Positions 1 through 64,000 of a stretch of 64,000 bases of DNA are shown here, piece by piece. The DNA is from Candidatus Heimdallarchaeum aukensis. GTDB lineage: Archaea > Asgardarchaeota > Heimdallarchaeia > Heimdallarchaeales > Heimdallarchaeaceae. The stretch covers positions 1,440,001-1,504,000 of the forward strand of contig CP084166.1 of NCBI GenBank assembly GCA_021513695.1, given 5' to 3'. The translations under genes were made by a program, and so were the position numbers. Numbering within the stretch: position 1 is the stretch's first letter; the number at the start of each line of letters is the position of its first letter. The notes beneath the pieces were generated by a model. The model saw nothing but the letters and a program-made list of their open reading frames with translations. It made no database searches and had not been told where the DNA came from.

Positions 1-54
1 GGCACCTGCCTGCGGAGCAGGGTATCGCAGGTTCAAGTCCTGCCTGGCCCGCCA
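1..54 (+). tRNA. tRNA-Arg(GCG), 3' part only (5' end lies upstream of the window)
   Basis: Anticodon stem cctgc/gcagg with loop ctGCGga. Variable region gtatc, T arm gcagg-ttcaagt-cctgc, acceptor 3' strand ctggccc, discriminator g, and an encoded cca ending at 54. Confidence 0.8.
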
Positions 55-57
55 TTT

Positions 58-708
58 TTACAGAAGTGAATGTTTTGTTTTATAAAAGGGGCTTGTCTTT
101 TTCAAGGGAACCTCCAAAAATGCTTCTGCAAACCCCACTTGTGCTTGTGTACCTCTCATTTTTGTTCTATACTTATGAAACTCAATATAGAAATTATTTC
201 CTCCTTTGTCGAGCTGAGAACTATAACATTTCATAGCTTTTTCTTTTACTTCAACAAAATCTGAAATGTCAACAAGTACATGAGGGTTCGATAATAGAAC
301 TGTCGTTTCAGTGAAATAAAGCTTAGAAACAATAAAGGAGTTTGAATACTGTGTTTCATGTGCTGCCCATTCTATTGCCTCTTTAACCATAGAACTTGTT
401 AAACGATGTTCAACATGATAATCATTATCCATATGGGTCACTATTATTTCAGGACGATAAGTAAGAATAAAATCAATAATTTGATTTTTCATTTCTACTT
501 CATTATTTTCTATTGTTTTGTAATTTAGGATTATTGCTTTTTTAACGTTTAAAATCTTTGTAGCTTCTATGTATTCTTTTTTTCTTACTTCATTTGAAGT
601 CAAACAAAGCGAATATACATTATTTCCCAAAGCGGAATAGCGAGCAATGGTTCCTCCTGTACTAAAACTTTCATCATCAGGGTGTGCAAAAATAAAGGCA
701 ATATTCAT
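58..708 (-). CDS. PIG-L/LmbE family deacetylase
   Basis: ORF 58..762. I place the start at the internal Met (MNIAFIFAHPDDESFSTGG). The AHPDDE motif and a later HVEH motif are typical of the family. The 18 codons upstream are F/L/I-rich and look non-coding. Confidence 0.8.
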   Translation of the reverse strand: MNIAFIFAHPDDESFSTGGTIARYSALGNNVYSLCLTSNEVRKKEYIEATKILNVKKAIILNYKTIENNEVEMKNQIIDFILTYRPEIIVTHMDNDYHVEHRLTSSMVKEAIEWAAHETQYSNSFIVSKLYFTETTVLLSNPHVLVDISDFVEVKEKAMKCYSSQLDKGGNNFYIEFHKYRTKMRGTQAQVGFAEAFLEVPLKKTSPFYKTKHSLL

Positions 709-761
709 AAAGAAAATTAAAAAAAAGTAGAGATAAAGATTTCTATCTTCTAAAAAAATCA

Positions 762-1757
762 TTATTTTTTGGTGATATAGTCTACTGCATTAATCCCTGC
801 CTTGTATCCTTCACCCATTAATATTGCACAATAATCTTTTTCTCCTGTTATTACTCCTGCTGCAAAAAGTCCTGGAATGTTTGTTTCTTTTATATTATTT
901 GTTTCTAAGAATCCTTCTTCATCAATTCTTATATCGAGTTCTTTCAACATTGAGAAATCAGGTTTATCTTTTAATTCTATAAAAACTGCATTTACTGAAA
1001 GTTCTTTTTCTTCTCCATCTTCAACAAATTTTATTCCAGTTACAAATTGTGACCCCACTACTTCAACCTTTGATAGATCAATTCCATATTTTATTTTTAC
1101 ATTTGGTGATTTTTCCAGTTTTTTCATGAAACGTTTGTCAATGTCAAGAGTAGATGATGGACAAAGAACAGTGACTTTTCTGCAATATTTTCTTAAGAAA
1201 AGAGCTCCTCTTGCAGCGAAATTATCTTTTCCAATAATGCACACTTTCTTTCCTCTAAACAAAGCTCCGTCACACACCGCACAATAAGATAAACCTTGTC
1301 CTTCAAATTCCTCTTCTCCCTTAACTGCACCTTTCAATTCTGGAAGATCATAAGCTAGAATAACAGCCTTTGCTTTGAATGATTCCCCATCTTCGGTCAC
1401 TAAAACAAAATCTTCTTCTTTTATGATCTTTGAAATTTCTTCCTCTTCAATCTCAATTCTTTTCTCTTTTACCTTTAAATTATCATCTTGTTCATCAGAA
1501 GATGAAAAATAAGAAATATATTCATTGTTAAATTTTTCAATTTGCCCCAAAATCTGAACAATGTAATCAACGCCCACTACGCTTTCAACCCCAGGAATTG
1601 TGTCAATGGTTCCTTTTTTTGCTGTATTTGTATCATAGGGTATTCCAAAAAGTTTTATTTTAAGGTCTGGGTTTTTTGAATATGCAGCTATCGCAGCTGA
1701 TAACCCTGTCAATCCTGAACCAATTATAGCTAAATCAATAGTCCCATCTCTATTCAT
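762..1757 (-). CDS. thioredoxin-reductase-like FAD-dependent disulfide oxidoreductase (NADPH motifs absent)
   Basis: ORF 762..1952, trimmed to the Met at 1757 (MNRDGTIDLAIIGSGLTGLSAA, an FAD GxGxxG motif). It keeps the CAVCDG redox motif and GLFAAG. GGGxxA is replaced by GKDNFA and HRRxxxR by CPSSTLD. The long upstream extension would overlap the divergent HTH gene. Confidence 0.8.
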   Translation of the reverse strand: MNRDGTIDLAIIGSGLTGLSAAIAAYSKNPDLKIKLFGIPYDTNTAKKGTIDTIPGVESVVGVDYIVQILGQIEKFNNEYISYFSSSDEQDDNLKVKEKRIEIEEEEISKIIKEEDFVLVTEDGESFKAKAVILAYDLPELKGAVKGEEEFEGQGLSYCAVCDGALFRGKKVCIIGKDNFAARGALFLRKYCRKVTVLCPSSTLDIDKRFMKKLEKSPNVKIKYGIDLSKVEVVGSQFVTGIKFVEDGEEKELSVNAVFIELKDKPDFSMLKELDIRIDEEGFLETNNIKETNIPGLFAAGVITGEKDYCAILMGEGYKAGINAVDYITKK

Positions 1758-1879
1758 ATAAGAAGTAAACACAGAATTAAAAATAAAGTTAACTATCGAT
1801 TTTTTTGCGGATAGTTTTTCGACATCCTTTTTATAAAATAACGAGAAAATATATATAGAAAATTTTATGGGGACTAAAA

Positions 1880-2098
1880 ATGGGCAAACAAGAAATTTCT
1901 GTTTCAGGACAAAGATTAATTCAATTACTTGAAGAAAAAGGTCCTTTGACACAAAAACAATTAATTATTGAGTCAGAGATACCTGCTCGAACAGCTAGAT
2001 ATGCCTTAAAAAGATTAATCGAAATGGGATTGATCATAAAAAGGAATAATTTAGCAGATATGAGAAGCGTCTATTATTTCTTAGTTGAGGAAAACTAA
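1880..2098 (+). CDS. small winged-helix DNA-binding protein (MarR/ArsR-like)
   Basis: 72 aa. It contains GQRLIQLLEEKGPLTQKQLIIESEIPARTARYALKRLIEMGLI, a typical wHTH pattern. It is divergent from the TrxR-like gene. Confidence 0.6.
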   Translation: MGKQEISVSGQRLIQLLEEKGPLTQKQLIIESEIPARTARYALKRLIEMGLIIKRNNLADMRSVYYFLVEEN

Positions 2099-2133
2099 TC
2101 TATAGTAACTTCCCCAACTTTTTATTTATATTA

Positions 2134-3708
2134 CTATATTTTAGCTGTGTAATTGATTTTGTTGTTTGTTTCACTCCCAGGGAATATTCCAAGTATTCTC
2201 CTAAAGTTAGAAGGAATAAAGACTTCAGATACTACAATTGCTCCATCAGAAGAGATATCTATAATATTAAAACTGTTTTCACTACTTGCAGTTTTTTGAG
2301 AAGAAAAAGTATTACAGTTTACAAAAACTGTTTTCTCAACTCTCGTACAGAAAGCTCGACCTAGATGACCTGACATAACTAAGTTCACATTTGTATCAAC
2401 TAACAACCGTAGAACATCTCCAGCATCTTCTAATGCAGAAGTTTCTCGGGTACCTGGAATAGGCACAAGATGATGATGCATTATAACACTATTAAATTGC
2501 TTACTTCGTTCTTTTTTAGCTTGATGTACATAACGATGTAACTTTAATTGAGTTCTCCTCCCAACTACACCAATATCAGTTCCAGCTTCAGAGGTATTAA
2601 GAACATAAAAATTAGAATTTTCTTTTTCTATTAAATGTTCAATGTCAAAATATTTGTTTAGGAGAGATTCTCCATACCCTCTAAGATCTCTTGGCCCTGG
2701 ACAGAAAATAAACTTCTCTTTGTATTTGAGAAAATGTTCTATTGCTTGTTCATATTCATCAGAGTATCCACTGTATGTCAAATTACCATTATGAATTATT
2801 ACATCTGGTTTTGTATCATCTATCAATTTCATTCCTTTTTTAAAATACTCAGCTTGTTTAGACCAAGAAGAACCAAAATCTGTTCCTGATAATTGTACAA
2901 TGCGTAACCATTTTCCTCCAGAAGAATTAACCATACGAAAACGCCTTGTTATGGTTTTAATCTCTTCATGCAGTTCATTTCCTTTAGATTCAATAGTTTT
3001 AATTTTCACATCTTTCTGAGGTCTTATTTCTACTAAATTAAAAGAATGAGGTTCTCCGCTCCTTGTTTTATAACTTGAAATCGAACCAGAGGAAATAATT
3101 ATAGTATCTTCCACTTTGTATACATTGGGATGATGTTTATGACCAGTAAAAACAGCATCTACACCATAGTCAAGCAAAATTGAAAGCATTTCTCCAGAAT
3201 CCACAGCATTAGACCTTTCTCTCCCCACCTTAGGAATTGGTAGTAGATGATGATGGAAAGCCACTATTTTTATTCTATCTTCTCCAAACTTAGTAAGTAT
3301 TTTTTTAGCAAAATCAAACGCTTTCCTTCCAAAACGACCACTATCTCGATCAGGAACACAAGAATCTAATCCAATAAAAAGAACTTTATCATCAACATCA
3401 AAAAAATCTCTTTCTCCCACCATCTTTTCCCAAACTTCGAACCCACCAGAACGACTGTCATGATTTCCGATGATCCAGTGGATCTTAGGGAGGTTAATTA
3501 ATTCCCTTAATTTATTTGCAAACACATAATCCTCATATAATCCGTCTTGAGTTAAGTCACCAGAAAAAATTCCGAAGTCTATTTTCAATTTATTTGCTAA
3601 TGAATTAATTTCATTCACTGCAGCAAAATATTCGGAAGAAACAAATTGAGGTCTAGAAGTTATGTGTGTATCACCAAAGTGAATTATCCTAACAGCTGAA
3701 TCACGCAT
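2134..3708 (-). CDS. tandem-domain calcineurin-like metallophosphoesterase
   Basis: ORF 2134..3786, trimmed to the Met at 3708 (MRDSAVRIIHFGDTH). The N-terminal half has canonical GDTH, GDLTQDG, GNHD, HHH and GHKH motifs. The C-terminal half repeats the fold with degenerate motifs (SGTDF, NGNLT, GPRD, HHHL, SGHLG). Confidence 0.8.
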   Translation of the reverse strand: MRDSAVRIIHFGDTHITSRPQFVSSEYFAAVNEINSLANKLKIDFGIFSGDLTQDGLYEDYVFANKLRELINLPKIHWIIGNHDSRSGGFEVWEKMVGERDFFDVDDKVLFIGLDSCVPDRDSGRFGRKAFDFAKKILTKFGEDRIKIVAFHHHLLPIPKVGRERSNAVDSGEMLSILLDYGVDAVFTGHKHHPNVYKVEDTIIISSGSISSYKTRSGEPHSFNLVEIRPQKDVKIKTIESKGNELHEEIKTITRRFRMVNSSGGKWLRIVQLSGTDFGSSWSKQAEYFKKGMKLIDDTKPDVIIHNGNLTYSGYSDEYEQAIEHFLKYKEKFIFCPGPRDLRGYGESLLNKYFDIEHLIEKENSNFYVLNTSEAGTDIGVVGRRTQLKLHRYVHQAKKERSKQFNSVIMHHHLVPIPGTRETSALEDAGDVLRLLVDTNVNLVMSGHLGRAFCTRVEKTVFVNCNTFSSQKTASSENSFNIIDISSDGAIVVSEVFIPSNFRRILGIFPGSETNNKINYTAKI

Positions 3709-3775
3709 TGTGACAAGTATTTGTAAATGGATAAAAAACCTTTTTCTAAAAAATTTAAAATGATTTTTTGAGAAT

Positions 3776-4171
3776 TTAAACAACAAGCAAGTTTAGCGGA
3801 TTTAGCATTCCAATAATCTTATCTCCATCCTTAACTATCAAGTGGTTTATTCTCTTTTCTTTCATTTTAACGAGAGCGACTGAAATTGTTTCTCTTGCTG
3901 AGATAGAGATTAATGGGCTAGTCATAATTTCTTTAATTTTTGTTTTATTGAAGTCTAGTTCCTTATAAAGAGCTTTTACGATATCTTTAGTTGTAATAAT
4001 ACCGACTGGCTCGTTATCATTTGTTACAAGTATGGAACCAATATCGAAATCTGCTATTATTTTAACAGCTTCATTTAGATTCTTTTCTCCTTCAATGAAT
4101 AATACACCTTTTGTCATAACACTTGTTACAGGTTCTTCATAAATAGGTTCTCGCAGAGTCATTATCCTCAA
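3776..4171 (-). CDS. CBS domain pair protein
   Basis: 131 aa with two CBS-like repeats (VMTKGVLFIEGEKNLNEAVKII...GSILV and IMTSPLISISARETISVALVKMKEKRINHLIV). Confidence 0.8.
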   Translation of the reverse strand: MRIMTLREPIYEEPVTSVMTKGVLFIEGEKNLNEAVKIIADFDIGSILVTNDNEPVGIITTKDIVKALYKELDFNKTKIKEIMTSPLISISARETISVALVKMKEKRINHLIVKDGDKIIGMLNPLNLLVV

Positions 4172-4305
4172 AATAAGCTTTTATTTGCTTTTATTAATGT
4201 TTTTGAAAAAAGATAATTACAAAAAAAAGAAAAATTTGATACGAAAAACTAATATGTAGATTCAATATAATAATAGAATCGAGAGAACTAGGAGTAGGAA
4301 AAAAG

Positions 4306-4752
4306 TTGTATGCGGATAGTCAAGAGATATTTCATTTAGCGACGCAATTACAAAGAATAAATTACTTGGGGCATGTACAAACTTTCCAAATTGAATTCGA
4401 CTATTTAGAAGAAGAGATGAAAAAGAAACTTCTGGATGTATTTAATGATTCTACGGGTATTGGTCAATTCAAGTCAGATATGATAATAATAGAACAAGTA
4501 GGGGAAAGAGATTTTCTTAAGACTGTTGAGACATTTCAATATATTGCTAAGGTTATGGGGGATCTGTCAGCAATAGATAGTATAACTGCTTTAGTAGAAA
4601 TAAATTACAAAAATGATGTTCATTTTATCGTTGTTTCCTTTGTACCACCTGATTCATTGGAATTAATAAGTACAAGTGAAAGTAAACTATATTTTGAACT
4701 ATTAAACTATGTAAGAACAAAATGGGCATTTTCAAAGACATTTATTCGATAA
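4306..4752 (+). CDS. hypothetical protein
   Basis: 148-aa ORF with a TTG start and non-repetitive composition. It fills an otherwise empty interval. I recognise no motif. Confidence 0.4.
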   Translation: MYADSQEIFHLATQLQRINYLGHVQTFQIEFDYLEEEMKKKLLDVFNDSTGIGQFKSDMIIIEQVGERDFLKTVETFQYIAKVMGDLSAIDSITALVEINYKNDVHFIVVSFVPPDSLELISTSESKLYFELLNYVRTKWAFSKTFIR

Positions 4753-4770
4753 TAATTTCTACTAGTTTTA

Positions 4771-5856
4771 CTAGGCAAATGGTCTTTCTCTTAATAGGGC
4801 ACGAAGTAATTCCAAATTTGTTTGTATTTTAGGTGAATTGATGGGTAAATTTTCATTTTTTATGGAATCAATTATATCATATAATATATATGTTGCAATA
4901 TGGAAATCTATTGTATAACCATCTGGATACATCGATTGGAGGTCTTGTTCTACTCCAATTTCAGTTAGAGTTTTATCATATTCGTATATAAATTTCATAA
5001 CTTTATTTTTTGTTGAAGTAAAAGATTTAGTACTTTTATATTCGGTTATAACATCAAGAGCAAAATAAGCACCAATATCCTCGCATCTATCTCTATTAGC
5101 TTCTATAAATTCTGAATTAAAAACATAAACTTTCACTTTTTCGCAATCTTGTTCAGTTAAACTGGAACGGTCTGAAGATGAATCAATAACCATTTTTAAG
5201 TTAGACTTATGAAAATCACCATGAATAACAGCAGAACCCTTGGATTTTTGTAAAATAGCTAAGGAGGGAACAAGGAGATCAATCAATTCTTGTTCTAGAT
5301 CCTCGTTGTTCAATAAAGAGATCAAAAATAGAATGACCGTTTTATAAGGTTCAACATCAATTTCTTTTGCTCCTATCCCATGAATTAAGGCCAAGGTTTT
5401 TGCTGCGAGTTTTAATGAATCATCTTCTGAAATGTTGCTTTTTACGTCAATCCCTAAACCTGCTTCATAGATAATACACTTGTTTTTTGCACTTTTATAG
5501 ATAATAGGAGGAACTAAAACACAAGGATAGTTTTTCAATGAGGAAGCTAAAATTTCATAATTGCTAATTTCTTTGATATAAGCCTCTTCGTCCTTACTGA
5601 ACTTTACTATTAAATAAACGACATGTTTACCCAATTCAGATTCTAAATTATATGTTACAAAGTGTGTTTTTGAACGAGAGGAACGAAAATCCTGGGAAGT
5701 AACATCAACAATGGATATTTGATGGGGAGTAGCGTTTGTTTCTTTTTCAACAGATTGCTTAAAGTATTCTTTTAAACTCTCTCCAATTATAGTAAGTATT
5801 CTTTTCAGTTTTTCAAAATCTTTTTTATTGTTTGGAGAGTTATTTGCTTTTTGCAT
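4771..5856 (-). CDS. protein-kinase-like fold phosphotransferase (APH/choline-kinase family)
   Basis: 361 aa. It has a catalytic-loop-like VIHGDFHKSNL and a downstream SEFIEANRDRCEDIGAYF (the D-x-E/DxG region), typical of aminoglycoside/methylthioribose-kinase-like phosphotransferases. Confidence 0.6.
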   Translation of the reverse strand: MQKANNSPNNKKDFEKLKRILTIIGESLKEYFKQSVEKETNATPHQISIVDVTSQDFRSSRSKTHFVTYNLESELGKHVVYLIVKFSKDEEAYIKEISNYEILASSLKNYPCVLVPPIIYKSAKNKCIIYEAGLGIDVKSNISEDDSLKLAAKTLALIHGIGAKEIDVEPYKTVILFLISLLNNEDLEQELIDLLVPSLAILQKSKGSAVIHGDFHKSNLKMVIDSSSDRSSLTEQDCEKVKVYVFNSEFIEANRDRCEDIGAYFALDVITEYKSTKSFTSTKNKVMKFIYEYDKTLTEIGVEQDLQSMYPDGYTIDFHIATYILYDIIDSIKNENLPINSPKIQTNLELLRALLRERPFA

Positions 5857-5913
5857 TTAATTCAACTTATAGATATAATTCAAACTTATAAAAGCTTTAT
5901 GTGTTTACTATGG

Positions 5914-6300
5914 GGTAGTGTCTAGTTTTTATACCACCTCCTAGGCAAAAAGGAATTAAGGGGTGGGTGTCCAAGGCTCTGGTGGGGGCGAATGAAGTTA
6001 TAATAAAGCATAAAGAGAGTAAGAAAACCAGAGAGATGATCGGAGCCATAAATAGCTCGAATAGAACAGGTACAGTGGAGAACAGAGTGAAACCAACGAT
6101 AGGTCTTAAGACTGGCATTAAAGCGCTCAACATATGACCGTATACCACCACTAACAACAAGATGATTAAGCCCGAGACGAGATAGATAGGATAGAATAGC
6201 AGGAACCAGCATCAGTGACGACGATACGTGGTTTTGAGGCCCAACAGCGGAACCAATAACGAAAAGTTAGTAAGCACTCGAGGACACTACTACCTTTACT
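5914..6300 (-). mobile_element. truncated, diverged copy of the IS6-like element found at 54324..55089 (one IR plus the 3' part of the transposase only)
   Basis: The IR ggtagtgtctagttttt at 5914..5930 is identical to the left IR of the complete copy. Nucleotide similarity then continues to about 6285-6300. It encodes ...IVVTDAG... and ...YNFIRPHQSLGHPPLNSFLPRRWYKN in different frames. No second IR is present. Confidence 0.8.
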
Positions 6301-8873
6301 GTTTACTCTAATGGAACATATGTTATTTCAGTCTCTGATCTTACTGATTTTGGTAAATATCAGTTAGTAGTATTATTAACCTTAGATGGTTACGTTGATC
6401 AAAGCTTCACTCTGAACATTTTACTTTTAGAGAGAGAAACAACATTGAGTTCAACTACAGGAACTAGCCTACAGATTTACACAATTGATACCTTGAATCT
6501 ATTTTTAGAATACAAAGACAAAAATACTGATACAGCAATAGAAGCAGATGATAATCAAATTTCTTTTGCTCAAGGAACAGGAAATGAAACTTTAACCCTC
6601 AGTTTTTACTTTGAATCAATAAGTTACAATGGTTACACAGTCACTCTTCATTCTTTCACTTTTGACCCTAATGAAGCTACTGCAGCAGGATATGTATTTG
6701 TTTTCAACATTACACTTTCAAAATTTGGATATTCTAACAATTCAATTATAATCTATTTAAGAGTTGATATCAATCCTTCTGATATTCAGTGCCTAGAAGA
6801 TAGTATACTTATTGATTCTTCACAACAAGCATCTTTTACAATTTTCTATATTGATACAGTTTCTAATACAAACATTACTGGTGCGTTCATTAGCGTGTTA
6901 CAGTTAAATGGTTCTTCTTCTGATATCGATTCACTTTTAGCTTATAGTTCTACACCCTTTTACATTGTCTATATTGATCCTGATAATGTAAATGCTGTAG
7001 ATAAGACCTTTATGTTTAATGTTACACTCTATAAGGCGGGATATGAGAATCAATCTTACATTATTTACCTAACCGTAGTGTATAATCCCACCACAATTAG
7101 TGCAGAAGAAACAGAAAGTACCATTTTTGCGGATCAAGTCGCAGAATTTACACTGTATTATATAAATGATAAAACAGATACATATATAGAAGATGCTTCA
7201 GTAACCATTGAAATTGTCAATGGTTCAATGTATATAGAAGAATATTATGCTACAGGAACAAGTCCCTATATGTTTATATTAACCCTTATGATTAAAATTC
7301 CTCAGATTTAACTTTTGAAATAAGAATCACAATATCAAAAGGAGGATATAAAGAACAATCTATAGTACTTTATTTGCATGTAAAGATTCATCCTACAAGG
7401 ATATTCTCCTCTAGTAGCACTCAAACAATTTATGCAGATGAAACAGCAGATTTCACTGTTTATTACTGGGATACTTACAATGTTTTAATTGAAGAAGCAA
7501 ACCATACAGTAGAACTTACTCTTGGTGATTCAATAGATGTTGAAGGAGTAAGTTTGTTACATAACCAAGTTCTAGATGCTTACATTATCTCTTTTGATTT
7601 TAATGACTTTACAGTAACAAATGAAACATTTATTTTTAACATTACAATGTGGAAACCAGGATTCGAAAATCAATCAATAATACTAACGGTAAAAATCCAT
7701 GATTTCATTAGATATGAATTAAGCATAAACATCGATAGCGATACTATTCAACTTCTAAGTACAGTAACATTTACATTAATTCTAAAAGAAGCTATTATAC
7801 AGTTACTTGCTGATGATAATACAAAATTAGCTTATTCTCCTATTGGAGAAAATGTAACTTTAACTTTATTCCTTCTCGATAATGCTAATAATATCATTGA
7901 AACATCTACATTTAATATTACAATAAGTGATATTCAAAATGGTAATTATATTGGTCAATTCAAATATAGAGTTGAAAATTGGAAAGCTAAAAGCCTTAAA
8001 ATAGAGTGCACATATCTTCCTAAACAATCAAATATTGTTTCAACAACGAACTTCGATCTAACTTTTGAAATAAAGTTTCCATATTTCAATGATCTTTTCT
8101 ATGAATATCTATCTTACATGATTGCAGCAATTTCAATAATTGCCGTAGCAGCAATAACCTTGGCTGTTTATTTTGGAGTAGTTCGTCCCAAAAAACAAAG
8201 GCAACAAGCAAAAAGAAAACAATATTGTGATACTGTGTCAAATATACTTCAAAGCGTCACATCCATAAAGAAAGTTCTTGTTGTTCATAAAGATACTAGC
8301 TCTCCTGTTTATGAATTAGACTTAGGTTCAGATATGAGAGTAAGTTCAGCGCTTGTGACTGGATTTTTGCAAGCTGTATCCACAATGGCAAAAGAGATTA
8401 CAGGAAAAGATAAAGATGTTGTCAAAAAGTTAGATTACGGAGATTTAATTGTTACTTCTGCAGGCACAAAGAACTATATTACTTACATTTTCTCAGATAG
8501 AGAACTTTCAGAAGATATAACAAATGGTCTAAAAGAGTTCGTAAAATACTTTGAGAAAAGATTTTCTCATGTTGCAGAAAACTGGATTGGTTCCTTAGAT
8601 GAATTTAAAAAAGCAGAAAAGGCAATTTTGCGTAATTTAACAGAGCACTTATATATTTGGACATTATATCCTATAACTACTAATCCAACAATGGAAAAAG
8701 AAGTAAAGAAACTAGGTCCAATGAGCCAAAAAATAATTAAATTCGTTAAAGATACAAAAGAAGTAACAATAGGAATAATACTTCAATATTTCAACAGGTG
8801 GCCAAAAGAAGAAACTATTTCACTTGTCTTTGCTTTAGTTGAAGATCATTACCTTCTTACAAAGAGAATATAA
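6274..8873 (+). pseudogene. decayed large repeat-rich surface protein gene (5'-truncated, frameshifted, nonsense codon) with a C-terminal TM helix and cytoplasmic tail
   Basis: The reading frame opens inside the IS remnant at 6274. At least 5 tandem ~100-aa repeats each end in a F-N-(I/V)-T...K-x-G-(Y/F)-x-N-(Q/N)-S...I-Y-L motif. The repeat pattern jumps frame at about 7268 (a tata duplication). It is then interrupted by an in-frame TAA at 7293..7295 (LYVYINPYD*NSSDLTFEIRITISKGGYKEQS). The TM helix lies at about 8109..8183. Confidence 0.75.
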
Positions 8874-8939
8874 CACTTTTTCTTTTTGTCTTTAATGTTA
8901 ACTTTATTAATTAACCTAATTCTCTTTTTTTAGATTATA

Positions 8940-9659
8940 ATGAAAAAATGGGAAGGATATGCGATCCTTTGCGATATGGATGGTGTCATTATAAGTATAA
9001 AAGAGAGATGGATAAACCCCTTTGAAAAAGCATTAAGAAAGGTTAAAGAAGATATAGATGAACATGCTCTGAGAGAACAAGCTCCATCTTTACTTCTAAC
9101 ACATGGAGGAAGAAGTAAAAAAATATGGTTAAGAGCAATTTTCAAGGTTTGTGGTTATGCGGGTTTGTCTAAATTTCAATCTTTTAGAGTGCTAATAAAT
9201 GTTGGTTTAATGCTTTTAAAACCTAAAAACTTTAAAATTGTTCCTTTTGATGGAGTTGAGGAAACTTTAGAAAAACTAAAAGGTTTAGGATTTAAACTTG
9301 CTTTAGTTACAACGGCTTCGAATTTTACCATAAGGAGGTTAAAAAAACTATATCCTGAAATTCATTCTAAGTATGACTTTATTTTCACGAGAAATGATGT
9401 AAAATTTACTAAACCCTTTCCAGACCAATTAAATTTAGCAATTGAGAAATTAAATGTTGATAGAGATAAGTGTGTTATGATTGGGGATTTGATGACTGAT
9501 ATTCTAGCTGGTAAAAATGCAGGAGTTAAAACTGTAGCTATCCTTAGTGAATACCCATTTATTACTGAAGCTCTTTTATCATCAGTAGAACCAGATCATA
9601 TGATAGAATCATTTTCTTTACTTCCAGAGTACCTAGATGACATTTTTACAAATAAATAG
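8940..9659 (+). CDS. HAD-superfamily hydrolase (subfamily IA, phosphoglycolate-phosphatase-like)
   Basis: Motif I is CDMDGVII, motif II LVTTASN, a motif III Lys is present (FTKPFP), and motif IV is GDLMTDILAGKNAG. Confidence 0.8.
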   Translation: MKKWEGYAILCDMDGVIISIKERWINPFEKALRKVKEDIDEHALREQAPSLLLTHGGRSKKIWLRAIFKVCGYAGLSKFQSFRVLINVGLMLLKPKNFKIVPFDGVEETLEKLKGLGFKLALVTTASNFTIRRLKKLYPEIHSKYDFIFTRNDVKFTKPFPDQLNLAIEKLNVDRDKCVMIGDLMTDILAGKNAGVKTVAILSEYPFITEALLSSVEPDHMIESFSLLPEYLDDIFTNK

Positions 9660-9754
9660 CTAAATAGCTAAAATTTCTAATGCACTAATATATTTTTCCT
9701 AGTCTATCATAAGAAAAAGTTCAAAAACGCTATTAAAAACGCTAACATGTAAGA

Positions 9755-10231
9755 ATGAAAAGGCAGTTTAGATTTCCGGAAGCTCTCCTCTATCAATCGA
9801 CCTATGTTTGGATAAAAGATATAGGAAGAGGTGTTTACGCAATAGGGATTACAGATTATGCACAATATTTGTTAGATGACATTGTCACAATTTCATTACC
9901 TGTTGATGACTATGTAGAACAAGGTGATGAACTAATTTCCATTGAATCTATTTACGAAACAATTGAAATTGAAAGTCCGTTCACAGGTAAGATTGTAGAA
10001 ATAAATGACGATGTAAAAGATAATCCTGAGCTCTTAAATGAAGACGCCTTTGGTTCATGGATCTTAAAAATTGAAATTAGCGATGAAGAAGAATTAGATG
10101 ATTTATATACAGCTGATGAAGTTTTTGATCTATTTCAAGAAGAACTGGAAGAACAAGGGGATGAAGAATTAACAAAAGAATTTGGTGCCTTTGTACAATT
10201 TAACGACGACAATGAAGATGGATGGGTCTAA
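9755..10231 (+). CDS. glycine-cleavage H-protein-like protein lacking the lipoyl-lysine, with an acidic C-terminal tail
   Basis: It aligns along its length with GcvH (YVWIK...YAIGITDYAQ...ESPFTGKIVEINDDVKDNPELLNEDAFGSWILKIE). The ESVKA lipoylation site reads ESIYE. Confidence 0.75.
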   Translation: MKRQFRFPEALLYQSTYVWIKDIGRGVYAIGITDYAQYLLDDIVTISLPVDDYVEQGDELISIESIYETIEIESPFTGKIVEINDDVKDNPELLNEDAFGSWILKIEISDEEELDDLYTADEVFDLFQEELEEQGDEELTKEFGAFVQFNDDNEDGWV

Positions 10232-10412
10232 TTTACTTCTTTTAAAAAAAGAAACCAAAGATTTTTATATTAAACTTTTTGTTGAGTTGTAGATAATAAT
10301 AGAGGACTTGATGCCTTGGAATTTCGATAGCACTATTATGGAAATCTGAATTAATTGTAAATTCTAGTAGAACAATTTTAAAAGTCCTTAACTATTTTGG
10401 AGTGTTAGGAGT

Positions 10413-11900
10413 ATGAACAACGATAAGGAATCTATTTTTTTACCACCAGAAGCTATTTTGATTTACAAAATAATTAGCGAAAAAAAGGAACTAGAAATCA
10501 ATGAACTTGAGAACATTTCAAAACTTTCTAGAGGAAAAATTGAATACAACCTTCCTTTTTTGCAAAAACACGATCTATTGGACAGAAAAGAGAGAATAAA
10601 CAAATACTGTTCTTTAACAAAGGAAGGAGAAGAAGCAGAGAAAAATCAATTGATTGAAAGAAGAATATACAACTTAATTAAAGAGAAAAAGAAAGTATCC
10701 TTTGCTCAACTTGGAGATTTTATTAAAGCAGACAAAAAAGAATTGAATGCAGGAGTAGGTTTACTACGAAAACTTGATGCCATCACAATTGAAAAAGGAG
10801 AAATAAGTATAAAACTGCCAGAAAAAGATATTAACCTTGAATTACAACAATATCTCACTAAAATAAAAAAAGAGAAAGTGAGTTATTCAGATAAAATTTC
10901 TCCCCTTGTTAAAAGAGGATTAGTTAATGTAATTGAGGAGAAACAATCATTTTTGATTATAAAAGTTCCTTATTCAAAAATAAAGTCCAGAATTAAAGAA
11001 TTAATTGAAGTAGGAAGATTGTCTTCAAATATGTTAAGAGATGGAAGTTGGAGAAAAACTCAATTGAAGGCATATAACCTAAAAGGGCAACCCCCCACTT
11101 ATTTTGTTGGGAGAAAACAACCTTATGCAAGATTCATTGATACTGTTAAACAGAAACTTGTTGCTTTGGGTTTTCAGGAGATGAGAGGGCCTATAGTAGA
11201 ACTAGAATTCTGGAATTTCGATGCCTTATTCCAAGCTCAAGATCACCCAGCTAGGGAGTGGTCAGATGTTTATAGAGTTTCAAACCCTAAACACGGTAAG
11301 CTTCCTAAAGAAGAATATGTTACTAATGTTCAGCAAGCTCATGAAAATGGGTATAATACAGGAAGTAAAGGTTGGAGATACAAATGGGACCCTAAAAAAA
11401 GCTCAAGACTGGTTTTACGAGCACAAGGCACTTCTGTCAGCGCTCGAACTCTAGTAGGTTTGAAAATTCCCTCAAAATACTTTAGCATTTCTCGATGTTA
11501 CAGACCAGATACTGTTGATGCTACTCATCTTTCTGAATTTAACCAAGTTGAAGGTATTGTAGTTGATCCTTCTATAACTTTCAGAGATCTTTTAGGAATA
11601 CTAGAAACGTTTGCCCTAGATGTTGCTGGAGCAGAAGAATGTACATTTAAGCCCGATTATTACCCCTTTACTGAACCTTCTGTTGAACTTAGCGTTGTTG
11701 ATCCAAATCTTGGAAGAATAGAATTTGGAGGAGCAGGCATCTTTCGTCCAGAGGTAACCAAACCATTTGGTATAGATGCACCAGTAATAGCTTGGGGTTT
11801 AGGAATTGATAGACTGTTCATGGTTAAGTACGGAATAACAGACATCAGAGAGCTATTTAGTCACAAAATGGAGTGGTTACGTTCCACAAAAATGGTATAG
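10413..11900 (+). CDS. pheS: phenylalanine--tRNA ligase alpha subunit (archaeal/eukaryal type)
   Basis: 495 aa with N-terminal wHTH repeats and a class II core (FQAQDHPARE, RAQGTSVSAR, FNQVEGIVV, GAGIFRPEV, AWGLGIDRL). It lies immediately upstream of pheT. Confidence 0.95.
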   Translation: MNNDKESIFLPPEAILIYKIISEKKELEINELENISKLSRGKIEYNLPFLQKHDLLDRKERINKYCSLTKEGEEAEKNQLIERRIYNLIKEKKKVSFAQLGDFIKADKKELNAGVGLLRKLDAITIEKGEISIKLPEKDINLELQQYLTKIKKEKVSYSDKISPLVKRGLVNVIEEKQSFLIIKVPYSKIKSRIKELIEVGRLSSNMLRDGSWRKTQLKAYNLKGQPPTYFVGRKQPYARFIDTVKQKLVALGFQEMRGPIVELEFWNFDALFQAQDHPAREWSDVYRVSNPKHGKLPKEEYVTNVQQAHENGYNTGSKGWRYKWDPKKSSRLVLRAQGTSVSARTLVGLKIPSKYFSISRCYRPDTVDATHLSEFNQVEGIVVDPSITFRDLLGILETFALDVAGAEECTFKPDYYPFTEPSVELSVVDPNLGRIEFGGAGIFRPEVTKPFGIDAPVIAWGLGIDRLFMVKYGITDIRELFSHKMEWLRSTKMV

Positions 11901-13604
11901 GTGAAAAAGATGGTCACTATAAAAGCAAGTTATACTAAAATGTTAGAAACTCTTGGGAAGAATCTTCCAATAGAAGAATTGGATAGACTACTTTCTTTTG
12001 CCAAATCTGAAATAGACGAATATGTAGAAGAAGAAGATATGCTAGTAATAGATGTAAAAACAAGTAACCGTCCAGATTTATGGATTCCTGAAGGGATGAT
12101 AAGAGAGATAAAAGGCATATGGGGAGAAGAAAAAGGTATTCCAAAGTTAGAACTAAAAGAAAGCGATTATAAAGTTATTGTAGATCCAAAACTATCTAAA
12201 TCCAGACCCTTTATTGCTTGTGCTATTGCAAAAAATGTCACATTAACAGATTATAATATCAAACAACTAATGCAATTATCAGAAAAAATTGATCATTCCT
12301 ATGGAAGGAGAAGAAAAAGATCTTCTATTGGAATGTACAACTTATCCATGATAAAAAGCCCTATTGAATATAAAGTAATTGACAAAAATCACAAATTCAT
12401 TCCTCTTGGTTATACAGAACCACAATATCTAGAAACAATTTTAGAAACTCATGAAAAAGGAAAGGAATTTGGCTACATTGTCAAAGGTTATGGCCATTAT
12501 CCTATTCTTTTATCAGCAGATGGATTAACACTCTCTATGCCTCCAATCATCAACAGCAATGATGTAGGTAGAGTTACAGAAGAGACAACTGATATGTTAA
12601 TTGAAGTAACAGGAACTCACCTTGGTACAGTACATGTCGTCTTAAACATTCTATGCCAAACATTAGGAGATTTAGGAGCAGAATTATATAATGTAACAAT
12701 AGAATACCCAAAAGAGATATTGGATAAAACTATAGTTACACCTACAATAGAATATGAAGAAATTAAAATTAACCTCAAAGAGGTAAACAAATATCTGGGA
12801 ACTAAACTAAAACCGAAAAAGGTGGAGGAGGTATTAAACAAAAGAAGATTTGATGTCAAGAAAATAGAAAAAGACATGATGACAGTACTTATTCCTCCTT
12901 ATAGAACAGACATTTTACATTGGGTTGATATTGCTGAAGAAATCGCAATTGGCTTAGATTACAACAAAATGGGACCTACAAAATGGAAAGTCCTTACAAC
13001 AGGTGGGCTTTTACCTGAAACAGAAAGTGAAAACATTGTAAGAGATATACTTGTTGGAACTGGAGCAATAGAAGTAATAACAAACACCTTAACTGACCCT
13101 GAGATTCTAACAGCAAATGTTAACATTGAAGAAGACAATTTTGTAAAGATTTCAAATCCAGTAAGCAAAAACTATAGTGTTATTCGAAATATGATTTTCC
13201 CAAATTTAATAAATGTACTTTCTAAAAACACTCATGAAACATATCCCCAAATAATCTTCGAAGTAGGAGAAATTGTAAAGTTAGAAGAAGGAAGAACTTG
13301 GACACAAACAAACGCAGCTTATATGCTAGCGGACACAGAAACAAGCTTTGAAGATGCCCACAAGGTCCTAGATCAAATGATGAAATTACTAGAAACTGAT
13401 TATAACCTCATAGAGACTGAACATCCATCGTTTATTAGGGGCAGATGCGCAGAAATACAAGTTAATGGCAAAACTTGCGGGATCATTGGAGAGGTTAATC
13501 CAGAGGTTTTAGAAAAAAACCAGATATGGATGCCTACAGTAGGTTTTGAAATAGAATTACCATTAATTCCCTCTTTAGAATGTAAAAAGAAGTATACTTA
13601 TTGA
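11901..13604 (+). CDS. pheT: phenylalanine--tRNA ligase beta subunit (archaeal type)
   Basis: 567 aa beginning directly after the pheS stop (GTG at 11901; alternative ATG at 11910). It has B3/4- and B5-like regions (RPDLW, IGMYNL, PPIINS, LIPPYRTDILHWVDIAEEIAI). Confidence 0.9.
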   Translation: MKKMVTIKASYTKMLETLGKNLPIEELDRLLSFAKSEIDEYVEEEDMLVIDVKTSNRPDLWIPEGMIREIKGIWGEEKGIPKLELKESDYKVIVDPKLSKSRPFIACAIAKNVTLTDYNIKQLMQLSEKIDHSYGRRRKRSSIGMYNLSMIKSPIEYKVIDKNHKFIPLGYTEPQYLETILETHEKGKEFGYIVKGYGHYPILLSADGLTLSMPPIINSNDVGRVTEETTDMLIEVTGTHLGTVHVVLNILCQTLGDLGAELYNVTIEYPKEILDKTIVTPTIEYEEIKINLKEVNKYLGTKLKPKKVEEVLNKRRFDVKKIEKDMMTVLIPPYRTDILHWVDIAEEIAIGLDYNKMGPTKWKVLTTGGLLPETESENIVRDILVGTGAIEVITNTLTDPEILTANVNIEEDNFVKISNPVSKNYSVIRNMIFPNLINVLSKNTHETYPQIIFEVGEIVKLEEGRTWTQTNAAYMLADTETSFEDAHKVLDQMMKLLETDYNLIETEHPSFIRGRCAEIQVNGKTCGIIGEVNPEVLEKNQIWMPTVGFEIELPLIPSLECKKKYTY

Positions 13605-14534
13605 TCATTTCTCTTCTTTCTTTTTGTTTTCATTTTTTATAATTAACAAAATACGTTCCCATATAGAGTCTAGCAATGAGTGAATAACTCTTTGTTGATC
13701 TTGTGTTTCAATAATAGAGATTCGATGTCTATTTGCTTCTTCAACTAGATATCTCTGAATAGTTCGTATTTCCTCAAAAGCATTAATATATCGTTCTGCG
13801 TTTCTTTCTACAACTTTTAACCCCCTCCTCTTGAAACGTTCAAGATGCTCATGCTCATCTTTTAAGTGGAGAAGAAAAAGCATTACATGAGGTTGGGTTA
13901 TTGTTTCTGTTTTAAACAAGTTAGGAGATAAATGGACACCTTCAATAATTGTATTTTCTCTAGAATACATAGCCGATTCAATGATAGCCTCAACACCCAC
14001 AATGACTAATCTACTTTGTTCTTCAAACCCAACAATACTTCTATCTAAAATTGGGTTTATTTCAGGTTTTAAGTACTTATAAGCTTCATATGAGCTCCCA
14101 TATAACTCTGGGACTAGTTTTTTTGAAATACTTTGCCTTAATATCTCTCTTACCATATCAGTTCCAATAATATTTGTTATTTCTAGCCTTCGGGAGAGCA
14201 ATGAGGCAATTGTGCTTTTTCCTATTCCAGGCACTCCAGCTAATAAGATAATAATTGGTTTATATACTCCCTTTTGCTCAAAAGCAATGTATCTCTTAGC
14301 ATATAAAGGATTAAATTTTTCGAGATTATCAATAATTATCTGAGAAAAAGCTTCTTGAGAGAGTGTTTTGTCTGTTTTTCCTACTTGTAATTCGATTTGG
14401 GTTGCTAGTTCATAAGCATTAATTTCATCTAAGCCTATAGCATAAAAAGTACGAGAAAGAATACCCTTAGAAAAAATAGTTTTTCTTCCTGATTTTGTCC
14501 TAAATTTAATAAAGTTAGATGAAGGTTTACTCAT
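13605..14534 (-). CDS. 2-phosphoglycerate kinase family protein
   Basis: N-terminal ATP-cone-like region (FSKGILSRTFYAIGLDEINAYELATQIE). It also has the P-loop AGVPGIGKST and IIEGVHL, the pattern of archaeal 2PGK (COG2074-type). Confidence 0.8.
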   Translation of the reverse strand: MSKPSSNFIKFRTKSGRKTIFSKGILSRTFYAIGLDEINAYELATQIELQVGKTDKTLSQEAFSQIIIDNLEKFNPLYAKRYIAFEQKGVYKPIIILLAGVPGIGKSTIASLLSRRLEITNIIGTDMVREILRQSISKKLVPELYGSSYEAYKYLKPEINPILDRSIVGFEEQSRLVIVGVEAIIESAMYSRENTIIEGVHLSPNLFKTETITQPHVMLFLLHLKDEHEHLERFKRRGLKVVERNAERYINAFEEIRTIQRYLVEEANRHRISIIETQDQQRVIHSLLDSIWERILLIIKNENKKKEEK

Positions 14535-14677
14535 TGATAATCTTAGGTTTTAAAAGTATAAAAATCTGATGAGAGTTAAATCATTTTATAAAAAATTCCT
14601 AATTTGATAGAAAAACAAAGTAAGTTAGTTAAAACATCAAAACTTTATTATATAAAAAATTTCAATTTTTTTTTAAT

Positions 14678-15568
14678 ATGAACTTTGAATCCCCAATATA
14701 CGTGAAGAGAGAGCAAGCAAGTTATTTATTTAGCAGAGGGATTCTGGCTACAAGACTAGAGGTTATAGGTCTTGAGTTTCAACAAGCTTATGAATTATCT
14801 AACAAGATATATCTAAAAATCAAAAAATTATCTGAAAATACAATATCCAAGAATAAATTAGATGAATTTGTTTATGATTCAATTAAAGAAAAATATTCTG
14901 AAAAACTAGCTGAAGAATACTTAACAATCGAAAAATTAAGAGATACAAATATACCTTTGTGGATTGTTATTGCAGGAGCTATTGGAGTGGGAAAAAGTAC
15001 ATTATCAAGGAAAATCGCTTCAGACTTTGGGATTAGGCATGTAATTGGAACAGACATAGTAAGAGATATTTTAAGAAAAACACTATCTAAAGATATTGCT
15101 CCACAGCTGCATTCTCCTTCATATTTAGCTTATAAAACATTAAGACCAATTTATAGTACACGTTACGATGAAGTGATTATTGGTTATGAAAATCATTCAA
15201 AATATGTTAATATTGGAATCGAAGCTCTGTTAAATAGAGCTGCAATGGAAAACATTTCAATAATTATTGAAGGAGAACATTTACTGCCTTCTTTTTTTGA
15301 CAAAGAAACAATAAAAATTTCAAATTTAATCTACATCACTATCTCTTTAGAAAATGAAAAGATGCATTTAGAAAATTTAAGTTCACAGTATTCTAGAGAA
15401 AAAGAAGAGCTAATTAAAAACTTTAAAAATATTCGGAAAATTCATGATTTCCTTGTCCACGAAACAAAAATCAGAAAGTTACCTGTTATCGAAGCTAAAG
15501 ATAAAGATGTGGTACTTGCAAATGTGAGAAAATATATTATTGAAAAAGCTAAAAAGATAGTTTTCTGA
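14678..15568 (+). CDS. 2-phosphoglycerate kinase family protein (paralogue, divergently transcribed)
   Basis: Same architecture as 13605..14534 (FSRGILATRLEVIGLEFQQAYELSNKI, the P-loop AGAIGVGKST, and IIEGEHL). Confidence 0.8.
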   Translation: MNFESPIYVKREQASYLFSRGILATRLEVIGLEFQQAYELSNKIYLKIKKLSENTISKNKLDEFVYDSIKEKYSEKLAEEYLTIEKLRDTNIPLWIVIAGAIGVGKSTLSRKIASDFGIRHVIGTDIVRDILRKTLSKDIAPQLHSPSYLAYKTLRPIYSTRYDEVIIGYENHSKYVNIGIEALLNRAAMENISIIIEGEHLLPSFFDKETIKISNLIYITISLENEKMHLENLSSQYSREKEELIKNFKNIRKIHDFLVHETKIRKLPVIEAKDKDVVLANVRKYIIEKAKKIVF

Positions 15569-15613
15569 CTTAAATGACATATAGTTAAAACACTAAAATT
15601 GAATATCTGAGTA

Positions 15614-16468
15614 GTGAAACAAATGCTAACAGAACAAGTTTGTTTAGAATGTATAAAGAAAACTGCTGATAGAGCAATTGATAGGCTAAAAAAAAATGAA
15701 ATTCGAAAGGAAAACATCCTAAACAGTATTAACCTATTTTTAGACAAAGTTGATAAAAAATATTCTCCAATTGAAATAAACTTTGAAGTCTTCAATTTAA
15801 TAAGCTCGCTTTCAGAAATATATGACCCCTTGAAAGAATTAAAAGAACAAGCAAATCTTAATGCGAATCAAGTTTTACCGTATATAAAAGAAGAAGAGAA
15901 GAAGTCAGAAGATATTTTATTTTCTCTTATTAAAGCTTCAGTCGCAGGAAATATTATAGATTTCTCTATTGATAAAGAAGTAAATTTACTAAGCACCCTA
16001 AAAAAAGTACTAAACAGTAGTTTCGCAATAAACGATTATGATCTATTCCTTGAAAAGTTGCAAATAACAAAAAAGGTTCAACTTTTGACAGATAACGCGG
16101 GTGAAATTATTTTTGATTTAGAATTATTATCTTTTCTGCAAAAAAGATTTAACAAAAAGATAGTGATAATAACAAAACGCTTTCCTTTCTCCAATGACAT
16201 TACACTAAAAGAAGTTAAGAGGTTAATTAAGAAAGTAGAATTAAAGGGAAAAATAATTAGCATTAATAATAAAAAGTATCGAAGTTACAAGAAAAAAATA
16301 AAGAAGAAATTAGACAGCAAGGCAGTAGTTATAAGTAAGGGACAAGGTAACTATGAACTTTTATCAGATGAAAAATTGAATATCTTTTTCCTTCTAATGG
16401 TTAAATGCCCAGTTATTGCCAAAAAAATTGTCTGTAATGTTGGAGATGTTGTCTTTTTTCAAAAATAA
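15614..16468 (+). CDS. DUF89 (ARMT1-like) damage-control phosphatase family protein
   Basis: Cys pair near the N-terminus (CLECI). It also has TDNAGEIIFD and the SKGQGNYE motif characteristic of DUF89. The start is GTG at 15614 or ATG at 15623. Confidence 0.7.
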   Translation: MKQMLTEQVCLECIKKTADRAIDRLKKNEIRKENILNSINLFLDKVDKKYSPIEINFEVFNLISSLSEIYDPLKELKEQANLNANQVLPYIKEEEKKSEDILFSLIKASVAGNIIDFSIDKEVNLLSTLKKVLNSSFAINDYDLFLEKLQITKKVQLLTDNAGEIIFDLELLSFLQKRFNKKIVIITKRFPFSNDITLKEVKRLIKKVELKGKIISINNKKYRSYKKKIKKKLDSKAVVISKGQGNYELLSDEKLNIFFLLMVKCPVIAKKIVCNVGDVVFFQK

Positions 16469-16525
16469 TCTCATAGCGCCAAACTATTAAAAAATAATAT
16501 AAATAAGCTAATTTTAATCGAAACA

Positions 16526-17458
16526 ATGGGATATCTATTTATTGTAAACCCTCACTCAAGAAATGATGAAGTCAAAAAGAGATGGCCAATAATAGAAGAT
16601 GAAATTAAAAAAAGAAACTTGGATTATCAAGTAGAATTTACAAAAGGAAGAAGACACGCAACTGAAATAACAAAGGAGCACATAAATGATTTTGACGTTT
16701 TTGTTTCTTGTGGAGGAGATGGAACAGTTAATGAGGTTGTGAATGGTCTAGCTGAAACAAATAAAGTTCTTGGAATGTTACCTTTAGGAAATGGAAATGA
16801 TTACGCTAACTTACTTCACGTTAGGGGTTCATATGTTCAGACCCTTAATATTCTTGAAGAGAACAAAATAGCAGAGTTAAGCCTGGGGGTAGCCACAGCA
16901 GATACAAAACACTATTTTGTTAATATAGCTGAAACAGGAATTACATCAATTATTGCTAAAGCATCATATACAGAATTAAAATGGATAAAAGGATTACCTA
17001 AATATTATATTCTCGGATTGAAGAAAATTTCTAGCTACAAATCTGTCCCAGCTTATATAAAAGTTGACGATTATGAAAGAAAAACTAAACTGATTCTTTG
17101 TGCTGTAGGTCTTGGTTACCGTTTTGGGGGAGGATTTAATGTTTTACCTGGAAATCAACCATATTTTGGTGATTTTCAAGTTTGTATTGCCGGAGATGTT
17201 CCTAAAATAAAATGGTATTGGATGATCAACAAAATAAAAAATGGAACACATGGAAATATTAAAGGTGTAGATATTATAAGAGGTAAGAAAATTGAAATAG
17301 AAACTGAAACACCATTACCTATAGAAGGAGAAGGAGAGGTGTTCAGTGAAAATTCAACCACAGCAAAATTTGAGTTATCACAATCAAAGTTAAAAATCAT
17401 TGTTGGAAAAGAATTCTTAAAAAATAAAATTGAATTCGAAACAAGAAATAAAAAATAA
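16526..17458 (+). CDS. diacylglycerol-kinase-family lipid kinase (YegS/DAGK catalytic domain)
   Basis: 310 aa with VNPHSRN, VSCGGDGTVNEVVNGL and LPLGNGNDYA motifs. Confidence 0.85.
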   Translation: MGYLFIVNPHSRNDEVKKRWPIIEDEIKKRNLDYQVEFTKGRRHATEITKEHINDFDVFVSCGGDGTVNEVVNGLAETNKVLGMLPLGNGNDYANLLHVRGSYVQTLNILEENKIAELSLGVATADTKHYFVNIAETGITSIIAKASYTELKWIKGLPKYYILGLKKISSYKSVPAYIKVDDYERKTKLILCAVGLGYRFGGGFNVLPGNQPYFGDFQVCIAGDVPKIKWYWMINKIKNGTHGNIKGVDIIRGKKIEIETETPLPIEGEGEVFSENSTTAKFELSQSKLKIIVGKEFLKNKIEFETRNKK

Positions 17459-17545
17459 AAATATTCAACGATTTTGATTTTTAACAAAGTTTATTTTTCT
17501 AAAATCCCTTAATATTATCAACAACGATACTCTGAGGAAAATTTA

Positions 17546-17998
17546 ATGCACAAGGGGTTTATAACTAAAGAATTAACCAATGATGAAATAAGTCACAAAA
17601 AAATATTCATTAAAGTAGAAGACAGAATTTTGTTTCCTCATGGTATTTTTTTTATTGACTACCTAGACAATTCCTTTGGAGTTTATTTATCCAATAGAGG
17701 ATTTTTAGAAGGATTAGAATCATGGTTTGAAGAATTTCCTTCTTTAAAGAAGGGAGACATTGTTATTATCGCTAAACATAGCTCGGGCTTTTCTTTGAAC
17801 ACAACCTCACCAGTTGTTCAGTCTCAGATTTCTTTGATAATGGAAATGCAAAGAGTACAAATGTTGACTGAAGAGGATATTCTATGTCCAAACTGTTACT
17901 ACTCCTTAGAAAAAGAAAAACTCCCTGAAGATTCTCCTCACTTATTAAAATTAAAATGTGGGCGTTGTGGATTTATTCTTATAAAAACCAAAATTTAA
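17546..17998 (+). CDS. hypothetical protein: N-terminal beta-rich (B3/AbrB-like?) domain plus C-terminal zinc ribbon
   Basis: 150 aa and a paralogue of 18063..18530. The C-terminus has CPNC...17 aa...CGRCG. Confidence 0.6.
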   Translation: MHKGFITKELTNDEISHKKIFIKVEDRILFPHGIFFIDYLDNSFGVYLSNRGFLEGLESWFEEFPSLKKGDIVIIAKHSSGFSLNTTSPVVQSQISLIMEMQRVQMLTEEDILCPNCYYSLEKEKLPEDSPHLLKLKCGRCGFILIKTKI

Positions 17999-18062
17999 CT
18001 TTTAAAAGAAATTTTAGTAGAAAATTATTTAATCAACATCATATTATTGGATATGTTAAACA

Positions 18063-18530
18063 ATGCATGTTGGATTTATCATCCGAGAATTAACCGAGGA
18101 AGAGATTAACCATAAGTGCTTATATGTTTTTGAAAAAGACAGAATACTTTTTCCTAATACAGGAGTTTTATTTTTTGTTGAATCCTATGAAGAGACATAT
18201 GGAGTAAGAATAGATCAAGATGGATTTCTTAGAGGATTAGAAACATGGTTTACAAAATATCCTCATAATCCTGGCGATACGATAATCATCGCAAAAACTT
18301 CTGAAAGTTTTTCTTTAAGTAGTTCTTCTGAGCTCATTCAACAAATTATTGGAGAATCATATGAAAAAGTTCGTGTTGATGAAATGGATGAGAAATCAGA
18401 AGCATGTCCAAATTGTCAATATCAACTAGAAATGGCAGCTAAAAAAGAAGAACGAATCATTTTCAAGTGTGCACGTTGTGGATTTACAATGGTTAGAAAA
18501 ATAAAAGATAATGAAAATGAAGAAGATTAA
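18063..18530 (+). CDS. hypothetical protein, tandem paralogue of 17546..17998
   Basis: 155 aa, alignable along its whole length with its neighbour (MHxGFIxxELTxxEIxHK, DRILFP, GFLxGLExWF, GDxxIIAK, FSL, CPNC, CxRCGF). Confidence 0.6.
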   Translation: MHVGFIIRELTEEEINHKCLYVFEKDRILFPNTGVLFFVESYEETYGVRIDQDGFLRGLETWFTKYPHNPGDTIIIAKTSESFSLSSSSELIQQIIGESYEKVRVDEMDEKSEACPNCQYQLEMAAKKEERIIFKCARCGFTMVRKIKDNENEED

Positions 18531-18540
18531 GTTTTTTATT

Positions 18541-18819
18541 TTAGGTGTAAAAAAACAGTGCACTCCCGATAACTCCTAAAATAAGAATTAAGAAAACTGA
18601 AGTAATAAAGACATTCTTTGCTTTTTCTATTTTCAAGCATCTAGAACATAATAAAAGTTTAACATTTTGCGGCTTTTGAGGAGAAAACATTGCTGAAATA
18701 GCATTTGTTTTCCAATATTCATTAGTGCATGAAGTGCAAATAGGCTTATAACATCTATTACATCTTGTCTCGGCATTGACCTCAGTGTGAATATAACATT
18801 TTTCTTCCATCATTATCAA
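18541..18819 (-). CDS. small membrane-anchored zinc-finger (B-box-like) protein
   Basis: 92 aa. It has CYIHTEVNAETRCNRCYKPICTSC plus a second CSRC, and a C-terminal hydrophobic helix (FITSVFLILILGVIGSALFF). Confidence 0.45.
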   Translation of the reverse strand: MIMMEEKCYIHTEVNAETRCNRCYKPICTSCTNEYWKTNAISAMFSPQKPQNVKLLLCSRCLKIEKAKNVFITSVFLILILGVIGSALFFYT

Positions 18820-18999
18820 CCAAGTTATTAAAGCCTCAGAAAAAGTCGTTTCATCATTGTTCAGTTCGTTGCAACTTCATCATAGGCATGTGAATTTTTT
18901 CCATAGTTTTAAAACCGTTTCTCTTCTACTCATTTTAAACACTAAATGAAATTGGATCTGTGAATACAGTCTATGAAACTACATAACAAAAACAAGTTT

Positions 19000-19074
19000 T
19001 GGAGCCCCGGAGGGGAATTGAACCCCTGACCTGCGGATTACGAATCCGACGCTTTACCACTTAGCCACCGAGGC
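19000..19074 (-). tRNA. tRNA-Thr(CGU)
   Basis: The reverse complement folds as a cloverleaf. The acceptor stem is GCCTCGG/CCGGGGC with one G-U pair, and the D arm is GCT..AGC. The anticodon loop is TTCGTAA and the T arm AGGGG-TTCAATT-CCCCT. The discriminator is T and CCA is encoded. Confidence 0.9.
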
Positions 19075-19238
19075 TACGTATTCTTTTCTGAAGGTTTCTT
19101 TGTTTTTGTTCTCTTTTTAATTCTAAAAATTTTTTCATTTATGATACTGTAGGAAAAAACGAGACGATTTATAAGGACTGTAATTTTTTTCATATCATCA
19201 AAGTATTACAACCTCATTTATTTAGACCCATATTATTC

Positions 19239-19865
19239 ATGATGGAGGAAATGATACACAATATTTGGATTGCTAAGGATACTGGTGAATGTCTATATCA
19301 TAGAAGATTTAATGATGACATCAACATAGATGAGAATTTAATAACCAGCTTTCTCTCTGCAATTGAAATTTTTGCTCAAAATGTCGATTCTGGCTGTGAA
19401 CAGCTTGAAACAAAAAGGTACAAATTCATCTATGCACAAACAGATAACACTGTCACAGTTGCTTGTATTGACAAAAATGATGATGATACCTATATCAAGA
19501 AAGAAGTAGAAGCAATTCAAAATGAGTTTAAATCCCGTTTCAGTAAAATGTTAGAAAATTGGAATGGAAGAGTAGAGTTATTTAGTACAATGGATGAATT
19601 CGTCGATAAAAGATTATCTTCCTTTAATTCCATTCTTGGTTCGTTTAAGAATAAAAAACTGGAGCTGAATGAGATGATTATTAAGCAAAAACCTAAATTA
19701 AAACTCAGTCCTCAGCAAGAGAAAGTCATATCACTGATCAGATATAAAGGGACAGCCACGTTACAGGACATTTGTAAATGGATGAAATTAACTGAGCCAG
19801 ATGCAGAAATAGCTGCAAAGAGCCTTTTACACAATAATATTATACGTGAGGTTACAGGCGCTTAA
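19239..19865 (+). CDS. longin/roadblock-like domain protein with C-terminal winged helix
   Basis: 208 aa. The N-terminal ~110 aa show an alternating beta-beta-alpha-beta-beta-beta-alpha pattern (IWIAKDTGECLYHRRF...LITSFLSAIEIFAQNV...YKFIYAQTDNTVTVACID...EVEAIQNEFKSRF). An ENWNG motif follows. The C-terminus has a wHTH-like stretch (EKVISLIRYKGTATLQDICKWMKLTEPDAEIAAKSLLHNNII). Confidence 0.5.
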   Translation: MMEEMIHNIWIAKDTGECLYHRRFNDDINIDENLITSFLSAIEIFAQNVDSGCEQLETKRYKFIYAQTDNTVTVACIDKNDDDTYIKKEVEAIQNEFKSRFSKMLENWNGRVELFSTMDEFVDKRLSSFNSILGSFKNKKLELNEMIIKQKPKLKLSPQQEKVISLIRYKGTATLQDICKWMKLTEPDAEIAAKSLLHNNIIREVTGA

Positions 19866-20129
19866 CTATTTCTTTTTCTCTTTTATTTCCTTCTTTGGTG
19901 AAGAGTTACTCATCCACTCAGGTTCAGTTTGTTTTCCAAATTCTTTATTGAATTCTTGAACTAAAACTCTAGCTTGTTTAGCGGTATTTACTGTCATTAT
20001 TTGTTTTTTATAAACATCTATTCGTTTATTGCAATAGGGACATTGCTTTGTTTTCTGTCCTGTTTTGCAATAAGAGAATTTTCCACAATATCTGTTTGAA
20101 CAACGTACTATTGTATACACACTTTTCAC
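19866..20129 (-). CDS. DUF1922-like zinc-ribbon protein
   Basis: I infer a GTG start at 20129 overlapping the upstream TGA (GTGA). It has a Cys4 ribbon (RCSNRYCGKF...QCPYCNKRI). The longer ORF 19866..20204 would overlap the YjbQ gene. Confidence 0.55.
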   Translation of the reverse strand: MKSVYTIVRCSNRYCGKFSYCKTGQKTKQCPYCNKRIDVYKKQIMTVNTAKQARVLVQEFNKEFGKQTEPEWMSNSSPKKEIKEKKK

Positions 20130-20539
20130 TGTCCAATGATTGTAACTGCGACTCTTCGATGTCTGCTTCTCACATCTAGACAAATAAAAACTGGTTGTTG
20201 CCATGTTCCTAACTGTAACCGTGAATTATGAATAGATAAAGATAAACTTGGACCAATTAAACTTGCTCTTAAGTGTGAATGAGCGTTTGAATCAATCATG
20301 TCGTGTTTATATCCCGCACCTTTTGGGACTAGTTTCTCTAATATCTGTTTAAAGTCACTTAGTACTCTTGATTCATACTCTATCGTAGTTAAAGCTCCCG
20401 TAGAACCTATTACATTTGCAGACAAAATACCATTCTTTATTTTTGATTTAGAAACAAGATCTTCAAACATTGAAGTTAGATCTACAATAGTTATTTCTCC
20501 TTTTGTATCAAATTCTAGTATTTCAGAATAGACATTCAT
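20126..20539 (-). CDS. YjbQ/UPF0047 family protein (secondary thiamine-phosphate synthase family)
   Basis: 137 aa with ITIVDLT, GSTGALTTIEYE, NAHSHLRASLIGPSLSL and LGTWQ motifs typical of the family. Confidence 0.8.
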   Translation of the reverse strand: MNVYSEILEFDTKGEITIVDLTSMFEDLVSKSKIKNGILSANVIGSTGALTTIEYESRVLSDFKQILEKLVPKGAGYKHDMIDSNAHSHLRASLIGPSLSLSIHNSRLQLGTWQQPVFICLDVRSRHRRVAVTIIGQ

Positions 20540-20660
20540 TTTCTCTTCAAATATTGTATAGCATTATCTTTTTTAATTCTTGGTTTTAATTAAAAGATTG
20601 ATTTTTTTCAAAAATCGTAAAAATGTTTATTATCTTTCATACGTAAATAAATTGGATAAT

Positions 20661-22931
20661 ATGGTAATACAAGAAGAGAGTAAGGACATCATAGAAGACT
20701 CACCTTTTAACCGCCTTGTTCTTGCAGAAATGGAGAGAGAACGACTTTACTCTACATTTGCTTTAGTTGACGAATTTAATGAAATTGCGTCTTCATGGTT
20801 AGAATTTTCAGATTTTTGTGCAAAATCATTATTTAATTTAACAAATTTATCATTTCTTCTCTATGAGCGGTATCTTGATGAATTTAATAGAGATAAGCAA
20901 CAAATAGAGATAAATTTTGAACGTAAAAGCTTCATTATTAAGAGAATAGAAAATCTGCAACAATTCCAAATGGAAGCAGCTATTTTAATGATTCTCTATG
21001 CAGATATTGTTAACACAGGCATTTTTGAGTCTAAACCTGCAGAAAATTTTTGTTATTTAAACATTGAAGGATATAAGGTTCTTGAGAAAATCTCTTCTAC
21101 ATATTTCGATTCTACTCATCCCAGGGCCTCATCAATTGAAGATATTATGGTAAAGTTATTTACAATAAGTCAAAAAGTCCAAATTGTGAAGATACTAAAT
21201 GATTCGCCAATTAAAAAAGCAAAAGAACCATCTTTTATTCAAGAACAACTTGAGTTGGAAAGATTATTAGCAAGTTTTGAGTTTGATTTTATTGCTAAGT
21301 TAATAGAAGAACTCGGAAAAAGATGGTGGTGGTATGACCCAATTGCAATACATTTTAGCTATGAAAGAGCAATGAAACACTTAGAAAAATCTCTTTCCCT
21401 TTTAGAACATAGTGAGGAAAATGTTCTACAAATTAAAGAAGAAATTAAAAATAAGATCTCAACAATAGATAAAATTTGGAGAAATAAAGCACTAATTGAT
21501 CACTTTTATAGAATCACATTAGAAGCAGCTAAAAAAGACAACTTTGTTGCAAGCATCGAATACCTAAACTTAATTTTAGGATTAATCGATGAAATCATTG
21601 AATATTTTCAAAACAATAATGAACATTTAGAAAGCGAAGAACAATTTTATGAAGAAATAGAAGAACGTAAAAACGATTTAAAAGTTTTTCATATTGTTGT
21701 CAGACTAGCTCTTTCTGTAGCTGAAATCATAAACAAACAAACCTCAATAGATAAAGCATTGTTAGAAAAAAAACTTACAGAAATAGAAAAAATATGCAAA
21801 GATTCTTCATTGTTTTCCAATATAAATTACTTCTCTGAAATTATTTATGTTTATCAAGGCTTTGTTCAAACAGCTAGAATTGGTATACTGAAGAAACAAA
21901 AAACAGAGAAAATCTTGAATAATGCAATAGCACAATTTGAATACTATATAGTCAAACTTGAGAATAGTTTAACAAAAATTGCTAATGATTTTTATAAGAA
22001 AGTCCATAAAGGGACGCTAAAAAGTACTGATTTTAAAAATTACTTAAAAAAGATTGAAGAGTTAAAGTACATCAGTTTCTTTTTACCTAACTTAGAACAA
22101 AAACTCAATCTTACACGAGAAATAGAGTCAATGGAATGTTATATTAAATCAATAGCTGCATTAAAACAGTCACAATCCCAAGAGTTGTCTGAAATTGAAA
22201 AACTCATCTATTATTCGAAAGCACACTATTTCTCAAATAAAGCTTTAGATTTGTCTCAAAGTAAGGAAAAAGCCATAATTCCTGACAATTGGCTTGAAGA
22301 GCAGTTCCTTAAAACTTTCACTGAAGGGAGAGAAGTCGAGTTAAAACTTTTTGAATTATCACGTCAATTTCTTTTTCTAAATAAAGTAATAGATGAAATT
22401 GCTTATTGCTTTGACATTTCAGAAAAAAAGAAAGAAAAAATTGAAAATTATGAGACAGTTCTTCAATTTCACTTTAGAAAATTTGAACTCTTTGAAATCA
22501 TTAACAAACAGATAGAAGAAAATTGTTTAGAATCCCTGAAATACAGAGAAATATCAAATGATATTGTAATTGTAGATAAAAACGTCAATTGGCAAATTAT
22601 TGAAGCTAAAAAAATATTGGCATCTTCAGCAGACAAATTAATCAAAGCACTTAAAAAATGCGCCCTTGGTTATGCAGCAGATAGAAGTAAAGACAACTAT
22701 AAAGCAGCTGTTTTATTTAATGAAGGTTATAAGCTGGTTCAGGAAGCATGTAATATTTTAGACCCACTAACTACATATGACAAACAATTTGCTGATTTGG
22801 CAAAAACAACTTACGAATTCAATTTGTTTCTAAAGGAACTTGAACGTTTGGAACTTGAGAAGAAAAAAATAAAAGAATTTCCTCTAGAAAAAGTGTTGTC
22901 TCTAGTTAAGAAAATAATTTTCTTTTCGTAA
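20661..22931 (+). CDS. large all-alpha hypothetical protein (about 756 aa)
   Basis: ORF 20580..22931, trimmed to the first ATG at 20661. It is K/E/L/I-rich with helical-repeat-like composition. I recognise no catalytic motif. Confidence 0.55.
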   Translation: MVIQEESKDIIEDSPFNRLVLAEMERERLYSTFALVDEFNEIASSWLEFSDFCAKSLFNLTNLSFLLYERYLDEFNRDKQQIEINFERKSFIIKRIENLQQFQMEAAILMILYADIVNTGIFESKPAENFCYLNIEGYKVLEKISSTYFDSTHPRASSIEDIMVKLFTISQKVQIVKILNDSPIKKAKEPSFIQEQLELERLLASFEFDFIAKLIEELGKRWWWYDPIAIHFSYERAMKHLEKSLSLLEHSEENVLQIKEEIKNKISTIDKIWRNKALIDHFYRITLEAAKKDNFVASIEYLNLILGLIDEIIEYFQNNNEHLESEEQFYEEIEERKNDLKVFHIVVRLALSVAEIINKQTSIDKALLEKKLTEIEKICKDSSLFSNINYFSEIIYVYQGFVQTARIGILKKQKTEKILNNAIAQFEYYIVKLENSLTKIANDFYKKVHKGTLKSTDFKNYLKKIEELKYISFFLPNLEQKLNLTREIESMECYIKSIAALKQSQSQELSEIEKLIYYSKAHYFSNKALDLSQSKEKAIIPDNWLEEQFLKTFTEGREVELKLFELSRQFLFLNKVIDEIAYCFDISEKKKEKIENYETVLQFHFRKFELFEIINKQIEENCLESLKYREISNDIVIVDKNVNWQIIEAKKILASSADKLIKALKKCALGYAADRSKDNYKAAVLFNEGYKLVQEACNILDPLTTYDKQFADLAKTTYEFNLFLKELERLELEKKKIKEFPLEKVLSLVKKIIFFS

Positions 22932-22975
22932 TACCTTTACATAATCTTTAAAATTTTATCAAAAAATTAACTCAC

Positions 22976-23824
22976 ATGAATAGTTTTCTGCTAAACGATG
23001 AGGAAAAAAAACAAATACTTTCTAAATACACAGAATTCTCATCTTTACGAGGTGAACCAAATAAAGAATTAGATCAATATTTTGTAACGCAAGATACTAG
23101 TTTAAAGAGAGCCTTGCTATTTGAACCAGAAGAATACGAAAGTAAGTGGGTTATTTTTCTAGGAGATATGGATCTAGTAGGTTTTCACTTAGGATTATTA
23201 GCAAAACCTAAGGACTTAGCGGTACTTGATATTGATAAAAGAATGCCAGAAATGGTTTTTTCAATGAAGTTTAACTACAAAATTAGATCAGCTCGATATA
23301 TTAACCATGATTTAAGAATAAGGATGTTGGCAGTATTAAAAAATCAATATGATTTTATTTTCACAGAATCACCTATGACAATTGAGGGCAATGAAGTTTT
23401 CCTTTCTCGCGCTGTACAATGTGCAAAAAAAGACGGTAATAGTAGAATAATATTGTCAACAGATGTTAAAGATGAAAAACGAGATGAGTTATACTCACTT
23501 TTTGATCAAATGAATCTTGAAGTTGAGCAACATATTAAAGACTTTAACAGCTACTCCTTTGAGACTGCTTTAGGCAAAAAGAACTCTGATTTATTCATCC
23601 TCCGCGTTTTAGAAAATTCAAAAGAGAACATAGTCAATCACTATTTAGGCCCAATGTTTTTCAGAGAGATAGAACAAGAAACAAAACCATATAGATGTAA
23701 ATGTGGGAATATCATAGAAGTAGGGAAAGATGTGTCTTCATTAGATGAACTATACGAAAAAGGTTGCCCTGAATGTGGTCATAAAGAAGTATTTGTTTAC
23801 AACTCTTCAATTAAATTAGAGTAA
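22976..23824 (+). CDS. DUF43-type (BpsA C-terminal-domain-like) methyltransferase-fold protein with a C-terminal zinc ribbon
   Basis: It has VIFLGDMDLVGFHLG, VLDIDKRM, HDLR, YDFIFTESPMTIEGNEVFLSRA and then CKCG...CPECGH. The pattern matches the DUF43 aminopropyl/methyl-transferase fold. Confidence 0.55.
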   Translation: MNSFLLNDEEKKQILSKYTEFSSLRGEPNKELDQYFVTQDTSLKRALLFEPEEYESKWVIFLGDMDLVGFHLGLLAKPKDLAVLDIDKRMPEMVFSMKFNYKIRSARYINHDLRIRMLAVLKNQYDFIFTESPMTIEGNEVFLSRAVQCAKKDGNSRIILSTDVKDEKRDELYSLFDQMNLEVEQHIKDFNSYSFETALGKKNSDLFILRVLENSKENIVNHYLGPMFFREIEQETKPYRCKCGNIIEVGKDVSSLDELYEKGCPECGHKEVFVYNSSIKLE

Positions 23825-23828
23825 ATTA

Positions 23829-24182
23829 GTGAGAAATATGACTCAAGTTCAAACAGAAACAAGATGCGCAAATTGTGATAGGGTAATTAAGCTAACTCCA
23901 GAAATTTTAGAATCAGGTTGTCCAGATTGTGGTTCGTTTAAATTTATAACCAAAAGGATTTTAACAGATTTGGAGAAACAACAAAAAGAAGTAAAGGTCT
24001 TGATAGATAAAGAAATGAGAGAAGAAGATATTACAAAAGATATATCTTCTATAAGACTGAGTACTGAAGGGACATTTGAAATTGATTTAGAGAAACTGCT
24101 CGAAGAAGTAACTGAAAACAAGCCTATAATAACAAGAAATAAGGACGGAACCTATCATGTCAAGTTCCCTGAAAAAAAATAA
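23829..24182 (+). CDS. small zinc-ribbon protein with a charged helical tail
   Basis: 117 aa (GTG at 23829; alternative ATG at 23838). It has RCANCDRV...GCPDCGS followed by a K/E-rich segment. It may belong to the archaeal Zn-ribbon-containing family (DUF2072-like), which I have not verified. Confidence 0.5.
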   Translation: MRNMTQVQTETRCANCDRVIKLTPEILESGCPDCGSFKFITKRILTDLEKQQKEVKVLIDKEMREEDITKDISSIRLSTEGTFEIDLEKLLEEVTENKPIITRNKDGTYHVKFPEKK

Positions 24183-24266
24183 ATTGGATAAGCAAAATTT
24201 ACTTTTAAATCACAACTTTTAAATCAAGACTAGAAGAAGTAGAAATGAAATAGGAGTACAAAAAAA

Positions 24267-24932
24267 ATGGTCGCTAAAGATCAACTTGATAAGGAAGATA
24301 GAATAAAAAAGGGAGTAGAAGAGATTCTAAGCTTCAGAGGATATGAAATTAAAAAAATAAATACAGATGATGATTATATTGATTTTTACGCTGAAAAAAC
24401 TGATGAAGACGGAGAAGAAACAAATTTAATTGTCAGATTTCCTAGAAAAGCGAGCATAGGAGTAAAAACAATAAGAGAACTTGATCAATATAGAAAAGAT
24501 GAAGATATTCAAGATGCAATAATTATAGCAGAAGGAGCTTTAACTCACTATGCAAAAAGAGAATGTTTAGAACGAGGAGTGGAAATAATAAGTGGAACAA
24601 ATCCCCTTTTTAATATCTTTGATCACATAATGGTTCCACTTCATATAAAACTTGAAGATGATGAAGTTGAAGAAGTTTTAAAGAAATATCAAATAAAGAA
24701 GCATCAATTGCCAAAGATCCTAGACTCAGACCCTGCGATTAAAGCTATTCAAGCAAACCCAGGAGATATAATAAAGATAATTAGAAACCCAAACATGGGA
24801 GAAGCAGGAGTATATTATCGATATGTTATCAGATCTACATCAAGATTAAGGCTAGCAGCAAAAACTCAACGCTCCTCTTTAGAAGAAGAAGTTGTAGAAG
24901 ACATAGAAGAAGATATAGAAGAAGAACTTTAG
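24267..24932 (+). CDS. rpoH: RNA polymerase subunit Rpo5/RpoH with a eukaryote-type Rpb5 N-terminal domain and an acidic tail
   Basis: The C-terminal core (HIMVPLHIKL..., HQLPKILDSDPAIKAI, PGDIIKIIR, YYRYVI) matches the RpoH/Rpb5 C-terminal domain. The N-terminal ~120 aa (RGYEI, IVRFPRKASIGVKTIREL, AIIIAEGALTHYAKR) parallel the human/yeast Rpb5 N-terminal domain. Confidence 0.85.
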   Translation: MVAKDQLDKEDRIKKGVEEILSFRGYEIKKINTDDDYIDFYAEKTDEDGEETNLIVRFPRKASIGVKTIRELDQYRKDEDIQDAIIIAEGALTHYAKRECLERGVEIISGTNPLFNIFDHIMVPLHIKLEDDEVEEVLKKYQIKKHQLPKILDSDPAIKAIQANPGDIIKIIRNPNMGEAGVYYRYVIRSTSRLRLAAKTQRSSLEEEVVEDIEEDIEEEL

Positions 24933-24963
24933 AAAAACTTTAGAAAAACTTTAGAAAAACTTT
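24926..24963. repeat. 3.5 copies of an 11-bp tandem repeat (actttagaaaa)
   Basis: Read directly: actttagaaaa x3 followed by acttt. The first copy contains the rpoH stop codon TAG. Because the period is 11, TAG falls in all three frames. Confidence 0.9.
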
Positions 24964-25042
24964 CTTTCTTAAAAAAAGTAAAAGAAGAAATGTGATTTGT
25001 TTTTCTGAAAGATTTATTACATCCTTCTTTTCTTTTCATTTA

Positions 25043-25984
25043 ATGAAAGAAAAAGGTAAAATTGTTTTTTTAGGTGGTGGTACAGGAACACCTAAACTTA
25101 TACAAGGGATTAGGAGAATTATTAATGAAGAGAATATCACTGTAATTACCAATACAGCAGATGATATAACTCTTTATGGTTTATATATATCTCCAGATGT
25201 AGATACATATCTTTACCTTTTTTCAAATTTACTTGACACTAAAAAATTCTGGGGTATAGAAGGAGATTCTTATTATACTTATTCATTTCTAAAGAAATTC
25301 GACAAAAATGCTTGGTTCACTTTGGGAGATAAAGATTTAGCTATCCATCTCTTTAGAACACAAAAACTTCAAGAAGGGAAGAACCTTTCAGAAATAACAA
25401 CTATCTTAGCCAATCGTTTAAATATAAAAGCAAAAATTTTACCATGTACAGATAATCATATAGAAACAAGAATTGTTACAAAAAATGGCCATGACATTCA
25501 TTTTCAAGAGTTTTGGGTACGCGAAAAAGCAAACTTATCTATTAAAGAAATATATGTTAAGGGAATAGAAAACGCGATTATTCCTGATGATATTTTTAGC
25601 GAAATTGAGGAAGCAGATAAAATTATTTTAGGTCCTAGCAATCCAATAACAAGTATCGGTCCGATAATTTCGATAAAAAAAATTAGACAGTCATTAAAGA
25701 AAAATAAAGAGAAATGCATAGCTATTAGTCCTATTGTTGGAGATAGGGCAATAAGTGGACCTACATGTCAATTTCTTGCAACTAAAAACAAAAATTGCTC
25801 AATAAAAGATATAATTTCCCTTTATGAAGATTTTATTACATGCTTTTTTATTGATGAGTCTGATAAGAACATAGAAGAACAAATTAAAAATATCTATCCA
25901 AATTTAGATATTCGAAATGAAAATATAGTAATGAAAGATATTAGTATCTCACAGAATTTAGCAAAAACATTGCTTAAGGTGTAA
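25043..25984 (+). CDS. cofD: 2-phospho-L-lactate transferase (LPPG:FO transferase)
   Basis: ORF 24992..25984, trimmed to the Met at 25043 (MKEKGKIVFLGGGTGTPKLIQG). It also has NTADD, LGDKDLA and ILGPSNPITSIGPI motifs of the CofD family. Confidence 0.85.
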   Translation: MKEKGKIVFLGGGTGTPKLIQGIRRIINEENITVITNTADDITLYGLYISPDVDTYLYLFSNLLDTKKFWGIEGDSYYTYSFLKKFDKNAWFTLGDKDLAIHLFRTQKLQEGKNLSEITTILANRLNIKAKILPCTDNHIETRIVTKNGHDIHFQEFWVREKANLSIKEIYVKGIENAIIPDDIFSEIEEADKIILGPSNPITSIGPIISIKKIRQSLKKNKEKCIAISPIVGDRAISGPTCQFLATKNKNCSIKDIISLYEDFITCFFIDESDKNIEEQIKNIYPNLDIRNENIVMKDISISQNLAKTLLKV

Positions 25985-25986
25985 AA

Positions 25987-26775
25987 ATGGAAATCTCTCC
26001 ACCTATTATTCAATCTGCATTAGCGGGATATACAACACCATCATTCATTCAATCAATATTAGATAATGGTGCGGGTATGGCTACATTTGGAGGTTATTCT
26101 TTAGATAAATTAACAAATGAGGGATCAACTGAAATAATTAAGAGAAATAGAAAAGAGATTTTACTCCCACGAGATGAAACTGAATTTCAAAAGTGGTGCA
26201 ATCTAAATTTAAATGTAAAAAAAAGTTCAGATAAACAATTAATTGCAATTAATTTACGAATATCTAAAATAGACCAAGAAACTTTAAGAAAAATAAATTT
26301 TTTATCAAACTTTATTGATATTATAGAATTAAATGCTCATTGTAGACAGAAAGAAATTGTAGAAAGGAGAGGAGGAGAGTATTTACTCAAAGATATTAAT
26401 CATTTAGACTACATACTAGAAAAAATCAGAAAAACTTCTCCAAATGATAAAAAGATCGGGATAAAAATCAGAGGTTACATTGTAAAAGACCAACAAAAAC
26501 TAGTGAATGTTCTTGAATCAAGATCTGTTGACTATTTACATATTGACTGCATGGAACCTGGAAAACCCTATGCAAACTTAAAAATACTAAAATCTTTTTC
26601 TGAATTAACAGATATCACTTTAATTGGAAATAACTCTGTTAGAAATGTAAAAGATGTTCAACAAATGATTGATGCAGGAGCTTCTGCTGTTTCAATCGCA
26701 AGACCTTTAATTACTAACCCTAGTTCTATCAAAAGGTTAATATCAGAATGCAAAAACAAAGGAATTCTAAAATGA
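25987..26775 (+). CDS. Dus-like (dihydrouridine-synthase/DHOD-like) FMN TIM-barrel protein
   Basis: The pattern parallels the Dus family: SALAGYTTPSFIQSILDNGAG, IELNAHCRQKEIVERRGGEYLLKD, IGIKIRG, LHIDC and LIGNNSVRNVKDVQQMIDAGASAVSIARPLITNP. It starts 2 nt after the cofD stop and its TGA overlaps the cofC ATG. Confidence 0.6.
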   Translation: MEISPPIIQSALAGYTTPSFIQSILDNGAGMATFGGYSLDKLTNEGSTEIIKRNRKEILLPRDETEFQKWCNLNLNVKKSSDKQLIAINLRISKIDQETLRKINFLSNFIDIIELNAHCRQKEIVERRGGEYLLKDINHLDYILEKIRKTSPNDKKIGIKIRGYIVKDQQKLVNVLESRSVDYLHIDCMEPGKPYANLKILKSFSELTDITLIGNNSVRNVKDVQQMIDAGASAVSIARPLITNPSSIKRLISECKNKGILK

Positions 26776-27377
26776 CCAAGACAGCATTCCTCATTCCATA
26801 TAAAGGAACAAATAAAGCAAAAACCAGATTAAGAAGAAAACTTAATGGAGAAGTTGTAGATAAACTCCTTTTTCGTCTCTTCGGAGCGGTAATTCAAGAA
26901 CTATCAGAAATGAAAATAGAAAAGTCTATATACATCTTAACAAAAAACTCTAATCTTCTTCTTAATGAGAATTGTATAAAAATAGTTGACAAAAAAGATG
27001 ACTTTAATGAAGCTATTGTTGAAGCTGTTAAAGATCTAAGTGAAGAAAATATCATAATCATCATGGCTGATCTTTACAAAATTAAAAAAAAAGAGATTAG
27101 ACGAATTATTAAATTAAGAAAAAAGTATTCTGTGGTTATTGCACCCTCAGAAAATGATGGAACTAGCATTTTTGCATTTTCTAAAAAATTACTTTCTGAA
27201 ATAGAATTCTGTTTTGGAAATAATTCTTCATTAATATTTGAAAAACAATTTAAGCAAAAAGGAATAAATTATTTTAAATTACGCTATAAGAATGTTTTTA
27301 AGGATATAGATAACCTTGAAGATATTCTTAGTATAAAAAAATTAGCAAAAGAATTAAACTTATTCAACAAAAATTAG
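26772..27377 (+). CDS. cofC: 2-phospho-L-lactate guanylyltransferase
   Basis: ORF 26748..27377. The ATG at 26772 forms an ATGA overlap with the upstream stop. It has AFLIPYKGTNKAKTRL and MADLYKI/DGTSIF features of the CofC/FbiD nucleotidyltransferase family, and it lies in a cofD operon context. Confidence 0.7.
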   Translation: MTKTAFLIPYKGTNKAKTRLRRKLNGEVVDKLLFRLFGAVIQELSEMKIEKSIYILTKNSNLLLNENCIKIVDKKDDFNEAIVEAVKDLSEENIIIIMADLYKIKKKEIRRIIKLRKKYSVVIAPSENDGTSIFAFSKKLLSEIEFCFGNNSSLIFEKQFKQKGINYFKLRYKNVFKDIDNLEDILSIKKLAKELNLFNKN

Positions 27378-27386
27378 GGATAAAAG

Positions 27387-28532
27387 ATGAAAGAAAAAAT
27401 AGAAAGAGTACAACAGGTTCTAAAAAAACATGAAGTAAATAGTTGGATTGTATTCTGTCACCATGGTTACGACATTCACAGTAAATATTTACTAGAAAAA
27501 AACATTACATCAGCCACTTTTATCATGATTAAGCAGGAAAATAAACCCATTGTTATCACCTCTCGAATGGAAGCTATGATGATCAATAATGATGTATATG
27601 ATGTTATAGCCTATAAAACTCGTAACGAATTAATAGAATTATTAAAAAATTCTTTATCTGGTCTCGAAGATGGGAAAAAGATAGCTATAAATTATGTACC
27701 AAAAGATAATTTACTAGATAATTTTTCTATGGATATTCTTCCTGCAGGAACATATGAATTCTTAACTTCGATGAATAATAATATAAATTGGGTTTCAGCT
27801 AAAGATATCATTAGAGATGTCCGCAGTGTCAAAACAAAAAAAGAAATTGAAAATCATAAAATTGCAGCTAAACTAGCTGAAGAGTTAATGGAAGAAGCTG
27901 TAGAGCAGAAAATTAAACCTGGAATGACTGAAAAAGAAATTAAAGCACTCATTGAATACGAATGTAATAAGCGAGGAGGAATAGCCTTTGAAGCAATTGT
28001 AGCTTCTGGTGCAAATTCTGCTATACCTCACCACCATGCTTCTAAAACTAAAATCAAAGAAAATCAAGTTTTATTAATAGATTATGGGGTTTCCTATAAT
28101 TGGTCAAACAGCGATATAACAAGAACTTATTGGATAGGGAGTAATCCTCCTGAAGAAGTCTTAAGAGCTTATGAGGCAGTTGATGCAGCGAAAGAGGCTG
28201 CTTATAAACATATTAAGGCAGGAGTTTTCGCTTCAGAAGTTGAAAATGCGGTAAGAGAAACAATGAAAGAATTTGGCTTCGATCCTGAAAAATATTTTAT
28301 CCATTCTACTGGCCATCCTTTAGGTATAGAAACACACGATATAGGTGTAGGAATATACAAAGCTTCAGAATCAGTAGCTGATAAACCTCTAATAGAAAAT
28401 TCTGTAGTAACCGTTGAACCTGGCCTATATTTCGAAGGAAAATTTGGGATCAGACTAGAAGATGATTGTGTGGTTACAAAAGACGGTAGCATAAGATTAT
28501 CAAATACTCCAAAAGAGATTATTACCCTTTAA
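27387..28532 (+). CDS. M24 family Xaa-Pro peptidase
   Basis: Pita-bread metal-ligand pattern (LLIDYGVSYNWSNSDITRT, HSTGHPLGIETHD, VEPGLY, IRLEDD). Confidence 0.9.
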   Translation: MKEKIERVQQVLKKHEVNSWIVFCHHGYDIHSKYLLEKNITSATFIMIKQENKPIVITSRMEAMMINNDVYDVIAYKTRNELIELLKNSLSGLEDGKKIAINYVPKDNLLDNFSMDILPAGTYEFLTSMNNNINWVSAKDIIRDVRSVKTKKEIENHKIAAKLAEELMEEAVEQKIKPGMTEKEIKALIEYECNKRGGIAFEAIVASGANSAIPHHHASKTKIKENQVLLIDYGVSYNWSNSDITRTYWIGSNPPEEVLRAYEAVDAAKEAAYKHIKAGVFASEVENAVRETMKEFGFDPEKYFIHSTGHPLGIETHDIGVGIYKASESVADKPLIENSVVTVEPGLYFEGKFGIRLEDDCVVTKDGSIRLSNTPKEIITL

Positions 28533-28635
28533 TATCTTTTTTTTACTATTTTAATAATGTAATACCCGCGTGTTTTTAGGATATTATTTTCTTTTAAGGT
28601 TTAATTCACAGTTTCTTATTTTAAGGTGAAACAGT

Positions 28636-29250
28636 TTGTCTTGGAAAACTTGGTTAAAAAGTAAACCCAAACATATTAAACTTGGATTTTATGGGGAAGT
28701 AAATGCCGGGAAGACAACGTTAGCAAATGTTATGGGGATGGATTGGGCAGGACAAGAAGTGGGAAAAGTTTCTGAAATCCCTCACGAAACTAGAGAAATT
28801 GCAAAACTAGAAAAAGTTGATTTTAATGTGGATGGGACAAAAATAGATTTAACTTTAATAGATATGCCAGGTATAGCTACAACAGTTGACCCAAAATCAT
28901 TTGTTAATTATGGATTAAGTGCTGGAGAAGCTATGCAAAGAGCTAAAGAAGCAACAAGAGGAATAGTAGAAGCTATCAAGTATTTAGAGCAAGTTGATGT
29001 TGCACTTGTAGTATTAGATTCTACAAAAACACCATTTGATCAAGTTAATTTTACTATTCTTGGGAACTTAGAACATCAGAAGAAGCCATTTATTATTGTC
29101 CCAAACAAAATAGATTGCCCTGAATCAGATGTAAAAACAGTGCAAGAAGCCTTTGGTGATTATGAAGTTGTACCTATCTCTGCCTTGAAGAAGGAAGGTA
29201 TTGACAAACTCTATGATAGTATTGCAAAATTAGCTAAAAAGGTGAAATAA
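28636..29250 (+). CDS. small P-loop GTPase
   Basis: G1 is GEVNAGKT, G3 DMPG, G4 PNKID and G5 SALK. 204 aa with a TTG start. Confidence 0.8.
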   Translation: MSWKTWLKSKPKHIKLGFYGEVNAGKTTLANVMGMDWAGQEVGKVSEIPHETREIAKLEKVDFNVDGTKIDLTLIDMPGIATTVDPKSFVNYGLSAGEAMQRAKEATRGIVEAIKYLEQVDVALVVLDSTKTPFDQVNFTILGNLEHQKKPFIIVPNKIDCPESDVKTVQEAFGDYEVVPISALKKEGIDKLYDSIAKLAKKVK

Positions 29251-29251
29251 A

Positions 29252-29605
29252 ATGTCTTACAGTGTTGATTTTATTCCAGAAGATGAAACGGGTAGGTTTT
29301 CATTAGTTGAAAAAACCAGATATATTCTCTCTCAAGTCATGCGAAATAAAATTCTTATTTTAGAAAATGCACTCACTCCAGAAGAAGAATTATACTTAAT
29401 CGAGAAAACTATGAATAAGATAGATTATAGTAACTTCGTTGGAATCAAGCTTTTCTCATTTGATTCAGGAGAAGAAAACAGATTCTCAAAAATATTCGGC
29501 AAGTCATCTAAAAAACGGTCTACTTACACTATTGTGGCTCCAAATGATGCAGTTTCTGTTGTAAAAGATGAAAGAGGGATTTTATCAATTAGAATTAATG
29601 TTTAG
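29252..29605 (+). CDS. conserved archaeal small protein coupled to the GTPase (DUF2073-like, unverified)
   Basis: 117 aa, starting 1 nt after the GTPase stop. It has an ILILENALTPEEELYLIEKTMNKID motif that I associate with an archaeal family found next to GTPases. Confidence 0.5.
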   Translation: MSYSVDFIPEDETGRFSLVEKTRYILSQVMRNKILILENALTPEEELYLIEKTMNKIDYSNFVGIKLFSFDSGEENRFSKIFGKSSKKRSTYTIVAPNDAVSVVKDERGILSIRINV

Positions 29606-30100
29606 TAATGATTCAATTTTCTCTTTCATTTTTTTGTATGATTCCTCAATATTCCCATCAGTATTAATTACAGTTACTTTTTCTGGAGAGTATAATTCTA
29701 GCATATCAGTTAAAACTACTTCCATAATTTCTGCTTCTACGTTTTCATCGATTTTTATTTGTTTATAGTCCCTTTCTTTTAAACGTGAGATTAGATTTTT
29801 AATTGAACACTGTAAAACAAAACAATGAAAAAGAAAATCTTTTGGTATTTCGACCAAATGACTGTCTAGCACTAACGGAAATTTACTTGTATTAGATTCT
29901 ATTAGCTTTATGAGTTCTTTTTCCAATTTTTCTTCGTCGACAATTAAAGTATCTAGTTTTTTGTCATAAGTTTCATACAATTCTTTTTCGCGAACGAGAT
30001 TTGTAATATTAACGACAGGATAACCATCACTTTCTAGTTTTTTCGCTAGAGTTGTTTTTCCTGTTCCAGGAGTACCAGTAATAATTATTGCCTTTTTCAA
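29585..30100 (-). CDS. Fap7/adenylate-kinase-isoenzyme-6-like NTPase
   Basis: 171 aa with the P-loop ITGTPGTGKTTLAKKL. The size and layout are typical of archaeal Fap7/AK6. Confidence 0.75.
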   Translation of the reverse strand: MKKAIIITGTPGTGKTTLAKKLESDGYPVVNITNLVREKELYETYDKKLDTLIVDEEKLEKELIKLIESNTSKFPLVLDSHLVEIPKDFLFHCFVLQCSIKNLISRLKERDYKQIKIDENVEAEIMEVVLTDMLELYSPEKVTVINTDGNIEESYKKMKEKIESLLNINSN

Positions 30101-30109
30101 TTTTTTCGC

Positions 30110-30823
30110 CTACTTTAGCATCTCTTCTGATATTTTTGATTCTTTTTTGAGAGCTTTTAATAGTTTTATCTTTTCAAGCTCACCAGTTCTGAATTTTTTA
30201 ATGTTATCAACTTGTCTTGTCATCATAAGAAACGCAATTCCGTACAATATTAAGGCTATTTCCAGTCTACTCATAGAAATCCAAGGCATCAACCACATTT
30301 CTGGTAAAAATAGTGCAAAGGTTGCAACTAATAAAGTAGTAGCTATATACGCAAGCGCAGCATAACCTACAAATATAATAACTATTGGCCATAAAATCAA
30401 CCATACAGCGATCAATGCAGGGTTTACCAATATCATTGTTCCAACAATAACTGTAATTCCTCTTCCGCCATGAGAACCGAGAAATAGTGGCCAATTATGT
30501 CCTACAACTGCAGCTATACCTGCAACTGTAAGAAGAAATTTACCATCAGTTAATCCAACAAAGTTAACAGGATGCTTTATTAAGATATAAGGGATGAAAA
30601 TAGCTAGAAAGGAACGAGAAACATCCAAAAGACCAGCGAATAAAGCCCATTTTAATGAACCTGTAACACGGTATACATTTCTCCCACCTACATTTTTTGA
30701 ACCAATCTTACGTAAATCCTTACCAGTTTTTAATTTTACAATAATCCAGCTAAATGGAATAGAGCCAACAATATAGGCTATAAAAAAAACAAAGACATAA
30801 TCAACTAGATAGCCCATAATCAT
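30110..30823 (-). CDS. plsY: PlsY-family glycerol-3-phosphate acyltransferase homologue
   Basis: Polytopic membrane protein with GSIPFSWII, GSKNVGGRNVYR and GHNWPLFLGSHGGRG motifs corresponding to conserved PlsY motifs. Confidence 0.8.
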   Translation of the reverse strand: MIMGYLVDYVFVFFIAYIVGSIPFSWIIVKLKTGKDLRKIGSKNVGGRNVYRVTGSLKWALFAGLLDVSRSFLAIFIPYILIKHPVNFVGLTDGKFLLTVAGIAAVVGHNWPLFLGSHGGRGITVIVGTMILVNPALIAVWLILWPIVIIFVGYAALAYIATTLLVATFALFLPEMWLMPWISMSRLEIALILYGIAFLMMTRQVDNIKKFRTGELEKIKLLKALKKESKISEEMLK

Positions 30824-30912
30824 TTGTTTTATTTTAGATACTTAAGGTTGTTTATTCTCAAAAGCAATCAAATTTTTAAATTAAAGTTTTTTTATCATTC
30901 TTGTTGATTTTA

Positions 30913-32298
30913 ATGAACATCCAAGAGCATATTTTCAGAGCTTATGATATCAGAGGTCTATTTAATAAAGATCTCACTTCTGGAGTGATGTACAAAATTG
31001 GATTAGCTGCAGGAACTTATACTAAAAAGATCCTTGAAGAACATGAAATTATTGTAGGTAATGATATCAGATACTCTAGCATTCCTTTAGCTTTTGCTTT
31101 TATTTCTGGTGTATTGTCTTCCGGAGTAGATGTCGTCTATGTAGGAACTACGGCTTTCGGACAAACTTTATTCAGAGGATGGGAAAAGAAAAAAGGTCCT
31201 ATTGCTTTTATCACTGCTAGTCATCTTCCTCCTGAATGGAATGGAATCAAATTTTACTATTCTGATGGAGTAGGATTCCCAGAAGAAGAACTAAAAAAAA
31301 TAAGAGACTTTTGTTTAAATAATAATGTTGAACTCGCAAGTTGGGATAAAATTGGAAAACTTTCCCAAGAAGATGCTAAAGAAAACTACTTGGAATTTTT
31401 CAAAAAGAATTTCCAATTTGAAAACAAAGTAAAAGTTGCAGTGGATTGTGGAGGAGCTAGTACAACTCTTTCTGCTCCAGAAATTTTTCAATCAATTGGA
31501 ATTAACTTTGTTCCTGTTTTTTGTGAAACTGATCCTAGTTTTTCAGTAAGGCCTTCCGACCCTAAACCTAAAAATCTTGCTGAGTTGAAAAAAACAGTTA
31601 TAGAACAAAACTGTGACTTTGGAGTGGCTTTTGACGGGGACGGAGATAGAGCTGTTATTGTTGATAATAAGGGAAACGTACTCTCTGCGGATCAAACAGG
31701 TATAATAATCGCAAAATATGGGTTGAAAGAGAAAAAAGGAGTTATAATCGCAAATGTTGAATGTTCAAAAGCAGTAGATGAACAATTGTCTCCTCTTGGA
31801 TATAAAATAAAAAGGATTCCAGTAGGGCATACTTTTTTAACCCTTGAAGCGAAAAAAGAGAATTCACCCCTAGGGATAGAATCATCTGGACACTTAATAT
31901 TACCAGAATATTTCTTATTTGATGATGCTCTCGTAATTCCTCTAAAAGTGGCAGAAATACTCACAAAATCAGATAAGAGCTTGAATGAACTTGTGCAAGA
32001 AATTCCTATTTATCCAATTAAGAAGGAAGAAGTAGAGTGCGAAGACAAAATTAAGTTCGAAGTGATGAAGATTTTCTCAGAAGAGGTTAAGAAAGAATTT
32101 TCAAATGTGTCAACATTAGATGGTGTTAGAATTGAATTAGAAAAAGGTTGGGTGCTTATAAGACCGTCTAATACTAGTCCTATAATCAGACTAACAGCTG
32201 AAGCCGATACAGAAGAAGTCTTGAATGAGATCACCAGTAGTTTTAAAGAAAGGCTAAGCAAAACAATAGAAAAATACATGGAGAAGGCGAGAGCTTGA
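30913..32298 (+). CDS. phosphohexomutase (phosphoglucomutase/phosphomannomutase/GlmM family)
   Basis: It has FRAYDIRG, the active-site TASHLPPEWNG, FDGDGDR and GIESSGH. The ATG is at 30913 within ORF 30901..32298. Confidence 0.9.
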   Translation: MNIQEHIFRAYDIRGLFNKDLTSGVMYKIGLAAGTYTKKILEEHEIIVGNDIRYSSIPLAFAFISGVLSSGVDVVYVGTTAFGQTLFRGWEKKKGPIAFITASHLPPEWNGIKFYYSDGVGFPEEELKKIRDFCLNNNVELASWDKIGKLSQEDAKENYLEFFKKNFQFENKVKVAVDCGGASTTLSAPEIFQSIGINFVPVFCETDPSFSVRPSDPKPKNLAELKKTVIEQNCDFGVAFDGDGDRAVIVDNKGNVLSADQTGIIIAKYGLKEKKGVIIANVECSKAVDEQLSPLGYKIKRIPVGHTFLTLEAKKENSPLGIESSGHLILPEYFLFDDALVIPLKVAEILTKSDKSLNELVQEIPIYPIKKEEVECEDKIKFEVMKIFSEEVKKEFSNVSTLDGVRIELEKGWVLIRPSNTSPIIRLTAEADTEEVLNEITSSFKERLSKTIEKYMEKARA

Positions 32299-32705
32299 AA
32301 AATACTAATTCTTTTTTTTATTGTAAGTATTCTTCTCAATGTTTTGAATGTTGTAAAGAGACAGAAATGGTTCTTTCAAATGAAGATATCCTAAGAATAA
32401 AAAAACTAGGTTATAAAGTTCAAGAATTTGCCTTATATGAAGATGGTTTTTACATATTAAAGAACAAAAATGGATATTGCGTTTTCTTAAAAAATGGTAA
32501 ATGTTCTATTTATAAAAATAGACCGGAAGGATGTAAATATTATCCTTTAATATTCGATGTAGAGAGCAACTCTGTTATTATAGATAAAGACTGCCCCAAG
32601 AAAGAAAAATTCAACTTAAATAATTACTCATATCTAAGAACTAATGTTTTACATTTTGTTCTTAGACTATTTAAAGAAAAAGAAGAAAGAAAAAAAAGAG
32701 AATAG
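32295..32705 (+). CDS. YkgJ-family Cys-cluster (zinc/iron-chelating) protein
   Basis: It has CKYSSQCFECC plus GYCVFLKNGKCSIYKNRPEGCKYYP. The TTG start overlaps the upstream TGA. Confidence 0.6.
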   Translation: MKNTNSFFYCKYSSQCFECCKETEMVLSNEDILRIKKLGYKVQEFALYEDGFYILKNKNGYCVFLKNGKCSIYKNRPEGCKYYPLIFDVESNSVIIDKDCPKKEKFNLNNYSYLRTNVLHFVLRLFKEKEERKKRE

Positions 32706-32732
32706 ATTTAGAATAATATTGTATTTTAGCTA

Positions 32733-33833
32733 TTATTCATCAGTAAACATATTTTCAAATTTCTTTAGAACACCTGGTAAAGTGGTGTATTCCATTTCAC
32801 TTAATGGCAATCTACTAGGTTCAAAAGGTCCATGCGCTCGAATGTAGTCTGCAATTTCATTTACTCTTCTTCTAACATGGTCAAAAGAAACATCATCAAA
32901 CAGATCTACAGGGCCAACAATCTTTCCATTTTTTAATTGGAAACCTAAACTAACTACTCGAGGTGGCCCATCAAATCTGCCATTTTGACTATATTCAAGG
33001 CTTACAGGCATCAATGGTCCTCTGTGACTTCCTCTCATCCATCCTGAAACAAGATGACCAAGTGTAAAAGCTTCAAGTACCTCTCCTACAGCTGGAAAAC
33101 CACTTTGTGATCTCACAATAGCTACCGGATCATCTTTACCAACATATTTTCCAGCAATTAGAGAAAGTTTGTCCGTAGAAACTACTGCAGCTTGTCCTAA
33201 CTGCTCATTTTTTGAGAAAACTGATTTGATTACATAGTGTCCTGGTGCACCGATTAATGCCAATAGATCATACATCTGTTCAGGACAAGAGAGGGTAAGA
33301 TATTTGTTATTGTGTATATCCATTATTTTAAACTTGAATCCATCATGTAACTTTGGATCAATAACTAGTCCAGCTGTATTAAAGGGATTGGCAAAAATAT
33401 TGAAAATAGGGTAGTTGAATGCACCGGGTTCTGTTTTATCCATACCAAAAACAATTATAGGTTCTGCAGGTCTCTCTTCTATCTCCATTTCAGCTACTCC
33501 AGGTCCCATTCCTTTAACATTACCTGAAAAAGTATCAGTAAGAAGATCTTGCCCCGCACCATATAAACCATATTCTCTTGCATCTTGTCCAAGTTCCATA
33601 AAAATATCCCATGCTAATTTGTGTATTTCTTCACTATTCACACCTTTCTCATGTGTCATGAGAAGGTTTGTATCATCTCCTGCATTAAAGACCATAAAGT
33701 CGATAAGCAGTCCATCTTCCTTTGCTTTTTCTAAAAGCTCTTCAGCCTTTTCCATTAAAGGTTCATACACGACTACGTGTCCAGGTGAAGAACCGATATC
33801 TGCTTTAATCAAACTAATTGTTGTTTTGGTCAT
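32733..33833 (-). CDS. fbp: bifunctional fructose-1,6-bisphosphate aldolase/phosphatase (class V FBPase)
   Basis: 366 aa. The N-terminus is MTKTTISLIKADIGSSPGH, and the length and conserved blocks (GMDKTEPGAFN, WMRGSHRGPLMP) match the archaeal FBP aldolase/phosphatase family. Confidence 0.95.
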   Translation of the reverse strand: MTKTTISLIKADIGSSPGHVVVYEPLMEKAEELLEKAKEDGLLIDFMVFNAGDDTNLLMTHEKGVNSEEIHKLAWDIFMELGQDAREYGLYGAGQDLLTDTFSGNVKGMGPGVAEMEIEERPAEPIIVFGMDKTEPGAFNYPIFNIFANPFNTAGLVIDPKLHDGFKFKIMDIHNNKYLTLSCPEQMYDLLALIGAPGHYVIKSVFSKNEQLGQAAVVSTDKLSLIAGKYVGKDDPVAIVRSQSGFPAVGEVLEAFTLGHLVSGWMRGSHRGPLMPVSLEYSQNGRFDGPPRVVSLGFQLKNGKIVGPVDLFDDVSFDHVRRRVNEIADYIRAHGPFEPSRLPLSEMEYTTLPGVLKKFENMFTDE

Positions 33834-33983
33834 ATAATATCACCTTATATTAACAAGTCTTAATATGTATTCGATACCCGTATCGTATATAAACTTTCGC
33901 CAACAACGATGTTTTGCCTAAAAAACGCTAAAACTTGTGAAAAATGGACTTATAAAAAAATTGTGAAAAAAGAAAGAAAAAGT

Positions 33984-34877
33984 TTACAAAAGATCGACAA
34001 GGTCAGAAGACCCACCAACAAAACCGACTTTTTGGTGTAAATAATCCATTTCTGTTAATTTATTAGGTTCTAGGCGAGGAACTGTTTCAAGGGTAAACAT
34101 CTCCTTGTTCTTTGTGATATAGTATCCTTTACCATTGACTTTTGAGAGAATATATAAGTAAGGTAAAATTTCATAGCATAGTCTTAATTTTGGTGAAAAA
34201 TAGGCGAAAACCCCAGTTTTATCAAGTATGTTATTCATATCTTGGACTAGGCACCCTCCATATCTTAGTTTTCCAACCTTCTTAATCTTATTCACAAATT
34301 CTTTTTCTTTTTCTGTAAATTCTTCTTCTTTTCCACCAAAACCATAAACTGGCTTTGAGCTGGGGCTTATTGATAAATCATCTTTCAGTACAAAGAATTC
34401 TCCATCAGCGTGAATAAACTGAATATAACCTGCTTCTGTAGCTAAATCAAATCGTAGAAATAGAGTATAACTTACAGTCATAGCTGCTTGTATATTTCCT
34501 TGTTTGTCTGTGATAAGAATTATTCCTCCTGGTCCTCTTGACCTTACAATTGATGATCCATCAATAAAATCACCCAAAATGATAAATTCTCCTGTTCCTT
34601 CAGTTATATTTTCTGGTGTTGTTTCTTCGCCTAAAAGGAGATAATAGTCCTCTTTTGGTAGTTTTTGTAAGAATAATTCATGGGATGCAACATCCAAGCT
34701 TAGTTGCATATCTCCAGAAACGTTTATTGTTCCAGCATATTCTTTTTCGTCTTTAATAAAACTTAGAATTTGTTTCGGGATCTCTAGAGTCACAACAAGA
34801 ATATCTTTTATTAGTTTTGACAAAGATGAATCTAGATCTGCTAAATATTCATCTAAGGTCGAGTATTTTGTTTTCAT
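33984..34877 (-). CDS. divergent class I fructose-1,6-bisphosphatase-like protein
   Basis: It aligns by eye with E. coli Fbp: NVSGDMQLSLDV with NVQGEVQQKLDL, FIILGDFIDGSSIV with YVVLMDPLDGSSNI, YGGCLVQDMNNIL with YIGSLVADFHRNL, and KLRLCYEILP with KLRLLYECNP. The DP of DPLDGS is replaced by DF. Confidence 0.65.
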   Translation of the reverse strand: MKTKYSTLDEYLADLDSSLSKLIKDILVVTLEIPKQILSFIKDEKEYAGTINVSGDMQLSLDVASHELFLQKLPKEDYYLLLGEETTPENITEGTGEFIILGDFIDGSSIVRSRGPGGIILITDKQGNIQAAMTVSYTLFLRFDLATEAGYIQFIHADGEFFVLKDDLSISPSSKPVYGFGGKEEEFTEKEKEFVNKIKKVGKLRYGGCLVQDMNNILDKTGVFAYFSPKLRLCYEILPYLYILSKVNGKGYYITKNKEMFTLETVPRLEPNKLTEMDYLHQKVGFVGGSSDLVDLL

Positions 34878-34887
34878 TTCAACCCCT

Positions 34888-36057
34888 TCAGTAAGAATCT
34901 ATTAAATCATTTGAGGTGATGTATTGATAACAAAGTTCTGCAGTATTTTCCATTTTTAGAGCCTTAATGAATTTCAGCATCTCTTCCTCAGCTTTTTCGA
35001 TTATTTTTTCTTTTGTTTCTCCTTTTAAATTCTCAATTTTGTTGAAAAATGGTTTCCAAGCCCTTTTCGCATTTGAAGCAAAAACTTTGTGCTCGTCTAC
35101 TCCTTCTTTCATATAGTTCTCAAGTACCCATGCTCGCATCTCTGAATAGAGTTCTGGTTCTTCTTCTTCTAAAACAGAGTAAACTACATTTTGCCAGTGT
35201 GTGCCTATATTTCCTTTGGCTACCGCTCCATGTGGAAATGTTGATTCTATAACATCGATAGGTGTTCCTGTTATTCCATGTTGAGCAATCCTTGTACCAA
35301 ACCCTTCTTCCTTTAGGGCATCAACGATTTCAACTGTTCTTTTCACATTAATTCCCAATTGAGGAATAATGTTTCCTTCTGCGTCAACGTTTACTCCGTG
35401 TTTTGATCCATTTGCGATGGCTAAATAATCTAAAGTTACTCCATGTTCTTTCAAACTTCTAACATAAAAAGTAGCTTCTTCAACTGTTGTATACTCTGTA
35501 ATTCCTATTTCTCCCACTTCACCTTCTAAGCCATAAGCTCTTCCTTTCATCTGTTCTTCTAGAAATTCAAATAATACCAATCCTTTCTTAATAATTTGTT
35601 CTAGTTGTCCCTTTACTTCAGATTGATTTCTGTCAAAAAGGAAAGAGGTATCAATTGCATATCCTGTAAAACCAGCATTTACTCTTGCTTCTATTTCTTT
35701 TTTCACTTGTTCCATTTCTTCATCTGTACCTTTTTTCACTGTAAGATGGTCAGCATGTAACGCATAAGCAAACCATTTTTCTTTTTCTGCTGCGCTTTTA
35801 CATCTATTAGCAAAGAGTTCTGGAGTATAACCTGTGTATCCTCCTGAAATGGACATCTCACTTAATGCTAATTCAAAAATTACAACAGCATTCTTTTTTT
35901 TAGCAGCCCTTAAAACTCCACGAATTACTTCTTCCGTTGCTCTGGGGTTTATTGCAGCTATTATTGAGCAGGTGTTTAATGTTCCTTTTGCAATATAATT
36001 CAAAGGTAGAGGAGATCTTGGATTTTCAAAATAGGTTACTACTTCTTCTTTTGTCAT
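34888..36057 (-). CDS. class II fructose-bisphosphate aldolase family protein
   Basis: ORF 34888..36186, trimmed to the Met at 36057 (MTKEEVVTYF). It has ALHADHL, GLEGEVGEIG and IANGSKHG motifs matching the class II aldolase metal and phosphate sites. Confidence 0.75.
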   Translation of the reverse strand: MTKEEVVTYFENPRSPLPLNYIAKGTLNTCSIIAAINPRATEEVIRGVLRAAKKKNAVVIFELALSEMSISGGYTGYTPELFANRCKSAAEKEKWFAYALHADHLTVKKGTDEEMEQVKKEIEARVNAGFTGYAIDTSFLFDRNQSEVKGQLEQIIKKGLVLFEFLEEQMKGRAYGLEGEVGEIGITEYTTVEEATFYVRSLKEHGVTLDYLAIANGSKHGVNVDAEGNIIPQLGINVKRTVEIVDALKEEGFGTRIAQHGITGTPIDVIESTFPHGAVAKGNIGTHWQNVVYSVLEEEEPELYSEMRAWVLENYMKEGVDEHKVFASNAKRAWKPFFNKIENLKGETKEKIIEKAEEEMLKFIKALKMENTAELCYQYITSNDLIDSY

Positions 36058-36125
36058 TCTGAAGAAAAAAATATCATACCAATAATAACATTTTCGATTA
36101 AAAATGAGAAATTGATGAAGAAAAG

Positions 36126-36437
36126 CTAAACAAAAATTACTTCTTCTCGCACCATTGTTTCTACATTTTGCATTTCTTTTGTCCACTCGTGGTAAAGTTT
36201 AGAGATTTCTTCTTCACTACGTAGAAGTTTATTCAAATCTGTGTAATCTTGTAACCAAAAAATCCAGATAGAAGTAGCTCCTATACCTATTCCTCCACTT
36301 GCAGCAACAATTTCCTTTATCCAAGGAGCTTCATTAACAAGTTCGTGAAACTTCCTAACCTTTTTTGACAATTTGTCGCTTATCTCCTCTGGCCAGTCAA
36401 ACATTACAATATAATATATTCCAGGTTTTTTCGACAT
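36126..36437 (-). CDS. hypothetical small protein
   Basis: 103-aa ORF with normal composition, lying upstream of and co-directional with the aldolase gene. I recognise no motif. Confidence 0.4.
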   Translation of the reverse strand: MSKKPGIYYIVMFDWPEEISDKLSKKVRKFHELVNEAPWIKEIVAASGGIGIGATSIWIFWLQDYTDLNKLLRSEEEISKLYHEWTKEMQNVETMVREEVIFV

Positions 36438-36574
36438 ACTAGCACCTTTTTGTAAATAATATATAAAACGAACTTAAAAAGAATTCGAAATTATAAGGCA
36501 TATTTTTAATATTGGTATATTTTAATCTAATTTCCTTTAGCAAATATTATTAACATTGAAAAAAACGATTCTCA

Positions 36575-37504
36575 ATGAAGTATGGAATAATTATCCACGG
36601 AGGAGCTTGGGATATTCCTGATAACTTTGTTGATAACCATTTGGATGGAATAAATAACGCTTTAAAACTAGGTTATTCACTTCTTGAAGATAATAATAAT
36701 GCCATTGATATTGCTGAAAAAGTAGTTGTTTTGTTAGAAAATGACCCTACATTTGATGCTGGAAAAGGTTCTTTTTTAAATGCTTTAGGTAAGGTCGAGA
36801 TGGATGCAATAATAGCTACAGATGACTATAAAATTGGTTCTGTTGCAGCCCTAAATAATTATTCTAATCCTATAAAAATTGCAAGAGCGATATATGATTT
36901 TGATGGGGCAGTAATGTTAGTTGGAGAAGGAGCAAAAATTTTTGCTGAGCAGCTTGGGTTCCAACAATGCAAAGTTGAAGATTTACTTGTAGGGAGAGAA
37001 CTTGAGAGATACTTAAAGATAAAAAAAGACGCTACTTTTGTCCCAAAAGATGCTTTTAGACGTAAAACGAGAGGGACTGTTGGTGCAGTTGTTCTAGACA
37101 AAAAAGGGAGAATGGCTGTGGCAGTCTCAACAGGAGGAACACCAAAAAAACCTCCAGGAAGAGTAGGAGATACGCCATTATTTGGAGCAGGAGCATATAT
37201 AGAAAAAGACAAACTAGGTGTTGCTGCGACTGGATACGGTGAAGACCTAATTAAAGCTCTAATCTCGAAGAGGGTGCTAGACTTTTTTGACAGAGGGCTT
37301 TCTCCTCTAGAATCAACAGAACAAGCAATATCTTTTCTTTCTAAAAATGTTCAAGGATTAGGCGGAGTCATTGCTTTAGGAAAAAAGGGAGTAGGGTTAG
37401 CTTTTAATACCCCAAGAATGGCTTTCGGTGTTCAAACAGACGAAATTGATAGCTTTATTGGTATTAATCAAAAAGACAAAGAAGAACTATCGAAACAGCT
37501 GTAG
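36575..37504 (+). CDS. isoaspartyl peptidase/L-asparaginase (Ntn-hydrolase, plant-type)
   Basis: It has IIHGGAW and the autoprocessing/nucleophile site RGTVGAVVLD, plus STGG and GAGAY motifs. Confidence 0.9.
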   Translation: MKYGIIIHGGAWDIPDNFVDNHLDGINNALKLGYSLLEDNNNAIDIAEKVVVLLENDPTFDAGKGSFLNALGKVEMDAIIATDDYKIGSVAALNNYSNPIKIARAIYDFDGAVMLVGEGAKIFAEQLGFQQCKVEDLLVGRELERYLKIKKDATFVPKDAFRRKTRGTVGAVVLDKKGRMAVAVSTGGTPKKPPGRVGDTPLFGAGAYIEKDKLGVAATGYGEDLIKALISKRVLDFFDRGLSPLESTEQAISFLSKNVQGLGGVIALGKKGVGLAFNTPRMAFGVQTDEIDSFIGINQKDKEELSKQL

Positions 37505-37569
37505 AAGAAGTGTTTTTTTATTTTAATTTTTTACAAAAAAAATAAAAAAGACTTTCTCAACTCGTTGTT

Positions 37570-38367
37570 GTGAAAGAATTAACATTAATTTCTTGGAATG
37601 TCAATGGTATTAGGTCTTTATCAAAAAAAGTAGTTTACAAAAACATGAGTTTCAGAGAATGGGTACAATTTTACTCTCCACACATCATTTGCATACAAGA
37701 AACTAAAGCTTCTCAAGAACAAGTCCCTGCTTCAATAAGTATGATCCCAGGTTATCATACATATTGGAGTTCAGCAGTGAGGAAAGGATATAGCGGAGTC
37801 TTAACCTATACTAAAGCTAGAGCTAGAAGTGTAAATAAAAACCTAGGAATCGAGAAATTCGATATTGAAGGGAGAATGCTAGAAACAGAATTTAAACACT
37901 TTGTACTCTTTAATGTTTATTTTCCAAATGGGAAGAGTAGTAAAGAAAGATTAGATTACAAGATGGAATTCTATGATGTCTTCTTGGAGTATATAGAAAA
38001 AGTAAGAAGTAAAGGGAAACCAATTATTGTTTGTGGTGATGTAAATACTGCACATAAAGAGATAGATTTAGCAAGACCAAAGGAAAATGAAACAATTTCT
38101 GGATTTTTACCTCAAGAAAGAGAATGGATTACAAAACTTATAGACCACGGTTATTATGATACATTTAGATTAATCAACGGAGACATACCAAACAAGTACT
38201 CATGGTGGAGTATGAGAACTAGAGCTCGAGAAAGAAATGTAGGATGGAGAATAGATTATTTCTTCGTCTCTGAAGAGTTAAAAGATTCAGTAACTGACGC
38301 CTTTATTTTAGATGAGATTTATGGTTCTGACCACTGTCCAATCGGAATAAAGATAAATGTACCATAG
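37570..38367 (+). CDS. xth: exodeoxyribonuclease III / AP endonuclease
   Basis: It has ISWNVNGIRS, CIQETK, GDVNTAH, WWSMR and GSDHCPI motifs. The start is GTG. Confidence 0.9.
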   Translation: MKELTLISWNVNGIRSLSKKVVYKNMSFREWVQFYSPHIICIQETKASQEQVPASISMIPGYHTYWSSAVRKGYSGVLTYTKARARSVNKNLGIEKFDIEGRMLETEFKHFVLFNVYFPNGKSSKERLDYKMEFYDVFLEYIEKVRSKGKPIIVCGDVNTAHKEIDLARPKENETISGFLPQEREWITKLIDHGYYDTFRLINGDIPNKYSWWSMRTRARERNVGWRIDYFFVSEELKDSVTDAFILDEIYGSDHCPIGIKINVP

Positions 38368-38388
38368 TTTGAAGAAGGAAAAAGAGTT

Positions 38389-39483
38389 CTAAAATTCATT
38401 TCCGAATTTTCTTTTTGCTGCCTCAACTAATCCCACAGGACCAGTCATCATAACATCTCCCGAAGGAGAGGCAAAGTGAACAGGTATTAAAGCTTTTTCT
38501 AAAAGTTTTCTTTTTGGTCCTGTGGCTGCTACAATTTCTATTTCTTCCCAACTTATATTATTATCAAGGTAAACTACTCCATGTCCACCTTCATTGAAAA
38601 CGGTTTCGTTTTTCAGTTTCCCATTAGAGAGAGCTATTATCTCATTTACTAGTTTTTCAGTTGAGAGCATATGTGTGTGATGCTCCATTATTGCTTTAAT
38701 TTCGTTGTCGTAGATGACTGTTACCATTGTATGTGAGTTTCCCACATCCATAGCAACAACTTTCCTTTTAGAAGTAACTATTGGATCATTTATTGCCCCC
38801 AGAATAGCTGCTGCAGAAGTGTCCATTACTAAAGATCCAAAATTGGTTTGATGTTTTTTATTATAATTTTGTATTTCTCTCACCACAGAACGCATTCTTA
38901 AGAAAGAATTAGGAATTTCATTTTCCAAGAAAGCTAGTGTCCAAGGGTTTGGAGAATCATTTAGAATCTCCTCTATTAGTTTTACTCTAAATTTTCTATC
39001 ACTTACTCCTACTGGCGCTTTTCCGTGGTCAAGTACTGCTACAGCAATTGTTTCTATATCAGAAAAATGTTCTTCAGCTGTTGAGAGAAGAGAAAAGATT
39101 TCTTCCAAAAAGACTTCATATAAACAAATATTTTCAATTCCAGAGAGATGCGATATTGTTTCAACATCTGAAAAAACATTTACTCCGAGAGCTTTAACTT
39201 CTTCTATTTTATTTCTAATACTTAAAGCTGTATTAACGCTCATATACACCTTATGACCATTTTTAATATGATTCTTAATAGCTTTTGTAAACGCTCCCCC
39301 ACCTATTGTTTCTCCGTAAATAACTAGATCCCTTCCCTTTTCTGTAACCTTTTTTATTTTCTTCGCAAAAATTTGTGTTGGTGATGGAAGAACTAATTTA
39401 ATGTTATTTTCTATGTTTTTTTCAGGATCATATAGTAGAATATCTTGTGTTCCTGCTCCAATATCAATTGCTAGAATTTTCAT
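38389..39483 (-). CDS. ASKHA-superfamily (actin/Hsp70/sugar-kinase fold) protein, DUF1786-like
   Basis: N-terminal phosphate-1 motif MKILAIDIGAGTQDILLYD and a later AMDVGNSHTM (phosphate-2-like). Confidence 0.55.
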   Translation of the reverse strand: MKILAIDIGAGTQDILLYDPEKNIENNIKLVLPSPTQIFAKKIKKVTEKGRDLVIYGETIGGGAFTKAIKNHIKNGHKVYMSVNTALSIRNKIEEVKALGVNVFSDVETISHLSGIENICLYEVFLEEIFSLLSTAEEHFSDIETIAVAVLDHGKAPVGVSDRKFRVKLIEEILNDSPNPWTLAFLENEIPNSFLRMRSVVREIQNYNKKHQTNFGSLVMDTSAAAILGAINDPIVTSKRKVVAMDVGNSHTMVTVIYDNEIKAIMEHHTHMLSTEKLVNEIIALSNGKLKNETVFNEGGHGVVYLDNNISWEEIEIVAATGPKRKLLEKALIPVHFASPSGDVMMTGPVGLVEAAKRKFGNEF

Positions 39484-39579
39484 TAAAAACTCTCTCCAAC
39501 TTTTCAGATGGACATCTTTTCTCCACTATATTTAAAAACAACTTGGTATATGTATCATAAACACATTGGAGAGATAAAT

Positions 39580-40833
39580 ATGGGAACAATTTATGATGGT
39601 TTAGAGGAAATCGGTCCTCATTTTGAACTTAGTGAAACTCATAAAATGGTTAGGCAAAGTGTAAGAGAGTTTGCTGAAAAAGAGATTGCCCCTTATGTAA
39701 AAGAGTGGGATCAAGCACATGAATTTCATAAGCCAATACTAAAGAAAATGGCTGAACAAGGAATTCTGGGTATTTCCTTACCAGTAAAGTATGGAGGAGG
39801 AGGACTAGATTATATATCACTAGCTATTGCTTGTGAAGAACTTGAAAGAATTGACACGGCAATGAGAGTAATTTTGTCTGTCCATAATGGATTGTGCTCT
39901 TTGACCATTTTCCAGTGGGGAAATAAAGAGCAAAAAGAAAAATACTTGCCTAAACTTGCAACGGGAGAAGTCATTGGAACTTTCGGATTGACAGAACCAG
40001 CTGCTGGAAGTGACCCTGCAGGTATAAAATCTCGATGCAGAAAAGAAGGAGACGAATGGGTTATAAGTGGAGAAAAAATGTGGATATCCTACACAAATTC
40101 ATCAGATGTTTTTCTAATTTTTGCATATGAGGAAGACGTCAAACATAAAGGTATGAGAGCTTTTATCGTTGAAAGAGATTTTGGAGGATTAACTACTGGT
40201 AATATCGAACACAAGATGGGAGTCCGTGCTGGAGAAACAGGATGGATACATCTTGATGAAGTTAGAGTTCCTGCCGAAAATCTATTAGGCGAAGCTGAAG
40301 AAGGATTTAAGATTGCAATGTCTGCATTAGATTGGGGAAGATATACTGTAGGAGCTGGAGCTGTAGGTGCTGCTAAAGCCTCACTTGAAGCTTCTGTTGC
40401 TTATGCAAATGAGAGAGAAACATTTGGAAAGAAAATTGGACAGCACCAATTCATTCAAGGAATGATTGCTGATATGGTTGCTGATATCGAAGCAGCTGAA
40501 TTATTAATTTGGAAAGCTGGCTGGGTGAAAAATCAAGGTAAAATTAATACAAGAGAAACAGCCCTATCGAAGTGGTATGCTACTAACGCCGCAGTTAGAT
40601 GTGCAGATAGAGCAATACAAATTCATGGAGCATATGGATTCTGTGATGATTACCCTGTAGCTCGTTATTATAGAAACGTAAGAGGAGCAACAATCTATGA
40701 AGGAAGCAATGAAATACAGAAAATAATTCAAGCTAGATATGCTCTTGGATACTTCAAAGACAAACCTTTACGCTGCATGCCTCCTAAGTATGATCCTGAA
40801 GAATGGATGAATCCAGATACTGATAAATACTAA
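39580..40833 (+). CDS. acyl-CoA dehydrogenase (short/medium-chain type)
   Basis: ORF 39508..40833, trimmed to the Met at 39580. It has GLTEPAAGSD, ISGEKMWIS, QIHGAYGF and YEGSNEIQ motifs. Confidence 0.9.
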   Translation: MGTIYDGLEEIGPHFELSETHKMVRQSVREFAEKEIAPYVKEWDQAHEFHKPILKKMAEQGILGISLPVKYGGGGLDYISLAIACEELERIDTAMRVILSVHNGLCSLTIFQWGNKEQKEKYLPKLATGEVIGTFGLTEPAAGSDPAGIKSRCRKEGDEWVISGEKMWISYTNSSDVFLIFAYEEDVKHKGMRAFIVERDFGGLTTGNIEHKMGVRAGETGWIHLDEVRVPAENLLGEAEEGFKIAMSALDWGRYTVGAGAVGAAKASLEASVAYANERETFGKKIGQHQFIQGMIADMVADIEAAELLIWKAGWVKNQGKINTRETALSKWYATNAAVRCADRAIQIHGAYGFCDDYPVARYYRNVRGATIYEGSNEIQKIIQARYALGYFKDKPLRCMPPKYDPEEWMNPDTDKY

Positions 40834-40896
40834 TTTAAATTTTTATTTTTTTCACAAAAAGATTAAATACCCTTTTTTATTTTTTTAAATACTACA

Positions 40897-41544
40897 ATGT
40901 TAGAAGGATACTTTGCCTATATCTTTGATTTTAAGGAGAAAAGAATATGTGAAATTTTAAAATCAAACTCTGAAATATTCTCGAAACATATTCAATATTT
41001 AAAGAATGTAAAAGAGTTGGGAAAGTTACAAATTGCTGGAATAACACAACAAAAAGAAAAAGAGATAATTTTGCTTAATGTGCAAGATGAAAAGCTAGCA
41101 GAAGCAATCTTTTTGAATGATCCTTTAAGAAAATCCAACTTTTTTTGCTCATATTTTTATCGAGCAAATATCTCACATCAATCAATATCTTTTTTATGTA
41201 AACACAATAAAGACAGTAAAGAAGAGGAAATTTTAGAGAATTATAAAAAAACAAAAACAAAGTTTTTTTTAAGTTTTTTTAGAAAAAATAGGAATATTCC
41301 AAGTAGTTCTGTTATTACACAGCTAGATATATTGCATGAGCATCATGAGTATGTGAAGAAAAAGATTCTTTCTAATAAGTTCATAATAACAGGTTTAATT
41401 AATGATGAAAAAATTGGAAATATTATTCTTATATATGCTGAAGATATCGATGAAGCTACTTTACTTTTAAAAAATGACCCCATAATTTCCAAGAAACTTT
41501 TCAATTTTGAAGTATATCCATTTAATATTTTACTAGTTGGATAA
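40897..41544 (+). CDS. tandem YciI-like domain protein
   Basis: Two halves each show the YciI pattern. The first is HIQYLKNVKELGKLQIAG...AEAIFLNDPLRKSNFF. The second is HHEYVKKKILSNKFIITG...ATLLLKNDPIISKKLFNFEVYPF. Confidence 0.5.
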   Translation: MLEGYFAYIFDFKEKRICEILKSNSEIFSKHIQYLKNVKELGKLQIAGITQQKEKEIILLNVQDEKLAEAIFLNDPLRKSNFFCSYFYRANISHQSISFLCKHNKDSKEEEILENYKKTKTKFFLSFFRKNRNIPSSSVITQLDILHEHHEYVKKKILSNKFIITGLINDEKIGNIILIYAEDIDEATLLLKNDPIISKKLFNFEVYPFNILLVG

Positions 41545-41561
41545 AAACAGAATAGAACGCA

Positions 41562-42845
41562 TTATTTATCAACAATACGTTCTTTACCCACTAATGGAAT
41601 TAGAAAGATAATTGGAATAAGACCTAAAATGTAAATTCCTCCAGTTACTAGGAAGTTTAATCGAAAATTATAAGGTTCAACATCACCAACTAGATATCCA
41701 CCAATAACAGCACTTACATTCCAAAATAGACCCCATGCAATTGCTTCAAGACTATTCCATTTCGCTCTATTCTTTTTGTTAACAACATCCATTAAAATTG
41801 ATCTTGAGAGCGGTTGTCCAGCGTTCATCAATGACCCCCTAGCGATGAAGATTGGTATTAAAATATATAAAGGAGGATATATTGCTATAACAAACAGACA
41901 TATAGTTGCAATTAATTGGAAAAGGAATAGTGCTTCTGCTCTCCCTTTTTTCAGTGAGTATTTTTGTGCTAATAAAGCTGATAAACCTGTAAAAATAGCT
42001 GTTAACCCCATTATAATTTGCACTGAAATAGGAGGAAGTTCATATTGTTTCAAGAAAAATATGGGAAAGAATTTTATAGTCATTCCTGCACCAAAACCGA
42101 TAATAACATTACTTGCTACAAGTAAAATAGGAATTAACTTAATTGCTTTTTCAGCTGATAGAGGTAATCCAACTCCGTTTCTCTTTACCTCTTTTTGGGT
42201 TAATTCTTCAGGTATTGATTCACTTTCTTTGCCTAAACTTTTCTTATCACTGAAAAGGAATAATAGAATTATTGACAATGCAGAAAAACTCATTCCCAGT
42301 ATCATAACATTCTTCAAAATCGATAGTTCCCACTCGTTTCCGAATATTAAAAACAAGAAAACATTGAAAAATGGTCCTATTGCAGATGAAATTTGTCTTG
42401 CTAAATGTAACCAAGAATAAATTTTGGTTCTAGTTCCTGATTCTAGTGAATCAGCTATTAAAGCTTCTAAAGAAGGCCTAGTTAATGCTTGATACAAACC
42501 CCATAAAGAAAGTGCAACAAAAACATATATGATATTATTTCCAATTATAATAAGTAGTAGACCAATTAAACCAGCTAAGGCTGCAGATTTAAGCAAAATA
42601 TCTCTTCTAAAACGATCTGCTAAAAATCCAGAAGGAAAAACAAAAATTGTCATAGTGATTCCTGTTGCAGCAGATGTCCAGCCCAACAATTTATTAGACT
42701 CTGAAGTAAGAAAGAATATGTAGGCTGATAGAACATTTGACATCCATATTCCACGACCGAAACTTTGTAGAATACTATATCCAAATGCAAGCTTGATATT
42801 CGGATTCATTTTTCGAACTATTTCTGAGAAAGTCATTGATACCAC
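41562..42845 (-). CDS. MFS transporter
   Basis: 427 aa with about 12 hydrophobic segments. It has a loop motif GFLADRFRRD between TM2 and TM3. Confidence 0.8.
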   Translation of the reverse strand: MVSMTFSEIVRKMNPNIKLAFGYSILQSFGRGIWMSNVLSAYIFFLTSESNKLLGWTSAATGITMTIFVFPSGFLADRFRRDILLKSAALAGLIGLLLIIIGNNIIYVFVALSLWGLYQALTRPSLEALIADSLESGTRTKIYSWLHLARQISSAIGPFFNVFLFLIFGNEWELSILKNVMILGMSFSALSIILLFLFSDKKSLGKESESIPEELTQKEVKRNGVGLPLSAEKAIKLIPILLVASNVIIGFGAGMTIKFFPIFFLKQYELPPISVQIIMGLTAIFTGLSALLAQKYSLKKGRAEALFLFQLIATICLFVIAIYPPLYILIPIFIARGSLMNAGQPLSRSILMDVVNKKNRAKWNSLEAIAWGLFWNVSAVIGGYLVGDVEPYNFRLNFLVTGGIYILGLIPIIFLIPLVGKERIVDK

Positions 42846-42919
42846 AGTTTTCTATTTCGTCAGCTATTGTTAAATAAAATCTTTTAACTCTTTTAAAAAT
42901 TAATCGAAACGAACAAAAA

Positions 42920-44587
42920 TCATTTGTGAGAAAAAATCACATTAACTTCAGGTTCTTTAGAATCGATTCGTCCATAACCGACCCGCTCAAGTTGAATAAT
43001 CTCTCCAACAGGATAGTTCTGAATAGTTGGCTCTGCATAACCTTTGACAGTGATTAGTTTCTTTCCTTCAGGAATTATAAGATTCATCTTAACAAAGTCT
43101 GATGGCACCCATTGAATTACCTCTGTTCCTTTTTCAAACACTTCTGTTAGGAATTTTGCTTTATATTCTTCTCCTTCTTTTTTAATTTCTATTGTATAAA
43201 GATCCTTTAGACGCAACTTACCTTCATGTAAATCATCTTTAGCTAACCATATAACTCCATTAGTCTTTATTTTTCTTTTACCTAGTTTCTCATTTTTTGG
43301 ATGAACAGGAATTTCTGCTTCCTTCTCAGGAGCTCCTTCAACTATCAATTTTATGGGGTCAGCAACAAAAAAACAACGTTTTGCGATTGGATCAATAAGT
43401 TTCTTATTAGTTCCTGAAATATGTTTATAATCCAAATTAGTCTCAGCAAGAGAAATACCCACATTAATTGCTAATAATTTAAACGTTTCAGGATTTATAC
43501 CTCTTCTAAGTAACGCACGAATAGTCATTAGACGAGGATCATCCCAAGTAGTATTTTCTTCCTGAATTAATTTTCTTATTTCTCTACCAGAAGTTAATCC
43601 TCCAATGATATTTACTCTGCTGTAGTGAATAATTTCAGGGTTTTTTATGCCTAAAAGACTTCTAATATGATTTTGTAAAGGAGTTCGTTGAAGAAATTCT
43701 GCTCCTCGCAAAACATGTGTAACATTTAACCCATCTTCTATTGCAACTGCAAAGTCGTAAGAAGGCCAAACTCTATATTTTCTCCCTTGTAATGGGTGTT
43801 CTGCATCTATTATTCTAAAAATGGTAGGGTCTCGAAGGAGTGGATCTTTGTCTTTCATATTTCCTTTTAATCGAATAATAAATTCTCCCTCTTTTACATC
43901 GGCATGCATCGCCTTCCAAATCGAGAGATTTTCCTCTGTGCTTCTATTTCTACAAGAACATTCTTTTTCATTCCTACGTTTCTTACTTATCTCTTCTTTA
44001 CTGCATGAACAAGCATAAGCTAAATTTTCTTTAATTAGTTGCTCTCCATAGGAATAGTATTGTTCCATGTTATTTGACTCGATTATCTCTTGATCGTAAT
44101 GAATGTTGATTGCTTTCAAATCTTCTCTTATCGCATCATAATACTCTTTTTTTGGTATCTGAGGGTTGGTATCTTCAAAACGAAGAATCAATTTCCCTTT
44201 ATACTTTTGAGTGTAAAGATAGTTAATATAAAATCCAATAGCATGACCAACATGTAAATATTTACCAGGTTCTGGTGGAAGACGAGCTACAAATTTACCT
44301 TCCACAGCATTGGGTAAATCTTTCAGACTTTTTTTTCTCTTTTCTTTTTTCTCTAATAATTCAGGAGCTAAATCACGTAATTGATTTATCTGCTCTTCCA
44401 AAGTTAAAGAGTTAATTTCTGAAACAAGAGCATTAACTTTCTCAACAACTTCTTTGATATTTTTTTTAGCTTCAGGAAAAGCCCCCAAGATCTTGGGAAT
44501 GACAGATTTAGCGCTAGCTTTTCCTTTATAATCAATTGCGTTTTTAAGTACGATTTTACGAATCTCGGTATCCATTTGAATCAACAT
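42920..44587 (-). CDS. gltX: glutamate--tRNA ligase (archaeal/eukaryal type)
   Basis: It has PPEPGKYLHVGHA (the HIGH region), RFEDTNP and WPSYDFAVAIED. An alternative start is the Met at 44575. Confidence 0.95.
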   Translation of the reverse strand: MLIQMDTEIRKIVLKNAIDYKGKASAKSVIPKILGAFPEAKKNIKEVVEKVNALVSEINSLTLEEQINQLRDLAPELLEKKEKRKKSLKDLPNAVEGKFVARLPPEPGKYLHVGHAIGFYINYLYTQKYKGKLILRFEDTNPQIPKKEYYDAIREDLKAINIHYDQEIIESNNMEQYYSYGEQLIKENLAYACSCSKEEISKKRRNEKECSCRNRSTEENLSIWKAMHADVKEGEFIIRLKGNMKDKDPLLRDPTIFRIIDAEHPLQGRKYRVWPSYDFAVAIEDGLNVTHVLRGAEFLQRTPLQNHIRSLLGIKNPEIIHYSRVNIIGGLTSGREIRKLIQEENTTWDDPRLMTIRALLRRGINPETFKLLAINVGISLAETNLDYKHISGTNKKLIDPIAKRCFFVADPIKLIVEGAPEKEAEIPVHPKNEKLGKRKIKTNGVIWLAKDDLHEGKLRLKDLYTIEIKKEGEEYKAKFLTEVFEKGTEVIQWVPSDFVKMNLIIPEGKKLITVKGYAEPTIQNYPVGEIIQLERVGYGRIDSKEPEVNVIFSHK

Positions 44588-45067
44588 TATTACAAAACTT
44601 ATATGAACATAGATTTGAAGAGGGTTTTTAAAATTCTTGATAACATATTTTTTGAAAATAAAGAGATAATAACAAAGATTTTAGAAAAAGAAAAGTTGTA
44701 AAAAATCAAACTTTGCAAATATTTATCGATTTATATGAAGATATTTATCTATAATATTTTCAATAGCTTTTTCCATTTTTCCTTTTCCATTTCTCTCATT
44801 TCTTCTTCTTATTTTCTTTTTCTTTAATTTCAGTTTGCTTCTGCAATTTTTGAAACACCCTTTTTTCTCCTTCTGAAAATGTTAATAACCCACACCTTCC
44901 TATATGCTCTACATTATGAGAATAATATGCAGAAAATTGTATTATGATAAAGCAAAAAAGTCATTTCAACATTTTGCAAAAGGTGTAGAATATGTTCATT
45001 AAAACAGCTAAAAAAACATAATAATTTGTTCACATGTTTTATTAATTGACTCATCTACTAGTAATCA

Positions 45068-45625
45068 ATGACTGACAATAACCAAATAACAACAGAAAAA
45101 AAACAGTTTGTTCCTCGTGAAGGATCTATAGAGTATAAAATGCTTTTTGGAACACCAAAAGAACAGAAAAAAATGACTGCAAAGTTTAAATTTGCCAACA
45201 AGTTTTTTACTATTCCTCTATACAAAATTGGGATATTACCACTGTTTGGTGCAGGACAAATTTTTCTTTTACTATACACTAAAGGTCGGAAAACAGGTAA
45301 GATCAGAACTACTCCTCTTGAATATCGAAAAATGGATGGAAAAATGTATATTTTTGCTAGTAGGGGAAACAAGACAAACTGGTTAAGAAATCTAAAAACT
45401 AATCCGGATGATGTGCGAGTAAAGATTGGATTCAAAAAATTTGCTGTAGAGCCAAGAATTCTATCTGTTGAAGAAAGAGCAAAAGTGTTTTATCAATATG
45501 TAAAGAATTACCCAACTGCTTCAAAGGCCTTAATGGGATGGAATCCGAAGGAAGATAAGCTGGAAGAAACAGATTTTTCGTTTATTGCGGAACACATTCC
45601 AGTTGTACAGTTAATTAAAAAATAG
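45068..45625 (+). CDS. deazaflavin(F420)-dependent nitroreductase (DDN) family protein
   Basis: It contains LLLYTKGRKTGKIRTTPLEYRKMDGKMYIFASRGNKTNWLRNLKTNPDDVRVKIG, which matches the DDN/split-barrel pattern (TxGRKSGxxRxTPL...W..N). Confidence 0.7.
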   Translation: MTDNNQITTEKKQFVPREGSIEYKMLFGTPKEQKKMTAKFKFANKFFTIPLYKIGILPLFGAGQIFLLLYTKGRKTGKIRTTPLEYRKMDGKMYIFASRGNKTNWLRNLKTNPDDVRVKIGFKKFAVEPRILSVEERAKVFYQYVKNYPTASKALMGWNPKEDKLEETDFSFIAEHIPVVQLIKK

Positions 45626-45739
45626 GTTCTAAACTTTTTTTCTGTTATAGAAGATAAGGAAAATAAAATTATTCAATCATAAGGAGGAGTATTTGATCGT
45701 TTATCCATACTTATAGACTAATATAGTCTTTTACCGATT

Positions 45740-45770
45740 TTATAATGTTTCCGAATTATTGTAAAAGTTA
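45740..45770 (+). repeat. 31-nt motif, copy A (ttataatgtttccgaattattgtaaaagtta)
   Basis: 27 of 31 positions are identical to 48405..48435 in the same orientation. It contains ATAAT-N8-ATTAT dyad symmetry and ends 26 nt upstream of the ATG at 45796. Confidence 0.7.
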
Positions 45771-45795
45771 AGTGGTGAAAGGACGAAAATGATAG

Positions 45796-46305
45796 ATGAT
45801 GCTTATGAAACTCAGTGAATATACGTACAATGGGTATGATTATAAAGTAAAATATAGACATCTTGACGACATTTATTATTATAATAACTTTGATGTTGAG
45901 GATACTTGGGATGCTTATGGATATGATCAATATACTGATACTAACCTGGTTTGGCATCATTATACCCCTAGCGAAATAAATGATTTAGAACACGACGTAA
46001 AGGTTCGAAAAATTGCTAATATGATAGCAATTGGTGCTTTGGGCATAATCTTAGCAGCCTTATTAGCCCCTGCTTTTCCTATTTCTGCTGTACTCGTTAC
46101 CATTGGGTTCAGTATACTCGAGGTTCTCATCTCAGAACGATATGACCAATTAGAAGAATTTGTAGAAAATATTAAAGCAGAGAGAGGTGATGGATGGAGC
46201 GTGTATAAAATTAGGGGAGATGACGCCTATTTTGTACCAGGTAAAGAATTCTGGAAAAATCCAATAAATTCCCCAAAATTCATTAAATGTGCAAATATTG
46301 AGTAA
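45796..46305 (+). CDS. hypothetical membrane protein
   Basis: 169 aa with a Y/D-rich N-terminus and two adjacent hydrophobic helices (IANMIAIGALGIILAALLAPAFPISAVLVTIGFSILEVLI). Confidence 0.5.
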   Translation: MMLMKLSEYTYNGYDYKVKYRHLDDIYYYNNFDVEDTWDAYGYDQYTDTNLVWHHYTPSEINDLEHDVKVRKIANMIAIGALGIILAALLAPAFPISAVLVTIGFSILEVLISERYDQLEEFVENIKAERGDGWSVYKIRGDDAYFVPGKEFWKNPINSPKFIKCANIE

Positions 46306-46358
46306 CCATAATTTTTTATCTTTTTCACTTAAAGAAATAAATTGTGTGAGAATAACTC

Positions 46359-48347
46359 ATGAAGTCAATAATTAAAAAAACCAGTATATATATTAAAAAA
46401 TTGTTTCAAACAATTGATGTCCCTCAAGGTAAAATAAGAGGTCTTAAGAAACCTATACTTAACAAATGGTACCATCACTTAATGAGAGTAATTATTATTT
46501 ATTTGATAGCAGCTATTGTGGTCTTTCCTGTTTACTATGGAATAAAAAATGTTGATAATTACCAATATGATAAAAATAGAACATCACCACCAAAATTGAT
46601 ATATTCTTTGGATTTAACAGATTATGCAAATGTACCAAAATATGAATGGTTTAGTGGGGATATTATTTTGCAATTTGACTGCGATAATGACTCTATTAAT
46701 GAGATTATAACTTCGATCATGGCAACTAGCAAAGATGGAAGAAAAAAAGAAACAATTGTGCTCGCATTAGATCCGCTAGAAGGTTCTATTCTTTGGACTT
46801 TCAAAACAAAAACACAAGTGTATCCACCATCTATATTAGATAGTAATAGGGATGGTATTCCAGAACTCATAATTAACTATAGTGAAAATGGGCTAAACGA
46901 AGGATTATGTGCATTAAATGTAAATAATGGTTCAATTCTGTGGAAAAAATATTATGTATCACATTTCAGGTATTATTACATTCTGACAGATATAGAAGGA
47001 GATGGAAAGTATGAGATTGTTTTGACCAGTACAGATTATGGCCATATTAGAATTTATAACGCGTCTAATGGCGATTTTTTATGGTCTTCAAACGAGATTA
47101 TAGAAAATACAATTTATGGTCATATCTTTAGCAATCCTCCAGCTATAGCTGATGTGGATAACGATGGTATAAAGGAAATAATTGCCGTTTCAAATTTTAA
47201 TACCATTTACGCGTTGAATAGTCTTTCAAACTCGATTCTCTGGGAGTTTAATGCAACGTTTTGGACTGTTTATCCTCCAATTGTTGGTGATTTAAATAAT
47301 GACAACAAATCAGAAGTAATTTTTGGATCTTATGATGGATTTGTTTATGTTCTAGATGGAATAAGTGGGTCACTTATTTGGAAATATAATACAAAATCAC
47401 GATTTGGAATAGTGATGAGTCCTTCACTTGGAGACATTAACAGTGATGGAATAATTGATATTATAGTGAGCGACTCCGATAATGTTATTCATGCAATAGA
47501 TGGAAATTCAGGAAGCCGTTTATGGTGTTTTTATGTTGAAAATATATACTCCTCACCCACGATAGGAGACTTCGATGGGGATAAAAGATTAGATGTGGTG
47601 ATAAAAACAGAAGAAAAAATTCATGCAATAAAAGGAAATAATGGTAAATTATTATGGTCAATTCCACTAGATGCTTATTTAATCAGCGCATCAGTACCTA
47701 TTTTTATAGTAGACGTGGACGAGAAGAAAGACATGGAAATAGTCACTTTAGAAGATAAAAAATCGACAAATGATACTTTTCTTAACATTTATGACTTTGA
47801 ATCTGAAAAATACATTCATTCATATTGGAATCCTTTTGGAGGGAATACAGGAAGAACAAACAGCTTGGTGGAAGTAGATAGAGATAATGATGGTTTATCC
47901 AATAAATACGAAAAATATATTGGAACAAAGTATAATGAAAAAGATACAGACAAAGATAAACTACCAGACTGGTACGAGCACATATGGACAAAAACTGACC
48001 CAACAATAGAAGATACAGATAAAAATGGAATCACAGACAAAGAAGAAGACCTAGATGGAGACAAACTGACAAACTATGAAGAACTAAAAAAAGGAACAAA
48101 CCCACTAAAAAAAGATACAGACAAAGATCTAATAAAAGACAATAGAGACCCAAATCCACTATACCCAGAAGAATGGATATTTTATAGTGCCTCTCTTATA
48201 ATTTTCAGCTTCATTACAGTAAAGATTATTTTACGTAAAAAAAGAAAAAGAAAAGGAAATACTACTCCGTATTTTGTTTGCAAATATTGTGGTCATTCTT
48301 CAAAAGAGGAAGATATTAGATACTGCCCAGAATGTGGAAAAAAGTAA
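46359..48347 (+). CDS. FG-GAP/PQQ-like beta-propeller surface protein with TSP3-like Ca-binding repeats, two TM anchors and a cytoplasmic zinc ribbon
   Basis: N-terminal anchor VIIIYLIAAIVVFPVYY. The propeller shows repeated x-D-x-D/N-x-D-G-x-x-E/D-I/V motifs (DVDNDGIKEII, GDLNNDNKSEVI, GDINSDGIIDII, GDFDGDKRLDVV) alternating with GS.LW blades. It also carries DTDKD/DTDKNG/DLDGD repeats, a second TM helix, and CKYCG...CPECG. Confidence 0.75.
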   Translation: MKSIIKKTSIYIKKLFQTIDVPQGKIRGLKKPILNKWYHHLMRVIIIYLIAAIVVFPVYYGIKNVDNYQYDKNRTSPPKLIYSLDLTDYANVPKYEWFSGDIILQFDCDNDSINEIITSIMATSKDGRKKETIVLALDPLEGSILWTFKTKTQVYPPSILDSNRDGIPELIINYSENGLNEGLCALNVNNGSILWKKYYVSHFRYYYILTDIEGDGKYEIVLTSTDYGHIRIYNASNGDFLWSSNEIIENTIYGHIFSNPPAIADVDNDGIKEIIAVSNFNTIYALNSLSNSILWEFNATFWTVYPPIVGDLNNDNKSEVIFGSYDGFVYVLDGISGSLIWKYNTKSRFGIVMSPSLGDINSDGIIDIIVSDSDNVIHAIDGNSGSRLWCFYVENIYSSPTIGDFDGDKRLDVVIKTEEKIHAIKGNNGKLLWSIPLDAYLISASVPIFIVDVDEKKDMEIVTLEDKKSTNDTFLNIYDFESEKYIHSYWNPFGGNTGRTNSLVEVDRDNDGLSNKYEKYIGTKYNEKDTDKDKLPDWYEHIWTKTDPTIEDTDKNGITDKEEDLDGDKLTNYEELKKGTNPLKKDTDKDLIKDNRDPNPLYPEEWIFYSASLIIFSFITVKIILRKKRKRKGNTTPYFVCKYCGHSSKEEDIRYCPECGKK

Positions 48348-48404
48348 CTAACAGCTTCTTAAAAAAAAGCAAGCCTAAACGTTTTTTTCCTTGATTTTTT
48401 ATCC

Positions 48405-48435
48405 TTATAATACTTCCGAATTATCGTAAAATTTA
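48405..48435 (+). repeat. 31-nt motif, copy B (ttataatacttccgaattatcgtaaaattta)
   Basis: See copy A. It lies 58 nt downstream of the 46359..48347 stop and 314 nt upstream of the aor start. Confidence 0.7.
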
Positions 48436-48748
48436 TGTTTGTGGCAGATTTGATTTATTCGGTAATGAGAGTATTACTATTCTCTATCCTCCTCTTTTTA
48501 TTCTGAGCATTTATGTGGTCCAACTCTTTTCTTGGTTCTTTTTGCCTTCTCTTTTTTCTCCCTTCCTTCTTTTTTTGTTCTTGTTTATACTTTCGTTAGG
48601 ACTAAGAACCCGAAGCGTCCTTAATTTCTTTTCCTCTCTTCTTTTATTACTATTTTATTGGGAATACATTCTTTCTCAAGAAAAGAAAATAAAGACTTTG
48701 ACATCTTGAGATAAATTTATATCTCTAGTATGCTTCATTTTTTATACC

Positions 48749-50650
48749 TTGAACAAAAGTAAATTCCCCTACAAAGGATATTGTGGAAAAATAATAGAAG
48801 TGGATTTAACAGAAGAAAAAGTAGAAACAAAAGATCTTGAGGTAGAAGTAGCTGAACAGTACATAGGAGGAAGAGGGCTAGCTATCCGCTATCTAATTAA
48901 AAATCTCAAACCAAAAATTGACCCCCTGGGAGAAGAAAATATACTGGTAATAAGCACGGGGCCGCTAACAGGCACTCTAGCTCCTTCTTCAGCAAGATAT
49001 ACAATAGCAACAAAATCTCCACTCACGGGAGTAATAGGCTACGCTAACTCGGGAGGACATTTTGCCCCAGAGTTAAAATACGCAGGCTATGACGCCATAA
49101 TAATAAAAGGAAAAGCGAAAAGTCCAAAATATTTGCTTATTCAAGATGAGAAAGTAAGTATAGAAGATGCTTCCCACTTATGGGGAAAGGATACTTGGGA
49201 AACAGATAAAATACTGAAAAGTGAGTATGAATCTTCTAATTTACAGATTCTGTCTATTGGTCAAGCTGGAGAGAATAAGGTCTTATATGCTGCAATAATG
49301 AATAATTTGTCTAGAGCTGCAGCTAGGACTGGTGTTGGAGCTGTTATGGGGTCAAAAAATCTCAAGGCCATTGCTGTTTCTGGTTCAGGATTTGTCGAGG
49401 TACATAACCCTGAGGAATTTATTGAATTTACTAATAAAACATTAGAAAAGATATATGATGACCCTGCTTATCCAAGTTTATCGGATTATGGGACAAGTTT
49501 TTTAGTTGATTTAGCCTATTTAGGAGGAGGATTAGCTACAAACAACAACCAGTTTGGTGTATTTGATGGTTATGATGGTATTTCAGCAGAAACATTTTAT
49601 GAAAAATATAAGGTGAAATCAGATAGTTGTTTTGCATGCCCGATACATTGTGGGAAGTATTCAAAAGTGGAAGAAGGAAAATATGCAGGCATTGAAGGTG
49701 GAAGTCCAGAATATGAATCAATTGTTTGTTTAGGGTCAAAATGTGGCATAGGAGATTTAGCTACAATAATCTATGCTAATGATCTATGTAATAGATATGG
49801 GTTAGACACAATATCATTGGGTGACACAGTTGCTTTTGCTATGGAAGCGTATGAAAAAGGAGTTCTAAAAAAAGAAGATACAGATGGAATTGATTTAACA
49901 TGGGGAAACCAAGATGCACTAATTGAGCTAATCCATAAAATAGCTAGAAGAGAGGGATTTGGAGATCTATTAGCAGATGGAACAAAAATAGCTTCAGAAA
50001 AAATCAATAAGGGATCAGAAGAATATGCATTACATGTTAAAGGTATGGAACCACCAGCATATGATGTAAGAACAGCGAAAGCTTTTGGTTTAGGTTGGGC
50101 TACAGCTAACAGAGGAGCAGACCATTTATCTGCATTACCTAATTTCGAATTGTTAGGTTATCCAAAAGAGAAAGGTGTAGAGTGGTTTGGTTCAGAAAAA
50201 GCAGTAGACCCTTATGCTTGGGAAAGTAAAGCAAGAATGACAGTTTGGCATGAAAATTTTGGCGCTGTAGTAGATTCCGCAGAGATGTGTAAATATACTT
50301 GTTTTTCAGCTTATGCAGTAAAACCAGACGATATGACCAAGTTTTTGTCTTATGCAACAGGAATGGAACTTAGCGAAGAAAAAGTAATGGAGATTGGAGA
50401 GAGAATTTACAATCTAGAAAGATTGTTCAATGAAAGAGAAGGAAAAGCTAAAGATTCTGATTATTTACCTAAAAGATTTACAGAAGAACCTTTGCCCAGT
50501 GGCCCAGCTAAAGGACAAGTAGTAGAACTGGATAAAATGTTAAAAGAATACTATGAAATAAGAGGATGGGTTAACGGTGCTCCAAAAAAGGAAAAACTGA
50601 AAGAACTGGGAATAGAACAATTTGCAACAAAAAAGGAGGAGGAAAAATGA
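48749..50650 (+). CDS. aor: tungsten-type aldehyde:ferredoxin oxidoreductase
   Basis: 633 aa with a TTG start. It has GKIIEVDLTE, the N-terminal AOR domain, a CPIHC cluster ligand region and GLDTISLG. Confidence 0.95.
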   Translation: MNKSKFPYKGYCGKIIEVDLTEEKVETKDLEVEVAEQYIGGRGLAIRYLIKNLKPKIDPLGEENILVISTGPLTGTLAPSSARYTIATKSPLTGVIGYANSGGHFAPELKYAGYDAIIIKGKAKSPKYLLIQDEKVSIEDASHLWGKDTWETDKILKSEYESSNLQILSIGQAGENKVLYAAIMNNLSRAAARTGVGAVMGSKNLKAIAVSGSGFVEVHNPEEFIEFTNKTLEKIYDDPAYPSLSDYGTSFLVDLAYLGGGLATNNNQFGVFDGYDGISAETFYEKYKVKSDSCFACPIHCGKYSKVEEGKYAGIEGGSPEYESIVCLGSKCGIGDLATIIYANDLCNRYGLDTISLGDTVAFAMEAYEKGVLKKEDTDGIDLTWGNQDALIELIHKIARREGFGDLLADGTKIASEKINKGSEEYALHVKGMEPPAYDVRTAKAFGLGWATANRGADHLSALPNFELLGYPKEKGVEWFGSEKAVDPYAWESKARMTVWHENFGAVVDSAEMCKYTCFSAYAVKPDDMTKFLSYATGMELSEEKVMEIGERIYNLERLFNEREGKAKDSDYLPKRFTEEPLPSGPAKGQVVELDKMLKEYYEIRGWVNGAPKKEKLKELGIEQFATKKEEEK

Positions 50651-51075
50651 TAAAGAGGATCTTTGCGGATACAAAAAGATGCAATGGATGTAGAATATGT
50701 GAATTAAGATGTTCGTTTGAACATGATAGAGTCTTTGGTACAAAATTGGCAAGAATAAGAATAATAATGAACGAAGAACAAGGAGAATATAAACCTAATA
50801 CATGTAGGCTATGCTATAAATGTATTAAGGCATGCCCTGAAAATGCAATATCAAAAAACGAAAAAACGGGAGCAATAAAAATAGATCATGAACTTTGCAC
50901 AGGTTGTGGAAAATGTGTAGAAGCATGTCCATTTAATGTAATGTTCCTTCATCCAATAAAAGAAAAGGCAATAACATGTGACCTATGTGAAGGAGATCCT
51001 CAATGCGTGAAATACTGTCCAGAGAAGGTATTATTTTACACAACATCACAAGAGTTCAAAAAATTAACAAACTAA
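50647..51075 (+). CDS. 4x[4Fe-4S] ferredoxin-domain electron-transfer subunit
   Basis: There are four Cys clusters (CNGCRICELRC, CRLCYKCIKACP, CTGCGKCVEACP, CDLCEGDPQCVKYCP). The ATG overlaps the aor stop (ATGA). Confidence 0.85.
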   Translation: MIKRIFADTKRCNGCRICELRCSFEHDRVFGTKLARIRIIMNEEQGEYKPNTCRLCYKCIKACPENAISKNEKTGAIKIDHELCTGCGKCVEACPFNVMFLHPIKEKAITCDLCEGDPQCVKYCPEKVLFYTTSQEFKKLTN

Positions 51076-51111
51076 ACAAATGTAATTAATTCAGATAAAA
51101 AACTGAATTAA

Positions 51112-51402
51112 TCAACCTCCAGCAATAGCAGGAACAATAGCAACTAAATCTCCATCTTTTAATTTTGTAGAAAGACCATGTAATAAATTAATATTGCGAC
51201 CATTTACAACAATACGCCATTGAGGTTTTATAACACCTTCATCAAGCATTAACTCATCGAACAAACTTCTCCCAAAAAGAGAAAATAGTTTTTGTAGGAG
51301 ATCTTCTATGGAATCAGAATTAAGATCCATCTTTCTTTGACCAATAAGTTGTTTAATCTTAGAATAGAATAAAACGGTTATAGAAGGAAGAGAAGAACTC
51401 AT
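51112..51402 (-). CDS. MoaD/ThiS-family ubiquitin-like sulfur carrier
   Basis: 96 aa ending in a diglycine (...DGDLVAIVPAIAGG), with a beta-grasp-like pattern. Confidence 0.75.
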   Translation of the reverse strand: MSSSLPSITVLFYSKIKQLIGQRKMDLNSDSIEDLLQKLFSLFGRSLFDELMLDEGVIKPQWRIVVNGRNINLLHGLSTKLKDGDLVAIVPAIAGG

Positions 51403-51518
51403 TAAAGAAATATTAATCTAAGGAAATATTAATTTAACGAAGGGATTCAAAAAAAGCATTTTAGAACAGGAAAAATAAAAAATCAAGAATAAAAAGAAAA
51501 ATAAAAAAACTATTGCCA

Positions 51519-52094
51519 TTAAAAAAGGAAAGAATCAACCCAAGTAACAAAAGGTAAAAAGAAATTGGATAAAGCATTACGAATAATGAAGAAAAAACTA
51601 CCAATTAAGCCACCGATAACAGTTCCACCAATAATGTCAACGAAATAATGAACACCAGTAGCTATACGACCATAACCAACAAAAAACAACCAAATAAGAA
51701 AAATCCAACCTATAGCAGGAAAGAAAAGAACCATAATTACGGAAAGACAACCCATACGACCAGCATGACCGCTAGGAAAACTGAATAAATCACCCTTACC
51801 AACAAGGTCGGGAGGAATTTCGTCAACAGGACGCTTGCGACGAACAGTAAACTTGAGAAGCATAACAATAAGAAAAGTAGCACCCATAGCTAACCACTGA
51901 ATAAGAAGCTCAATTCTATTAATCGGCTTGTCAAAAATAAAACAAACAATACTAAAAAGAAACCAAGGTAAGGTATTGCCCGACTGAGCGGATAGTCGAG
52001 CAAAACGTTTTTTGTTTTCGGACGTTTTGGAGATATAGTAACTGATTGTTTTATCCCAATTACTTATTCGAGTTTTAATAGAACTAAATTTCAT
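51519..52094 (-). CDS. PAP2-family lipid phosphatase
   Basis: It has the three PAP2 motifs: KFTVRRKRP, PSGH and GRIATGVHYFVDIIGG. It is a polytopic membrane protein. Confidence 0.85.
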   Translation of the reverse strand: MKFSSIKTRISNWDKTISYYISKTSENKKRFARLSAQSGNTLPWFLFSIVCFIFDKPINRIELLIQWLAMGATFLIVMLLKFTVRRKRPVDEIPPDLVGKGDLFSFPSGHAGRMGCLSVIMVLFFPAIGWIFLIWLFFVGYGRIATGVHYFVDIIGGTVIGGLIGSFFFIIRNALSNFFLPFVTWVDSFLF

Positions 52095-52797
52095 CTTTAC
52101 GGTTCTAAAAAATTAAAAGATGTTTTTTAACTTTATGTCTGTACTAAAAGTTCGTTAAAAAAAAGTCGGAAAAAAGAAAAAAAGAAAAAAAAAGAAAAGT
52201 AAAGAGATAATAAAAAAACAAAAAATGAAGAAAAAATAATTCAAGTGGAACCATAAAAAGTCAGTAACTAGCGCACTTATTTTTTATAATCACTGAAGAA
52301 CGAAAATATTGACAACAGAAGAAGAAGTGTTTAGAATGTTATACGATGACGTAAGAACTCAAATAGAGATAGATAGGATAGTAGTAATGAGTGATGTAGA
52401 CATAGCTAAAAAAATGATGCACAATTATATGATAAAGCTTAGGAAGGTATACTAGAATTAGGAGGAAGTAGTTTCTATACAAAAGTGTTTAGTGTAAAAA
52501 ATAGCTCAAAGATTAAACAAGTTATCGCTAGGTTTCTCTTCGATAACGAAAATTACAGACTAACTGATTCTAAAGCGCAAGAGTGATAGCTAGCGTGATC
52601 AATCTTGAGGGAATTTTACAGCTCAACCCTCCTTATTCAAATGAAAATGAATAATAATTTCAAACCATATTTCTTTCATCCCATTTTTTTTGTTTTAGTT
52701 TAATTTTATTTAATTAATATTCTTTTAGTTTATTTCAAAAAACCAAATCTCAAGAATTCAGCACCTTCAAGGCTTGTAACTTCAATATTTGAAAAAG

Positions 52798-52918
52798 TGG
52801 TCGGGGCTTTGAGATTCGAACTCAAGACCTGATGGTTTCAACGCTGACGACTTGATCATTGTTCACAAGCGCGATTTCTCTACAGCCATCCGCTCTAGCC
52901 AAACTGAGCTAAGCCCCG
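52798..52918 (-). tRNA. tRNA-Tyr(GUA) with a 43-nt intron at the canonical 37/38 position
   Basis: On the reverse complement the acceptor stem is CGGGGCT/AGCCCCG (a C1:G72 pair) and the D arm is GCTC-AGTTTGGCTA-GAGC. The anticodon stem is GATGG/CCATC with CTGTAG, then the intron (about 52837..52879 on the + strand), then A. The T arm is TTGAG-TTCGAAT-CTCAA, the discriminator is A, and CCA is encoded. Confidence 0.9.
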
Positions 52919-53118
52919 TGTTATTTGAGTTTTACCTTCCACAGTAAATTTGTTTATTCTTACTATCAACTTGCTTTGGTTTTAGCTTTCTATTTTTTTT
53001 TCTTGTCTTTTCTTCTTAAATTTTTCTTTTAATGCCCACTTTTTTTTGGGTATATAAACAGATAAGATTTTTTATTCTCTTAAGGAGCAATTTTTTCCTT
53101 TTTGCTAGTAGATAGTAC

Positions 53119-53134
53119 AAAAACTAGATACTAC
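53119..53134 (+). repeat. possible solo IS terminal repeat (aaaaactagatactac)
   Basis: 15 of 16 positions match the right IR of the IS at 55073..55089 (aaaaactagacactacc). There is no adjacent IS-internal similarity. Confidence 0.35.
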
Positions 53135-53596
53135 TGCTCACAGTCATTGCGTCTTGTTCTCTCTTTGTAAAAACTGTTTTGACTGATGAATCCGACTTGT
53201 CTCCTCATCTTTTTTTTTCTTACAAGAAACAAATTTATCTTTAAATTTTTTCTATGACTTTTTCTGAAAAGGAGTATTGTTAACAATGATTAAAATAAAA
53301 GTCATTCTTTTTAACAATATAATAAAAAATGTACCTTGTTCCAAAGAATCATTTCGGAGGAAGTAAGGGTGAATAGTGCTACTTTTCAGTTTAGATGTAT
53401 TTCTTAAGAACCTTTTAAGAACCCCTCCTAATTTATAATTTTACACCGTGAAAAGATAAGCAGAGACATTAAATTATGAGTTTACGTAGACAAAAAAGTG
53501 AAAACGATTAACACAAAGGGTCTTAAAAGTGATAAAAAATATTTTTTCAACAAGAAAGGAAAAAAAAAATTTATTGAAGTGCCAAAAAAGCAAATC

Positions 53597-54220
53597 ATGA
53601 GTAGTTTAAAACTTGAAAACGTAGAAAAACTAAAAATAAATTACTTCAATTGGAAAAATGAAACCACTTTTATCAATAAGATATTACTCAGTATAATAAT
53701 GGCTTGTTTAACGGGATTGTGTGCTCAAATAAAATTCTACCTTCCTTTTACTCCTGTTCCTATCACAATGCAAATCTACGCTGTTTTTCTTTCAGTTTTT
53801 TTGTTAGGTAAATATTGGTCTGGAATAAGTCAACTACTTTATGTTAGCTTGGGTATTATTGGCATACCTTGGTTTGCTAACGGTAAAGGTGGCTTAGAAA
53901 TCATTTATGGTCCTACAATTGGTTACTTGATGGGTTTCATTTTTTCTTCTTTTATACTAGGAATACAAATTGACAATCAAATACGAAAAAAAAGAAAGTT
54001 ATACCTTGTATTAAGCCTTCTCTTTTCCAATCTGTTTTTTATATACGGATTAGGTTTATTCTGGCTAAAAATCTGGTTTGAAATTTTTCAACAACAAAAC
54101 GTTTCAATTATCGAGTTGCTTAAGATGGGTTTATTGCCTTTTATTCTCGGAGATTTACTAAAAGTAATTTGCTCAGTTTTTACTGGAGGACTTATCTTAC
54201 CCAAAGAATTGAATGAATAG
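53597..54220 (+). CDS. bioY: BioY-family biotin transporter S component
   Basis: ORF 53498..54220, trimmed to the Met at 53597. It has PFTPVPITMQIYAVFLSVFLLG, GIPWFANGKGG and GPTIGYLMGF motifs of BioY. Confidence 0.8.
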   Translation: MSSLKLENVEKLKINYFNWKNETTFINKILLSIIMACLTGLCAQIKFYLPFTPVPITMQIYAVFLSVFLLGKYWSGISQLLYVSLGIIGIPWFANGKGGLEIIYGPTIGYLMGFIFSSFILGIQIDNQIRKKRKLYLVLSLLFSNLFFIYGLGLFWLKIWFEIFQQQNVSIIELLKMGLLPFILGDLLKVICSVFTGGLILPKELNE

Positions 54221-54323
54221 AAATAATACTAAATACCATTTGTATTTTTTCTTGATTCATTTTCATTTAAGCTGATTTTTATCACATTTTCTTTTTCCTT
54301 TAAAATTACCTTTTTAAACCCCT

Positions 54324-55089
54324 GGTAGTGTCTAGTTTTTATACCACCTCCTAGGTAAAAAGGAACTAAGGGGAGGATGTCCCAAGCTCTGATGAGGACG
54401 AACGAAATTATAATGGAGCATAAAGAGAGTAAGAAAACCAGAAAGATGAGTAGAGCCATAGACGGCACGGATAGGACAAGTGCAGTGGAGAATAGAATGA
54501 AACCAACGATAACTCTTAAGAGTAGCATTAAAACGTTCAATATAGGAGCGTAAACCACCTTTGATAACGGAGATTTTGATACCTAGACGAAGTAAGACAG
54601 GATACCATACTCCTGCATCTGTAACGACAATACGGGGCTTAAAACCCCAACATTTGAACCAATAACGGAAAGTTAGTAAACATTCAAGATTACTCCGTCC
54701 TTTAGTAATACTAAAACCCAGTAAAGTTTTATTGTAAGGAAGGATCTAATGCGAACCACAGATATATTGAGCCTTGAGAGGTCTTAATCTCTGTTTCATC
54801 TACTACTATAATCTCTGGTATTCCCCCTCTCTCTGCTACAACTCTATGTAAACTTTCCCTAAAGAGCCTGAACTTCTTTACTAATACCATAATGTTTGGT
54901 GTGTTAAACCATTCTTCCATGCAACGGTCCTCAAACCATTCTTTGAACCAATATATTCATAAATAGCTTTTATTATTATCTTTTTGGGGACTCTGCATCT
55001 CTTAAAAAGAGTAGATAGTTTTTGAATGTTCATATCTTACTATTAGAGTCCCCACAAATATTTTTGTCGGAAAAAAACTAGACACTACC
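54324..55089 (-). mobile_element. IS6-family-like insertion sequence, 766 bp, with perfect 17-bp IRs, a target-site duplication and an inactivated transposase
   Basis: The left IR ggtagtgtctagttttt (54324..54340) matches the reverse complement of 55073..55089. It is flanked by direct repeats taaacccct at 54315..54323 and 55090..55098. The minus strand encodes an HTH region (MNIQKLS...GLTHQTLWY), DDE blocks (VVDETEIK...YLWFALD, IVVTDAGVWY, IERFNATLK) and YNFVRPHQSLG. These are spread over three frames, so there are at least two frameshifts. Confidence 0.85.
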
Positions 55090-55156
55090 TAAACCCCTTA
55101 AAGAAAAAGTTTTAAATATCCTATATATTCAAGCTTGAAGGTGCAGTCGATTAAAG

Positions 55157-56731
55157 ATGACCCCTGATTCTACTAATAACACATTTAGTGTTCCTATAAA
55201 TAATAAAAAAATAGAAAATGTTCCTTCTACAATTATTGAATTTATTGAATCTAATCGTTCTTTATTTGATTCTTATCAATTTCCTGTTATGATTACTGAT
55301 GCTGACCGACGTATATTGTATATCAACCCTATTTTTAAAGAAGTTACTGGTTATAGTGACACTGATCTTTTAAACAATTTTTGGAACGATCTTGCTCCTC
55401 CTGCGTCTTTAGGTAAACTGCTTAAATACCATCATATTCGGAAGAAATTTCCGGATAAAGCTCCTAGTTCTTATGAAACTAGCTTTTCTTTAAAAAATGG
55501 TCAGGAGAAAGAGTTTCTCCTTACTATCACTCCATTATTTAATAATTATCTTTTTTTTCTTACTTTTACTGATGTTACTCCAAAGAAATTGGCTAAAATT
55601 GAACTTTCTCGCTCTTATGAACAATATTATACACTTGTCAACACTTCTCCCGATGGTATTTTACAATTAGATAAAGACTTAAACATTATAATGGCAAATA
55701 ATGTTGCTAAACGCTTTATTAAACATTTCTATGGAGAAACTGAAATTATTGGCAAAAGTGTTTTTTGTTTAATACCTAATGATCAGCATAAAATAATCGA
55801 CAATGCTGTAAAACATGCAATTAAGGAGGGGTACTATCGTAATTTAGAAATATCTTTTCCAAATAAAAAAACTGGAACAACTTCTTATTTTGAGATTAAC
55901 ACTTCTGTAGTTTATGATCATGAAAAACCACTTTTTTTCATTGCTATAGTGCGTAATATTAGTGATCGAAAACAAATGGAAAAAAAACTTAATGAATATA
56001 CTACTAAACTTGAACATTTAGTTCAAGAGAAAGCTAGTAAATTAATGGAACAAGAACGATCTGCAATGCTTGGCAGGTTAGCTGCATCTATTAGTCATAA
56101 TATTAACAACCCTTTGCAATATGTTATTGGTAACGCAGAACTCATTTTAAAACTATTAAAAGAGCCTAACTTGGAAATTTCCTTGATTCAAAGTTTAGCT
56201 CAAACACTAATTTCTGGTTGTTATCGTATAGTAGAAGTTTCTGATAAACTTCGTCGAGCTTCTAGAAAAAGTGATGTAAGCATTTTTGATATCGCTATTC
56301 CCATTGAAGTTGCTATTTCTGTTACTAAAGGTAAATGGATGAAAAAGTGTTCTCAGATTAAAGTTCGCTATTTAACTGATGAAACTATTAAAATTAAAGG
56401 AGTAGAATCTGATATTGCACATGTTTTCATGAATCTCATCATTAATGCAGTTCAAGCAATTAAAGACAAAGGCGAGATAGAGATACGTATTTCAAAACTT
56501 TCTTCTCGTAAAGTTTTCATTGAAGTTCATGATAACGGTAGTGGCATTCCCCCTGATATTGCTGATAAAATAGGTAAAGAAACTGTTACAACAAAAAATC
56601 CAGAAGTTGGTACGGGGTTAGGTTTATTATGGGTTTATGACACGATACATCAGCATTATGGAACAATTGACTTTGAAACCAAACTGGGAAAAGGAACTAC
56701 TTTTAGGATTGCTCTTCCTATCGCAAATTAG
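55157..56731 (+). CDS. sensor histidine kinase with two PAS domains
   Basis: Two PAS-like segments (VMITDADRRILYINPIFKEVTGYS and SPDGILQLDKDLNIIMANN). The H-box is ASISHNINNPLQ and the HATPase_c N, G1 and G2 boxes are present (MNLIINAVQA, HDNGSGIP, GTGLGL). Confidence 0.85.
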   Translation: MTPDSTNNTFSVPINNKKIENVPSTIIEFIESNRSLFDSYQFPVMITDADRRILYINPIFKEVTGYSDTDLLNNFWNDLAPPASLGKLLKYHHIRKKFPDKAPSSYETSFSLKNGQEKEFLLTITPLFNNYLFFLTFTDVTPKKLAKIELSRSYEQYYTLVNTSPDGILQLDKDLNIIMANNVAKRFIKHFYGETEIIGKSVFCLIPNDQHKIIDNAVKHAIKEGYYRNLEISFPNKKTGTTSYFEINTSVVYDHEKPLFFIAIVRNISDRKQMEKKLNEYTTKLEHLVQEKASKLMEQERSAMLGRLAASISHNINNPLQYVIGNAELILKLLKEPNLEISLIQSLAQTLISGCYRIVEVSDKLRRASRKSDVSIFDIAIPIEVAISVTKGKWMKKCSQIKVRYLTDETIKIKGVESDIAHVFMNLIINAVQAIKDKGEIEIRISKLSSRKVFIEVHDNGSGIPPDIADKIGKETVTTKNPEVGTGLGLLWVYDTIHQHYGTIDFETKLGKGTTFRIALPIAN

Positions 56732-56769
56732 GAAAATGACATCAATGAAATTTTTCTTTACAATTTATT

Positions 56770-57717
56770 TTATTTTTTTAATGTTCGTTCTCCCACTACA
56801 TACTTAGACTTCATTTCTGTTTGTTTCTGTTTTTTTGATTTTGTTTTTTTCTCTTTTACTTGATAAATCAGTCTATTTTTTGTTTCATCTACTATCAATT
56901 TTATTGAAACATTTATTCCCTCTAGTCTTTTTCTCCACTGATAGCTTAGAAGATTTAAGAACTCTTTTTCATCTATTTTTTCAGGATTTGCTAAACTGTG
57001 TAGAGCTTCAACATCTTTATAATTGTCAAAAATTATTTCATACATATCCTCTTTTTTAAAAATAACACCTTTTAACCCGTAAACATTTGCTCCGATAATT
57101 GAAATATAAGCTACAACTTTAAAAATTCCTTCAAGAAATCCAAATAGTTCATCAAGTTCTTCTTGAAAAAACTCTTTATCATCAAAAAATTGTTTTGCCT
57201 TATTCTTCCCCAAATTACTTGTCAAGTAAGTATAGATTTTATTTATCATTTGAACTCTCATCTTGGCTTCCATCAATCGTATCCAATTTTCATTAAGTTT
57301 TGGTATTTCTATTCTCTCTTGTTTTGGTTCTTCATAAACAGCTACTGTAGTATTATTTAAACCTGTAATTACTAGTTTTTGAAATTCCTTCGTAGGATTA
57401 TTCAGAATCCATGTAATATCTTCATTTTCTGTTGGAGAGATTCTTGTTGAACTATGAATCCTTATTTCGCCATTACTCATTTTCTTTATAAATCGTGGAT
57501 AAATCCTAAACCTTGCCAAACTATTTTCGAAATTATTTATTATCATACTAAAAAAAGCTTGAATTACCCCTTGTGCTGCAAGATCTTCTGATTGTATTAT
57601 AGTTTCTATTTCCCAGTGCCTTTGCTCGTTAACTATTGTTTCCACAGAATAAAGTAACTGATTTACCTCTTCTAATTCAGTTTCGCTTAGATTTACAACT
57701 TGAACCAAGTTTACCAC
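56770..57717 (-). CDS. hypothetical protein
   Basis: 315-aa ORF with a GTG start and a K-rich C-terminus. It is convergent with the histidine kinase. I recognise no motif. Confidence 0.45.
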   Translation of the reverse strand: MVNLVQVVNLSETELEEVNQLLYSVETIVNEQRHWEIETIIQSEDLAAQGVIQAFFSMIINNFENSLARFRIYPRFIKKMSNGEIRIHSSTRISPTENEDITWILNNPTKEFQKLVITGLNNTTVAVYEEPKQERIEIPKLNENWIRLMEAKMRVQMINKIYTYLTSNLGKNKAKQFFDDKEFFQEELDELFGFLEGIFKVVAYISIIGANVYGLKGVIFKKEDMYEIIFDNYKDVEALHSLANPEKIDEKEFLNLLSYQWRKRLEGINVSIKLIVDETKNRLIYQVKEKKTKSKKQKQTEMKSKYVVGERTLKK

Positions 57718-57856
57718 ACAATCAAATTCTGTCTACAGATGACATATGAAATATTCTTTTTATTTATTTCTGAGGAACTAAAAAAATATTCATAAGAAAA
57801 AAGTTAGTTTCAAAATGTCACTCTTTTTAAATTACTATTACCTTTTTTCTTTAACA

Positions 57857-59185
57857 ATGCCTTCTCAAGAGAAAAAGGAAGTGAGAGAGACAACACTTGT
57901 CTTGGCAGAAAGCGATATTTTAATCAAACATCGTAGAGCATATAGAAACTTAACCCAAAATTATATTATTTCAGAGAGGTTTATCACTCAACTTCCTGTG
58001 ATTAATGCTCAAGCAAAAGATAAATTTGCAGATCTTCCTACAACAATTAACAAAGAGGAAAACAGGATTATTGTTGAATTTAAACATAGAAAACCCATAA
58101 AACCTAGAGAAATATGTGCAGCAGAGTTATCTCTATTAATTGATGACTCTTTCACTAATCGAATTGGCGATTTACGAATTATTGATTGGCCAAGCGAAGA
58201 TTTAACCGATATACATTTTTTACACACAAAACCTTTTTTTGTTTCTGCCATTGGTAAGGTTGAAAAAAACACTATAACTCCAGCCCCTGGATTCAAATCT
58301 ATTATAAGTCATGCTAGAAAAGGTTCTACTATTCGCATTGAGTATCTTCCGAAGACAAAACCTATTCCTTCAATTTTATGGACTGAAGAATATATCGTTA
58401 AAAATGTTTCAGATGAACCTGTTGAAGAATGTTCATTAAAATTTTTAGTCCCAAGAAATGACATAAAACAAAAAGTGAGTATTAAAGCTAACGAAAAAAT
58501 AAAATTATCTCAAGATTCAGATGGAAATGCTTGGGCGAATGTTACTCTCTTTAATTTAAAAAAAGATGAAAAAAGAAAGATAATTTTAGTGTATAAAATC
58601 GATAAAACAAGTTACACATTTTCCAATGAATATGGAAATATTCAGTTTTTAAAAGGTTTATCAGAACCTAGTTCCGTAGGAAGACATTATCTTAAAGGTT
58701 CAAAGCTTTGGCCTGTAAATGACTATAGCATTCAGAAGATTGCAAGAGGTATTCTTGAAGGTCAAACTAATATATTTGATATTATCAAGCTTATTTTTGA
58801 ATTTGTAAATCAGAACTTTACTTATGAAGCAAATGGAGTCAGATTACCAGCTGATGAAATAATTAAGACTAAAAGAGGTGACTGCTCTGAATTCAGTGAC
58901 TTGTTTGTAACTTTAGCTAGAGCCTGCGGTATTCCAGCAAGGGTATGCACAGGTTATTTTTGGGGACTAAATGGAAAATTAGAAGGGCATGCATGGTGTG
59001 AAGTTTTTACTAAACAAGGTTGGATACAGTTAGATTCTTTACATGGCTTCTTGCATGGAGTTTCATTTCAACATATTCTTTTCTCCAAAGAGTCAAATGA
59101 TGTTGATTATCCTTCTTACGTTGTCAAGAATATAGGTGGAGAAATTAATATCACAAAAACATATGATGTAAAAGTAATGAGTTGA
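57857..59185 (+). CDS. transglutaminase-like cysteine-protease-fold protein
   Basis: The C-terminal core has a Cys-His-Asp pattern (RGDCSEFSDLFVTLARACGIPARV, GHAWCEVF, WIQLDS). The N-terminal ~300 aa are beta-rich and unassigned. The ATG is at 57857 within ORF 57815..59185. Confidence 0.8.
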   Translation: MPSQEKKEVRETTLVLAESDILIKHRRAYRNLTQNYIISERFITQLPVINAQAKDKFADLPTTINKEENRIIVEFKHRKPIKPREICAAELSLLIDDSFTNRIGDLRIIDWPSEDLTDIHFLHTKPFFVSAIGKVEKNTITPAPGFKSIISHARKGSTIRIEYLPKTKPIPSILWTEEYIVKNVSDEPVEECSLKFLVPRNDIKQKVSIKANEKIKLSQDSDGNAWANVTLFNLKKDEKRKIILVYKIDKTSYTFSNEYGNIQFLKGLSEPSSVGRHYLKGSKLWPVNDYSIQKIARGILEGQTNIFDIIKLIFEFVNQNFTYEANGVRLPADEIIKTKRGDCSEFSDLFVTLARACGIPARVCTGYFWGLNGKLEGHAWCEVFTKQGWIQLDSLHGFLHGVSFQHILFSKESNDVDYPSYVVKNIGGEINITKTYDVKVMS

Positions 59186-59275
59186 AAAATATAACTGTAT
59201 TCAAAATTGATTTGTTTTTAAAAGAATAATTGAAAAACTTTGTTTTCAAAAGCAAATATAAGTTTCTTTTTAGAA

Positions 59276-59797
59276 TTAATCTTCTTCAGTGAATTTTTTT
59301 CCTACTTTTCTTGCAAACTGCTCTATCCTTTCCCAATTTCGATTATCAAGTTGAAAACGGGGCAATCTGCGGAGGATTCTATAGAAGTGTATTTGTGGTA
59401 TGTATAACATTGGAACTCTTCCTCCAAAAGCTTCTTTTTCTATTACTTCTACTCCACTTTCTTCTATGACTTTGTCTAGAAAATGCTCTCTTGCATAGTC
59501 ATACAGGTCTTCTTCACCAGCGAAGCCAGAAGATATAAAAACCGCAACTTTTCTATTACCAAAGTCATTATTTTTTAAAAATTCTTCAGCTTCTTTCACC
59601 CATTTTCCTTCTTTTATCCCACTTCCTATAATTATATGGGGAAAATCCTCTAATTCAGGAAGTTTTTTTCCTTTTTTTATAGTATAAACTTCAACATTTA
59701 GTTTGAATTCTTTTTCAAGAATTTGTTGAATAGTTGCTGCTGCTTCTGTAGTTGCCCCATATCTTGTTCCGTAGGCAATCAATATCTTATCACTCAT
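59276..59797 (-). CDS. flavodoxin-domain protein (HemG-like long flavodoxin family)
   Basis: It has KILIAYGTRYGATTEAA (FMN phosphate loop) and IIGSGI. Confidence 0.65.
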   Translation of the reverse strand: MSDKILIAYGTRYGATTEAAATIQQILEKEFKLNVEVYTIKKGKKLPELEDFPHIIIGSGIKEGKWVKEAEEFLKNNDFGNRKVAVFISSGFAGEEDLYDYAREHFLDKVIEESGVEVIEKEAFGGRVPMLYIPQIHFYRILRRLPRFQLDNRNWERIEQFARKVGKKFTEED

Positions 59798-59873
59798 TTT
59801 AATCAATAAAGTTTACTTTTTGCGATTAAAAGGCTTTTGAATTTACAAAATTAGCATTTTTCATAAAAAAGAA

Positions 59874-60479
59874 TCAGTCATACTTTTTTTCTAAATTATT
59901 TATTACGCGTTCTAAAATTATCTTTTCTTCTTCATTTTCCTCTTTAATCATTAGATTCCAAAGAATAGGTAGAGACTTTTTAGTTGCATATTTAGTGATT
60001 AGACTTAAAGCTAGTTTTTTAGGAAAAGATTCATTCTCATTTGATATTATAGTTAACAATATTTTTTCCATCTCATCGTTACTTAGTTTCTTTCTTTCGT
60101 GTATTTTTCTTAGGGCTGTCCCTTTAATAATTCCTGATAAACCCCTTCTTACTTCCTTTACAAGAAAATCTTTGCTATCAAAGTTTTCATATTCAGCTAA
60201 AGTTTCAATAATAGCGATTTTTACACTTTCATCTTTTTCTCTATAATACATTCTTTCAAGTTTTTCTCCATTATTTTTTGAATCATAATTTTTCAATTGA
60301 ATAGCTGCTAAAACTCGAACCTTATAAAATTGCTCTTTTTCTATTACTTCAAACAAGAAATCTGCAATATCTGGATCACGTAAATTGTTCCATGCAATGA
60401 GTAGATCGATTTTTTCTTTATCGTTACCTTTTTTGAATTTAGATTTCATTTTTGAAGGTTCTATATTCATCAAAAACAA
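59874..60479 (-). CDS. HEAT/PBS-lyase-like repeat protein
   Basis: 201 aa and all-helical, with repeated ~30-aa units resembling HEAT_PBS repeats (KVRVLAAIQLKNY, SVKIAIIETLAEY, IKGTALRKIHE). Confidence 0.45.
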   Translation of the reverse strand: MFLMNIEPSKMKSKFKKGNDKEKIDLLIAWNNLRDPDIADFLFEVIEKEQFYKVRVLAAIQLKNYDSKNNGEKLERMYYREKDESVKIAIIETLAEYENFDSKDFLVKEVRRGLSGIIKGTALRKIHERKKLSNDEMEKILLTIISNENESFPKKLALSLITKYATKKSLPILWNLMIKEENEEEKIILERVINNLEKKYD

Positions 60480-60550
60480 TTCAGTTTTTTCTATAAAAAG
60501 AAATCGAATTGGTGTTTAAATAGCTCCATATTATTATACCTAGGAGGAAG

Positions 60551-61132
60551 TTGACGTTAAGAATTGCAATAGAAAATAAAGAAAATAAAAAGGATAAGTT
60601 TGCTATAGTATACTTTAGCGATAAAGGTTTCACAGTTTTTTCAACAAATATCTTTGATAAGAAATTGCTTACAAATTTAGAACATTATCCTACACTAATT
60701 GGTATTATGCAAAATCAAGATCCTTCTGGTTTAACTACAACAAAGGTTGATGATGATAATTATCTTTACACATATATTATGAATTTAAAGAACCCAGAAG
60801 CTAGAGACCCCAGACTTAAAAAAAATACTATGACAGCGATCAACTTCCTCGTCAATAAGGAAACAAACAGAAAAATAATCCTTTTTTATGATGAATTTGA
60901 AAAATTTTTAGATGATTTTTTTTATCCTGTTGTTTTTTTGGATGATTTATATGCTATCGATTTTTCCAAATTAATTTTGAGATTTCTAAATATAGTTGAT
61001 AACCAAACTGAAATTGACCATTCTTTACTTGAAATTTCAGAAGAAGCAGTACTAAAAGAAAGAAACAACCCTCAATTATCTTTAGCAGTAGAATTTAATA
61101 AATGGATTGAAGATAATCGTCAAGTAGATTAA
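60551..61132 (+). CDS. hypothetical protein
   Basis: 193-aa ORF with a TTG start. The N-terminal alpha/beta pattern is loosely reminiscent of longin/roadblock-type domains, but I recognise no firm motif. Confidence 0.4.
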   Translation: MTLRIAIENKENKKDKFAIVYFSDKGFTVFSTNIFDKKLLTNLEHYPTLIGIMQNQDPSGLTTTKVDDDNYLYTYIMNLKNPEARDPRLKKNTMTAINFLVNKETNRKIILFYDEFEKFLDDFFYPVVFLDDLYAIDFSKLILRFLNIVDNQTEIDHSLLEISEEAVLKERNNPQLSLAVEFNKWIEDNRQVD

Positions 61133-61206
61133 CTATTTGTCTATTGGACAATATTTTAAATCGGTTTGATAAACAGTCATTTAACTACTTAAAAAAATGG
61201 GATATT

Positions 61207-62124
61207 ATGCTCGAGATTAGATTTCATGGACGAGGAGGAACTGGAACTGTCACTGCTTCTCGTGCTTTAGCTAAAGCAGTATTCTATGAAGGAAAACATG
61301 CTGTTACATTTCCTTCTTTCGGCGCAGAAAGGAGAGGAGCTCCTGTCTTAGCTTTTGCTAGAATAGATGACAAAAAAATAACAAAACGAACTCAAATATA
61401 TGAACCAGATGTGGTTGTAGTACTAGATGATTCGCTTCTTGAATTAACAGATATAGCCAAAGGCCTAAAAGAAAACGGGATATGTGTTGTTAATACAAAA
61501 AAGAAACCAGAAGAGATACAACTATCAAAAGTTGTAAAAGTAGCTACTGTCGACGCTTCAAAAATTGCAAAAGAGGAAATAGGCCTAGAAATAACAAATA
61601 GTGCGATTTTAGGAGCACTAGTTAAGAGTGTAAATATCGTTTCCCTAGACAATTTATTAAAAGCAATAAAAGAAGTATTTGCCGTAAAATTAGGAAAAAC
61701 TGCAGCAGAAAAAAATTGCAATGCTGCAAGAAGAGCGTATAATGAAATAATTTTTGGTCAATCTAAGGATGGTAAATCATATCAAGAGCATCAACCTTGG
61801 CTACCAACTGTTGACGAATTACCAATTGGTACAATAATTCCAAAAACCAAAGTAGAAACAGGTCAAATGATAGGACCAGGAACAGCGAACACTAGAATAA
61901 CAGGTACTTGGAGTCATAAAAAAGCATTTATTGATACTGAAAAATGCATAAAATGTCTACAATGTGTATTTCATTGTCCCGAGGGGACTATTCATAGAGA
62001 AGAAGATATAATTAAAGTTGATTGGACATATTGCAAAGCTTGTGGTATTTGTATAAATGTTTGTCCCAAATCAGCTATTACATTCATAACTGTGAAAGAT
62101 ATTGCAGAAATAATAAACAAGTGA
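61207..62124 (+). CDS. 2-oxoacid:ferredoxin oxidoreductase gamma subunit fused to the delta (2x[4Fe-4S]) subunit
   Basis: MLEIRFHGRGGTGTVTASRALAKAVFYEGKHAVTFPSFGAERRGAPV is the gamma domain. The C-terminal CIKCLQCVFHCP and CKACGICINVCP form the delta-type ferredoxin domain. The ATG is at 61207 within ORF 61144..62124. Confidence 0.85.
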   Translation: MLEIRFHGRGGTGTVTASRALAKAVFYEGKHAVTFPSFGAERRGAPVLAFARIDDKKITKRTQIYEPDVVVVLDDSLLELTDIAKGLKENGICVVNTKKKPEEIQLSKVVKVATVDASKIAKEEIGLEITNSAILGALVKSVNIVSLDNLLKAIKEVFAVKLGKTAAEKNCNAARRAYNEIIFGQSKDGKSYQEHQPWLPTVDELPIGTIIPKTKVETGQMIGPGTANTRITGTWSHKKAFIDTEKCIKCLQCVFHCPEGTIHREEDIIKVDWTYCKACGICINVCPKSAITFITVKDIAEIINK

Positions 62125-62179
62125 TTTTTTAGTTTAAAATGTAGAAATCTGTTAATCTTCTTTCTTTTTGATGTTTTAC

Positions 62180-63073
62180 TTATTTGTATTTATCTAGTTT
62201 GTCTCCCTTATTGTGAAACTCTTTATAAACATCAAAACTTATTACATCGTCTTTTTTTGAAGAAAAATCTAAAGGCTCTCCTTCATCATATTCTTCATCA
62301 AATTCTTCATCAAAACTATCAAAGTCATCGTCATCAACAAATTCATCAAAACTATCTTCTGTTTCCCAAAAGATCATTTCATCTGGTTCAACAAATGAAG
62401 AGTCGAACATGTTTAATTTATCAGATTTTAAGTCTAAACCAAATATTTTTTCTAGTTCCTTAAGTGCAATTAGAGCTGCTTCACTGTCAGCTTCAAAGGT
62501 ATTACAGTAAGATAGTACAACTAATGTAGCTAATGAATAAGCGCTGGATTCCATAAGTAAATAATGAATTGGACCTTTTATTGATAAATGATCTTTGAAA
62601 GTTCTTTTTACTCCAAATTGTTCTGAGTATTTTACAGTAGGTATTAATGCCACCCATGAATCATTTGAAGAATTCCTTATTTCTTCTCTCAGACCACCTA
62701 TTGCAATATATCTTTTAGCTTTCCAGGAAAGAATCTCTTGACTGATCATTTTCCAGAAAACATCAGGAAAAGCTCGAACTCCAATAACAGGCACATTTAA
62801 CCTGGATGATACCAGAACGAATTTTTCTTTGGGATCGTTTGATTTAATATCTAGTTTGAAAACAGTAATGGGAGCTTCAATTCGATCATTATGAAACCAA
62901 CTTACTGGACCCCAAAATCCAATTGGTGTAACTTTAAAAGTCTCTGCCAAGTGATTTGCGACCAGTCTCCCTACAGAACCATAACCCGAGAAGCCAATAA
63001 TAACTGTTGTATTTTCATCGATAATATTGGAATCGATTGAAAAATGTTGTGAGATTACAAGAGATTCTTTCAT
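62180..63073 (-). CDS. PAC2-family (proteasome-assembly-chaperone-like, PbaA/B-type) protein with a long acidic tail
   Basis: It has TVIIGFSGYGSVGRLVANHL near the N-terminus. The C-terminal ~70 aa are D/E/F-rich and end in ...DKLDKYK, with a penultimate Tyr. Confidence 0.6.
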   Translation of the reverse strand: MKESLVISQHFSIDSNIIDENTTVIIGFSGYGSVGRLVANHLAETFKVTPIGFWGPVSWFHNDRIEAPITVFKLDIKSNDPKEKFVLVSSRLNVPVIGVRAFPDVFWKMISQEILSWKAKRYIAIGGLREEIRNSSNDSWVALIPTVKYSEQFGVKRTFKDHLSIKGPIHYLLMESSAYSLATLVVLSYCNTFEADSEAALIALKELEKIFGLDLKSDKLNMFDSSFVEPDEMIFWETEDSFDEFVDDDDFDSFDEEFDEEYDEGEPLDFSSKKDDVISFDVYKEFHNKGDKLDKYK

Positions 63074-63131
63074 TTTTATCTTGAGCTAAAAATAAAAGGT
63101 GGGTAAAAAAATTTGTTGTTGTGCAACTTTT

Positions 63132-64000
63132 TTATTCTTTTCTTCTTACATTTGCTTTGGAAATAAATTCTTCTTCAGCTGGCCAAAGAAGTGTAGCTAT
63201 AGTAGTTAAAATTAATAGAAAAACAATAGGTATCATTAAGCCAATCATATTATAATAGAAGTAAATGTCTCCTACAAAACTATAAACAACTATCAAAGCC
63301 ACACCACCAAGAACAATTCCTATTATTTCACTTAATGACATTATTGTTTGCTGTACGCTCATTGTTGTGCCATGCCTTTCTTCTTTAAAACCTATAGAAG
63401 AACTGTCTCCTAATCTTCCGCTAATTGCAGGGAAATACGCTGAAGCAAGAATCACAAAAATGACAAGTAATGTGATAATCCATGAATGATCCAAAATAGA
63501 AGATAAATCATCAGGATCAACATAGTTACCAAAATAAGAAAAACCTAACATAAAGGTCATTCCGATCATCCCAAAGACCCCAATAGCTAGTGTTTTTTTA
63601 CGACCTATTTTATCAGCCACATAACCCCAAAGAGCCATTGGAGCACCCATAAGTAAAGTCAAAAGAACAGTTACTGTACTACCAACATCGGCACCTGTTT
63701 CCAAAGAAATAACAAGAAAAGCCCAATTATTCAGAATCCCAATAATTGACGCAGTCCCTACTAATGGAAGAATAATCCCTCTTCTATCTTTATTTGTTAA
63801 AAGATTCCAAGATGCAAGTAACTGCTTTTTTAAACTAAAGCTACTTTTAGAAATAACGGGTCTTGTTTTTTCCACTGAAAAATAGACAACTAGAGCAGAA
63901 ATTATTAGAAAAAAAGCGAAAACTAGATATTCATAAACCAACCATGAAGGCCTTAGTGGTTGCCAAGCCACATCATCACTCTGCCCTACAAAGAATTTGT
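63132..64000 (-). CDS. MFS transporter, N-terminus beyond the window edge
   Basis: Hydrophobic polytopic ORF with the loop VADKIGRKKT. The frame stays open upstream of the listed start through position 64000 (..KFFVGQSDDVAWQPL). Confidence 0.7.
   Translation of the reverse strand, partial: KFFVGQSDDVAWQPLRPSWLVYEYLVFAFFLIISALVVYFSVEKTRPVISKSSFSLKKQLLASWNLLTNKDRRGIILPLVGTASIIGILNNWAFLVISLETGADVGSTVTVLLTLLMGAPMALWGYVADKIGRKKTLAIGVFGMIGMTFMLGFSYFGNYVDPDDLSSILDHSWIITLLVIFVILASAYFPAISGRLGDSSSIGFKEERHGTTMSVQQTIMSLSEIIGIVLGGVALIVVYSFVGDIYFYYNMIGLMIPIVFLLILTTIATLLWPAEEEFISKANVRRKE

What the first reader, a model, noticed from the sequence alone, without database searches (positions are those of the whole stretch)
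17546..18530. Tandem paralogues combining a possible B3/EcoRII-N-like barrel with a zinc ribbon
Seen in the sequence: two adjacent co-directional ~150-aa proteins are clearly paralogous along their full length.

Their N-terminal ~95 aa show the pattern GFIxxELTxxEIxxKxhxhxxxDRILFPxxGxhFhhxxxxxxYGVxhxxxGFLxGLExWFxxxPxxxGDxhIIAKxSxxFSL. The C-termini carry CPNC...CxRCGF.

Established knowledge: the plant B3 domain and the EcoRII-N/BfiI-C DNA-binding pseudobarrels share a similar motif logic. That is a target-facing strand after an L-T-x-x-D/E, then FP, then a GW/GL-x-x-F and a GD near the end.

Inference: these may be DNA-binding proteins of a B3-like (or AbrB-like) fold paired with a zinc ribbon. 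Such a combination would be unusual in archaea. The fold assignment is my pattern match only.
Basis: inference. Interest (0 to 1): 0.5.

Follow-up and report, generated by a model that had tools for sequence, protein, structure and literature searches.

The report
Asgard B3-like zinc-ribbon protein pair

Summary

No Pfam, NCBIfam, PDB-sequence or HHalign link to B3 exists, so this is a new sequence family. About 40 clusters were found, all from Heimdallarchaeota. The gene is ancestrally single-copy, sits in a conserved housekeeping neighbourhood, and is duplicated only in the Heimdallarchaeum lineage. Its only remote sequence relatives carry the domain on a McrB GTPase (McrC next door), on an Mrr-type nuclease beside two methyltransferases, and on one stand-alone protein.

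Caveat: the barrel is acidic here (pI 4.2-6.7), but basic in the fused relatives and in plant B3. Its C-arm is short and lacks the conserved clamp arginine.

Best reading: a domesticated restriction-enzyme DNA reader acting as a small nucleic-acid-binding regulator. The architecture is about 0.9 certain; DNA binding about 0.5.

The parts
17546..17998 (+). ORF A (150 aa): B3-like pseudobarrel + helix + zinc ribbon. This is the derived paralogue: 2-aa deletion after the FP motif, 3-aa insertion in the ribbon, Pro89 where the family has Glu, and the least acidic charge.
17546..17809 (+). A, residues 1-88: seven-stranded pseudobarrel with two helices (b1 5-9, helix 12-16, b2 about 20-21, a1 24-29, b3 34-39, b4 42-48, b5 53-55, a2 58-63, b6 72-78, b7 81-86); pLDDT about 90.
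17810..17875 (+). A, residues 89-110: acidic linker; helix at 89-105, lower confidence (pLDDT 69-80).
17876..17995 (+). A, residues 111-150: C4 zinc ribbon with three strands. Cys codons: C114 17885-17887, C117 17894-17896, C138 17957-17959, C141 17966-17968. Basic (pI 8.45).
   Evidence: sub-threshold zinc-ribbon matches
18063..18530 (+). ORF B (155 aa): same architecture. This is the conservative paralogue, closer to the single-copy clade. 100% identical to a Ca. Heimdallarchaeum aukensis protein.
18063..18329 (+). B, residues 1-89: pseudobarrel domain (pLDDT 89-95 from residue 11; residues 1-10 about 76).
18393..18527 (+). B, residues 111-155: C4 zinc ribbon plus a disordered acidic tail. 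Cys codons: C115 18405-18407, C118 18414-18416, C136 18468-18470, C139 18477-18479.
17459..17545 (+). Upstream region of A: oligo-T runs after the DAGK stop codon, a TATA-like TTTATTTTT at 17490-17498, and a GAGG Shine-Dalgarno-like box at 17534-17537.
   Evidence: SD-like box in 20 of 22 diverged loci, 1.3 expected
17999..18062 (+). A-B spacer (64 nt): A/T-rich box (TTTTAAAAG) right after the A stop codon; no SD-like box before B.
16526..17458 (+). Conserved upstream neighbour: a YegS/DAGK-type lipid kinase (DAGK_cat + YegS_C). Context only, not shown to be functionally linked.
   Evidence: directly upstream and co-directional in 12 of 19 species loci;
19239..19865 (+). Conserved downstream neighbour orf208, with no known family. 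It lies directly downstream of the single-copy gene in 15 of 19 species loci. Context only.

Best explanation
Each gene encodes a small three-part protein. (i) An N-terminal ~88-aa domain has the DNA-binding pseudobarrel fold, the fold of plant B3 transcription factors and of the DNA-reader domains of EcoRII, BfiI, NgoAVII, UbaLAI and LlaJI.R1. (ii) An acidic linker helix follows. (iii) The C-terminus is a basic C4 zinc ribbon. The barrel belongs to a new sequence family. Its only detectable sequence relatives sit on a McrB GTPase, on an Mrr-type nuclease inside a restriction-modification cassette, and on one stand-alone protein.

In Heimdallarchaeota the domain lost the enzyme partner, gained a zinc ribbon and became a fixed, vertically inherited chromosomal gene. 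It was duplicated into an A/B pair only in the Heimdallarchaeum lineage, to which this window belongs. The most likely working model is a domesticated restriction-enzyme DNA reader that now acts as a small nucleic-acid-binding regulator (transcription-factor-like). The cleft between the barrel's N-arm and C-arm and the basic zinc ribbon would together contact nucleic acid, and A and B may act as a pair.

Shown: paralogy, fold, zinc-ribbon signature, phyletic range, context, relatives, selection. Inferred: DNA binding, a regulatory role, A/B cooperation.

For: Relatives: P0017 has the domain plus AAA_5/McrB_lid, with a McrC gene adjacent. P0019 has Mrr_cat plus the domain, next to two N6_N4 methyltransferase genes. 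LlaJI.R1 is documented to bind DNA site-specifically through an N-terminal B3 domain (PMC7680126). All characterised pseudobarrels bind DNA (PMC3973309).

Motif register is shared with B3: L-T-x-x-E, FP, G-x-x-x-W-F, GD.

Five conserved basic positions remain in the barrel: K18 76%, R27 90%, K32 74%, K68 71%, K77 93%.

Domestication: the gene is single-copy in a housekeeping neighbourhood in 19 species-level genomes, with no nuclease, methyltransferase or mobile-element partner and no defence-family match. dN/dS is about 0.05.

The A/B pair stays adjacent even where B is inverted (L001).
Against: The barrel is acidic in 41 of 42 members (pI 4.2-6.7, net charge -12 to 0). The fused relatives (pI 9.1-9.7) and plant B3 domains (pI 8.0-10.1) are basic, and the window's ORFs have a median pI of 6.45.

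The C-arm hairpin is 13 residues, against 19-20 in plant B3, and has no conserved Arg/Lys (position 47 is His 27, Tyr 11, Arg 2). PMC3973309 reports a clamp Arg spatially conserved in all B3-like structures.

The D-[KH]-x-N-R-I loop shared by the fused relatives is not kept in the Heimdall family.

No candidate operator motif is conserved upstream across loci; only an SD-like box and a T-run/A-run element recur.

There is no sequence-level link to any characterised DNA binder.

I had no access to model coordinates, so the position of the conserved basic residues relative to the cleft is unknown.
Confidence: 0.5

Rival explanations
1. The pseudobarrel has been repurposed and no longer reads DNA. 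The acidic barrel is a protein-binding module (or a ligand-binding or DNA-mimicking one), while the basic zinc ribbon tethers the protein to nucleic acid, RNA polymerase or another partner.
For: Charge is reversed relative to every DNA-binding relative. Many surface acidic positions are strongly conserved: E14, D26, E38, E42, D/E58, E80, E89, E100. The C-arm is shortened, with no conserved clamp Arg. The N-R loop of the fused relatives is lost. The ribbon resembles the RNA-polymerase-associated TFIIS/Rpb9/Elf1/TFS4 type.
Against: No pseudobarrel with a non-DNA function is documented in the papers read (PMC3973309). Several of the conserved acidic residues also occur in plant B3 as fold features: the D of S-D, the D of G-D, and the acidic end of b3 (alignment). 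Five conserved basic positions remain. Overall net charge is a weak predictor of site-specific binding.
Confidence: 0.28
2. It is an RNA-binding or translation/transcription-machinery accessory protein that works mainly through the zinc ribbon, like small archaeal zinc-ribbon proteins or ribosomal-protein-like ribbons.
For: There are weak ribbon matches to S27ae, L44e, L37ae, Rpb9, the Cas12f TNB domain and a PHROG 'translational regulator'. One database source names a member RPC12/RpoP.
Against: All these matches are below curated thresholds and are generic to zinc ribbons. They do not explain the highly conserved barrel, which makes up about 60% of the protein.
Confidence: 0.12
3. It is a stand-alone specificity subunit of a restriction or defence system whose nuclease or motor is encoded elsewhere.
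For: The nearest sequence relatives are McrBC and Mrr/R-M components.
Against: There are no nuclease, NTPase, methyltransferase or mobile-element genes in the conserved neighbourhood. The gene is present at a fixed syntenic position in 19 species-level genomes rather than patchily. There is no PADLOC match for the barrel. Strong purifying selection and lineage-wide vertical inheritance are atypical of defence islands.
Confidence: 0.05
4. The N-terminal domain is an AbrB/MazE/MraZ-type swapped-hairpin barrel.
Confidence: 0.03

Closest known systems
LlaJI.R1 N-terminal B3-like domain (Helicobacter pylori, PDB 6c5d), the DNA reader of a McrB-family GTPase
   Different: The Heimdall proteins have no NTPase or nuclease, carry a zinc ribbon instead, are acidic, and sit in a housekeeping context. 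No significant sequence similarity (13-16% identity in the structural alignments).
Plant B3 transcription-factor domains (FUS3 6j9b, RAV1 1wid, VRN1 4i1k, At1g16640 1yel; Pfam PF02362)
   Different: There is no Pfam B3 match and HHalign probability is only 1.5-3%. The C-arm is 13 residues against 19-20, the clamp Arg is not conserved, and the domain is acidic where plant B3 is basic. Plant B3 pairs with AP2, ARF or PHD-like modules, never with this zinc ribbon. Distribution is Heimdallarchaeota only.
Restriction-endonuclease pseudobarrel DNA-binding domains: BfiI-C (3zi5), EcoRII-N (3hqf), R.NgoAVII (4rd5), UbaLAI (5o63)
   Different: [quoted passage not shown] The Heimdall domain is a minimal 88-aa barrel without a nuclease.
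Zinc-ribbon nucleic-acid-binding modules (NrdR N-terminal ribbon; the TFIIS / Rpb9 / Elf1 C4 ribbons)
   Different: All sequence matches are below curated cut-offs. The ribbon cannot be assigned to any specific ribbon family.

Membership tests
DNA-binding pseudobarrel fold (SCOP 101935; 'B3-like domains') | Seven-stranded open barrel capped by two helices, in the order b1-b2-a1-b3-b4-b5-a2-b6-b7 | tested here: met
DNA-binding pseudobarrel fold (SCOP 101935; 'B3-like domains') | C-arm (b4-b5 hairpin) long enough to reach bases, carrying the 'clamp' arginine reported as spatially conserved in all B3-like structures (PMC3973309) | tested here: not met
   The hairpin is 13 residues in 41 of 42 members, against 19-20 in RAV1, NGA1 and VAL1. 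No position between 44 and 56 is conserved basic (position 47: His 27, Tyr 11, Arg 2). Caveat: judged from sequence and secondary structure, not from a residue-level superposition.
DNA-binding pseudobarrel fold (SCOP 101935; 'B3-like domains') | N-arm lysine that clamps the bottom-strand phosphate (EcoRII-N K23 and the equivalent in RAV1) | tested here: inconclusive
   K18, four residues after the invariant E14 of the L-T-x-x-E motif, is basic in 76% of members and in all three fused relatives. Spatial equivalence was not verified.
DNA-binding pseudobarrel fold (SCOP 101935; 'B3-like domains') | Positively charged DNA-binding surface and demonstrated DNA binding | tested here: inconclusive
   The domain's net charge is -12 to 0, against +1 to +9 in plant B3 and the fused relatives. 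The surface distribution could not be computed because no coordinates were accessible. DNA binding itself is not testable with these tools.
Plant B3 family (Pfam PF02362) | Significant match to the family profile | tested here: not met
   No B3 hit even at E<=10 for A, B or the 9 N-domain sequences. HHalign against a RAV1/TEM1/NGA1/VAL1 profile gives probability 1.5-3%. PDB sequence profile searches found no B3 chain.
Restriction-enzyme B3-like readers (EcoRII-N, BfiI-C, NgoAVII, UbaLAI, LlaJI.R1) | Domain fused to, or encoded with, a nuclease or NTPase and a methyltransferase or defence context | tested here: not met
   A and B are stand-alone. The neighbours are kinases, a phosphatase, a tRNA, YjbQ and DUF1922, and this holds in 19 species-level genomes. 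No PADLOC family matches the barrel. The feature is met only by the remote relatives P0017 and P0019.
AbrB / MazE / MraZ swapped-hairpin barrel | Best structural match to swapped-hairpin barrels; interleaved b-hairpins from two subunits or repeats | tested here: not met
C4 zinc ribbon | Two CxxC knuckles about 20 residues apart flanking a three-stranded antiparallel sheet | tested here: met

The most novel reading that the evidence does not exclude
Heimdallarchaeota, among the closest archaeal relatives of eukaryotes, independently turned a restriction-enzyme DNA-reader barrel into a lineage-wide chromosomal transcription factor by adding a zinc ribbon. This would be an archaeal parallel to the proposed origin of the plant B3 transcription-factor superfamily. 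In Heimdallarchaeum, the duplicated A/B pair would read composite sites as a heterodimer.
Probability: 0.35. Interest if true: 0.6.

Novelty: new variant of a known kind. Interest (0 to 1): 0.45.

Why it matters
The pseudobarrel is known only from plant B3 transcription factors and from bacterial restriction-enzyme DNA readers, and the route from one to the other is debated (common ancestry versus horizontal transfer; PMC3973309). This family shows a nuclease-free, vertically inherited pseudobarrel protein with a new partner domain in an Asgard lineage. Its nearest sequence relatives still sit on McrBC- and Mrr-type enzymes. It is therefore a second, independent example of such a module leaving restriction systems and becoming a housekeeping gene.

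If it binds DNA, it adds a new family of archaeal regulators, and a minimal 88-aa B3-like scaffold for studying specificity. If it does not, it would be, as far as I know, the first pseudobarrel with a non-DNA role. Either outcome can be tested with simple biochemistry on two 150-aa proteins.

Tried and rejected
1. AlphaFold-database Foldseek search for the two-domain architecture: the library was not available.
3. Sequence-level links to B3, EcoRII-N or any solved structure were all negative: Pfam and NCBIfam, PDB profile searches, and HHalign against a plant B3 profile.
4. Phylogenetic footprinting for an operator upstream of the gene in 22 diverged loci: only an SD-like box and a T-run/A-run element recur, with no candidate binding site. 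A 7-mer (ATCAACA) shared by the window's A and B upstream regions is absent from orthologous loci and, by my own rough estimate, expected by chance.
5. Defence-system or phage origin: no PADLOC or PHROG family for the barrel.
6. The idea that the 308-aa gene upstream of the P0015-family relative is the same DAGK neighbour: rejected (BLASTP E 1.4; no DAGK domain).
7. Functional assignment of the conserved neighbour orf208: nothing significant.
8. Literature search for a prior description of B3-like proteins in Asgard archaea: none found in the held library.

Full report
1. OBSERVATION

The window is low-GC (about 31%). It matches Candidatus Heimdallarchaeum: ORF B is 100% identical to a Ca. H. 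aukensis protein, and ORF A is 99% identical to a Heimdallarchaeaceae MAG protein. BLASTP of A against B gives 42% identity over the whole length, E=8e-36. A six-frame profile scan finds no third copy in the window. Against the H. endolithica orthologues, dN/dS is 0.047 (A) and 0.064 (B), so both are functional genes.

2. WHAT THE PROTEINS ARE

No Pfam or NCBIfam model covers the N-terminal ~90 residues. The C-terminus gives only sub-threshold zinc-ribbon matches.

AlphaFold2 models built with family alignments are confident. For A, mean pLDDT is 85.8 and about 90 over residues 11-90. For B, it is 85.6. Both show b1, a short helix, b2, a1, b3, b4, b5, a2, b6, b7, then a long helix, then a three-stranded ribbon.

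- B: FUS3 11.7, VRN1 10.6, RAV1 10.4, At1g16640 10.0, LlaJI.R1-N 9.9, BfiI-C 9.6.

Foldseek, an independent method, ranks LlaJI.R1-N and FUS3 first, both at probability 1.00.

3. A NEW SEQUENCE FAMILY

Membership of the plant B3 Pfam family, or of any family with a solved structure, fails at the sequence level. There is no Pfam hit even at E<=10. Two profile searches found no pseudobarrel chain in the PDB. HHalign against a RAV1/TEM1/NGA1/VAL1 profile (sequences verified) gives probability 1.5-3%, although the register it proposes is the expected one: T-x-S-D with L-S/T-x-x-E, FP with FP, G-W-S-R-F with G-x-S-x-W-F, and GD with GD.

An exhaustive HMM search of 1.84 billion representatives found only 10 proteins at E<=1e-3. 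A profile search of the 5.8-billion-protein set found 38, nearly all 138-165 aa with the same architecture and, where named, from Heimdallarchaeota or Heimdallarchaeaceae MAGs. A scan of GTDB species genomes found 19 loci, all Heimdallarchaeota or unlabelled Asgard bins. That count is a lower bound, because the scan pattern was narrow.

I found no paper describing B3-like proteins in Asgard archaea.

4. RELATIVES AND ORIGIN

Three remote sequence relatives of the barrel emerged and align convincingly with it at 24-29% identity:
- P0017 carries the domain N-terminal to an AAA_5/McrB_lid module, and a McrC gene follows it. This is the architecture of LlaJI.R1, which binds DNA site-specifically through a B3 domain (PMC7680126).
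- P0019 is an Mrr_cat nuclease with the domain at its C-terminus, beside two N6/N4 DNA methyltransferase genes.
- P0015 is a stand-alone 193-aa protein in a housekeeping-type context.

So the nearest kin of the Heimdall barrel include DNA-reader modules of restriction systems.

5. GENOMIC CONTEXT AND HISTORY

The window neighbourhood is housekeeping-like. It holds two PGK-like P-loop kinases, an ARMT1-like phosphatase, a YegS/DAGK lipid kinase, the A/B pair, a small Cys-rich membrane protein, tRNA-Thr, orf208, DUF1922, YjbQ and a 783-aa ORF. There are no nuclease, methyltransferase or mobile-element genes.

Across 19 species-level loci the gene is single-copy except in H. endolithica:
- DAGK lies directly upstream and co-directional in 12. 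In 5 more it lies about 4 kb away and inverted.
- orf208 lies directly downstream in 15.

This is synteny within one archaeal lineage and does not prove a functional link.

A distance tree gives three roughly equidistant groups: clade A, clade B and a large single-copy clade. Tandem pairs occur only in the window, H. endolithica, the genome carrying P0003 and P0008 (which have consecutive locus tags), and L001. In L001 paralogue B is inverted but still adjacent.

B keeps ancestral features and is slightly closer to the single-copy proteins. A is derived: it has a 2-aa deletion, a 3-aa ribbon insertion, Pro89, and is less acidic.

Upstream of the gene, an SD-like purine box is present in 20 of 22 non-redundant loci (1.3 expected). 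A T-run/core/A-run element is present in 11 of 22 (1.6 expected). That fits termination of the upstream gene followed by the gene's own promoter and a leadered mRNA. Window B lacks the SD box.

6. HOW IT PROBABLY WORKS, AND THE MAIN DOUBT

Every characterised pseudobarrel binds DNA in the major groove through an N-arm and a C-arm. Two basic residues clamp phosphates at either end of the site. The C-arm arginine is reported as spatially conserved in all B3-like structures (PMC3973309).

On those criteria the Heimdall family is atypical:
- The barrel is acidic (pI 4.2-6.7, net -12 to 0) in a proteome that is not acidic overall. The fused relatives and plant B3 domains are basic.
- The C-arm is 13 residues, against 19-20 in plant B3 and 14 in the fused relatives, and has no conserved basic residue.
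- The D-[KH]-x-N-R-I loop of the fused relatives is lost.

In favour of retained binding:
- Five basic positions stay conserved: K18 (the candidate N-arm clamp), R27, K32, K68 and K77.
- The zinc ribbon and C-terminal tail are basic, with near-invariant K137, R140 and K147.
- The fused relatives, which are presumably functional readers, share the short C-arm.

I therefore rate the architecture and ancestry as about 0.9 certain, and DNA or nucleic-acid binding with a regulatory role as about 0.5. The main rival, at about 0.28, is a barrel repurposed for protein or ligand binding and tethered by the ribbon. A defence role (about 0.05) and an AbrB fold (about 0.03) are disfavoured.

7. VERDICT

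The fold inference is confirmed. The functional inference is plausible but unproven, with real counter-signals. The finding is a new sequence family and domain architecture within a known fold, restricted to Heimdallarchaeota: a new variant of a known kind. Interest is moderate. It gives a tidy second example of a restriction-enzyme DNA reader becoming a chromosomal gene, in a lineage relevant to eukaryote origins. It is easily testable, but no mechanism or target is yet in hand.

Noticed in passing
window 19239-19865 (+): orf208 is a well conserved gene (55-60% identity across Heimdallarchaeota). It lies directly downstream of the B3-like/zinc-ribbon gene in 15 of 19 species loci. It has no Pfam, NCBIfam or PDB match. 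Only sub-threshold winged-helix-type hints (MreA, Sul12a) appear at its C-terminus. It could be a functional partner or another regulator.
   Followed up: partly
L007 5406-6866 and L014 1140-1269 / 3111-3911 (Ca. H. endolithica): A TnpB-like gene (Cas12f1-like_TNB, 486 aa) sits between the ARMT1-like and DAGK genes. Short DAGK-like fragments lie on its far side, and the DAGK gene is called at 277 aa instead of 310. This suggests an IS element inserted into the 5' end of DAGK, just upstream of the A/B pair.
   Followed up: no
window 13605-14534 (-) and 14678-15568 (+): Two divergently transcribed paralogous P-loop kinases of about 300 aa (AAA_18 / AAA_17-type, 2-phosphoglycerate-kinase-like). 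The second has a weak, sub-threshold ATP-cone match at its N-terminus.
   Followed up: no
window 18541-18819 (-): A 92-aa Cys-rich protein with a weak B-box-like zinc-binding N-terminus and a hydrophobic C-terminal segment, convergent with ORF B. It is conserved in H. endolithica (87%) and L001 (62%) but has no family assignment.
   Followed up: no
L010-L013, about 1-2.5 kb upstream of the DAGK gene: In the single-copy genomes, a 407-427-aa Arf/Gtr1-RagA-type small GTPase and a ~665-aa IFT52_GIFT/DUF4350-like protein (eukaryote-signature-type genes) flank the DAGK / B3-like block. In L013-type genomes an inversion of the GTPase-DAGK segment separates DAGK from the B3-like gene.
   Followed up: partly
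window 17999-18062: ORF B lacks the Shine-Dalgarno-like box found before 20 of 22 family genes, including ORF A. It may be translated differently, for example from a leaderless or coupled message.
   Followed up: partly
P0012 (133 aa, clade B-like metagenomic member): This member lacks about 17 residues spanning b2, a1 and the invariant FP motif, so its barrel cannot be complete. It may be a degenerate copy or an assembly or gene-calling artefact.
   Followed up: no
window 19866-20204 (-) and 20126-20539 (-): The mechanically listed DUF1922 ORF overlaps the end of the YjbQ ORF by 79 nt. Its Pfam match begins at residue 30, and orthologues are called at 77-83 aa. The true start is probably further downstream.
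   Followed up: no
L035 2628-3209 (P0015 family): This is a second stand-alone, non-nuclease protein carrying a basic version of the same barrel behind an unassigned ~95-aa N-terminal region. Its contig is housekeeping-type (M24 peptidases, DeoC, TRAM). It suggests that domestication of this reader domain happened more than once.
   Followed up: partly

Follow-up and report, generated by a model that had tools for sequence, protein, structure and literature searches.

A Conserved Longin and Winged-helix Protein of the Heimdallarchaeaceae and Its Collinear Counterpart in the Tail of a Decayed Surface Protein

The gene at 19239..19865 and its surroundings

The window analyzed here, a 64,000-nucleotide stretch of the Candidatus Heimdallarchaeum aukensis genome, contains an open reading frame at 19239..19865 that is as the initial annotation had described it, with a product of 208 residues in which all of the quoted motifs are present (Table 1). 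A homolog search recovered 63 orthologs with 55–96% identity, all of them from Heimdallarchaeaceae/Heimdallarchaeota, labeled "hypothetical protein," and without a Pfam domain. The open reading frame is confirmed as a real conserved gene, which is apparently single-copy in Heimdallarchaeaceae. The ATG at 19251 is favored as the start because the orthologs begin M(I/L)HN, aligning to M5 of the product, and the true protein probably has 204 residues.

The protein has two domains, a longin domain and a C-terminal winged helix, joined by a short basic linker. It is soluble, without a hydrophobic segment, SNARE motif, or membrane anchor. Sequence searches of Pfam, NCBIfam, and the PDB with the protein gave sub-threshold matches only (Sybindin, Fuz_longin_1, AP sigma, PH1519, and MreA). 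The full-length AF2 model, built from an alignment of close orthologs, is of moderate confidence (pLDDT 75), and over its opening 10 residues the C-terminal model has a mean pLDDT of 65. Conservation figures for the protein refer to an alignment of 48 orthologs.

The gene is isolated, flanked by a minus-strand tRNA and by convergent genes. As to the proximity to small GTPases raised in the initial annotation, a 407-residue Arf/Gtr1_RagA-type GTPase (4906..6129 in L003) is encoded ~2–6 kb from the gene in three of seven loci, but it is absent from the window, and a conserved operon with a GTPase was rejected on these grounds. No Ras-like GTPase gene was found in the 64 kb. The only P-loop GTPase in the window is the 204-residue product of 28636..29250, whose counterpart in a related genome (L002) carries MMR_HSR1. 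A conserved neighboring protein of ~760–783 residues (20580..22931 in the window) had no sequence match in Pfam, NCBIfam, or the PDB.

Table 1. Features of the two genes, in window coordinates (all on the forward strand)
Feature	Coordinates	Strand	Basis and remarks
CDS, soluble longin and winged-helix protein	19239..19865	+	208 residues from first ATG; ORF list
Longin domain, residues 5–130	19251..19628	+	strand-strand-helix-strand-strand-strand-helix-helix
Helix α1 core ENLITSFLSAIEIFAQN, residues 32–48	19332..19382	+	alignment of 48 orthologs; candidate partner-binding face
ENWNG motif, residues 106–110	19554..19568	+	turn joining longin helices α2 and α3 (model: helices 84–106 and 113–130)
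Lysine-rich linker, low confidence, residues 131–139	19629..19655	+	pLDDT <50 at residues 131–133
Winged-helix domain, residues 140–208	19656..19862	+	strand 141–143, short helix 145–149/150, helices 158–170, 175–182, and 186–198, strand 202–204
Upstream fragment of decayed surface-protein gene, other reading frame	6190..7227	+	tblastn with L002 ortholog
3' remnant of giant surface-protein gene, 499 residues	7374..8873	+	ORF list; extracellular part, one TM helix, cytoplasmic longin and winged-helix-like tail
Single transmembrane helix, ORF residues 245–272	8106..8189	+	Kyte-Doolittle maximum 2.49 over 19 residues; then basic stretch RPKKQRQQAKRK
Longin domain of tail, paralog of 19251..19628, includes ENWIG	8265..8645	+	N-domain profile, BLASTP, hhalign
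C-terminal 69 residues of tail, winged-helix-like by collinearity only	8664..8870	+	hhalign via first two helices

The longin domain and its family

In the AF2 model, the N-terminal domain is composed of strands 6–12 and 18–24, helix 32–51, a short strand at 56–57, strands 61–67 and 71–78, and helices 84–106 and 113–130. This is the longin order, with no helix ahead of the first strand; the Roadblock/LC7 order (Robl, MglB, LAMTOR), in which an N-terminal helix comes before the first strand, is absent from the model. Residues 5–130 have significant three-dimensional similarity to solved longin domains, and by its predicted structure the domain is longin rather than roadblock. Structurally it is matched best by SNARE longins and σ-adaptins, which score above NPRL2/3, and by sequence the domain is nearest the Fuzzy/MON1, σ-adaptin, and sybindin types. 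Against the curated longin profiles the protein itself scores 14.5 for Sybindin (cut-off 25) and 12.7 for Fuz_longin_1 (cut-off 26.1). Homologs linked to it by profile do exceed longin cut-offs (P0145, Clat_adaptor_s, 28.4 versus 22.5; P0092, Fuz_longin_1, 30.1 versus 26.1), and Fuz_longin_1 is matched by 23 of 144 relatives.

All 17 positions of the helix α1 core are invariant or near-invariant, exposed ones included. In longin/roadblock platforms, the GTPase docks on the face that bears the single helix α1 (PMC3747258), and by analogy the corresponding face here would be a candidate surface for binding a partner. Two residues of the ENWNG motif, W108 and G110, do not vary among the orthologs; the consensus of 144 distant relatives preserves W-x-G, and conservation of G110 across the two-domain family is at least 90%. 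The loop before strand 2 reads T15-G16-E17-C18, where G16 is invariant and is followed in the family by E, V, L, I, T, or N, never by P. No arginine conserved family-wide was found in the longin and winged-helix family. The domain also holds three cysteines (C18, C53, and C76), H7, and a near-invariant H21.

The gene and its orthologs form a single group, found throughout Heimdallarchaeia, within a very large Asgard longin family that is largely missed by current Pfam models and is unannotated; 845 representatives of clusters at 50% identity match the family profile. The domain occurs alone, with Arf/Ras/Roc GTPases, with winged helices, or in giant single-pass surface proteins, whose cytoplasmic tail it forms. 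These relatives strengthen the connection with small GTPases that the initial annotation had drawn from eukaryotic longins: in ~15 of the 144 examined, the longin and an Arf/Ras/Roc-type G domain are directly fused, as in P0114 (longin at 1–118, Arf-like domain at 124–292). The same 144 yield 14 matches to Roc, 13 to Arf, and 12 to Ras, all in proteins whose longin is immediately followed by a P-loop. The small GTPase is the commonest recognizable fusion partner of the family; others are a prenyltransferase-like toroid, CN_hydrolase, TIR_2, and TRASH.

The winged helix and the membrane-anchored copy

In the model, residues 140–208 form a three-helix bundle with a helix-turn-helix and flanking strands, which has three-dimensional similarity to solved winged helices, with Npr2/NPRL2 as the best structural match. 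Both domain calls of the initial annotation are thus borne out by the predicted structures. The N-terminal strand makes up the rest of the sheet, and the β-hairpin wing expected after helix 3 is absent from the model, where a single strand follows, because the chain ends four residues past that strand. The third helix, at the recognition position, is EPDAEIAAKSLLH (EPDAEIAAK), acidic and alanine-rich, with E186, D188, and A189 near-invariant and a mean charge of −1.5 over 64 family members. Judged from its residues, it does not have the richness in basic and polar DNA-contacting side chains of a recognition helix. Overall, the domain is nevertheless basic (mean net charge +3.5; helix 1, +2.6).

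Profile matches of the domain are of several types. The protein scores 13 bits against MarR (E 0.096; cut-off 24.6), and a PDB profile search gave a weak match to the Lrp-type regulator PH1519. Seven of 28 relatives match TrmB at 16–20 bits, under its cut-off of 25.6, and the winged helices of relatives also match HTH_47 and MarR_2; HTH_24 in P0145 (24.6 versus 21.9) makes this the sole relative above that cut-off. Some matches are to protein-binding winged helices (PCI and POLR3C_WHD). In an operator search, the upstream regions of five aligned orthologous loci shared no obvious conserved block except the tRNA-Thr gene, and the palindromes upstream of the gene in the window are small, AT-rich, and indistinguishable from chance. 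We infer a non-DNA role for the winged helix.

The second copy of the module lies in a gene that has decayed. The open reading frame 7374..8873 is the truncated, frameshifted leftover of a 1760-residue surface protein, which is intact in L002. When 956 residues of that ortholog were used as the tblastn query, residues 423–956 matched 7266–8870 in frame 3 with 49% identity, and residues 278–565 and 416–510 matched 6190–7080 and 6940–7227, respectively, both in frame 1. Directly at the 5' break of the gene lies an IS-like repeat.

The paralogous tail module is membrane-anchored, and its layout of a transmembrane helix, then PKK[RQ].K, then a longin domain is common to P0193, P0194, P0197, P0201, and P0213. 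The focal and tail modules are homologous and collinear. BLASTP aligned them over 182 residues (E 2e-9, 23% identity); phmmer over the open reading frames of the window found these two members only; and the longin family profile scored the tail copy at E 9.5e-18 over profile positions 2–124. In hhalign (93% probability, E 3e-7), 169 collinear columns covered the longin domain, ENW-G, and the linker and went on into the winged helix, taking in its first two helices (query residues 158–183). The tail longin also has a sub-threshold Pfam match to Robl_LC7. The initial annotation had placed the same three-part module at 8184..8873, and its homology and order stand, but the final part is less secure: because the last ~25 residues of the tail (the third helix) were unaligned in hhalign and neither a winged-helix-only profile nor Pfam detected the domain, the winged helix of the tail is assigned only from its collinear position and its residue pattern. 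The intact ortholog retains the tail, with 66% identity, and a word-indexed homolog search with the tail returned one partial, near-identical protein. A candidate third copy at 55157..56731 was rejected; its N-domain match (E 5e-4) covers just 46 residues of a protein that, judged by its motifs, is PAS-like/histidine-kinase-like.

Known systems and possible functions

NPRL2 and NPRL3 (yeast Npr2/Npr3) are subunits of GATOR1/SEACIT, a GAP complex for Rag/Gtr GTPases, and their winged helices are not known to read DNA. Both consist of an N-terminal longin followed by winged helix-turn-helix repeats (PMC3747258), the domain order of the focal protein. The initial annotation did not recognize the family as a characterized one, and this Heimdallarchaeal family is indeed unannotated, but its layout is the known one of NPRL2/NPRL3. 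The clearest Foldseek matches in the PDB that are long enough for both domains are Npr2 (259 columns) and three chains of the GATOR1 complex (243–281 columns), alignments that could span the whole query; those to Fuzzy are also long. Moreover, a soluble protein with a paralogous copy in one genome may recall the NPRL2–NPRL3 pair. The analogy is not exact because, at ~204 versus ~380–600 residues, the focal protein is half the size, has one winged helix versus two or more, has no intermediary region, and comes without a known DEPDC5-like partner. Pfam NPR2/NPR3/Folliculin gave no match for the window protein (E up to 1) and is not among the 25 most frequent families of either the 144 or the 28 relatives. 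The catalytic GAP longins NPRL2, FLCN, and SMCR8 carry a GP motif just before strand 2 and an arginine finger (PMC12290439). At positions mapped by secondary structure, not superposition, the focal protein has G-E-C, not G-P, and no conserved arginine finger.

A bacterial comparison is offered by the actinobacterial conservon (Cvn/Mfp), which is composed of a roadblock/LC7 protein, a DUF742 helix-turn-helix protein, a small GTPase, and a membrane sensor. In the mycobacterial conservon, the small GTPase MfpB has the roadblock protein MfpD as its GAP (PMC9769811) and the DUF742 protein MfpC as its GEF (PMC11343762). There, as may be the case here, a domain of the roadblock superfamily and a helix-turn-helix or winged-helix domain jointly serve one small GTPase downstream of a membrane protein, a component that the receptor-tail paralog would supply in the present system. 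The winged helix of one relative, a single member, matches DUF742 at a sub-threshold E of 7.7e-4. The conservon proteins, however, are separate and encoded in one operon, whereas the domains here are fused, the window has no adjacent GTPase gene, and the fold is longin, not roadblock.

The wider Asgard longin/roadblock expansion also includes NPRL2-like longins and the Lokiarchaeal Roadblock-Longin protein 8yqg. In the main text of the asCOG study of Liu et al., this Asgard-specific expansion is described as one of lineage-specific domain shuffling, with fusions to Rag-type GTPases and signaling domains (bioRxiv 10.1101/2020.10.19.343400). The family examined here shows the same shuffling; the ~200-residue longin and winged-helix layout and the receptor-tail form are not named in that main text. 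Relative to the SNARE-type longins (Sec22b, Ykt6, VAMP7), σ/μ-adaptin, sedlin, and sybindin, the focal longin is followed not by a SNARE motif, lipid anchor, or transmembrane helix but by a winged helix. Relative to archaeal factors of the MarR/TrmB/Lrp type, the protein has a longin in place of a ligand-binding domain, an acidic helix at the recognition position, no hairpin wing, and no MarR-type pair of dimerization helices.

Longin/roadblock domains serve as the switching platforms for the Rab, Arf, and Rag GTPases of eukaryotes. We put the probability that the protein of 19239..19865 is a GTPase-platform or GTPase-regulatory adaptor, and not a DNA reader, at about 0.5. Such an adaptor might work as follows. 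The longin would pair with a second longin, either that of a second molecule of the same protein or that of the paralogous receptor tail, and the conserved helix α1 face would then be offered to a small GTPase as a platform. The winged helix would serve in protein binding or assembly, as in the NPRL2/NPRL3 of GATOR1, or it could instead behave like MfpC, acting with the roadblock protein on MfpB. Both dimerization and GTPase binding are inferred. In favor of this reading are the domain layout and the long alignments shared with Npr2 and GATOR1, the GTPase fusions of the family, the GTPase near the gene in three of seven loci, the near-invariant α1 face, the features at odds with DNA reading, and the conservon precedent. 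Against it stand the lack of a Ras-like GTPase gene in the window and of a conserved operon with a GTPase, the missing signature of the catalytic GAP longins, the lack of an NPR2/NPR3/Folliculin match among the families listed, the sequence likeness of the longin to the Fuzzy/MON1, σ-adaptin, and sybindin types, the regulator-type matches and net basic charge of the winged helix, and the moderate confidence of the full-length model.

Several other readings have to be weighed against an adaptor of this kind. The protein could, in principle, be a generic longin scaffold unrelated to GTPases, which would bind surface-protein tails, winged-helix partners of the ESCRT/PCI type, or cargo peptides, as SNARE longins and σ-adaptins do. 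That the best structural matches are these longins and not GTPase regulators, that family members are fused to non-GTPase domains, and that some winged-helix matches are to PCI and POLR3C_WHD would all fit such a scaffold. We nevertheless regard it as possible rather than probable, since the commonest recognizable fusion partner is a small GTPase, the soluble protein has neither a SNARE motif nor a membrane anchor, and even the SRX and adaptor longins work beside Arf/SR-β GTPases (PMC3747258). A one-component transcription factor, in which the longin would sense a ligand or partner and the winged helix would bind DNA, with the membrane paralog as a tethered regulator like ToxR/CadC, seems unlikely. 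The regulator-type profile matches of the relatives, one of them above the HTH_24 cut-off, the match to PH1519, the net basic charge of the domain, and the cysteines and histidines of the longin, which could form a sensory site, speak in its favor. But the recognition-position helix is acidic, no wing follows it, the upstream regions offer no candidate operator, Npr2/NPRL2, which is not known to bind DNA, gives the best and longest structural match, the longin relatives are wired to GTPases and not to DNA-binding outputs, and the module is also found tethered behind a transmembrane helix, both in the window and in the five relatives with the same layout. Thus, nothing tested points to DNA binding, the signal-to-transcription adaptor proposed in the initial annotation is not borne out, and a GTPase-platform or adaptor role is more likely than a transcription factor.

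It has also to be asked whether there is a recurring module at all, as opposed to a chance resemblance of the second copy or an open reading frame that is not a gene. The second copy sits in a decayed gene, its winged helix is not independently detectable, and pairwise identity is low; nevertheless, the 63 conserved orthologs, four independent significant comparisons (BLASTP, phmmer, the family profile, and hhalign), and the conservation of the tail in the intact ortholog refute this reading, to which we assign a negligible chance. At the other extreme, the adaptor might be a minimal, prokaryote-sized forerunner or analog of the NPRL2/NPRL3 pair, in which the soluble subunit would heterodimerize with the surface-protein tail module and the resulting receptor-anchored platform would switch an Arf- or Rag-like GTPase. 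This more specific proposal is a long shot. If true, it would amount to a pathway leading straight from a surface receptor through a longin to a GTPase, one older than the eukaryotic machinery of the GATOR/Ragulator type.

The Asgard expansion of longin and roadblock domains is a main argument for an archaeal origin of the membrane-trafficking and nutrient-signaling machinery. In this context, the receptor-tail form on giant surface proteins points to a way in which signals from outside an Asgard cell could be passed to a GTPase. If the partner of the soluble protein is a GTPase, this small protein would be a tractable model of pre-eukaryotic longin platforms; DNA binding would instead make it the first transcription factor regulated by a longin. 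Both possibilities concern a conserved Heimdallarchaeaceae protein of ~204 residues that is easily expressed, has the NPRL2/NPRL3 layout, and presents an α1 face almost frozen in sequence.

A longin domain joined to a winged helix

The focal open reading frame is present as the initial annotation described it, with 208 aa counted from the first ATG; because orthologue N-termini read M(I/L)HN, translation probably begins instead at the third ATG (19251). The G+C content of the window is 31.5%. A database search returned 63 orthologues (55–96% identity; the full-length ones 201–221 aa, a few being fragments), annotated as hypothetical protein throughout, none with a precomputed Pfam domain, and the named ones all belonging to Candidatus Heimdallarchaeaceae or Heimdallarchaeota MAGs, which assigns the window to an Asgard archaeon of that family. 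Conservation is high in the N-terminal half when 48 orthologues are aligned: each position of residues 32–48 (ENLITSFLSAIEIFAQN) is invariant or nearly so, and H7, W10, T15-G16-E17-C18, C53, C76, W108, and G110 are also invariant.

The N-terminal domain, previously described as longin/roadblock-like, has the longin fold and not that of roadblock. In a full-length AlphaFold2 model for which the aligned orthologues were the input (mean pLDDT 75), strands 6–12, 18–24, 56–57 (short), 61–67, and 71–78 and helices 32–51, 84–106, and 113–130 follow the longin order, whereas in a roadblock domain a helix would come first; the two final longin helices meet at a turn made up of ENWNG. Foldseek with this model finds sigma-adaptins at E 8e-5. 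Direct searches with the window protein are sub-threshold, giving Sybindin (E 0.039) and Fuz_longin_1 (E 0.15) in Pfam and weak matches to AP-2 and AP-4 sigma among PDB profiles (E 0.2–0.4), and sequence support for the longin identity thus comes through relatives. An exhaustive profile search at E 1e-3 or better collected 845 cluster representatives, most of which align to profile positions 1 to about 125 only. Among the 144 representatives examined, 23 match Fuz_longin_1 (best 2e-8), six Clat_adaptor_s, five Longin, three Intu_longin_1, and two Sybindin, some exceeding the curated Pfam cut-offs.

Modeled separately, residues 131–208 (pLDDT 84) form a strand (141–143), a short helix, three helices (158–170, 175–182, and 186–198), and a last strand (202–204). 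Two-domain relatives (n = 28) match TrmB (7/28), POLR3C_WHD (five), HTH_47 (four), HTH_9, HTH_69, MarR_2, and DUF742 in this region, and one, P0145, matches HTH_24 above the cut-off; the earlier assignment of a C-terminal winged helix-turn-helix fold was therefore right. We consider it very probable that both domain identities are correct.

A membrane-tethered paralogue and a mobile longin module

The module recurs in the window, as the initial annotation proposed, in the tail of a surface-protein remnant. The two copies are homologous by four comparisons: BLASTP (E 2e-9, 182 residues), phmmer of the window (these two ORFs the only matches), a profile from 143 family N-domains (tail at E 9.5e-18), and hhalign (probability 93%, E 3e-7, 169 collinear columns, query residues 8–183). 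Besides the longin domain and ENW-G, the hhalign span takes in the linker and two of the winged-helix helices, the first and the second. A complete winged helix at the C-terminus of the tail is plausible, though its last helix lies outside the alignment and neither a winged-helix-only profile nor Pfam detects the domain.

The paralogue is membrane-tethered: a single strongly hydrophobic segment (residues 245–272) is followed by RPKKQRQQAKRK and then by the tail. Its gene was fairly called decayed. In a related genome (L002), the orthologue has 1760 aa and occupies the same place ahead of genes for a HAD hydrolase and GcvH. The window matches the final 679 residues of this orthologue in two different frames, an IS-like repeat lies against the 5' break, and the intact orthologue has the same tail at 66% identity. 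The frameshift may be an assembly error. A minus-strand ORF overlapping the first repeat copy contains ...YNFIRPHQSLG..., which we take to resemble a DDE-transposase motif. Separately, Pfam DUF7198 gives a sub-threshold match to residues 248–372 of the remnant (E 0.0015, 18.4 bits, cut-off 27), covering the transmembrane helix plus the N-terminal half of the longin domain; this may point to an uncharacterized family already in Pfam that begins in the same way, with "TM plus longin".

The longin domain of this family is a mobile module. Among the 144 representatives, many are stand-alone (about 120–170 aa), about 19 carry a winged helix (190–245 aa), about 15 carry a small GTPase (Roc, Arf, Ras, and Gtr1_RagA matches), and others are fused to a prenyltransferase-like toroid, CN_hydrolase, TIR, or TRASH. 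The P-loop (GxxGVGKT) of the GTPase fusions begins at residues 122–180, mostly at about 133; P0114 has its longin at 1–118 and an Arf-like domain at 124–292. Proteins with receptor-tail longins (P0193, P0194, P0197, P0201, and P0213; 495–1715 aa) run from a large N-terminal part through one TM helix, PKK[RQ].K, and the longin into more C-terminal sequence. Named members of more distant two-domain clusters are likewise Heimdallarchaeota, including Kariarchaeaceae. An apparent third longin copy in the window was spurious (E 5e-4, 46 residues only); from its motifs we take that product to be a PAS-like sensor histidine-kinase-like protein.

Genomic neighborhood

We read the surroundings of the focal gene, compared with six other loci carrying orthologues (L001–L006), as synteny that is loose but persistent, and not as an operon. 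YjbQ recurs in 5/6 of these loci and DUF1922 in 4/6, in varying order and orientation: the window and L002 have the pair convergent with the focal gene, whereas in L003 and L004 it runs in the same direction. A Zn-ribbon protein of ~150–155 aa and a DAGK_cat kinase also recur. In L003, seven recurrent genes run in one direction, separated by short gaps, which is not so in the window. There, the DUF1922 stop codon directly abuts that of the focal gene, the DUF1922 and YjbQ/UPF0047 ORFs as listed share 79 bp, and a tRNA-Thr gene separates the focal gene from its upstream syntenic neighbors, accounting for most of what looks like a large intergenic gap.

Coordinates of features in the window and at orthologous loci
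Feature	Locus	Position	Strand	Remark
Focal CDS	window	19239..19865	+	208 aa from first ATG; ORF list
Surface-protein remnant	window	7374..8873		499 aa; ORF list
Surface-protein match, frame 1	window	6190-7227		versus L002 orthologue
Surface-protein match, frame 3	window	7266-8870		versus L002 orthologue
IS-like repeat, copy 1	window	5914-6298		abuts 5' truncation of surface-protein gene
IS-like repeat, copy 2	window	54324-54704		78% identical to copy 1 over 386 bp
ORF overlapping copy 1	window	5922..6212	-
Zn-ribbon duplicate	window	17546..17998	+
Zn-ribbon duplicate	window	18063..18530	+
92-aa ORF	window	18541..18819	-
tRNA-Thr(CGT)	window	19000..19074	-	about 165 bp upstream of focal gene; same place in L002
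DUF1922 (zinc ribbon)	window	19866..20204	-	downstream of focal gene
YjbQ/UPF0047	window	20126..20539	-	downstream of focal gene
Large neighbor	window	20580..22931	+	about 754-783 aa across the five loci
Large neighbor	L003	9463..11727
Large neighbor	L004	9425..11689
Large neighbor	L005	2607..4892
Large neighbor	L006	1172..3475	-
P-loop GTPase	window	28636..29250		204 aa
Spurious third longin match	window	55157..56731	+
Arf/Gtr1_RagA-type GTPase	L001	14591..15814	-	407 aa
Arf/Gtr1_RagA-type GTPase	L003	4906..6129	+	407 aa
Arf/Gtr1_RagA-type GTPase	L004	3647..4870	-	407 aa

The large neighbor lies within a few kb of the focal gene in five loci and has invariant motifs such as WW.D..I..HF, a mutual identity of only 21–41%, and no match in Pfam, NCBIfam, or PDB sequences; it is a possible functional partner. 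Proximity to small GTPases, which had been suggested as worth checking, is found in part: a 407-aa Arf/Gtr1_RagA-type GTPase, extended by ~90 aa at its N-terminus and ending in a C-terminal region of ~180 aa, lies about 2–6 kb from the focal gene in 3/7 loci, adjoining the DAGK_cat kinase, but is absent from the entire 64-kb window, where the sole P-loop GTPase is one whose L002 counterpart has MMR_HSR1.

The Zn-ribbon proteins of the window are tandem duplicates of 150–155 aa with a C-terminal CxxC...CxxC ribbon; L001, L003, and L004 each have one copy of the orthologue, in synteny with the focal gene. Between the duplicates and the tRNA, the 92-aa ORF begins with a Cys-rich zinc finger of B-box-like type (weak Pfam match) and ends in a hydrophobic segment resembling a transmembrane helix.

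Candidate functions of the focal protein

By analogy, we put the probability of a GTPase-platform function at about 0.5. A GTPase-regulatory adaptor is favored because of the NPRL2/NPRL3 layout, what is known of longin platforms, and a bacterial precedent. NPRL2 and NPRL3 combine a longin with a winged helix (PMC3747258), and the focal protein is alike in layout; Npr2 and three GATOR1-complex chains (243–281 columns) are the clearest Foldseek matches in the PDB long enough for both domains, and Fuzzy too gives long alignments. The protein is not demonstrably a member of that family. NPR2, NPR3, and Folliculin profiles are not among the matches listed for it and its relatives, its longin lacks the GP motif (as defined in PMC12290439), the loop ahead of strand 2 being G-E-C, the two-domain alignment has no arginine conserved family-wide, and the nearest sequence types are Fuzzy/MON1, sigma-adaptin, and sybindin. 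The likeness of layout is undiminished by this result. In known platforms, two longin domains pair via an edge strand, and the small GTPase binds the face bearing one helix per longin (Levine et al. 2013, PMC3747258). The corresponding helix here, alpha-1, is conserved at every position among the 48 orthologues, exposed ones included, the pattern that a fixed protein partner would impose. The focal longin would thus pair through its edge strand with a second longin, speculatively that of the receptor tail, and present its alpha-1 face to a small GTPase, and the winged helix would bind a protein within the adaptor. The bacterial precedent is the mycobacterial conservon, where MfpD, a roadblock protein, is a GAP and MfpC, a DUF742 HTH protein, is a GEF for the GTPase MfpB (PMC9769811, PMC11343762); roadblock-superfamily and HTH domains there act jointly on one small GTPase.

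The initial annotation instead envisaged a signal-to-transcription adaptor whose winged helix binds DNA. The domain as a whole is indeed basic (family mean charge +3.5), but over 64 family members the helix in the recognition position (EPDAEIAAKSLLH) averages -1.5, compared with +2.6 for helix 1, and its E186, D188, and A189 are near-invariant among orthologues. Further, the model has no hairpin wing, because the chain terminates four residues beyond the last strand, and upstream sequence aligned from five orthologous loci shows no clear conserved block except the tRNA gene, the palindromes upstream of the focal gene in the window being AT-rich and indistinguishable from chance. None of these points is decisive. 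The domain is a winged helix and not an obvious DNA reader, and we consider a DNA-binding regulator improbable; a scaffold that acts independently of any GTPase is also rather doubtful.

Most of the apparent novelty came from the transcription-factor reading, which has the lower probability. That longin and roadblock domains have expanded and been shuffled in Asgard archaea is already known, as are longin–GTPase fusions and NPRL2-like proteins (bioRxiv 10.1101/2020.10.19.343400, PMC12290439), and specialists would find a longin plus winged-helix protein there unsurprising. Descriptions of the compact two-domain group or of its receptor-tail paralogues were not found, asCOG tables aside. The protein itself is well defined and testable, and it comes from the lineage nearest to eukaryotes.

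Across the 48 orthologues, C18, C53, C76, and H7 do not vary and H21 hardly does. Of these, C18 also persists in 90% or more of the wider two-domain family, in a G-x-C motif at the beginning of strand 2, where GAP longins have their GP motif. The feature could serve in metal binding, redox chemistry, or a catalytic pocket.

Follow-up and report, generated by a model that had tools for sequence, protein, structure and literature searches.

A candidate flavin-dependent reductase of archaeal F420 tail biosynthesis encoded between cofD and cofC in Candidatus Heimdallarchaeum aukensis

In the genome of Candidatus Heimdallarchaeum aukensis a gene for a small protein with an FMN-type barrel, termed X in the following, is tightly packed between cofD and cofC. 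The evidence leans, by a modest degree, towards X being an FMN-dependent C=C reductase of archaeal F420 tail biosynthesis and not an RNA-modifying enzyme, and X would appear to be the best available candidate for the missing archaeal step which supplies the lactyl group.

F420 has a central part in methanogenesis and anaerobic methane oxidation as well as in antibiotic biosynthesis and prodrug activation, and work is under way to engineer its pathway into E. coli and yeast. A 2-phospho-L-lactyl linker joins the deazaflavin FO to the glutamate tail of the cofactor. The bacterial route leads from PEP to dehydro-F420-0, which is then reduced by a nitroreductase-fold FbiB domain (FbiE). Archaeal CofE is devoid of an FbiB-type reductase domain, and the question where archaea obtain the phospholactyl group has expressly been named as unsolved (Bashiri 2019; Grinter and Greening 2021; Pfeiffer and Dyall-Smith 2021). 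A lactate kinase named CofB has been postulated and was never found, and a 'CofX' was postulated by Bashiri et al. 2019. In published assays cognate archaeal CofC/CofD pairs prefer 2-phospho-L-lactate (2-PL), for which they are highly specific. The 'Ca. H. archaeon' of Hasan et al. 2022 was considered as an assayed Heimdallarchaeon and discarded, as the supplement gives Hydrothermarchaeota; it is the general statement on archaeal pairs alone which applies here. A search of the literature for a link of X or its family (MJ0144) to F420 yielded no publication.

Gene arrangement around X

The stretch of DNA analysed, called the window below, comprises 64,000 nucleotides, and the features of the locus are collected in Table 1. 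The original prediction had described X as packed between its neighbours with an ATGA overlap towards cofC and with a cysteine in an IELNAHCR block, and its coordinates and all these details hold when re-read from the sequence. The TAA of cofD occupies 25982..25984 and the ATG of X begins at 25987, while within the ATGA at 26772..26775 the TGA of X (26773..26775) overlaps the ATG of cofC (26772..26774). The IELNAHCR block lies at residues 113-120 and its cysteine is Cys119. Both neighbours were assigned from profile scores, cofD with 315.8 bits for TIGR01819 (cutoff 257.45) and 174.5 bits for PF01933, cofC with 70.5 bits for PF01983 (GA 22) and with 94 bits for TIGR03552, which is under the cutoff of 105. 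Alternative starts are a GTG at 24992 for cofD and an ATG at 26748 for cofC. Alignments of homologues favour 25043 and 26772, and since the genes stay coupled with either choice the coupling is unaffected. The isoelectric points of X (9.3) and CofC (9.6) are uninformative.

Table 1. Features of the cofD-X-cofC locus, given in positions of the window
Feature	Position	Strand	Remarks
cofD (LPPG:FO 2-phospho-L-lactate transferase), 313 aa	25043..25984	+	TIGR01819, PF01933
AGGTG, Shine-Dalgarno-like, within cofD 3' end	25977..25981	+	5 nt before X start; putative function
X, 262 aa, single-domain FMN-type (beta/alpha)8 barrel, MJ0144/'archaeal Dus' family	25987..26775	+	candidate reductase of the F420 side chain, enolpyruvyl to lactyl
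X active-site motif I-E-L-N-A-H-C-R-Q, residues 113-121	26323..26349	+	Cys119 codon 26341..26343
cofC (2-phospho-L-lactate/PEP guanylyltransferase), 201 aa	26772..27377	+	PF01983; ATG overlaps X stop

The survey of gene neighbourhoods covered 80 genomes, the best of at least 598 with a match. Directly upstream of X cofD was found in 17 of 17 Heimdall loci, which are not independent counts because they have wider synteny in common, and in 12 of 12 other Asgard loci (29/29 assessable). The gene downstream of X was cofC in all 28 assessable Asgard loci, and within the Asgard cofD-X-cofC unit the stop codon of one gene frequently overlaps the start of the next. In four Asgard loci, from Baldr- (L018), Jord- (L070) and Freyarchaeia (L079) and in L056, the order extends to cofE-cofD-X-cofC. 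CofE of the Asgard operons is a single-domain protein of 248-251 aa (TIGR01916) with no FbiB-type reductase attached. Methanobacteria have the order cofE..cofD-arfA-X in 31 of 33 loci, with cofD one gene away from X; arfA encodes GTP cyclohydrolase III, the first step to the FO/riboflavin precursor. In Halobacteria cofD adjoins X in 6/6 loci and the overlap persists even where the other neighbours differ. All adjacent CofD proteins which were tested score above the equivalog cutoff of TIGR01819. No cofD was seen near X in Methanocellales (0/4), Methanoperedens (0/7) and Archaeoglobi (0/1; 0/12 together). Downstream of X in Methanobacteria come the gene for MCR component A2 (atwA) and then 'methanogenesis marker 9', which makes other methanogen-specific roles conceivable; in one locus of Methanocellales (L048) atwA is located upstream of X. 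The marker 9 domain is Cys-rich and in methanogens it is either fused to X or encoded nearby, fusions being frequent in Halobacteriota. A marker-9-like Cys motif was detected neither in the 64-kb window nor in Asgard or haloarchaeal loci, and atwA was not seen at the Asgard and haloarchaeal X loci.

The arrangement cofD-X-cofC is thus more than chance, as the order recurs in all assessable Asgard loci and cofD-X in two further phyla. Co-localisation with cof genes over distant lineages, by which members of the F420 tail set are recognised, applies to X as well. The original prediction had proposed to check whether relatives of X are linked to cofC and cofD in other genomes, and the linkage it had seen in a single locus is borne out in three phyla. 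It is not exclusive, since X also adjoins methanopterin-type genes in Halobacteriota, which could not be seen from the window.

All named sources of X, as judged from the best 120 protein matches and from the 80 best genomes out of at least 598, are known or predicted F420 producers, namely methanogens, Methanoperedens, Archaeoglobi, Halobacteria and Asgard archaea with cof genes. In Heimdallarchaeia X appears to be present without genes for H4MPT biosynthesis.

Family, motifs and predicted fold

Judged from profiles, motifs and tree position X belongs to the MJ0144 family (TIGR00736), which corresponds to the subfamily named 'archaeal Dus' by Kasprzak et al. 2012. TIGR00736 is the top match of X, with an E-value (4e-49) over 40 orders of magnitude better than that for DusB; the score of 167.1 bits stays under the curated cutoff (218.7), which the Methanobacterium orthologue passes with 265.7 bits. 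The Asgard branch is divergent and has 26-37% identity to methanogen and haloarchaeal members. In a neighbour-joining tree X falls inside the MJ0144 clade, separate from the Dus proteins of 300-350 aa, and it has the NAHCR and HID motifs and the barrel-only architecture of about 250 aa which are diagnostic for this family. A phylogeny against bona fide archaeal Dus had been suggested by the original prediction; X does cluster apart in the tree, but a separate group of bona fide archaeal Dus does not exist, as the MJ0144 family itself is what the literature calls 'archaeal Dus', a name derived solely from homology. The Pfam Dus profile (PF01207) matches X with 35.8 bits (GA 20.4), which places it among the Dus catalytic domains, over just positions 80-232 of a profile 311 positions long; the Methanobacterium orthologue reaches 68 bits. 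Membership in the DHOD/DPD group was rejected because the score for DHO_dh (PF01180), 26.0 bits over the last 60 residues alone, lies below the GA of 27.

Structure prediction yielded a confident model (pLDDT 96.8) with a single (beta/alpha)8 barrel, the closest solved folds of which are the catalytic domains of Dus enzymes. From both the model and the structure comparison X has no counterpart of the C-terminal helical tRNA-binding domain of Dus. In family alignments of 41 and 82 members no variation is seen at E114, H118, C119 and Q121, and none or almost none at N116 and R120. When aligned to human Dus2 C119 of X falls on C116, the catalytic cysteine, and N116, K160, R162 and H185 align with catalytic residues as well. 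Three changes from the Dus motifs, glycine to histidine, proline to arginine, and the arginine of HxR to Asp187, are invariant family-wide. The hallmarks of 'archaeal Dus' are the motifs NxHC[K/R] and HxD, with substitutions at highlighted positions (Kasprzak 2012). Invariant arginines and histidines specific to the family (R55, R91, H118, R120, and R239) would suit an anionic phospho-carboxylate substrate.

Proposed role and competing explanations

In the proposed reaction X would supply the saturated lactyl group from the PEP-derived enolpyruvyl group. Reduced FMN would give a hydride to the enolpyruvyl methylene carbon and Cys119 would protonate C2. Analogous chemistry on the C5=C6 bond of uracil is catalysed by Dus, DHOD and DPD. 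The substrate may be dehydro-F420-0, the product of CofD, which would make X a non-homologous replacement of FbiB-C/FbiE and thus 'CofX', or it may be free PEP, which would be converted to 2-PL for CofC. Since archaeal CofC/CofD pairs prefer 2-PL, the reduction of PEP is considered about as likely for X as that of dehydro-F420-0; the specificity of these pairs argues against the dehydro-F420-0 variant and not against the PEP variant. In methanogens the electron donor would probably be the marker 9 domain. White's group reported that lactate is phosphorylated in extracts in a GTP-dependent manner, which suggests that the pathway does not strictly depend on a reductase. The proposal is supported by the cof linkage in three phyla with differing flanking genes, by the single-domain Asgard CofE, and by the occurrence of X solely in F420-producing lineages within the 80 genomes surveyed out of at least 598 and within the best 120 protein matches, and the confidently predicted barrel with its aligned Dus catalytic residues would fit the chemistry. 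Points against it are the methanopterin-type neighbours in Halobacteriota, the 12 loci in which cofD is absent nearby, and the MCR component A2 and marker 9 genes in Methanobacteria. To the wider reading that the whole MJ0144/TIGR00736 family is the missing archaeal F420 lactyl-linker enzyme, reducing PEP to 2-PL or dehydro-F420-0 and not modifying RNA, we give an even chance.

The methanopterin-type neighbours raise the question whether X might be a pterin side-chain reductase, acting for instance in the reductive step, to which no enzyme is assigned, from the ribofuranosyl-aminobenzene intermediate to the ribityl compound, with its proximity to cofD reflecting operon clustering of cofactor genes. 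CitG-like and DUF447 genes directly follow X in Halobacteria (L084, L087, L090), Archaeoglobi (L086), Methanocellales (L048, L062) and in L091, where DmrX (TIGR02700, 292 bits) and an MptH-like gene (TIGR00284, 307 bits) also come after X. In methylotrophic bacteria CitG-like and DUF447 genes are presumably part of the gene islands for H4MPT; when such islands were sought among plasmids via DUF447, haloarchaeal replicons were the sole matches. This association is however restricted to one phylum, Halobacteriota, and it breaks where cofD-X holds: in Natrinema X and CitG-DUF447 have three genes between them, yet cofD and X overlap, and two loci (L088, L089) have cofD-X only. In Asgard and Methanobacteria loci CitG and DUF447 are not nearby and X is flanked by cofD plus cofC or arfA. 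Haloarchaea moreover are reported to be without methanopterin-specific enzymes and to use tetrahydrofolate, yet X is strongly conserved in them. A methanopterin-type role is regarded as unlikely.

Somewhat less credit still is given to X being a genuine tRNA dihydrouridine synthase, a minimal archaeal form which binds tRNA without the helical domain and for which the position in a cof operon is meaningless. The significant Pfam Dus matches, the nearest solved folds and the conserved catalytic Asn, Cys, Lys and His would fit such an enzyme, as would its classification in the literature and the presence of dihydrouridine (D) in some archaeal tRNAs (Kasprzak 2012). Against it stand the missing helical domain, which accompanies the barrel in the matched Dus structures, the motifs altered where Kasprzak et al. 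highlight them (NxGCP to NAHCR and HxR to HxD), the cofD/cofC/cofE linkage kept in three phyla, and the Cys-rich domain fused to or near X in methanogens. The tRNA of H. volcanii is without D, whereas haloarchaea keep X at 65-80% identity (2310 hits, the best 120 of which are from Haloferacales genera other than that of H. volcanii). In hyperthermophilic archaea D is rare or absent; X was found in a Methanopyri MAG (L027). The literature holds no experimental demonstration of D synthesis by the MJ0144 family.

Improbable, and the least favoured, is a place of X at some other point of deazaflavin or flavin metabolism or in a process of the methanogen type, be it on a uracil-like FO/riboflavin intermediate, as a redox partner of CofD or CofE, or in MCR maturation. 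It would agree with arfA standing between cofD and X in Methanobacteria, with the uracil-type rings on which Dus, DHOD and DPD all work, and with the atwA and marker 9 genes near X in Methanobacteria and, for atwA, in L048. To our knowledge every redox step in the archaeal riboflavin/FO branch already has an assigned enzyme. Riboflavin is universal, whereas X occurs only in F420 producers among the matches listed. A role in the riboflavin branch was rejected, since no redox step there is known to lack an enzyme and the phyletic pattern of X among these matches disagrees with it. Non-methanogenic Asgard archaea and haloarchaea carry X in loci devoid of the marker-9 motif and atwA, which speaks against a methanogen-type process.

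Implications and comparison with known systems

As the locus names a concrete candidate, the question of the archaeal phospholactyl origin becomes directly testable: X and its relatives are proteins of about 250 aa which are easily expressed. If X is the lactyl-supplying reductase, the CofB/CofX gap, open since about 2001, would be closed, and a reduction of PEP to 2-PL would be a previously unknown reaction. The only supposed Dus of Archaea would be removed and with it the inference of Dus in LUCA, which would change how the evolution of Dus enzymes is seen, and the marker 9 domain would become the electron-input module of X. Confirmation would also correct thousands of archaeal annotations as 'tRNA-dihydrouridine synthase' or 'dihydropyrimidine dehydrogenase' and would make available a compact component for producing F420 in heterologous hosts, which would then need neither the FbiB reductase domain nor 2-PL feeding.

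Compared with established Dus enzymes (COG0042, PF01207; T. maritima TM0096, 1vhn; E. coli DusB, 6ei9; T. thermophilus Dus, 3b0v), to which the helical C-terminal domain belongs, X carries an additional loop with an invariant RGRxEF besides its altered motifs and is embedded in F420 operons. The best match, the MJ0144 family, has identical diagnostic substitutions, although the Heimdall score is under its cutoff. Class 1A DHOD and the Old Yellow Enzyme ene-reductases differ from X in their substrate-binding loops, and X is smaller than the latter. FbiB-C/FbiE of Actinobacteria and Chloroflexi performs the FMNH2-dependent enolpyruvyl reduction of dehydro-F420-0 which may be the reaction of X, and in both cases the gene adjoins, or is fused with, genes of F420 tail synthesis. 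As a nitroreductase fold is found in FbiB-C/FbiE and a TIM barrel in X, the relation would be one of analogy and not of homology. The hypothetical L-lactate kinase CofB addresses the same gap in the pathway, the supply of 2-PL; CofB was postulated as a GTP-dependent kinase, whereas X, which has no kinase-like features, would form 2-PL by reduction of PEP.

The cofD-X-cofC unit and its surroundings

In the window, which belongs to a Heimdallarchaeial (Asgard) chromosome and has a G+C content of 31.5%, a gene for a 262-amino-acid TIM-barrel protein of the flavoenzyme type, here called X, lies between cofD and cofC. The positions of the three reading frames, the ATGA overlap and the motif I-E-L-N-A-H-C-R were read from the sequence as in the original prediction; the motif occupies residues 113–120 of X. 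An identical copy of the protein is annotated in the databases for Candidatus Heimdallarchaeum aukensis as 'tRNA-dihydrouridine synthase'.

Genes in and around the cofD-X-cofC unit (positions in the window)
Feature	Position	Strand	Remarks
783-aa reading frame	20580..22931	+	syntenic 754-aa gene in Heimdall locus L003 without Pfam match
BpsA_C-domain gene	22976..23824		downstream of the 783-aa frame
OapC-like gene	23829..24182	+	Zn-ribbon-type CxxC pairs
RNA polymerase subunit H	24267..24932	+	221 aa; directly 5' of cofD
cofD	25043..25984	+	TAA stop 25982..25984; TIGR01819 315.8 bits, over equivalog cutoff
X	25987..26775	+	AGGTG 5 nt 5' of ATG; TGA stop shared with cofC start
cofC	26772..27377	+	ATG overlaps X TGA (ATGA, 26772..26775); PF01983 70.5 bits; TIGR03552 94 bits, slightly below cutoff 105
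M24 peptidase	27387..28532	+	Xaa-Pro dipeptidase/creatinase-like; starts 9 nt past cofC stop
small GTPase, then OapB-family gene	28636..29605	+	GTPase of MMR_HSR1 type

The M24 peptidase gene stands next after cofC in 18 loci of Heimdall and one of Borr and is possibly co-transcribed with it; its connection to F420 is not obvious. The arrangement of GTPase, OapB and OapC-like genes is kept in other Heimdall loci (L001, L003). The subunit H protein combines an RpoH/Rpb5 C-terminal domain (PF01191, 89.8 bits) with an N-terminal domain that resembles Mrr_cat/restriction-endonuclease-like models and gives a weak match to RNA_pol_Rpb5_N (23 bits, below GA 27). This two-domain Rpb5 architecture is eukaryote-like and occurs at further Asgard loci, those of Sif and Borr among them (neighbour cluster 24).

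Family, fold and active site of X

The best NCBIfam match of X by far was TIGR00736, 'MJ0144 family RNA dihydrouridine synthase-like protein' (E 4e-49), with 167 bits against a curated cutoff of 218.7. The DusB model reached E 4e-6 and the Pfam Dus model matched weakly, with 35.8 bits over profile positions 80–232 of 311. Identity as a DHOD was discarded, the score being under the DHOD threshold. By its sequence X falls within the MJ0144 family, as a divergent member. An exhaustive search with the profile through 1.84 billion representative proteins revealed a small family, with 35 representatives at E<1e-30. A few dozen members are complete proteins of about 250 residues that consist of the barrel alone, some are extended C-terminally to about 370, and classical Dus of 300–350 residues match the profile in their C-terminal half only (E about 1e-15 or weaker).

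An AlphaFold2 model from an 82-sequence alignment was very confident (pLDDT 96.8, pTM 0.93) and predicted a single (beta/alpha)8 barrel without an additional domain. In a profile alignment with human Dus2, N116, C119, K160, R162 and H185 superposed on the catalytic Asn, Cys, Lys, Arg and His of Dus. These five residues are invariant or nearly so among 41–82 family members, as are the family-specific R53/R55/E57/F58 (RGRxEF), R91, E114, H118, R120, Q121, D187 and R239. X carries exactly the substitutions that define the 'archaeal Dus' subfamily of Kasprzak et al. (2012), with Gly to His and Pro to Lys/Arg in NxGCP and Arg to Asp in HxR. Later work took M. jannaschii Q57608 as its representative, and a 2026 paper calls the group 'not well-characterized to date'. 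The name rests purely on homology. A phylogeny against bona fide archaeal Dus had been suggested in the original prediction; in a neighbour-joining tree classical Dus stood apart from the MJ0144 family, with X in a Heimdall clade of the latter, but since this family is itself the 'archaeal Dus' of Kasprzak et al., no separate archaeal Dus exists for comparison.

Genomic neighbourhoods of the X family

A scan of GTDB species genomes for the motif E[IL]N[AV]HCRQxE of the family gave matches in 598 genomes or more. The neighbourhood analysis covers the best 80 of these loci and 11 others from encoding-contig look-ups and one plasmid search. Reading frames were called and searched with HMMs built from CofD, X and CofC of the window, and all neighbours were clustered. 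With cofD counted on the same strand within 2.3 kb upstream of X, it was present in all 17 assessable loci of Heimdallarchaeia, 12 of 12 of other Asgard archaea (Baldr, Borr, Sif, Hod, Jord, Frey, unclassified), 31 of 33 Methanobacteria, 6 of 6 Halobacteria and the one Halobacteriota MAG (L091) bearing methanogenesis marker 9, and in none of those of Methanocellales (0/4), Methanoperedens (0/7) and Archaeoglobi (0/1). Within 2.5 kb downstream, cofC followed X in all 28 assessable Asgard loci and in no other lineage among the loci examined. In L074, a further locus from a Heimdallarchaeota bin6 chromosome, cofD was located upstream by tblastn and a run of N right after X (L074:10738..10837) hides the cofC region. 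In four Borr, Sif or unclassified Asgard loci (L019, L020, L021, L026) X and cofC are separated by two genes on the opposite strand; one is isocitrate/isopropylmalate dehydrogenase-like, and the other encodes a small protein whose C-terminal domain is MsvR-like (V4R-type).

Four Asgard loci (L018, L056, L070, L079) carry cofE-cofD-X-cofC on a single strand, with a single-domain CofE of 248–251 residues (TIGR01916, 322 bits in L018 and 290 bits in L070, the two examined with this model). The order in Methanobacteria is cofE .. cofD-arfA-X, arfA encoding GTP cyclohydrolase III (PF05165, 381 bits), which takes the first step to the pyrimidine precursor of FO and riboflavin; in M. jannaschii the gene beside MJ0144, MJ0145, likewise encodes ArfA. 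In each of the six haloarchaeal loci cofD overlaps X or lies directly against it; this holds for two that otherwise share no neighbours and for Natrinema, in which X precedes three unrelated genes. All four X-adjacent CofD proteins tested scored above the TIGR01819 cutoff. As the wider region is syntenic within Heimdallarchaeia, the loci of this class amount to about one observation. The flanking genes differ between phyla, with RpoH and M24 peptidase in Heimdall, LplA in Hod, atwA in Methanobacteria and HD-domain genes in haloarchaea, and the cofD-X linkage is therefore not one inherited block. Co-localisation of the subfamily with cofC/cofD across archaea, the test put forward in the original prediction, was thus borne out, for cofD in three phyla, and supports the reading of X as a putative ene-reductase of the F420 side chain.

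A methanogenesis marker 9 domain (TIGR03277, 153–165 bits), with eight cysteines and two CCxxxKxC-type motifs, forms a C-terminal fusion with X in Methanocellales, Methanoperedens, Archaeoglobi and L091. In Methanobacteria (L022–L085; for example L024:10865..12938) X is followed by atwA, encoding MCR component A2 (TIGR03269, 888 bits), and a stand-alone marker 9 gene (187 bits). A motif search found no marker 9 motif in the window, the Asgard loci or the haloarchaeal loci. Marker 9 is read as a probable metal or Fe-S electron-input module, and would then be a counterpart of the Fe-S proteins that work with DHOD-B and DPD.

Candidate roles of X

Architecture and residues of X are those of flavoenzymes whose substrates have a C=C bond in conjugation with a carbonyl or carboxylate; they reduce this bond with a hydride from N5 of FMN and a proton from an active-site cysteine. 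From this resemblance X is proposed to be an enolpyruvyl reductase. How archaea come by the lactyl group is a documented gap, the enzyme making 2-phospho-L-lactate (hypothetical CofB) never having been identified. [quoted passage not shown] 2019). Cognate archaeal CofC/CofD pairs proved highly specific for 2-phospho-L-lactate, re-establishing it as the likely archaeal starting point (Hasan et al. 2022).

A genuine tRNA Dus, as the annotation has it, is disfavoured. X shares the catalytic residues, but its motifs are altered relative to Dus and it sits inside cof operons. A tRNA Dus is by structural definition a two-domain protein, and the barrel-only X, which is without the helical tRNA-binding domain, falls outside this definition. 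Dihydrouridine is absent from H. volcanii tRNA, yet haloarchaea conserve X strongly, the 120 best matches lying in other genera of the Haloferacales; dihydrouridine is rare or absent in hyperthermophilic archaea, yet X occurs in a Methanopyri MAG (L027) and, by family name, in M. jannaschii. A role in methanopterin-type biosynthesis, a pathway in which one reductive step is not known to have an assigned enzyme, is suggested by a CitG-like and a DUF447 gene which in Halobacteriota (Halobacteria, Archaeoglobi, Methanocellales) often come right after X. They form a tight pair adjoining X in L084, L087, L090 and L092 (Halobacteria, with haloarchaea said not to make methanopterin among them), L086, L048/L062 and L091, where DmrX (dihydromethanopterin reductase, TIGR02700) and an MptH-like protein (TIGR00284) follow. 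Such a role is nevertheless unlikely. The link is confined to one phylum and missing from Asgard and Methanobacteria loci, whereas cofD-X spans three phyla and persists through rearrangements which break X-CitG-DUF447. Haloarchaea, reportedly without methanopterin-specific enzymes, keep X at 65–80% identity (2310 matches at E<1e-20).

F420 production is the sole property common to all lineages seen with X. On balance X is probably, if by no means securely, the enolpyruvyl reductase of archaeal F420 biosynthesis, which would reduce the enolpyruvyl unit of the side chain. It may act on dehydro-F420-0, after CofD, or on free PEP before CofC, giving 2-phospho-L-lactate; the two are weighted roughly equally, and EPPG would be a less likely substrate. 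Dehydro-F420-0 is slightly favoured because cofD, sometimes with cofE, is the most widely conserved link of X, and PEP because of the CofC/CofD specificities in the literature and because 2-phospho-L-lactate has been detected in methanogens. PEP reductase activity, if true, would be a new reaction.

The gene family is already known, and still carried a Dus-like name in NCBIfam (June 2026); no link between it (MJ0144) and F420 was found in the literature. What would be new is the function assigned to it. With one small protein as the candidate, a gap in F420 biosynthesis that is of long standing and explicitly stated becomes directly testable. X would be a functional equivalent of the nitroreductase-fold FbiB C-terminal domain and FbiE of bacteria without being homologous to them, and its proposed action resembles that of the DHOD-1A- and OYE-type ene-reductases.
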